Positions 1 through 20,449 of a DNA stretch of 20,449 nt are shown here, in pieces. The position numbers were made by a program, and so were the translations under genes. Source of the stretch: a virus. The notes beneath the pieces are model-generated. The model searched no databases. It was not told the DNA's origin and worked only from the letters and a program-made list of their open reading frames with translations. The DNA lies in the UHGV virus genome UHGV-0200630, one strand, 5' to 3'. Numbering within the stretch: position 1 is the stretch's first letter; the number at the start of each line of letters is the position of its first letter.

Positions 1-78
1 TGGTTTGGCGATTGATCAGATCGCACAATCCGGGCTGAGTTCCCTTTCAGTGATCTACTATTCCGCGCAGCTATTTAG
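1..78. repeat. Left terminal inverted repeat (78 bp), exact reverse complement of 20371-20448
   Basis: Read directly: reverse complement of 20371-20448 equals 1-78 base for base; identity breaks at position 79. Contains three GATC sites (14-17, 19-22, 52-55) and begins 5'-TG. Confidence 0.95.
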
Positions 79-325
79 CAAGAGTTGAACGAACAGTGGT
101 ATAAAGTTTCTGAACTTGAGCGATTTCTTTAAAAACAGGAGTTCCGTCTTCGTGTTGAATACAATTCAGAATCATTCGGTCGTTACGTTCTTCTGTGTTT
201 TCATTTTTGAAATAGAATTCACCGAATTCAGATACGGTCATAGGACGAGCATAGAATTTAAAGCCGTTGATTTCTACTGGTTCGCGAGAAGGCGAAAGAC
301 TTGCTAACATTTCATCGAAATTCAT
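71..325 (-). CDS. Hypothetical protein (84 aa)
   Basis: ORF with ATG at 325-323 and AAGGGA-like SD 8-10 nt upstream; stop codon TAG lies inside the left ITR. No recognisable family. Confidence 0.5.
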   Translation of the reverse strand: MNFDEMLASLSPSREPVEINGFKFYARPMTVSEFGEFYFKNENTEERNDRMILNCIQHEDGTPVFKEIAQVQKLYTTVRSTLAK

Positions 326-361
326 TTTTGTTTCCCTTTGTTGAGTTTTCTTTTATTTATG

Positions 362-388
362 AAAAAGGGAGCGCGAGGCTCCCTTTTG
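362..388 (-). terminator. Intrinsic terminator (bidirectional-looking) after the 105-aa gene
   Basis: Stem GGGAGC (367-372) / GCTCCC (378-383) with 5-nt loop, flanked by A5 (362-366) and TTTTG (384-388); on the minus strand the hairpin is followed by U5. Same stem sequence as the terminator at 18769-18791. Confidence 0.6.
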
Positions 389-706
389 TTATTTCCATTG
401 AAAGAAATATCCGTACATTCTGAAACCTTTGTGGATATATTCAATCATTCCTAAGTTCTTCGCTTCGGTCTCAAAAAATGGACCTTGCAGTCGAACTGTC
501 TGTCCTAATTTGAAATGACAATTAGGTTTTTTCTTCTGTGTTGAAACAATAAAAACGTTCTTATCGTTGAACAGATATTTTTTAATTCGCTTATCTTTGA
601 TGTGTTCGCAACCGTAAGGAACAGTCATTGACTCGGGATTAATCTCGTTAACGTAGATGTCGGCAAGTTCGTCTAATCTGTAAGTATCAAAATCGTGAAT
701 GTTCAT
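389..706 (-). CDS. Hypothetical protein (105 aa)
   Basis: ATG at 706-704 preceded by AAGGAGA with 5-nt spacer; ends directly at the terminator. No recognisable family. Confidence 0.6.
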   Translation of the reverse strand: MNIHDFDTYRLDELADIYVNEINPESMTVPYGCEHIKDKRIKKYLFNDKNVFIVSTQKKKPNCHFKLGQTVRLQGPFFETEAKNLGMIEYIHKGFRMYGYFFQWK

Positions 707-723
707 TTGTTCTCCTTTTGACT

Positions 724-1266
724 TTATTTAGTACCCGCAACACGCTTAACGGTTTTGAATATATCGTCAGAGATTTGATTCCATGAACCCAGAGTTTTTC
801 TTCTGTGTTGATTTTTCTTGAATACAGCAATTAAACGACGGTCTTGCTTTTTAACGTTAGTTTTAATGAGGATCGTTCGAGTTACGCCATCTTTTTTTTG
901 CTTGACAGCTTCAAGATTATTTCTTGATTTCAAGTTAGGAATGTTACCGAATTTGTTCTTTGAACCTCTTACACCAGTTGGAACAAACTTGTTAATTCCT
1001 TTGTTATCATCAATTAACGGAGCAAGATAATCAGCCTGCTTGTCTTTGATGAATATTCTATTTCGTGACCCGTTCTGATCGTATCTGAAACTGAAACCTA
1101 CTGCGTTCTTAGTGAAATTAACTGGTCCATCGACTCGTCTGTTGATTTTTCTTTGCAACTCAACAGAAGCGAGTTTAGACGCTTTGGTTACTTTCTTACT
1201 GAACACGTCAGATTCTTTGATTCGCCATTTTTCAAGGTCTTTCATAACATCTTTTGCTTTTGCCAT
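724..1266 (-). CDS. Highly basic Lys/Arg-rich protein (180 aa), possible DNA-binding or virion-associated protein
   Basis: ATG at 1266-1264 with AGGAG SD (7-nt spacer); TAATG overlap with upstream gene stop (1266-1268). Very high K/R content throughout. Function not recognised. Confidence 0.6.
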   Translation of the reverse strand: MAKAKDVMKDLEKWRIKESDVFSKKVTKASKLASVELQRKINRRVDGPVNFTKNAVGFSFRYDQNGSRNRIFIKDKQADYLAPLIDDNKGINKFVPTGVRGSKNKFGNIPNLKSRNNLEAVKQKKDGVTRTILIKTNVKKQDRRLIAVFKKNQHRRKTLGSWNQISDDIFKTVKRVAGTK

Positions 1267-1463
1267 TAGTTCACTCCTGACATCAGAAGCGTCCCAAATG
1301 TTTTTATCTGTTCTTCGCTGATAAGAATCATTTTAGGTGCTTTAATATCGAAAGCTTGCAGAACAGGAACAGCAACAGTGTTATAAGTTATAGTAACGAG
1401 AAATAGAACAATAAGATAATCTTTAGCGTGTTTTGCCAATGCTTGGAGATATTTCATTTTCAT
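1266..1463 (-). CDS. Small single-pass membrane protein (65 aa), possible lysis-associated (holin-like) protein
   Basis: ATG at 1463-1461 with AGGTGA SD; one hydrophobic helix (DYLIVLFLVTITYNTVAVPVL); overlaps the 3' end of the endonuclease VII gene by 41 nt. Real coding status uncertain. Confidence 0.4.
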   Translation of the reverse strand: MKMKYLQALAKHAKDYLIVLFLVTITYNTVAVPVLQAFDIKAPKMILISEEQIKTFGTLLMSGVN

Positions 1464-1899
1464 ATTTCACCTTTATTTGGTTTGAGTAGACTTTTTCAAG
1501 CTCCTTTTTCGTTTTAAGGTTTGAACCTGTAATAGCTTTCATCTCAGAAAGATTTTTTCGAGAGAACGCCTTCTTTAAATCAGGAATAAGTTGTGGATGC
1601 GTAGGATTGTCTGAGTAGTCTTTTTCAAGATACTGAACAAGATTCTTCAAAAACTCGATGTAGTCAATTTTCCCATCGAGACCCGAACGTTTAAACTGAT
1701 GTTTTATTCTGCCCTCTAGGACGTTTGCTTGAGCGATTAATAATCCTCTGCATCTGCCTGCGTTAGAGCCTGTTAATATATGGTCATGGTCAAGATGGGC
1801 TTTATTAACTTCATGAATCTTTATGCCAGTTAAAGCACAAAGACCTTTTTGCTTTTGAAAGAGTTCTTGCTTATAAATCGGAATCTCTTTTCTTTTCAT
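1423..1899 (-). CDS. Endonuclease VII-like Holliday junction / branched-DNA resolvase (T4 gp49 family), 158 aa
   Basis: Translation contains HLDHDH, GLL..N..EG, KHQFKRSGL.GK.DY.EFL.NL..YL..DY and FSR...SEM, matching T4 endonuclease VII as I recall it. ATGA overlap with upstream gene; AAGAGGA SD. Confidence 0.85.
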   Translation of the reverse strand: MKRKEIPIYKQELFQKQKGLCALTGIKIHEVNKAHLDHDHILTGSNAGRCRGLLIAQANVLEGRIKHQFKRSGLDGKIDYIEFLKNLVQYLEKDYSDNPTHPQLIPDLKKAFSRKNLSEMKAITGSNLKTKKELEKVYSNQIKVKYENEISPSIGKTR

Positions 1900-2180
1900 T
1901 TTCCTCTTAGAACTGCTAGGTCGATATCTAGCTTTGCTGTTCTTCCTTCTAAATTCTTCAAATCAGATTTGACCTCTCGAAATTCATCCTGTTGTCGTGT
2001 TATATCGCTTATAAGCGAAGCATCTTTTGCGTCATTAACGGCTATGCTTTTTTCGATGTCTGAGAAACGTTTCTCAAGGTCAATTCGTTTTTCATTGTTT
2101 GATTTAATTTCGGCATAAACCCAAGCCAAGAAACCTCCTAGAGCACCCAAGATGGAAATGATCAGTGCTATATCGACCAT
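1896..2180 (-). CDS. Membrane-anchored coiled-coil protein (94 aa), candidate i-spanin-like or other lysis/envelope protein
   Basis: N-terminal TM segment (IALIISILGALGGFLAWVYA) followed by charged, heptad-like region; ATG at 2180 with AAGGAGA SD (6-nt spacer). Confidence 0.6.
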   Translation of the reverse strand: MVDIALIISILGALGGFLAWVYAEIKSNNEKRIDLEKRFSDIEKSIAVNDAKDASLISDITRQQDEFREVKSDLKNLEGRTAKLDIDLAVLRGK

Positions 2181-2225
2181 CTTGAATCTCCTTTTTAAAA
2201 GACCTCCTTGTCTTTATTTAGAACG

Positions 2226-5200
2226 TTATTGTTGTTTACTGATAAAGTAAACTGCTCTTGCTGCGGTCGCATGATTCAAGTCAGCACCGTAACTCAAATC
2301 AACAGCTTGTCCCGCATAGATAATGCCTGTACCACCGTTTGAACCACTCATTGCACTGGTAACTGTTCTTACGATTTCTTGACCGTTCGACATATTAATC
2401 CATGCAGTTCCGTAGCCCCAAGCACCACCGGAATAAGTTCTGCCTGAAATCGAAAGGTTTGGAATAGAAATTACTCTGTTCCAGTTAACAGCAGGAATAT
2501 GAACTGTTGTCCACGGATCTATATGACCCATTTTGATAACGTCACCTTCAATTCTGTCAGCGTATACAGTTCCTGTGAAATAACCTGAACCGCCTCTGAT
2601 TTCACCTGCGAAATAACCAGAATCTGCTTGAATGTTACCTCTGATATTAACGTTTTGGAAAGAAGCCCAACCGTCTTTTCTGATTGTCCAACCTTGAGTA
2701 CCACCGGAAGGGAACCAGTTATCAGAAGATATTTCATAAGCAATCTGTGCTGAACCGATCTGAGCATTACCAATTTTCGCAGTAGTAATCGCACCGTTTT
2801 CAATCTTCGCGTTGTTAATAGCACCGTTTTGAATCTTAGCGTTGTTAATAGAAGCATCTGCAATCTGTGCTGAACCGATAGAAGCATTACGAATCATTGC
2901 AGAATCCATATAAACTCTGTTATCAGCGACCATAAACGGAGCAACAGCACCCGCAGGAGTATTGTTATTCGTTATAGCGATTTTATCAGCGTTAAAAACA
3001 ATACTAGACTGTTTTGAACCGTCAGGATTCTTATTAGCCAGCATACTGATACCAGCAACAACACCGTCGGCATTAGTCTGAACTGCCCATTTGCTATTAA
3101 TCGTTCCTGTTAAGTCGTCAACGCTTGCTTTTGATTCTTGACTAACTGTTGCAATAGCTGTGTTTGTTTCAGCTTTCAATTGATTAATTGAACTTGCGGT
3201 TGCTTGTCTATCATCAGCTTGAGTTTTTTCAACTTTCGTAATAGCCGAGTTAAGTTTTCCATCAAAGTTAGATTCTTGAATACTGATAGCCTGATTGATA
3301 GCGCCATTAGTTTCATTAGTAATCTGAGTATGAAGTTCGGTGTTTTTCGTCGTGATAGTCTGATTTAATTCAGTAGTAACTTTTTGCTCGGATGCTGTAA
3401 CTTTCGTATCAGTGTATTTGTTAGCGAGGTCTAATGCTTCATCGATAGCACCATCAACACGTTTATCCAAATCAAGCAAATCGTTTAACTGTTCTTTCAT
3501 ATCGTCAGTCCACGGAATATCCCATTTCATATCGATAAACTTCGATTCTGACCAAGTAATCTGGTCTTGTCCGAATACGTCATACCAAGCTGAACGAACA
3601 TAGAATTGACCATCTTCTAATGGAAAATTATCTAAGAACGGACTTGAACTTGAATAAACGTGAACAATTTCATTAAAACTCTGGTCTTTCGCAATATGAA
3701 CGATTGTGCCTTTGAAGTCAGGAACTTCAGGCTTATTATCGCGTGGGTCATTCCAAGAGCACATCAGCATTCCAGGACCATTCGAAGCTGTGAAACCTTG
3801 AATAGCAGGAGCTTGATTGTTCTTAACAGTAATAACAGCAGGATCTGACTTCATACCAGCGTGACCGTATGCAGTAACAGAAACTTTCAATTCACGACTC
3901 AGACCATTACCCAAGTTCATATTAAAGTCATATACAAAACCTAAGTCTTTAGTCTTGTAAATTACAGGACGCTGACCTTCAATTTTGATTTCGTAATATT
4001 GAAAAACTTCACCGAATGTCTGTAACGTGTCGTCAACATAGAATTTCTGTGCGCTCTGGTCGTCCCAGGCGAATTCAAATTGAGTCTTGTTAGTGGTGTA
4101 TTGATTTTCAACTGCGTTCACTAGGTGCAGTCCTGTAACGACTGGTAAGTTATACATAACCTCAGGGTTAACGTTATTGACATAAACCCAATCTGAACGA
4201 TACACAACACCAGAAGCACAAACACGAATATCAAATTTCTGATTAGGGTCAAGACTCATAATCAAGAAATAATCGCCTGATGTGAAACCTGCTTGAATCC
4301 AAGAGTTCTTACCAGCAAGACTATACTGAATATAATAACCTGCGCGATTATAATCAGGTTCAGACGTCCATTGAACTTTCAGAGTTCTTCCTAAAGCTGT
4401 TTCAGCAACTGCTTTAACTGTCAGATTCTTAGGAGCAATCAGAACAGATTTATTAGGAATGTTGCTTCCTGTGTTATCAGGGTCTTTCGCGTAGTCAAGA
4501 TTGGTATAAACTTCTTCGATATATTCAGAAGCAGTAATAGTAACGATACCAGCAGCACCTTTATTCATCGAACGATCGATATTAGTAATACGCCATAATG
4601 AATTCACAAGTTCCAGTTCAGAGAAATTAACTCTGATAACATCCCAGACCTGTGCGGTATAAGCATCAGCAGTTGAAAAACTAATAACTTGCTTTAACAG
4701 AGATTTGTTACGTTCGATTGAAGCAATTTTATCCAACTGAGATTTTGATTTCACGAATCTGTAACTGATATCTTTAGCGATAATACGTTTATCTTTCGCG
4801 ATTGTTCCATCATTTGTTACGTCAGACGGATAACGCAGAACTTGGTCAGAATAGTCAATCGACGGATCTTGATATTTCACGTTCAGAGTATTGTAATAAT
4901 TCTCAGAACCGCCATCGTTTAAGCTAACAGTACCAGCGTTAATATTATCTTCGTTGAAGTCATATTGAACAACATCAGGTCCATCGATTCTGCATGTTAC
5001 TTTACCGAAAGTCTCTGTGATAATACCGTTAAATGCACCTGCAAGCTGAGTTAAGTTTTCTTTGAATGAACCGTTCGGGTCAGTTGCACCATCAGAAAAT
5101 AAACTGTTCAGTTTTGCATATCGAGCAGCTTCTTTAAAACTATCAAGGTCGATTTTATCAATCTGAATTCCAAGACCGTATCTATCATTTGTTAGATAAT

Positions 5201-5915
5201 CAACAATCTGACTCGGACCGTTGTTCGAGGAAACGCGTTCTCCTGTGTTCAGATCTGTAATCAAACGTCCTCTAACGTCAACAGATACTTGACTGTTAGG
5301 TTGCAGGATATCAGCTTGGTTTTGAAGGTCTGAGTTACGTTTGCGCATAACAACACAACAAGCAGCGATGTTATTACCAGTAGCAGAATCAGGCCAGCCA
5401 GCATCTGAATTTCCTAGATATTTCTGAGCAAGAGTAAAAACGTGACCGTATGGCTTACCAGTTGAGAATTCAACTTCAACATATTGCTGATATTCAGCAG
5501 CGATTGAACCTTTCGGAAGAACACCGTCTTTATAAACGCCATCAAGTAAGATTTTCTGATTATCCATATAAAGGTTTTTGAAGCTATCAACTTCACCTTC
5601 ACAGATTGCAAAGATCTGAACCAAATATGTCGTATCAACGCCAACAGCTTTCCAAACGTTAATCGTACCTGTACGCTGTTCACCATAGATAATAGGAATA
5701 ACACTTGATGGATCTGACGTTGTTCCTAATGTCGTTGCTGTGTCTGTGCTGTTAAATCGGGGAACGTTCTGCGCCATCTGAGTTGACATCAAAGCAGAAA
5801 CAGCAGCAACAGCGACACCAATACCAATTGCCAAAGCAAGAGCAGCACCCGCAGCGTAAGCAGCAGCAGCCGCGGAAGCACCTGCGATAATTGCACCAAT
5901 AGCTACAATAGCCAT
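2226..5915 (-). CDS. Tail tip / host specificity protein, lambda gpJ-like (1229 aa) with atypical hydrophobic N-terminus
   Basis: Strong SD AGGAGA (6-nt spacer). Middle and C-terminal regions (e.g. FMVADNRVYMDSAMIRN..., GTVYADRIEGDVIK) resemble lambda J as I recall it, including fibronectin-III-like stretches. Residues 1-45 are an Ala/Gly/Ile-rich hydrophobic segment. Confidence 0.85.
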   Translation of the reverse strand: MAIVAIGAIIAGASAAAAAYAAGAALALAIGIGVAVAAVSALMSTQMAQNVPRFNSTDTATTLGTTSDPSSVIPIIYGEQRTGTINVWKAVGVDTTYLVQIFAICEGEVDSFKNLYMDNQKILLDGVYKDGVLPKGSIAAEYQQYVEVEFSTGKPYGHVFTLAQKYLGNSDAGWPDSATGNNIAACCVVMRKRNSDLQNQADILQPNSQVSVDVRGRLITDLNTGERVSSNNGPSQIVDYLTNDRYGLGIQIDKIDLDSFKEAARYAKLNSLFSDGATDPNGSFKENLTQLAGAFNGIITETFGKVTCRIDGPDVVQYDFNEDNINAGTVSLNDGGSENYYNTLNVKYQDPSIDYSDQVLRYPSDVTNDGTIAKDKRIIAKDISYRFVKSKSQLDKIASIERNKSLLKQVISFSTADAYTAQVWDVIRVNFSELELVNSLWRITNIDRSMNKGAAGIVTITASEYIEEVYTNLDYAKDPDNTGSNIPNKSVLIAPKNLTVKAVAETALGRTLKVQWTSEPDYNRAGYYIQYSLAGKNSWIQAGFTSGDYFLIMSLDPNQKFDIRVCASGVVYRSDWVYVNNVNPEVMYNLPVVTGLHLVNAVENQYTTNKTQFEFAWDDQSAQKFYVDDTLQTFGEVFQYYEIKIEGQRPVIYKTKDLGFVYDFNMNLGNGLSRELKVSVTAYGHAGMKSDPAVITVKNNQAPAIQGFTASNGPGMLMCSWNDPRDNKPEVPDFKGTIVHIAKDQSFNEIVHVYSSSSPFLDNFPLEDGQFYVRSAWYDVFGQDQITWSESKFIDMKWDIPWTDDMKEQLNDLLDLDKRVDGAIDEALDLANKYTDTKVTASEQKVTTELNQTITTKNTELHTQITNETNGAINQAISIQESNFDGKLNSAITKVEKTQADDRQATASSINQLKAETNTAIATVSQESKASVDDLTGTINSKWAVQTNADGVVAGISMLANKNPDGSKQSSIVFNADKIAITNNNTPAGAVAPFMVADNRVYMDSAMIRNASIGSAQIADASINNAKIQNGAINNAKIENGAITTAKIGNAQIGSAQIAYEISSDNWFPSGGTQGWTIRKDGWASFQNVNIRGNIQADSGYFAGEIRGGSGYFTGTVYADRIEGDVIKMGHIDPWTTVHIPAVNWNRVISIPNLSISGRTYSGGAWGYGTAWINMSNGQEIVRTVTSAMSGSNGGTGIIYAGQAVDLSYGADLNHATAARAVYFISKQQ

Positions 5916-6331
5916 TATTTTCTCCTGTTAAAAATTAATTCAAAATTAAAATCGTTGACGTTTATCAGTTGATATTTATTTTCATGTTCAACTAATGCTC
6001 TATTATTAAAAACGATAGATGCAACGTAATAGACACGGTTTTTATGTTTTTTCTTAATTAAGATAACCGAGCCTGTTTCTATAGTTTCTGATTTCTCAAG
6101 ATGCGTTTCACACGCTTCGAGAACGTTATTAAAACCAGTTAGCTCTTTGCAAATCTTGAGACCTTCAGGAATACTCGTGTATTTGTCTTTTAATTTGTCT
6201 GTGTATTCAGTAGCACAAACAAGGTCGATATATTCAGCAACAAGGATATTACAGTCGTTTTGACCGAAAACGTGTTGCTGATTGATATAGCGGTTAAGTA
6301 ATTTTGATAAGTCAGCTTGAAATTTAAACAT
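5915..6331 (-). CDS. Putative tail tip assembly protein with lambda gpK-like NlpC/P60 cysteine peptidase domain (138 aa)
   Basis: Immediately upstream of the J-like gene with TAATG coupling; GAGGTG SD. Motif FGQNDCNILVAEY resembles the Cys-containing motif of NlpC/P60 (lambda K C-terminal domain); later HxN/His candidates. Functional call is tentative. Confidence 0.55.
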   Translation of the reverse strand: MFKFQADLSKLLNRYINQQHVFGQNDCNILVAEYIDLVCATEYTDKLKDKYTSIPEGLKICKELTGFNNVLEACETHLEKSETIETGSVILIKKKHKNRVYYVASIVFNNRALVEHENKYQLINVNDFNFELIFNRRK

Positions 6332-6362
6332 GTTTCACCTCTGACTTTATTTAGAGCCAAAA

Positions 6363-6386
6363 AAAGACCCCTTGCGGAGTCTTTTT
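6363..6386. terminator. Bidirectional intrinsic terminator-like hairpin
   Basis: A-tract, imperfect GC stem (GACCCC/GGAGTC with TTGC loop), T5 on plus strand and U7 on minus strand; sits directly 3' of the 158-aa gene. Confidence 0.5.
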
Positions 6387-6388
6387 AA

Positions 6389-6865
6389 TTAATCACTTGA
6401 TGTCAAATCAACAACACCAGAAACAACAGGACCACCATCAACACTCAGTGTCATTGTCAGACCTTGAACTTCTGATTCACCGCCATTATGAACAGCGCTT
6501 GACAAGAAGCCGTTATAAACTTTTGCAACACCCAGTTTTTTAGTAGCATCAATCCAATAAACGATTTTAAACTGACCACGTTTACCATCTTCCGCAAGCT
6601 TAATCAGAACATCATGAACGCTTTCTGGAATATAGTTAACGGTCAAGTCGATATCAGGAACAGAGCCACGACCAACCAGTTTACGGGAGTATTTGTGAGA
6701 GAAGTTAGGAGCTGTAATAACTTCGCGTTCAATACCCGTAGAAGGGAATGCACCAGTTTCAGGAATTTCAACAAACTTTTCTGAATTCAGATCGGTGTTT
6801 GCAATTTCTGAGTTATAGAACACACTGACGTAAGAGCCAGCAAAAATATCAAATTTGTCTGCCAT
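6389..6865 (-). CDS. Putative abundant virion structural protein (158 aa), possibly tail tube/distal tail-like
   Basis: Isolated between two hairpins (6904-6926 and 6363-6386), suggesting separate high expression; AGGAAA SD. Gly/Val/Ser-rich sequence that I read as beta-rich. Family not recognised from sequence alone. Confidence 0.6.
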   Translation of the reverse strand: MADKFDIFAGSYVSVFYNSEIANTDLNSEKFVEIPETGAFPSTGIEREVITAPNFSHKYSRKLVGRGSVPDIDLTVNYIPESVHDVLIKLAEDGKRGQFKIVYWIDATKKLGVAKVYNGFLSSAVHNGGESEVQGLTMTLSVDGGPVVSGVVDLTSSD

Positions 6866-6903
6866 TTTTAATTTCCTATTTGAGTTAATATAGTTTATTT
6901 AGC

Positions 6904-6926
6904 AAAGGGGATTTCTCCCCTTTTTG
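6904..6926 (+). terminator. Hairpin with T-tract on plus strand (antisense to operon) between fiber gene and 158-aa gene
   Basis: GGGGA (6907-6911) / TCCCC (6916-6920), loop TTTC, followed by TTTTTG on plus strand; only UUUGC on minus strand. Confidence 0.4.
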
Positions 6927-9900
6927 TTATTTAGCTTCAAGTTCTTTAACGCGAGCACTTAATTCCTTGATAGCATTAACCAGCAACGCGTTTACAGCAG
7001 CAGAGTTAACACCAAGAATTTCGTCAGGTCCGAAAGAACTAACAGCTTCTGGTAATACTTCTTTCAGTTCTTGAGCAATAATACCTGCTTCACGAACTTC
7101 GAATGAATATTCAGTTTTGACTAAATCAGATTTCTTATCGTATACGTAACCAGTAAGTTTCTCGACTTTATCAACTGCGTTTTCAATTTCTTCAAAGTTC
7201 GATTTCAGACGTTTATCAGAAGTGCTAACCCATTGGATCGCATTTGCTGTTCCATTACCGAGGAATAGATAGTCTGCACCACCAATGTGAAGTGCAGCCT
7301 CGGGAGCAGAACTACCCGGATTATAAATGTCCATCGCAGCACCGTATTCTGTGCCCCAATGAACATGTTTCCAGATATTAATACATTTATCACGAGTCTG
7401 AGCTTCAACAATCATTCCCGCAGGACGATCACGCCACGCTGACCACTGCGGCCAACCGTCAACGACACCTTGAATCATCGCATTGCTTGCCCCGGTTCTA
7501 ACGTTTCCAACATAAACACCGCGAGACTCATTATGGGTGTTAATCGTAATTGACCGATCAATTGTCAAACCAGCTGTGTTAAAGGTTGCGATTTGAATAC
7601 CATTAGTAAAAATGCTTAAGTTTCCGTCCGTAACTTGTCGAATACCTGTATCGTTATCACCAAACGCGATTGAGTTTCCACCTAGTACGTTGTCCGTGTT
7701 AATACCAAAACTTGTTAAACGATTTGTTTCAACAGAAGGAGTATTAATTTTTCCAGGAACAGCAAAACGACCATCGATATCAAATTCATAATTAGCCATT
7801 TTACCGAACGTCGATTCTTCTTTCGTCCCAACACGAAGAATTCCTTTGCCCCATGAATTAGCTGGTCCTCTAATAGTTCCTAATTCAACAACAGTAGAGA
7901 ATCCGTGTCCTACGGAAACAGAGTTCATCGAATATCCGGGATAATAATCACTTTCACCAGCAACTGCTCCGAAGTTAATCTGCATAGGAGCATTTTGTCT
8001 CCATTGATTAGCGTAAGCATGATCATTGGTTGCTGCCCATCTTGCACCATCAATTTGAATTGTATTATGCTGAATATCCATCGCGGTATTAGTACCAGTC
8101 TGAACCGTCACGGATCCGTTAGTTCTAAGAGTAACACCAGATGACGTAGAGAAATCATTTCTCATATTCTGAGACCAGACAATATCGAGATTCTCACTTG
8201 TCTTGCCAAGAATCCAGGTATTATTGCGACCGTCCATATTGCCAGACATATAACTTGCCTGATTCGACGCAGGAATATTCAACTGAATAGCATTAGATTC
8301 GCCGTTGACAGAAACACCACTTGCAAGATTCAATCGACCATTGGTGTTTAATGAACCCATCCAATATTCAGGAGTATCACCATGAAACCAACATATAGAG
8401 TTATCCAGCCTATCGTCAGGATGATTAGCCATTGCCAACTCATGATAAATGGATCCAGCACCAACGGCTCTAACTTTTCTTAAATGATTTGATTGTTGCT
8501 CAGGAGTGTTCCAGTCGGGTAAGCTTTCCGAGTCATACCATCCGTAAGGCTTATTATTATAAATCGTTTTATAGAAACTTGCAGGGCCAGCAACACCAAG
8601 ACCTTCTTTAGTATCAATATAAGTTCTGCCTGAACCTCTCAGATAATGATTATATTTTCCACCATTAACTAATCCGAAATAAGTCGTGGCGTCACCAATG
8701 TTATTACCGTCGGTTGTCGTATCGATATTAATTAATGAATAACCTTCAGGAGCCATCAGATTCGAATCACCATCATCACTTCTGAAACGGAAATGAGTTT
8801 TTCTATTAAAGTAGTTTTCAGATCCTGCAATAGAAGCTGTTACAACGTTATTTGAATAGAAGTTTAACCATCCGTCTTCTCTCCATTTAAAACCAGTGTC
8901 GGAATCACCAATCGCGATAGAGTTTAAACCCAGTGAATTTCCAACGGCAAAGTTGCTTGCAACGGACATTAAAGGAGTTGTTACTGCATCAGTGATTCTA
9001 GCTTGACCTGAAATATCAATTGACATTCCTCTGCCTGTTTTTCCCCAAGTCATGGTCATTAGATCTAATGCGTCGGTTCCTTCGTTAGCATCACGACGAA
9101 ATAACAGTCGATCATCCGTATCCGTTGCGTATGCAATTTGATGAATAGTCTTTGAAGTTCTGCCGTGGTTTTCAATACTCAGAACATCACCGTTATTACC
9201 AGCAGGTGTAACTTTCAAAGTTCCTGCGTATACATTACCAGCAGCATGAACAGAAGGAACAGTTAAGTCGCCAGTCATCGTGTCGCCAGCTTTATTAACT
9301 TTGGTGTCAATCATGTCTTTCAGAGTCTGATTATCAACAGTCAAACGGTCATTAACTGCTTTAATCTTTTCGTCAGCATCAGCTTTATTCGCATCAACTT
9401 TCGTATTAATAGCCGTGTCGTTCTGGTCAACTTTTGAATTCAGATTATCAACGCGAGTGTTAATAGCAGCGTCGTTAGCATCAACTTTCTGTTCGAGTTT
9501 CGTCAGGTCAGCACTTGAACCTGTTTGAACTTTGCTGATTTCAGAATCAACGTAATCTTTACGCGTAGCGCTATCAGGAGCAACAGGAGCAGCAGGCAAA
9601 GATAACTGACCATTACCGTTAAGCACGAAGTCAGAACTCTCTCCTGTAGCTTTTCCTTTCGCTACCGTAACACGAAGTTCACCTTTAGAGTCTGTCTGAG
9701 CAGGAGAACTAATACGTGCTTTTGCTTTGTCGTGTTCATCAGCAAAAACAATATCGCTTTTATCAAGATTTTTTAAAGTCAGATTAGAATCGGATTCAAT
9801 ATCACTTGCTTTAATTTTTCCAGTAAAGGTCTGACCGCCTTCAACAACAGCATCAGCACCATTACCGATGTTAATAACAGCGTCACCGAATTTAGTAAAA

Positions 9901-10010
9901 ATCTTTTTATCGGCTAAGTTAATAGCGATTTCACCATCAAGCATGTTTTTCGCTTCTGGCTTTCTTCCGGCGACGTCTGTTCTATAATGTTTAACTTTAT
10001 TATTTGCCAT
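6927..10010 (-). CDS. Tail fiber protein with C-terminal intramolecular chaperone / Peptidase S74 autoproteolytic domain (1027 aa)
   Basis: C-terminal ~97 aa (SDKRLKSN...GIIAQELKEVLPEAV...LVNAIKELSARVKELE) match the S74 intramolecular chaperone domain of endosialidases and L-shaped tail fibers. Upstream KAGDTMTGDLTV fiber motif and Asn/Asp-rich repeats. Weak SD; start probably coupled to upstream gene. Confidence 0.85.
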   Translation of the reverse strand: MANNKVKHYRTDVAGRKPEAKNMLDGEIAINLADKKIFTKFGDAVINIGNGADAVVEGGQTFTGKIKASDIESDSNLTLKNLDKSDIVFADEHDKAKARISSPAQTDSKGELRVTVAKGKATGESSDFVLNGNGQLSLPAAPVAPDSATRKDYVDSEISKVQTGSSADLTKLEQKVDANDAAINTRVDNLNSKVDQNDTAINTKVDANKADADEKIKAVNDRLTVDNQTLKDMIDTKVNKAGDTMTGDLTVPSVHAAGNVYAGTLKVTPAGNNGDVLSIENHGRTSKTIHQIAYATDTDDRLLFRRDANEGTDALDLMTMTWGKTGRGMSIDISGQARITDAVTTPLMSVASNFAVGNSLGLNSIAIGDSDTGFKWREDGWLNFYSNNVVTASIAGSENYFNRKTHFRFRSDDGDSNLMAPEGYSLINIDTTTDGNNIGDATTYFGLVNGGKYNHYLRGSGRTYIDTKEGLGVAGPASFYKTIYNNKPYGWYDSESLPDWNTPEQQSNHLRKVRAVGAGSIYHELAMANHPDDRLDNSICWFHGDTPEYWMGSLNTNGRLNLASGVSVNGESNAIQLNIPASNQASYMSGNMDGRNNTWILGKTSENLDIVWSQNMRNDFSTSSGVTLRTNGSVTVQTGTNTAMDIQHNTIQIDGARWAATNDHAYANQWRQNAPMQINFGAVAGESDYYPGYSMNSVSVGHGFSTVVELGTIRGPANSWGKGILRVGTKEESTFGKMANYEFDIDGRFAVPGKINTPSVETNRLTSFGINTDNVLGGNSIAFGDNDTGIRQVTDGNLSIFTNGIQIATFNTAGLTIDRSITINTHNESRGVYVGNVRTGASNAMIQGVVDGWPQWSAWRDRPAGMIVEAQTRDKCINIWKHVHWGTEYGAAMDIYNPGSSAPEAALHIGGADYLFLGNGTANAIQWVSTSDKRLKSNFEEIENAVDKVEKLTGYVYDKKSDLVKTEYSFEVREAGIIAQELKEVLPEAVSSFGPDEILGVNSAAVNALLVNAIKELSARVKELEAK

Positions 10011-10022
10011 TTTCTTTATCCG

Positions 10023-11048
10023 TTAAAATACTCCTGCGTCTAAGGTTTCTCCTAACGCTACACAATTAATCTCTAATGGCGTTGGTTTATTACTTGGAGA
10101 ATAGACTTCTTTGCCTTTGACCTTGACAGAAGTTGAGTTAATTTCATTACTATTTAGAGCCAAGATTTCACCTTGTGGCGCAGAAATCTTTTTACGAACG
10201 TTCAGATATTCCTGAATAGTCAAAGATCCTTTGAGTTCTCCACCAGTAATAGGCAAAGCATTAATATCTTCAGGAGTTGGACGTTCAAGTTCTGTATAGA
10301 CTTTGACCCACGGAGATTCAGTAACAGTTTCACCGCTTTGTTGTTTGTTTCTGATTCTGATGCTTGGATTACCGACTGACGAACCAATAAGCTCCCAACC
10401 TTGACCATCAGGATGCTGAATAGCCATAGCAGACGTGCCAGAGTTATAAGGGTTATCGCTGTTTGTTGCATCGACTGTTACACATCTGTTACCAGTTAAT
10501 AATCCTAAGTCTTTAACGCCTGCGATTTCTTCTGTACCAGCACCAATACCATAATCGCCAACGTTTAACGGAACTGAGAATTCAGCAAAACCTGTAAACA
10601 ACTGACCATCAGGAGAAAGATTAAAAGTTGTTGTAACGACTGAGTTAGCCGAACCTGATGTTTCTTTCTTCGTTACATAAGCATTAAAAATATGATAAAG
10701 ACCAGCATCATTATCTTTCTTTGTTTCTCCATCGATAACATAAAGACTTCTGAATCTAAGGAGTTTCTTTTCCATAAGAGCTTCATCAAGCAACTGATAA
10801 ACTGGGTCAGAACTGTCTTCAAATAAGCTTATTGAAGTGTCGTTAATTGTTACGTCACCTGAAAGTTTCGTTGTGAAATCGGTTCTGTAATCTTCTAGTG
10901 TCTGAACTTCTTTTCTAAATCCGATAACAGGGAATGCAGCCAGTTTATCAGTGCTTACATAACCTGGGTCGTTATATCCTGGGATTTCAACGATTAGCGG
11001 ATTAACTGAAACTCTGACGTTATTTCCTACAAAAATATCGTTTGTCAT
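10023..11048 (-). CDS. Virion structural protein (341 aa), possibly major tail or fiber-associated protein
   Basis: Long ORF in the structural block, 7 nt downstream of the preceding stop. N-terminal half has a pattern reminiscent of major tail proteins; C-terminal part (PTPEDINALPITGGELKGSLTI) resembles fiber attachment regions. Family unresolved. Confidence 0.65.
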   Translation of the reverse strand: MTNDIFVGNNVRVSVNPLIVEIPGYNDPGYVSTDKLAAFPVIGFRKEVQTLEDYRTDFTTKLSGDVTINDTSISLFEDSSDPVYQLLDEALMEKKLLRFRSLYVIDGETKKDNDAGLYHIFNAYVTKKETSGSANSVVTTTFNLSPDGQLFTGFAEFSVPLNVGDYGIGAGTEEIAGVKDLGLLTGNRCVTVDATNSDNPYNSGTSAMAIQHPDGQGWELIGSSVGNPSIRIRNKQQSGETVTESPWVKVYTELERPTPEDINALPITGGELKGSLTIQEYLNVRKKISAPQGEILALNSNEINSTSVKVKGKEVYSPSNKPTPLEINCVALGETLDAGVF

Positions 11049-11055
11049 TTTAGTC

Positions 11056-11454
11056 TCACATTAAGTATTCGAAAGTTAAAATTATTTGTGCGCTAACATG
11101 ACCATTTGATGCTTCACTATCATAATCAGTGAAGCTCGAACTTGGATAAATCTTATCGATTTTAAATGGGATAAGTTTTTCATGATTAGCTTTAATAGAA
11201 ATTAAGTCGTAAACGGCTTTGTGAACGCCTGTTTCGCTTTTCTCTGAGAAAATATCAATCGTAATACTAAGAACACTTGCAAGTTTCGATTGCAAACCGA
11301 TTCGCGTATATTCTTCTGTCATTCCTGGAATCATTACTTGAACAGGTTCTTTAACACCAGTTGTGAAAGCGTTTTTGACGTATTTCAGATTAAGTTCTTT
11401 AACGATTATTTCTTCCAGAGCGCGTTTAATTCCTAAACGTGGCAGATTAGTCAT
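11056..11454 (-). CDS. Putative head-tail connector/neck protein (132 aa from ATG at 11454; ORF open to TTG at 11532)
   Basis: ATG at 11454-11452 preceded by AGGAGA (about 9-nt spacer) and overlapping the stop of the upstream gene (ATGACTAA). The longer ORF-track version would start at TTG with no SD. Function inferred from position only. Confidence 0.5.
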   Translation of the reverse strand: MTNLPRLGIKRALEEIIVKELNLKYVKNAFTTGVKEPVQVMIPGMTEEYTRIGLQSKLASVLSITIDIFSEKSETGVHKAVYDLISIKANHEKLIPFKIDKIYPSSSFTDYDSEASNGHVSAQIILTFEYLM

Positions 11455-11743
11455 AGAATGATGTCTCCTGTTCGCCTTTAAATGCCAGATAACAATTAGC
11501 AAGTCCTGAACCATCATTAACAAGATACGCAATGGTATACAGAATCTCGTTTAATAGAACTTCATCTTCTTGCTTAACTTTATTGATATCAGCGGTTATA
11601 TAGATTGTCTCGCTTACTTGTCCGTTATCGTTGTTAATCTCAATTTCAACAATACCGAGTTCATCAGAATCGTTAATTTTGATTTTCTGTCCGAAACGAG
11701 TTAAGAAAGACTGTTTTTGTTTTTCTGAATATGGAAAAATCAT
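11447..11743 (-). CDS. Putative head completion / connector protein (98 aa)
   Basis: ATG at 11743 with AAGGAGA SD (5-nt spacer), immediately downstream of the capsid-gene terminator. Acidic small protein; function inferred from position only. Confidence 0.55.
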   Translation of the reverse strand: MIFPYSEKQKQSFLTRFGQKIKINDSDELGIVEIEINNDNGQVSETIYITADINKVKQEDEVLLNEILYTIAYLVNDGSGLANCYLAFKGEQETSFYD

Positions 11744-11777
11744 GTTGTCTCCTTTTTATTATATTTAGTCCAGAAAC

Positions 11778-11803
11778 GAAAAAAGGACTCCCGAAGGAGT
11801 CCT
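11778..11803 (-). terminator. Strong intrinsic terminator after the capsid gene(s)
   Basis: 8-bp stem AGGACTCC (11784-11791) / GGAGTCCT (11796-11803) with 4-nt loop, followed on the minus strand by U6 (11778-11783). Confidence 0.8.
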
Positions 11804-11823
11804 CTGATTATTCAGCAGTTTCA

Positions 11824-11853
11824 GCTTTCGCTTTCGCTTTTGCTTTTGCTTTT
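11824..11853. repeat. Five tandem hexamers GCTTTY (RAAAGC on the coding strand) in the capsid 3'UTR
   Basis: Read directly: gctttc gctttc gctttt gctttt gctttt, beginning immediately after the stop codon at 11855-11857 and ending before the terminator. Confidence 0.8.
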
Positions 11854-11854
11854 C

Positions 11855-12067
11855 TTAGGCTTGTTTTTCGTGCAGGAACAGACGATCATCAGCACAAACT
11901 TTCCAATCGATATCAGCCCAAACGCGAGGAACGATAGCGCCTTTGTTACGGTAAGTTGTGTCGTCTAGGTCAAGAGCAAGACCTTCCCACTCAGCTACGG
12001 TTACAGCAGAGAAGTCACCAGAGATAACCTGACCTTCTTTAACAAGACCGGAACCGATAAACATCAT
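11855..12067 (-). CDS. Small capsid-associated ORF (70 aa) overlapping the capsid gene 3' end in the +1 frame; separate protein or frameshift extension
   Basis: ATGATG at 12067-12062 lies 29 nt inside the capsid ORF in the +1 frame; only a weak GGGCGGA SD. Shares the terminator at 11778-11803 with the capsid gene. Confidence 0.45.
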   Translation of the reverse strand: MMFIGSGLVKEGQVISGDFSAVTVAEWEGLALDLDDTTYRNKGAIVPRVWADIDWKVCADDRLFLHEKQA

Positions 12068-13760
12068 GTCCGCCCAGTTTGTTCAGGTCGTCGATGATAT
12101 AACCAGCAACACCAGCGTCACGCAGAGTGGTTTTCAAATCACCTTCAAGAGCAGCAGCCATCAAATATTTGAACTTGTCCATTGCTACGCCGTCGCCTTT
12201 AGCTTTAGCAGCTTCAACAACGAATTCTTTGTAGGTCATTCCCATCTGTTTTGCTACTAACTGAGCAACGATAGACTGAGGAGCTTTTGCGTCGGTAATA
12301 GAACCGAACATCAGACCTTCCAGTTTAGCGCGTGAGAAATTCACGATATGGTCAGAAATGAACGCACCCAGATTAGGCAGAGTCAACAGAGCTTGACGAG
12401 AAATCGGGTTACCACCAGTAAATGTCTTAGGCATAAACTGAATGTTTTCGAATTTGCTTTCGCCTTCTGGAGATTCACCGTTTTCATCAACGAAACCGAA
12501 TGCATCAACACTTGATTTTGTCTGCTTAGGAACAGAAATCGGAGTAGTCAGACCAGTCAGGAAGTTAACTCCCAGCTTATCAGCAACAGTGTCTTTCAAC
12601 AGCATTTCAACGAATGAATCATAACGCTGAACAGTTTCTTGTACTGCGGAAACAGTTGATACAGTGTTAATAGCGCGTTTGCCTTGCAGAGCACTAACTG
12701 GCATATAGATACCTTGAGAAACGTTAGCACCGCGCATCAGACGCTTACGGGACATTTCTTGAGTATATTCAGCAGCAGCACCGCGAACAGCTTTACCATT
12801 CATCATAGAGCGAACAGCATCGCCAAGGTCGAATTTATTTTCCAGAGTTTGTTTAGTATCTTTAGTCATGTTGCGAATCACCGTTGCAGATTTATTAGGT
12901 TTAATAGAGCGTTTGAATTGACGTGCGGTCATGCCTTTAGCGATAGCGCTTGCAACGTCTTTCTGTGCTACTTTGTAGCGTTGTGCGATTTCAAGAATTT
13001 CTTCCGCTTCTTCTTCGCGTTCTTCTTCTGTCAGTTCGTCACCAGCAGGAACAGCAGCAGGAGCGTCATCAGTTTTTTCAACAGCAGAATCACCAGCGTT
13101 TTCATTTTCAACGACTACTTCTTCCAGAATTTCTTCACGCTTTGCACGATCTTCATCGGACAGCATTTCAATTTCATCGATAGTCATTTCTGCCAGTTCA
13201 TCTTTAGTCATTTCATCAATACGTTTCATTCGAGTACCTTTGTTAAGTTTGTTTGTTGTATCTGTATTTAGTAGTCTTCCCAAACCGACTTTATCGTCAG
13301 CAGGAACAGTGACGAAAGAAATTTCATATGGTGCCCATTTCGTAACAATAAGATTGTCGCCTTCTAAGTGATATTCATTAATGTCATATCCGAAAGAGAT
13401 TTTACTAATTGTTCCTTCTTGAACTTTTGCACCGATTTCTTTAGCTAATTCACCGTGTTGACTGAATTGGACTTTTGCTCGTCCTATTTTGTCTTCATCG
13501 ATTCGAACAGAATCAGGAATAACGATTCCCAAGTGTTTATCAAAATCATGGTTAAACAGCAAAGCAGCACCGTTATTAATTCGGGTCAAGTCAGCGTTAT
13601 GTGAGCCGTCATGAACGAGAATTTCATTAACAGTAATGTTTTGACCGTATTCATCCTGAATCTGTCTTTCAACAGGAGTTTCAGAACTGAACGCAATTTC
13701 AAAAACACCATCAACAGAATCAATACCCTGAACTGTGTAATCGCGCTTAAGTTTTAGCAT
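12039..13760 (-). CDS. Prohead protease (HK97 gp4 / Peptidase S78-like) fused to scaffold-like acidic linker and putative HK97-fold major capsid domain (573 aa)
   Basis: N-terminal ~170 aa carry protease-like motifs (LLFNHD....GIV, ISFGY). Residues ~180-270 are an acidic, helical Glu-rich linker (delta/scaffold-like). C-terminal ~300 aa are of capsid-domain size, directly after portal and before a strong terminator. AGAGGA SD. Confidence 0.75.
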   Translation of the reverse strand: MLKLKRDYTVQGIDSVDGVFEIAFSSETPVERQIQDEYGQNITVNEILVHDGSHNADLTRINNGAALLFNHDFDKHLGIVIPDSVRIDEDKIGRAKVQFSQHGELAKEIGAKVQEGTISKISFGYDINEYHLEGDNLIVTKWAPYEISFVTVPADDKVGLGRLLNTDTTNKLNKGTRMKRIDEMTKDELAEMTIDEIEMLSDEDRAKREEILEEVVVENENAGDSAVEKTDDAPAAVPAGDELTEEEREEEAEEILEIAQRYKVAQKDVASAIAKGMTARQFKRSIKPNKSATVIRNMTKDTKQTLENKFDLGDAVRSMMNGKAVRGAAAEYTQEMSRKRLMRGANVSQGIYMPVSALQGKRAINTVSTVSAVQETVQRYDSFVEMLLKDTVADKLGVNFLTGLTTPISVPKQTKSSVDAFGFVDENGESPEGESKFENIQFMPKTFTGGNPISRQALLTLPNLGAFISDHIVNFSRAKLEGLMFGSITDAKAPQSIVAQLVAKQMGMTYKEFVVEAAKAKGDGVAMDKFKYLMAAALEGDLKTTLRDAGVAGYIIDDLNKLGGHDVYRFRSC

Positions 13761-13776
13761 TACCAGTCCTCTGTTG

Positions 13777-13806
13777 GAGCGTCTTTCGACGCTCTTTGTT
13801 TTTCTG
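13777..13806 (+). terminator. Hairpin with plus-strand T-tract between portal and capsid genes
   Basis: 7-bp stem GAGCGTC/GACGCTC with TTTC loop (GAAA on the mRNA strand), followed by TTTGTTTTTCTG on the plus strand; no U-tract on the minus strand. May be an antisense terminator or mRNA processing/stability element. Confidence 0.4.
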
Positions 13807-13819
13807 AATGTATTTAGTG

Positions 13820-15370
13820 TTATTCCACCGAGTTATCCGAATTAATTTCAGCAACTTCCACTTGAGCATCAGCCGTTAATGCAGCAGGTGCAGCAGCAAC
13901 TTTAATTTGATTATCGTATTTCGGAACATAACGAGTTCTTTCTTGTTCAACCTGAGCAAATACAATATCCGGGTCTTCACCGCGAGCAATAATAATATCA
14001 GAAGCAGATTTGAATCCGTTTTCAACATCAAAAATATCCTTCTGAGTATCTTTAATTGGGTCGATACTTTGCCATTGAGGATATGTCCAAACAGTCTGAC
14101 GAAGAACTGAAGGAATAGTTGTCATTTTCAAATTAACGGTTTCTCTGATAATTGACCATTGTAACCAACGTTCAAAAATAACATCAAAAACCTGTTCTTT
14201 AATATTACGCTGAACTGATTTAAACATTACGCGTTGTGCAAGATCACCGAAGCGGGCAGCAGAATAGTTAATATTTGCTGTGTCACCTTTCCAACCTTGT
14301 TTGTAAAAACCGTAACCCATAGCAAGCAGGTCTTCCAGACGATTCGTGAAGTTCATAAAGTCGTCACCGCCCTGAGTAGAGCTAAACTGCTTTATATCGT
14401 AACCAGCAGGAAGTTTATGAATTGTCCCTGATTCAAAGTTTTGAATAACATCAGGAGATTCTTCAATGCCTTCGTTATCGCTATCAATTTCGATATTATC
14501 TTGACCGTCTTTGTCTTGAGTGATGAAACCCATAGAGCTTGCTGCGGCGCGTTTCTGAATCAACGTTGCTTTTGTGAAAGCATCATATTGGTTCATAACA
14601 TCAATATTCGCTACACATTCAGGAATGCCTCTGCGTTGATCAGGGAACAATTCTCTGTAATAGTGAATAATATTTTCAGCGTCGATACCTTCAGATTTAC
14701 CAGATGAAGTCTGTGTTGCTTTGCTTATTGTGTTAAACCAGTAACGAACTGGAACATCATCGTTATTATATTCGATACCATCAAGAACATAACCGTTGTC
14801 GGAGGTTTCTCTGTCGCCAAATTTACAGCGTGAAGCTTCGATAATTTCAAGCTTAAATTCAGTATCAGATTCGTGAATACGAATAAAAACCTCGCCGTCA
14901 ACAAATCTTGAACGTTCAACGAGTTCTTGAAATCTGCGCCAGTTCATTCTTTCATTTTTACTGAAACGTTTTGCTGAACTTGACCAATAGCTGAACTGGT
15001 CCATAATCATAGAGTTCAGTTTCTTGCTTGGCTTTCCGTTTGTTCCCAGAATACGCAATTGTGGGTTAATACCTTCACCGATAACGTTATCAACTTGATA
15101 TTGAACAGCACGTTTACCAACTGGTGTATTAATCGAAAGAGTTCGAGACATATTACGAATGCCATCGGCATAAGTTCGAATCTCGTTATTAATCGTTGCA
15201 GTCGTAATCAGGTTCTCTTGAAAGTCGCCATCTAAACGGTCAGTTCGAGGACCAAGAATACGCTGTAACTGTGAGCCATATGCTTGCTCGTTATCAATTA
15301 CCAGTTTCTGTTTCTGTTTACGTGTTTTCGGTTCTGCTTTTTTAAATGTGAAAAAATCTCTAATACTCAT
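13820..15370 (-). CDS. Portal protein, lambda gpB-like (516 aa)
   Basis: Size and position (after terminase and W-like gene, before protease-capsid); ATGA start-stop overlap with upstream gene. Portal identity is by synteny and size plus general sequence character; exact family needs HMM confirmation. Confidence 0.8.
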   Translation of the reverse strand: MSIRDFFTFKKAEPKTRKQKQKLVIDNEQAYGSQLQRILGPRTDRLDGDFQENLITTATINNEIRTYADGIRNMSRTLSINTPVGKRAVQYQVDNVIGEGINPQLRILGTNGKPSKKLNSMIMDQFSYWSSSAKRFSKNERMNWRRFQELVERSRFVDGEVFIRIHESDTEFKLEIIEASRCKFGDRETSDNGYVLDGIEYNNDDVPVRYWFNTISKATQTSSGKSEGIDAENIIHYYRELFPDQRRGIPECVANIDVMNQYDAFTKATLIQKRAAASSMGFITQDKDGQDNIEIDSDNEGIEESPDVIQNFESGTIHKLPAGYDIKQFSSTQGGDDFMNFTNRLEDLLAMGYGFYKQGWKGDTANINYSAARFGDLAQRVMFKSVQRNIKEQVFDVIFERWLQWSIIRETVNLKMTTIPSVLRQTVWTYPQWQSIDPIKDTQKDIFDVENGFKSASDIIIARGEDPDIVFAQVEQERTRYVPKYDNQIKVAAAPAALTADAQVEVAEINSDNSVE

Positions 15371-15861
15371 GATGGATTCGTGAACCTCGCTTTAATAGTA
15401 ACAATCGGAGATTTACCGTTTGCCATTTGTTCTGACTTAATCAGATTTGCTAAGTTAGCTAAAAGTCGTTTTCGAGCCATAAGCAGCGAATCAAGCGTTT
15501 CATAAACGAATGATTTACCGTTAATACTCATTTGTTGAATAGCTTCTTCGTTACTTGTCAGACGATACTGAATAACTGTATCGATATCGTTAATCATTTC
15601 TCTGAGTTGTTCTCTTTTCGTTTTTGAAACGAATGGTGATTTCACTTTGATAATGCTGTTACTGATAAGCGCACCTTCATAGAGAACAACAACAGAAAAA
15701 GTTCCTTCGATAAAATCTGATGTGTCCACCGAGATATTCGCTGGACAATCAGTTTGAGAAAACAATTTAGTTTCAGTTGAGCCTATGGAGACTGTTGCAC
15801 CTTCAGGATTATAAACAGCGAGTTTTTCACCGATGTAAATTTCTGAATTTGATTTTTGCAT
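15367..15861 (-). CDS. Head-tail joining protein with gpW-like C-terminal domain (164 aa)
   Basis: Located between large terminase and portal, as gpW is in lambda. C-terminal ~60 aa (EQLREMINDIDTVIQYRL...GKSFVYETLDSLLMARKRLLANLANL) resemble the gpW fold pattern; extra ~90-aa N-terminal domain. AAGGAGA SD. Confidence 0.6.
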   Translation of the reverse strand: MQKSNSEIYIGEKLAVYNPEGATVSIGSTETKLFSQTDCPANISVDTSDFIEGTFSVVVLYEGALISNSIIKVKSPFVSKTKREQLREMINDIDTVIQYRLTSNEEAIQQMSINGKSFVYETLDSLLMARKRLLANLANLIKSEQMANGKSPIVTIKARFTNPS

Positions 15862-15881
15862 TGAGTTCTCCTTTCTTATAT

Positions 15882-17765
15882 TTATAATCCGAAACCACGA
15901 GGCTTATTAACTGGTCTGTTTCGTTTGATAATGTTTCGACGAGGTTCATGAGTTTGAATAACAGGAGAATTTGTTTCGTTTTGTTCTTCTGGCATTTCAA
16001 TATCAGATTTAGCAGCGAGTTTCCTCCACTCGTGAAATTTGATTTTCTCTAGAACTTGCAGACGCGCGCAATAACCGTAGTTAAAGCAGTCAAGACCTTC
16101 GTTACGAACACCGCCTTGTTTAATAACCCATCTAACAGTATTACCAGAGCGTTTTAATTCTTCGGACATAAGCTGTTCGCAGTAATCATCTGGAACATCA
16201 TCAGAGATTTCGACTCTGACTGGTGTATTTCCAGATTTCACGCTTCTGTTTAGCAGTTCACGAACTAAGTTTTTTCCTTGGTTTACACCAATCATATAAA
16301 GTTCATAACCACCGGTTTTCGTGATTTTCGTTGGAACATAAGGGGCATCAACAGAGCTGGCACCTTTAATTGCTTTCAGGTTTGTCCACTGAGAGCAGAA
16401 ACGATAGATTGTTTTAGTTGCTCGACCGTTTGAGCTATCGACGTTCACCCACGCTAAAGGAACCTTTCTTCCCAAAGCTGTTCTGAACGGTGCTTTAACG
16501 TATGCAAGAAGTTCTTTATAAGCAGGGGAATCGATAACCTCAGCGTTCATTGTCATAAAGCTACGATGTGCAAGAATATAAACGGTTCGTTCGTTGTGAC
16601 CCATCAAGGTTACTTCTAAACGGTCTTGCTGTTGGTCAACCCCAGCGGTTAAAAACAACGTGTCTTCTGGTATATTGCTGATGCCGATATTCGTCTTGAG
16701 TGTTTCTAATTTACTAACCTCAATGTCTTCGTTTAAATCATCAAACGGTAGACCAAGAACAGTGTTATAAAACGTTGACAAGCTGAACGTTTGCCATGCT
16801 TGCTTATAGTCTTCAACAACTGATTTGATAGAACTCATTGGGCTGTATAAACGACTTACGTGGAATCCAGCAATTCGACTTTCAGGTTGATGAATAATCC
16901 ATTCACCTTGTTTAATTGCTCGTGCTCGGTCGCCTTCAGAGAAAGCGTGATGACATTCAGGACATTCAATTCTGGCAGAGTTAGGATCAGGTAATGATTT
17001 ACCATCGATTTTTACCCAGTCGAATTTGATATTCTCCCACGTCAGTTCGTGCTTATGACCACATGTAGGACAGGGAACATGATACTTGCGCTTGTCGGAT
17101 GCTTCATACTGCGTGTGGATAGCACCGTATTTACTTGTAGGCGTCGAGCTAATGAAAACACGAGCGTCTTCACCGAACGTCGTAGCACGTTGTTCCGCGA
17201 TGATAATCGGGTTGCCTTCTTCTGTGTCTGTTTCAACTGCGTCAACTTCATCAAGCAACATCAGCGGAAGAGTTTTACCGCGTAAGTGAGAAGGGCTATT
17301 GAGCGACATGAAATACCAAAAGCCTCCAGCACGTAGCTGAATTTGACTGGTGTTATTCACTGCGTTTCTGTCGTTCTTGTCGGTGACGATTCGTTGCATT
17401 TCTTCCGATTCGTCAATCATTGGGCGAATCTTGCCTGATAGCCATTGAGTCGTCTCTTTACCGGTTGACTGCAAGACACCAGCGTTACCGGGATCAGTAG
17501 CAGACTTATAGAACAGAATTCCGTTCAAGATGGTTGTCTTGCCAATCTGGGCAGAAGTCTCGAAGACGATTTTCTTCTTACGTTCTTTAATGACGTCAAT
17601 CATGCCTTTCTGAAACTCAAACAGTTTCATCGGCTGCCCTGTATAAGGACCATCAGGGAATTTCAGGTACTGTTCGACCCACTCGGACGGAGTGTAGTCA
17701 GGAGGTGGCATTAAAAAGCGCTTTGCATTCTGTAAGATACTTTTCAGTTTATTTGAGTTTTTCAT
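15882..17765 (-). CDS. Terminase large subunit, lambda GpA family (627 aa)
   Basis: Walker A-like FETSAQIGKTT; zinc-ribbon-like CPTCGH...ECPECHH; LTAGVDQQQDRLEV and NEGLDCFNYGY match lambda gpA segments as I recall them. First gene of the leftward operon. Confidence 0.9.
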   Translation of the reverse strand: MKNSNKLKSILQNAKRFLMPPPDYTPSEWVEQYLKFPDGPYTGQPMKLFEFQKGMIDVIKERKKKIVFETSAQIGKTTILNGILFYKSATDPGNAGVLQSTGKETTQWLSGKIRPMIDESEEMQRIVTDKNDRNAVNNTSQIQLRAGGFWYFMSLNSPSHLRGKTLPLMLLDEVDAVETDTEEGNPIIIAEQRATTFGEDARVFISSTPTSKYGAIHTQYEASDKRKYHVPCPTCGHKHELTWENIKFDWVKIDGKSLPDPNSARIECPECHHAFSEGDRARAIKQGEWIIHQPESRIAGFHVSRLYSPMSSIKSVVEDYKQAWQTFSLSTFYNTVLGLPFDDLNEDIEVSKLETLKTNIGISNIPEDTLFLTAGVDQQQDRLEVTLMGHNERTVYILAHRSFMTMNAEVIDSPAYKELLAYVKAPFRTALGRKVPLAWVNVDSSNGRATKTIYRFCSQWTNLKAIKGASSVDAPYVPTKITKTGGYELYMIGVNQGKNLVRELLNRSVKSGNTPVRVEISDDVPDDYCEQLMSEELKRSGNTVRWVIKQGGVRNEGLDCFNYGYCARLQVLEKIKFHEWRKLAAKSDIEMPEEQNETNSPVIQTHEPRRNIIKRNRPVNKPRGFGL

Positions 17766-17910
17766 AATCAGCCCTAAGTGGATGAACCCAAAATGGATTT
17801 CATTTCTCTGTCTGTATTTATGAAAACCTCCATAAAATTATTTCTAAGAGTTCTTGCACCTGGATATCCGCCTGTTAAAGTCTGTTCCAACAAAACACAG
17901 GAGAACGACA
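17766..17910. promoter_or_regulatory. Divergent intergenic control region between terminase operon (leftward) and HTH gene (rightward)
   Basis: 145-bp AT-rich non-coding gap between divergent start codons; contains TAAAAT (17833-17838) and other -10-like hexamers, but no pair I can confidently assign. Confidence 0.4.
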
Positions 17911-18345
17911 ATGAAAACTGAACTGACTGTTGAAAACCGAATTGCTTCTGAATTAAACGCTGGTACTGATATGTCAGAGAGTAAGCTTGCTGAAAAATAC
18001 GATGTTCCTCGTTCTATTGTTCGTCGTGTTAAAGCTAACATCGAGGAATATACAGTTGTTGAAGAAGTTAAAGCTGAAAATACGGTTGAAGTTGTCGATG
18101 CTGTTGAAGCACAACGAATCGTGAATCAGGCTTTCGGATTCGATAACATCGAAAAACTTCTTGCTAGCAAATCGGCTAATAAAAAACCATCTGCGATTAG
18201 CATGATTATTTTTAAACGTACAGAGGGGGATTTTGAGTTATTCAAAAAACAGATGTCAGACAAAACTGCCGCGTATCAGAGGGATCAGTTTCTTCGCTGT
18301 GTGAATAGCACTAAAGGAGAAATGAGTGAAACTGAGAATGCCTAA
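17911..18345 (+). CDS. Helix-turn-helix DNA-binding protein (144 aa), candidate early regulator or terminase small subunit-like protein
   Basis: ATG at 17911 preceded by AGGAGA (6-nt spacer); the ORF-track start at 17854 has no SD. N-terminal region (IASELNAGTDMSESKLAEKYDVPRSIVRRV) is HTH-like. Confidence 0.65.
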   Translation: MKTELTVENRIASELNAGTDMSESKLAEKYDVPRSIVRRVKANIEEYTVVEEVKAENTVEVVDAVEAQRIVNQAFGFDNIEKLLASKSANKKPSAISMIIFKRTEGDFELFKKQMSDKTAAYQRDQFLRCVNSTKGEMSETENA

Positions 18346-18583
18346 CGAATGGAGGCGATTTTTTAAATGTATAATAAATGCAAGTTTGTAGCTAAATTAA
18401 TTACACTAGATTTAAAATTGCAATATTAAATAGGAAGCAAAGTGAGGAAGTTCAGAATTAAGGAACTATTTCATACCTGCTAGTTTAGAGAGCCGACTAT
18501 TCATCGGATACTTATTTGATTGAAAGAAAAATTGAACAAGTGATATCATTCGGTTATTATTTTTTAGCAACAAAGGAGAAAGC

Positions 18584-18763
18584 ATGATTGCTAATGTGGT
18601 TTATAAAAACGGTGATGTTAAGACCGAAGAGTTAACAGTTGACGATGCCGCTGTTCGCTTAAAAACAGACTCAGACGTTCAAGCGATTGAATTTTTCGAA
18701 AGTGGATTAAACACTCTGCTTGAGAAAAAACTTGAACAAGCATTAGTGCTTGGTCTGAAATGA
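18584..18763 (+). CDS. Small hypothetical protein (59 aa)
   Basis: ATG at 18584 preceded by AAAGGAGAAAGC (SD with 5-6-nt spacer); followed 5 nt later by a strong terminator. Below the 60-aa cutoff of the ORF track. Confidence 0.5.
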   Translation: MIANVVYKNGDVKTEELTVDDAAVRLKTDSDVQAIEFFESGLNTLLEKKLEQALVLGLK

Positions 18764-18768
18764 CAAAA

Positions 18769-18791
18769 GGGAGCTTAGTGCTCCCTTTTTT
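18769..18791 (+). terminator. Intrinsic terminator
   Basis: Stem GGGAGC (18769-18774) / GCTCCC (18780-18785), loop TTAGT, followed by T6 (18786-18791). Confidence 0.8.
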
Positions 18792-19164
18792 ATTGAATTT
18801 CAAATGAGTAGATTGTAAACCACAGATACTGGAGGCATCTTTGGGGCGCAAGGAATCAAATAGTTGAGAACTTGATTACTCAGTTCTTTAGAACGATCTG
18901 CAAACAGCAGGGCGTACTTCCTGCGAAGCTGAAAGCGTAGAGTCAAAAGCAATAAGGTCGATAACGAAGCAGGAAGCATCAGGTGAACTTGATAACAGGG
19001 AATTGACTTGGAGTATCATTAGGTCAGTAGAAGCAGGGAGAAGCGAGGAGGGATGATGTAGCAGTCAATCATTACTATCATCAAAGATAGGGCTTGCCCG
19101 TTCGACGTAGCGATAGCGAAGGAGAACTCATTAACGTTATTTCAATTAATTATCGATCGTTATG

Positions 19165-19193
19165 TTTATTGATTGTCAGACGAACAGTATAAT
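19165..19193 (+). promoter_or_regulatory. Candidate sigma70-like promoter (TTTATT-N17-TATAAT)
   Basis: Perfect -10 TATAAT at 19188-19193, weak -35 TTTATT at 19165-19170 with 17-bp spacer. Would direct rightward transcription through the mini-hairpin cluster. Confidence 0.25.
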
Positions 19194-19249
19194 GCAGTTA
19201 TCCAGTAATCATTATTATCCAGATCTGAAAAATAATATTGTGAGCGTAG

Positions 19250-19400
19250 CGAACGCGCGAAGCGCTAATAATCTTTATCTAGAAACATCTAATCAGTAGC
19301 TAGTAATCAAGTTCGATAGTGTTATCTGTCGCGCTTCGCGCTAATGTTTATCAATTAGGGCTTCGCCCGCGCTTCGCGCAATCTGCTCGCTTCGCTATGT
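19250..19400. repeat. Cluster of GCGAAGC / GCTTCGC mini-hairpin motifs
   Basis: Read directly: gcGCGAAGCgc at 19257-19267; gcGCTTCGCgc at 19331-19341; ggGCTTCGCcc and gcGCTTCGCgc at 19358-19379; GCTTCGC at about 19390-19396. Additional GCGAAGC at 18923-18929. Confidence 0.75.
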
Positions 19401-19498
19401 TTTCCAGGTTTTGTACTGCTTCTATATCCTTCCAGTTCATCTTTATCCAATTGTTCTTATAGGGCGATTTTTTCTAGGGTCCATGCACTTCTCCGAGT

Positions 19499-19542
19499 CG
19501 CATCGATGCGTTATCGATGCGTTTTGATGTGCATCAATGCAC
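19499..19542. repeat. Operator-like array: 12-bp palindrome, 2 exact tandem 11-bp repeats, 14-bp inverted repeat
   Basis: CGCATCGATGCG palindrome 19499-19510; ATCGATGCGTT at 19502-19512 and again at 19513-19523; GTGCAT-CA-ATGCAC at 19529-19542. Confidence 0.8.
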
Positions 19543-19728
19543 CTGCTTTTCACTAAATTATTTTTCGGACTTTGTTTACACTTTCGGTGAACTATATAAA
19601 TATTAGTATGAACACAGAGAGTTTCTTCTTCCTCGTTATTTTCTCTCGTTTGTTTACTACTGACTTTATCCGTCATAAAATAAGATATAAGCAATTAGCT
19701 TAGTTCATTTAAAAATTCCTTAAGTTTA

Positions 19729-19754
19729 AAGCACTCTTCGGAGTGCTTATTTTT
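19729..19754 (+). terminator. Intrinsic terminator / attenuator upstream of the right-end genes
   Basis: 8-bp stem AAGCACTC (19729-19736) / GAGTGCTT (19741-19748) with TTCG loop, followed by ATTTTT. Confidence 0.75.
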
Positions 19755-19778
19755 CAATTCAATAAAAAAGGCAACCCC

Positions 19779-19937
19779 ATGAAATTTATACCTAACAAAT
19801 TCGAAATTGAATCTCGCTTAGACTCTGGTGAGACATTTCAGCAAATTGCAGAATCTAAACAAATGAATAAAGCAACGATGTATAATGCTTGCAAAAAACG
19901 TAATATCAGAACTCAACCAATCAATAAAGGCAAATAA
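19779..19937 (+). CDS. Small helix-turn-helix protein (52 aa)
   Basis: ATG at 19779 with weak AAGG SD 8 nt upstream; the ORF-track start at 19743 is a GTG inside the terminator hairpin. SGETFQQIAESKQMNKATMYNACKK is HTH-like. Confidence 0.5.
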   Translation: MKFIPNKFEIESRLDSGETFQQIAESKQMNKATMYNACKKRNIRTQPINKGK

Positions 19938-20391
19938 ATTGAATTTCAAATTTGCAGTCTTCGAAAATCTAGACAGAACAGTTAAAGCAAGCCTGAACAG
20001 AAATATTATCAAAGTTAATAGAATGACCAATAACAAAAACAGCCTGAAAGCTCTTGTTAAAGCTATAGATATTCATCGTAATGTTCGAGCTAAGATGTTA
20101 CAGAAGATTGAAAATGCTGTGACTGTAAAAAATATGCATAGCTTCGAAATCGGTACGACCGAAGTTAATAATCTGCCTGCAATCGTTGCTTATACAACCG
20201 ATAATGCTGTTATCGTTGCTTGTGAAATTAACGGTAAAAAGAACTCGTGGAAAGCTTTCTGTTCAGATCTAAGAATGCAGAAGATCAAAGACACCGAGCA
20301 GTTTGTTCAGATGTATACTGGTGAATTTATTGAAATCATCGAAAGTATTGAATTTCCGACTGAGCAGAGACTAAATAGCTGCGCGGAATAG
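19885..20391 (+). CDS. Hypothetical protein (up to 168 aa; start ambiguous: ATG 19885, TTG 19939 or ATG 20023)
   Basis: Long ORF in the +1 frame relative to the 52-aa HTH ORF, overlapping it. None of the candidate starts has a strong SD. Stop codon TAG at 20389-20391 lies inside the right ITR. Family not recognised. Confidence 0.45.
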   Translation: MLAKNVISELNQSIKANKLNFKFAVFENLDRTVKASLNRNIIKVNRMTNNKNSLKALVKAIDIHRNVRAKMLQKIENAVTVKNMHSFEIGTTEVNNLPAIVAYTTDNAVIVACEINGKKNSWKAFCSDLRMQKIKDTEQFVQMYTGEFIEIIESIEFPTEQRLNSCAE

Positions 20392-20448
20392 TAGATCACT
20401 GAAAGGGAACTCAGCCCGGATTGTGCGATCTGATCAATCGCCAAACCA
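20371..20448. repeat. Right terminal inverted repeat (78 bp), reverse complement of 1-78
   Basis: Read directly; one extra base (a, 20449) beyond the repeat at the right end. Confidence 0.95.
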
Positions 20449-20449
20449 A

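What the first reader, a model, noticed from the sequence alone, without database searches (positions are those of the whole stretch)
19250..19400. Cluster of GCGAAGC/GCTTCGC mini-hairpin motifs
Five copies of the heptamer (one GCGAAGC and four GCTTCGC on the plus strand, so four GCGAAGC on the minus strand) occur within 150 bp, most embedded in longer GC palindromes (gcGCGAAGCgc, gcGCTTCGCgc). d(GCGAAGC) is known to form an exceptionally stable single-stranded DNA mini-hairpin and has been reported at replication origins of small phages. Clustering here suggests single-strand hairpin signals, for example priming or initiator recognition on a displaced strand.
Basis: partly seen in the sequence, partly recalled or inferred. 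Interest (0 to 1): 0.7.

Follow-up and report, generated by a model that had tools for sequence, protein, structure and literature searches.

The report
Two-armed DNA mini-hairpin array in prophage
A rare E. coli prophage family keeps, in a non-coding control region, two opposed groups of tiny GC hairpins with G-N-A loops, one group on each DNA strand; evolution preserves the hairpin shape rather than the sequence, so it is a real structural signal, perhaps for starting replication, but its job is unproven.

Summary
GCGAAGC occurs 7 times in the window (1.76 expected), five of them in 19257-19395. Counting the whole mini-hairpin class (GCGNAGC/GCGNNAGC) gives eight sites. Four lie on the minus strand (19333-19395) and four on the plus strand (18923-19263), switching strand at a 65-nt, 71% A+T spacer. 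The array sits in a ~950-nt non-coding block of a 34-kb prophage (E. coli, ybiT-ldtB), between operator-like palindromes and the gpA-type large terminase gene.

Relatives with 75-88% TerL identity keep the array. Stems covary (GCGC, GGGC, TGGC, GACGC, GTGGGC) while loops stay G-N-A or G-N-N-A. Relatives that cannot be aligned keep the same sense-then-antisense order. Class density is 13.3/kb in the blocks and 0.34/kb outside. So hairpin formation is under selection, on both strands.

What it does is not shown. My best guess (about 0.35) is single-stranded-DNA signals flanking an unwinding or priming site of a host-dependent origin. The element has no replication gene. RNA hairpins in leader transcripts are nearly as likely; a packaging site or a protein-binding array is less so. 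There is no Rfam family, plasmid copy or database annotation. It is a new variant of known mini-hairpin signals and moderately interesting.

The parts
19389..19395 (-). Arm 1, site 1: GCGAAGC, 2-bp stem only (aGCGAAGCg)
   Evidence: present in L020, L027 and L036, absent in L018 and L019
19369..19379 (-). Arm 1, site 2: GCGC-GAA-GCGC mini-hairpin
   Evidence: GACGC-GAA-GCGTC in L019
19358..19368 (-). Arm 1, site 3: GGGC-GAA-GCCC mini-hairpin, the best covariation case
   Evidence: TGGC-GAA-GCCA in L020, GCGC-GAA-GCGC in L036, GGGC-GTAA-GCCC in L019, GGGC-GTA-GCCC in L027; 100% paired, with 2 compensatory changes
19331..19341 (-). Arm 1, site 4: GCGC-GAA-GCGC mini-hairpin (GCGC-GTAA-GCGC in L018)
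19266..19330 (.). Spacer where the hairpin-bearing strand switches; 71% A+T; 48-134 nt in relatives; poorly conserved, with indels; carries 1-2 GATC (mostly TGATCA) in five relatives but none here
19255..19265 (+). Arm 2, first site: GCGC-GAA-GCGC on the plus strand; invariant context TTAGCGCTTCGCGC (TerL-sense) in all six alignable relatives
19244..19250 (+). Arm 2: GCGTAGC (GTA loop) on the plus strand; a second GCGAAGC at this position in L041
19110..19117 (+). Arm 2: GCGATAGC (GNNA loop) inside the near-invariant 38-mer 19089-19126
18923..18929 (+). Arm 2, outermost GCGAAGC, at the left edge of the conserved block
18925..19422 (.). Extent of the polarity rule: the GAAGC pentamer occurs 6 times on the plus strand left of the spacer and 5 times on the minus strand right of it, with no exception; the purine-rich strand switches at the spacer
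19032..19053 (+). Polypurine tract AGCAGGGAGAAGCGAGGAGGGA, invariant in L017, L018 and L020
19499..19542 (.). Three GCATCGATGC-like palindromes (centres 11 and 20 bp apart): operator-like or iteron-like sites beside arm 1
19456..19483 (-). Candidate promoter reading into arm 1 (TGGACC-16 nt-TATAAG on the minus strand). This is my own reading of the sequence; the scanner did not call it
   Evidence: sequence; CCCTATAAGAACAAT is conserved in 5 of 6 relatives
18765..18789 (.). GC hairpin with an A-run before it and a T-run after it: terminator of the 59-aa gene, possibly bidirectional; left limit of the non-coding region
   Evidence: (I12)
18927..19740 (.). Conserved non-coding block, co-inherited with the 52-aa HTH gene and the 226/246-aa gene to its right

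Best explanation
Shown: the cluster is one half of a conserved two-armed element about 500 nt long. Each arm carries several very short GC hairpins whose loops are G-N-A or G-N-N-A closed by a C:G pair, which is the d(GCGNAGC)/d(GCGNNAGC) 'mini-hairpin' class. In each arm the hairpins lie on the strand whose 3' end points to a central, moderately A+T-rich spacer. That same strand is purine-rich. The element lies in the non-coding control region of a 34-kb temperate prophage. It is next to operator-like palindromes and divergent promoter candidates, between a small-HTH/226-aa operon and the large terminase gene. Selection acts on the hairpin shape.

Inferred (my commitment): the hairpins act in single-stranded DNA. 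When the spacer region is opened, by an initiator bound at the adjacent palindromes and/or by transcription from the adjacent promoter, each exposed strand folds into nuclease- and SSB-resistant mini-hairpins. These mark where the host primosome (DnaG or PriA-type) starts outward DNA synthesis. This is the logic of G4-type single-strand initiation signals and of the opposed ssiA/ssiB pair of RSF1010. It would let a phage that encodes no replication protein use host enzymes. No step from 'opened' onward has been shown. The confidence given is for the functional commitment; the structural description alone I hold at about 0.85.
For: Enrichment: 7 heptamers against 1.76 expected. Class density is 13.3/kb in the blocks and 0.34/kb elsewhere in nine loci. 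There are 2-6 hairpins with stems of at least 4 bp per block against 0.07-0.23 in shuffles, at most 8/500 shuffles reaching the observed value in any locus and 0/500 in most.

Structure selected: stems differ (GCGC, GGGC, TGGC, GACGC, GTGGGC, TCCGCCC) while loops are GAA 28, GTA 6, GCA 5, GGA 2, GTAA 3, GATA 2, GTGA 2. In the six alignable relatives 94% of cells are paired against 87.6% in shuffles, with 5 compensatory pairs against 1.2 (0/500 for each). A 3-to-4-nt loop change at homologous sites rules out fixed half-site spacing.

Both strands: every class member obeys sense-then-antisense order in L017-L020, L027 and L036, and also in the non-alignable L039, L028, L035 and L022. GAAGC obeys it 11/11. 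The purine skew flips at the spacer in all block-sharing relatives. A function in one RNA would not select G-N-A loops on the opposite strand.

Loop repertoire: it matches the DNA mini-hairpin class, including non-GNRA tetraloops (GATA, GTCA in L020) (PMC13037366).

Context: there is no replication gene in the whole 34-kb element. Operator- or iteron-like repeats lie beside the array. The block is co-inherited as a module with the two neighbouring genes. GATC is clustered in the block of five relatives, 4-9 against about 1 expected. L041 carries the module twice in tandem, which an origin or regulatory element tolerates better than a cos site.

Precedents: mini-hairpins at G4/St-1/alpha3 complementary-strand origins and in RSF1010 ssiA.
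Against: There is no direct evidence of single-stranded DNA or of initiation here. No DnaA boxes are present. The spacer is only 58-72% A+T against about 61% genome-wide. GATC clustering is absent in the window's own lineage and in the distant relatives. No initiator has been identified: the 226/246-aa neighbour has no family, PDB or usable fold assignment. The block never occurs on plasmids. Nearest-neighbour energies of the hairpins are modest and not better than shuffles, although these parameters lack the mini-hairpin bonus. The purine-rich-strand pattern is the one expected for two convergent transcription units, so an RNA reading fits it equally well. Across IMG/VR, bipartite GAA-hairpin arrays occur equally often in the opposite polarity, 15 against 15, so the polarity is not a general rule. 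The prophage copies seen in complete E. coli genomes carry IS insertions and may be defective.
Confidence: 0.35

Rival explanations
1. RNA hairpins in leader transcripts. The minus-strand arm lies just downstream of a candidate promoter with adjacent operators, in the 5' leader that reads towards (HNH and) the large terminase. The plus-strand arm lies in read-through RNA from the GntR-like/59-aa operon. The hairpins would act as nut/put-like antitermination sites, protein-binding sites or RNA-stabilising sites, each group ahead of a terminator in its own direction.
For: A candidate promoter TGGACC-16-TATAAG lies 60 nt upstream of arm 1, with CCCTATAAGAACAAT conserved in 5 of 6 relatives. Operator-like palindromes lie just upstream of it. 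Each arm is purine-rich on its hairpin strand, as mRNA-sense strands usually are. Terminators lie downstream of each arm in its own direction (18765-18789; 19729-19748). In L022, L039 and L041 the array lies directly upstream of HNH/TerL with no opposed gene between. A homing-endonuclease gene sits in the TerL-sense direction right after the block in four relatives. GTAA variants are good GNRA tetraloops.
Against: Triloops closed by C:G dominate, whereas typical selected RNA hairpins use GNRA or UNCG tetraloops. GATA and GTCA are not GNRA. The middle loop base varies freely, which is unlike a protein-recognised boxB loop. No boxA and no N-like or Q-like protein was found. No Rfam family matches, even at permissive thresholds. 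RNAalifold finds no covarying structure beyond the mini-hairpins themselves. No promoter for the plus-strand arm is conserved, and promoter/terminator scans are not above shuffles. L041's alternating S,S|A,A|S,S|A,A pattern is awkward for two convergent transcripts.
Confidence: 0.25
2. Packaging site. The block is the cos (or an accessory packaging signal) of this gpA/Nu1-type terminase, with repeated terminase or HTH-protein binding sites on both sides of a central cleavage region, as in SPP1 pacL/pacC/pacR or P1 pac.
For: The block lies 1.5-4 kb upstream of TerL here and only 0.3-1.2 kb upstream in L041, L028, L035 and L022, next to an HNH endonuclease in L022 and L039. It is flanked on both sides by variable cargo (retron, TIR protein, lipoproteins, homing endonuclease), as genome ends often are. 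TGATCA motifs in the spacer of five relatives recall P1 pac. If a cut fell in the spacer, the hairpins would lie on the 3'-ending strands, as in Streptomyces telomeres.
Against: The spacer is the least conserved part, with large indels and no GC-rich cosN-like core. The Nu1-like TerS has its own conserved ~185-nt upstream non-coding stretch that ends abruptly, matching the lambda layout of cosN about 190 nt upstream of Nu1 (the lambda layout is from my own knowledge). The module is tandemly duplicated in L041. Stem covariation and the change in loop length are not expected for duplex protein-binding sites. No viral contig ends at the block.
Confidence: 0.1
3. Duplex protein-binding array. The palindromic GC boxes are binding sites in double-stranded DNA for one of the adjacent HTH proteins (the 52-aa, GntR-like 144-aa or 226-aa protein). 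They would form a repressor or nucleoprotein complex over the control region, and the hairpin potential would be a by-product of dyad-symmetric sites.
For: Two HTH genes flank the block, and the block is co-inherited with the 52-aa/226-aa pair. The sites are short GC palindromes in an AT-rich background, arranged in opposed groups, like many operator or centromere-like arrays.
Against: Different sites within one genome have different half-site sequences, yet each stays self-complementary (GCGC, GGGC, TGGC, GACGC). The central spacing changes from 3 to 4 nt at homologous sites. The asymmetric centre (GAA versus TTC) is strand-consistent within each arm, and a symmetric dimer would not care about that. 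Two sites abut with 11-nt spacing.
Confidence: 0.12
4. No present function. The pattern would be the decaying trace of an old inverted duplication of a GC-rich repeat, or of selfish mini-palindromes.
For: Arm 2 resembles an inverted copy of sites 2-3 plus TAAT (I4, I8, I9). The known prophage copies carry IS elements. Bipartite arrays of either polarity are scattered in unrelated viral contigs.
Against: The block is better conserved than the neighbouring genes: 82% column identity, with long invariant runs. Compensatory changes occur in the stems. The same architecture recurs, with unrelated sequence, in L022, L028, L039 and L041. It is single-copy per genome, so it is not a spreading repeat.
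Confidence: 0.05

Closest known systems
DNA mini-hairpins d(GCGAAGC)/d(GCGNAGC)/d(GCGNNAGC) (Hirao and colleagues; review PMC13037366)
   Same: The core sequence class is identical: a GC stem, a loop closed by a sheared G:A pair and a free middle base. GAA, which I recall as the most stable member of the class, is by far the commonest loop here (28 of 48).
   Different: The known natural examples are single sites. Here 7-9 sites form a conserved two-armed array in a temperate dsDNA prophage. Folding in vivo has not been shown.
Single-strand initiation signals: the G4/St-1/alpha3 complementary-strand origin, and the ssiA/ssiB pair of RSF1010 oriV
   Same: Mini-hairpin-containing stem-loops on single-stranded template. 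In RSF1010 there are two signals on opposite strands beside iterons and an AT-rich segment (the RSF1010 layout is partly from my own knowledge; ssiA's CCGAAGG hairpin is). The geometry here fits outward leading-strand priming.
   Different: There is no dedicated primase, helicase or initiator gene (RSF1010 needs RepA, RepB' and RepC). The hairpins are many and minimal rather than one 40-nt signal. The phage genome is double-stranded. There are no experimental data.
Streptomyces archetypal telomeres (PMC5449611)
   Same: Several tightly packed palindromes with GNA loops closed by a sheared G:A pair, on the 3'-ending strand of both ends. Joined end to end they would give exactly this sense-then-antisense layout.
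   Different: Those are the ends of linear replicons capped by the terminal proteins Tpg/Tap. Here the array is internal to an integrated prophage, there are no Tap/Tpg genes, and the stems are only 2-7 bp.
Phage N4 virion-RNA-polymerase hairpin promoters
   Same: A DNA hairpin with a GC stem and a 3-nt G-purine-A loop (GGA/GAA) that is used as a signal in extruded single-stranded form.
   Different: No N4-type vRNAP gene is present. N4 has three co-oriented promoters at a genome end, not opposed arrays.
Lambda nut boxB / lambdoid antitermination hairpins
   Same: Short GC-stem hairpins with purine-rich G...A loops downstream of an early promoter in a temperate enterobacterial phage (my own knowledge).
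   Different: BoxB has a 5-nt loop, a single copy per nut site, an adjacent boxA and a cognate N protein. Here the loops are 3-4 nt, half of the sites are on the other strand, and there is no boxA or N-like protein.

Membership tests
DNA mini-hairpin motif class d(GCGNAGC)/d(GCGNNAGC) | Sequence GC-G-N(N)-A-GC, with a C:G pair closing the loop | tested here: met
   Eight sites in window 18923-19395. Blocks of nine loci hold 13.3/kb against 0.34/kb outside.
DNA mini-hairpin motif class d(GCGNAGC)/d(GCGNNAGC) | Actually folds as an unusually stable hairpin in single-stranded DNA | not testable with these tools
   ViennaRNA DNA parameters give only -2.4 to -3.2 kcal/mol and lack the special loop bonus. 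Melting or nuclease assays are needed.
Primase-dependent single-strand initiation signal (G4 type) | Directs primer synthesis on SSB-coated single-stranded template | not testable with these tools
   Only the motif resemblance and the strand geometry could be examined.
RSF1010-type oriV | Two ssi signals on opposite strands next to iterons and an AT-rich segment | tested here: inconclusive
   Opposed hairpin arms flank a 71% A+T spacer, and three palindromes lie about 100 nt away. There is no sequence similarity to ssiA/ssiB, and the iteron identity is unproven.
RSF1010-type oriV | Element-encoded primase, helicase and initiator (RepB', RepA, RepC) | tested here: not met
   No such gene in the 34-kb element by PHROGs, Pfam or RefSeq annotation.
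DnaA-dependent enterobacterial origin | Cluster of DnaA boxes beside an AT-rich unwinding element | tested here: not met
   0-2 boxes with at most 1 mismatch per 700-nt block, equal to background.
Lambda-type cos | Lies immediately upstream of the Nu1-type small terminase gene, with a conserved nicking core | tested here: not met
   The block is about 3.5 kb from TerS, with opposed genes between. A separate conserved ~185-nt stretch precedes TerS. The spacer core is variable.
Lambda nut (boxA-boxB) | 5-nt GNRA-like loop, boxA, cognate N protein, all sites on the transcribed strand | tested here: not met
   Loops are 3-4 nt, sites lie on both strands, and no N-like protein was found.
Streptomyces-type telomere | GNA-loop palindromes on the 3'-ending strands | tested here: met
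   The strand rule holds relative to the spacer.
Streptomyces-type telomere | Located at the ends of a linear replicon with terminal-protein genes | tested here: not met
   The array is internal to an integrated prophage, and there are no Tap/Tpg-like genes.
Any Rfam RNA family | Covariance-model match | tested here: not met
   No hit at gathering score. Only terminator-like sub-threshold hits away from the array.
REP/BIME-type dispersed palindromes | Many copies per host genome | tested here: not met
   One copy per genome, in 6 of 5426 complete E. coli genomes.

The most novel reading that the evidence does not exclude
A temperate tailed phage family that encodes no replication protein uses a protein-free origin. 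Transcription or a small HTH protein opens a spacer, and two opposed arrays of DNA mini-hairpins on the exposed strands recruit the host primosome for outward synthesis. This would be a dsDNA-phage counterpart of G4-type ssi signals and the first case where arrays of d(GCGNAGC) mini-hairpins are the selected functional unit. The unrelated bipartite arrays seen in other viral contigs would then be members of a wider, undescribed class of structural DNA signals.
Probability: 0.25. Interest if true: 0.75.

Novelty: new variant of a known kind. Interest (0 to 1): 0.58.

Why it matters
DNA mini-hairpins are well known to chemists, but they have few documented biological roles, and all of those are single sites. 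This is a natural case where comparative data show selection for the fold itself, repeated many times and arranged with strand symmetry, in an E. coli prophage that can be manipulated genetically. If the array is an origin or priming signal, it would explain how a 34-kb phage with no replication genes copies itself. It would also give a tractable system for studying non-B DNA signals in vivo. If it acts in RNA, it would instead define a new kind of leader element. Either way, the block is a compact, testable, unannotated control element sitting between two hotspots for defence cargo.

Tried and rejected
- **Rfam:** no family at gathering or permissive thresholds.
- **tRNA/tmRNA:** none found.
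- **Similar DNA:** none in known phages or plasmids.
- **Species-representative genomes:** no hit with TerL or with an invariant 25-mer.
- **Small conserved ORF across arm 1:** rejected. The length and the frame through the hairpins differ between relatives (my reading).
- **The 65-aa minus-strand ORF upstream of TerL:** rejected in favour of the conserved 144-aa GntR-like gene on the plus strand.
- **Long-range RNA/DNA helix between site 4 and the plus-strand site:** predicted, but without covariation and broken in 2 of 6 sequences.
- **226/246-aa neighbour:** no Pfam, PDB or PADLOC assignment. The AlphaFold model is too poor (pLDDT 48), so no fold search was run.
- **Retron link:** rejected. 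The RT is cargo present only in the window's lineage.
- **DnaA boxes:** absent. GATC clustering is seen in only part of the family.
- **Flanking genes of unrelated arrays (L104, L202, L315, L345, L352):** uninformative.
- **Promoter/terminator scans in the window and three relatives:** not above shuffles.
- **21-nt inverted repeat flanking the non-coding region (18784-18804 / 19751-19771):** the right arm differs in the relatives in my reading and the left arm lies outside the conserved block, so I did not pursue it.
Full report
**1. The observation**

GCGAAGC occurs seven times in the window on both strands, against 1.76 +/- 1.26 expected. None of 100 dinucleotide-preserving shuffles reached seven. 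Three minus-strand copies and the plus-strand copy are extended to 4-bp stems: GCGC-GAA-GCGC three times and GGGC-GAA-GCCC once. Of six C(GNA/GNNA)G hairpins with stems of at least 4 bp in the whole window, four are in this 125-nt stretch.

**2. Where it is**

The window is the reverse complement of most of a viral contig, IMGVR_UViG_3300045988_152555. The same element is a 34.2-kb prophage between ybiT and ldtB in E. coli MS 115-1 and 2021CK-01361. Related proteins occur in Kluyvera, Enterobacter and Citrobacter.

- **Minus strand:** a gpA-type large terminase (15882-17765), portal, protease-capsid fusion and tail genes.
- **Plus strand:** a conserved GntR-like 144-aa HTH gene (17911-18345), then a 59-aa gene and a terminator hairpin (18765-18789). 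A non-coding stretch of about 950 nt follows. After it come a promoter/terminator pair (19653-19748), a 52-aa HTH gene (19779-19937) and a 226/246-aa gene.
- **Window end:** in the window the 226/246-aa gene is cut at 20376 by the end of an IS630-family ISEc33.
- **Beyond the window:** other copies carry a retron Ec67-family (type I-C) RT-Toprim, a Nu1-like small terminase, a TIR protein, a lysozyme and a large serine recombinase.

No replication gene was recognised anywhere in the element; the last unassigned large gene is the tape measure. RefSeq annotates nothing under the block. Rfam has no match. No known phage or plasmid has similar DNA.

**3. Conservation**

TerL-anchored searches gave relatives with 62-88% TerL identity. 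The non-coding block, together with the two genes to its right, is conserved as one module in L018, L019, L020, L027 and L036. Column identity is 82% in the four closest sequences, with invariant runs of 20-35 nt. The DNA on either side is variable cargo: the retron, a NUMOD3 homing endonuclease, a Cor-like lipoprotein, a YadA-like adhesin and an antirepressor. The heptamer cluster is present in all of these relatives.

**4. It is a hairpin, and there are two arms**

At homologous positions the relatives change the stem and keep the pairing. Site 3 is GGGC-GAA-GCCC in the window, TGGC-GAA-GCCA in L020, GCGC-GAA-GCGC in L036, GGGC-GTAA-GCCC in L019 and GGGC-GTA-GCCC in L027. Site 4 is GCGC-GTAA-GCGC in L018. 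Site 2 is GACGC-GAA-GCGTC in L019.

On the six-sequence alignment, the local-hairpin structure has 94% of cells paired against 87.6% in shuffles. It has five pairs with compensatory double changes against 1.2 expected; 0/500 shuffles reach either value, and slid controls collapse. RNAalifold's alternative pairs the two arms with each other, but that pairing shows no covariation and is broken in two sequences.

Over ten loci the loops are GAA 28, GTA 6, GCA 5, GGA 2, GTAA 3, GATA 2 and GTGA 2. The first G and the last A are fixed, and the middle is free. This is the definition of the d(GCGNAGC)/d(GCGNNAGC) mini-hairpin class (PMC13037366). The change from 3-nt to 4-nt loops at one site argues against a dimeric duplex-binding site with fixed half-site spacing.

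The window has four sites on the minus strand (19333-19395) and four on the plus strand: 18923 GCGAAGC, 19110 GCGATAGC, 19244 GCGTAGC and 19257 GCGAAGC. The strand switches at a 65-nt spacer (19266-19330, 71% A+T).

In TerL orientation every block-sharing relative has the same order, a sense group followed by an antisense group. So do L039, L028, L035 and L022, which BLAST could not align to the window's block. L041 has the module twice in tandem.

- **Hairpin counts:** hairpins with stems of at least 4 bp number 2-6 per block against 0.07-0.23 in shuffles. Sense sites precede antisense sites in all pairs except within L041's duplication and one pair in L027.
- **Density:** the class density is 13.3/kb in the blocks and 0.34/kb elsewhere.
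- **GAAGC core:** the shorter core obeys the rule 11 times out of 11 over 18925-19422.
- **Purine skew:** the purine-rich strand switches at the spacer in all block-sharing relatives. The purine fraction of the sense strand is 0.60-0.67 before the spacer and 0.27-0.48 after it.

**5. What the geometry allows**

The hairpin-bearing strand of each arm is the one whose 3' end points to the spacer. That strand has three possible identities:

- the leading-strand template for forks leaving the spacer;
- the 3'-ending strand if the DNA were cut in the spacer;
- the sense strand of two transcripts converging on the spacer.

Geometry alone does not choose between these.

**6. Weighing the readings**

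*Single-stranded DNA at an origin (my choice, about 0.35).* The following points favour it:

- G-N-A loops are maintained on both strands.
- The loop repertoire is that of DNA mini-hairpins, including tetraloops that are not GNRA.
- The element lacks replication genes, so it must rely on host enzymes.
- Operator- or iteron-like repeats lie beside the array: three GCATCGATGC-like palindromes here, and three 21-nt direct repeats in L022.
- The block is inherited as a specificity module with its two neighbouring genes.
- Five relatives cluster GATC in the block.
- Mini-hairpins are already known at primase-dependent origins of G4-type phages and in RSF1010 ssiA.

Against it:

- There are no DnaA boxes.
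- The spacer is only mildly AT-rich.
- GATC clustering is absent from the window's lineage.
- No initiator could be identified.
- The block is never on plasmids.

*RNA hairpins in leaders (about 0.25).* A plausible promoter (TGGACC-16-TATAAG, my own reading of the sequence) with conserved -10 context lies 60 nt upstream of arm 1. Terminators lie downstream of each arm in its own direction. The purine skew is what convergent transcription units would show. In distant relatives the array is simply the region upstream of HNH/TerL.

Against it, the loops are not typical RNA motifs and the middle base is free. Half of the G-N-A loops would be U-N-C in any single transcript. No boxA or antiterminator is evident. 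Nothing beyond the mini-hairpins covaries.

*Packaging site (about 0.1).* The neighbourhood (terminase, HNH, cargo hotspots) is suggestive. However, the spacer is the least conserved part. The Nu1-like TerS has its own abruptly bounded ~185-nt conserved upstream region, which matches the lambda cos-Nu1 layout as I know it. L041 also duplicates the module.

*Duplex protein sites (about 0.12) and a non-functional relic (about 0.05).* The within-site covariation, the change in loop length, the strand consistency and the recurrence of the architecture without sequence similarity argue against both.

**7. Comparison with what is known**

The core motif is a member of the DNA mini-hairpin class; that is tested and met at the sequence level. 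The architecture resembles three known systems without being a member of any:

- **RSF1010 oriV** has opposed ssi signals, but the element here has no RepA/B'/C genes.
- **Streptomyces telomeres** have GNA-loop palindromes on the 3' strands of both ends (PMC5449611), but the array here is internal and there are no terminal-protein genes.
- **N4 hairpin promoters** use a similar hairpin, but there is no vRNAP gene here.

It is also not a lambda cos, a nut site, a DnaA origin, a REP element or any Rfam family.

**8. Wider survey**

Tight triples of the heptamer occur in more than 120 other viral contigs. Most are coding or simple tandem repeats. Some are bipartite arrays in non-coding DNA of unrelated phages:

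- L104, from a 67% GC phage, has 3-4 sense and 3-5 antisense GAA/GGA hairpins with long varied stems.
- L345 has a spacer of 12% GC.
- L352 has the heptamer inside five 23-nt iteron-like repeats.
- L315 and L202 are further examples.

Both polarities are equally common among rich arrays, 15 against 15. The order seen here is therefore a family trait and not a universal rule. The flanking genes of these other arrays gave no functional hint.

**9. Verdict**

The single-strand hairpin reading is supported as far as sequence comparison can go. The replication role is a reasonable but unproven inference, with an RNA-level role close behind. I rate it a new variant of a known kind of signal, and moderately to fairly interesting. 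It offers a genetically tractable natural system for DNA mini-hairpins and a candidate explanation for how a replication-gene-less prophage family copies or controls itself.

Noticed in passing
window 20377-20449: The last 73 nt are the end of an IS630-family ISEc33 copy. This sequence is multi-copy in 1144 of 5426 E. coli genomes. It interrupts the 226/246-aa ORF, which is intact in L001 and E. coli MS 115-1.
   Followed up: yes
L001 941-2710 (-), about 0.9 kb beyond the window's 3' end; L043 14191-15945: A retron Ec67-family / type I-C RT-Toprim (589 aa) with a 430-nt upstream gap, presumably msr-msd. It is present only in the window's lineage, so it is cargo.
   Followed up: partly
window 19653-19757 (+): A promoter-like site (TTTACT-17-TAAAAT) is followed within about 45 nt by a strong terminator whose stem covaries in relatives. 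This is either a ~70-nt small RNA or a leader terminator in front of the 52-aa HTH gene. There is a weak sub-threshold Rfam resemblance to TarB.
   Followed up: partly
window 19499-19542: Three GCATCGATGC-like palindromes with centres 11 and 20 bp apart lie between divergent promoter candidates. At the same place L006/L022 has three 21-nt direct repeats, GAAATGCAATTTCTGAACC. These are operator or iteron candidates.
   Followed up: partly
L012 5970-6158 (upstream of TerS, outside the window): About 185 nt of conserved non-coding DNA end abruptly upstream of the Nu1-like small terminase gene. This is the best cos candidate, by analogy with lambda.
   Followed up: partly
whole element (L043 7118-41012): TerS and TerL are separated by a 5.5-kb block of opposite orientation in every relative. 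The tape measure gene is at one prophage end, while the Dit and DUF2163 tail genes lie inverted at the other end beside the serine recombinase. No replication genes were found.
   Followed up: partly
L012 4925-5821; L043 11929-12825: A TIR-domain protein (PF10137, CAP12/Pycsar effector type) is embedded between the lysozyme and TerS genes.
   Followed up: no
L036 3477-4082, L019 4513-5118, L027 3601-4206, L396 8243-8857: A NUMOD3 homing-endonuclease gene lies immediately TerL-side of the block in four relatives. A remnant of it is visible in L002 4751-5002.
   Followed up: partly
blocks of L018, L019, L020, L027, L036: GATC is rare in these phages (1.66/kb), but 4-9 copies, mostly TGATCA, sit within +/-350 nt of the spacer. 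This is not so in the window's lineage or in L022, L028, L039 and L041.
   Followed up: partly
window 19032-19053 (+): The polypurine tract AGCAGGGAGAAGCGAGGAGGGA is invariant in L017, L018 and L020. It is part of the purine-rich plus-strand arm.
   Followed up: no
L104 2195-2437; L202 ~1500-2100; L345 ~10400-10800; L352 ~5990-6400; L315 ~7950-8400: Unrelated viral contigs, from 26% to 67% GC, carry bipartite GAA/GTA/GGA mini-hairpin arrays around AT-rich centres, in either polarity. This may be a wider class of structural DNA signals.
   Followed up: partly
window 18784-18804 and 19751-19771: A 21-nt inverted repeat (90% complementary) brackets the whole non-coding region, just outside the two terminators. 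The right arm is altered in relatives L002 and L004 in the alignment; the left arm lies outside the conserved block.
   Followed up: partly
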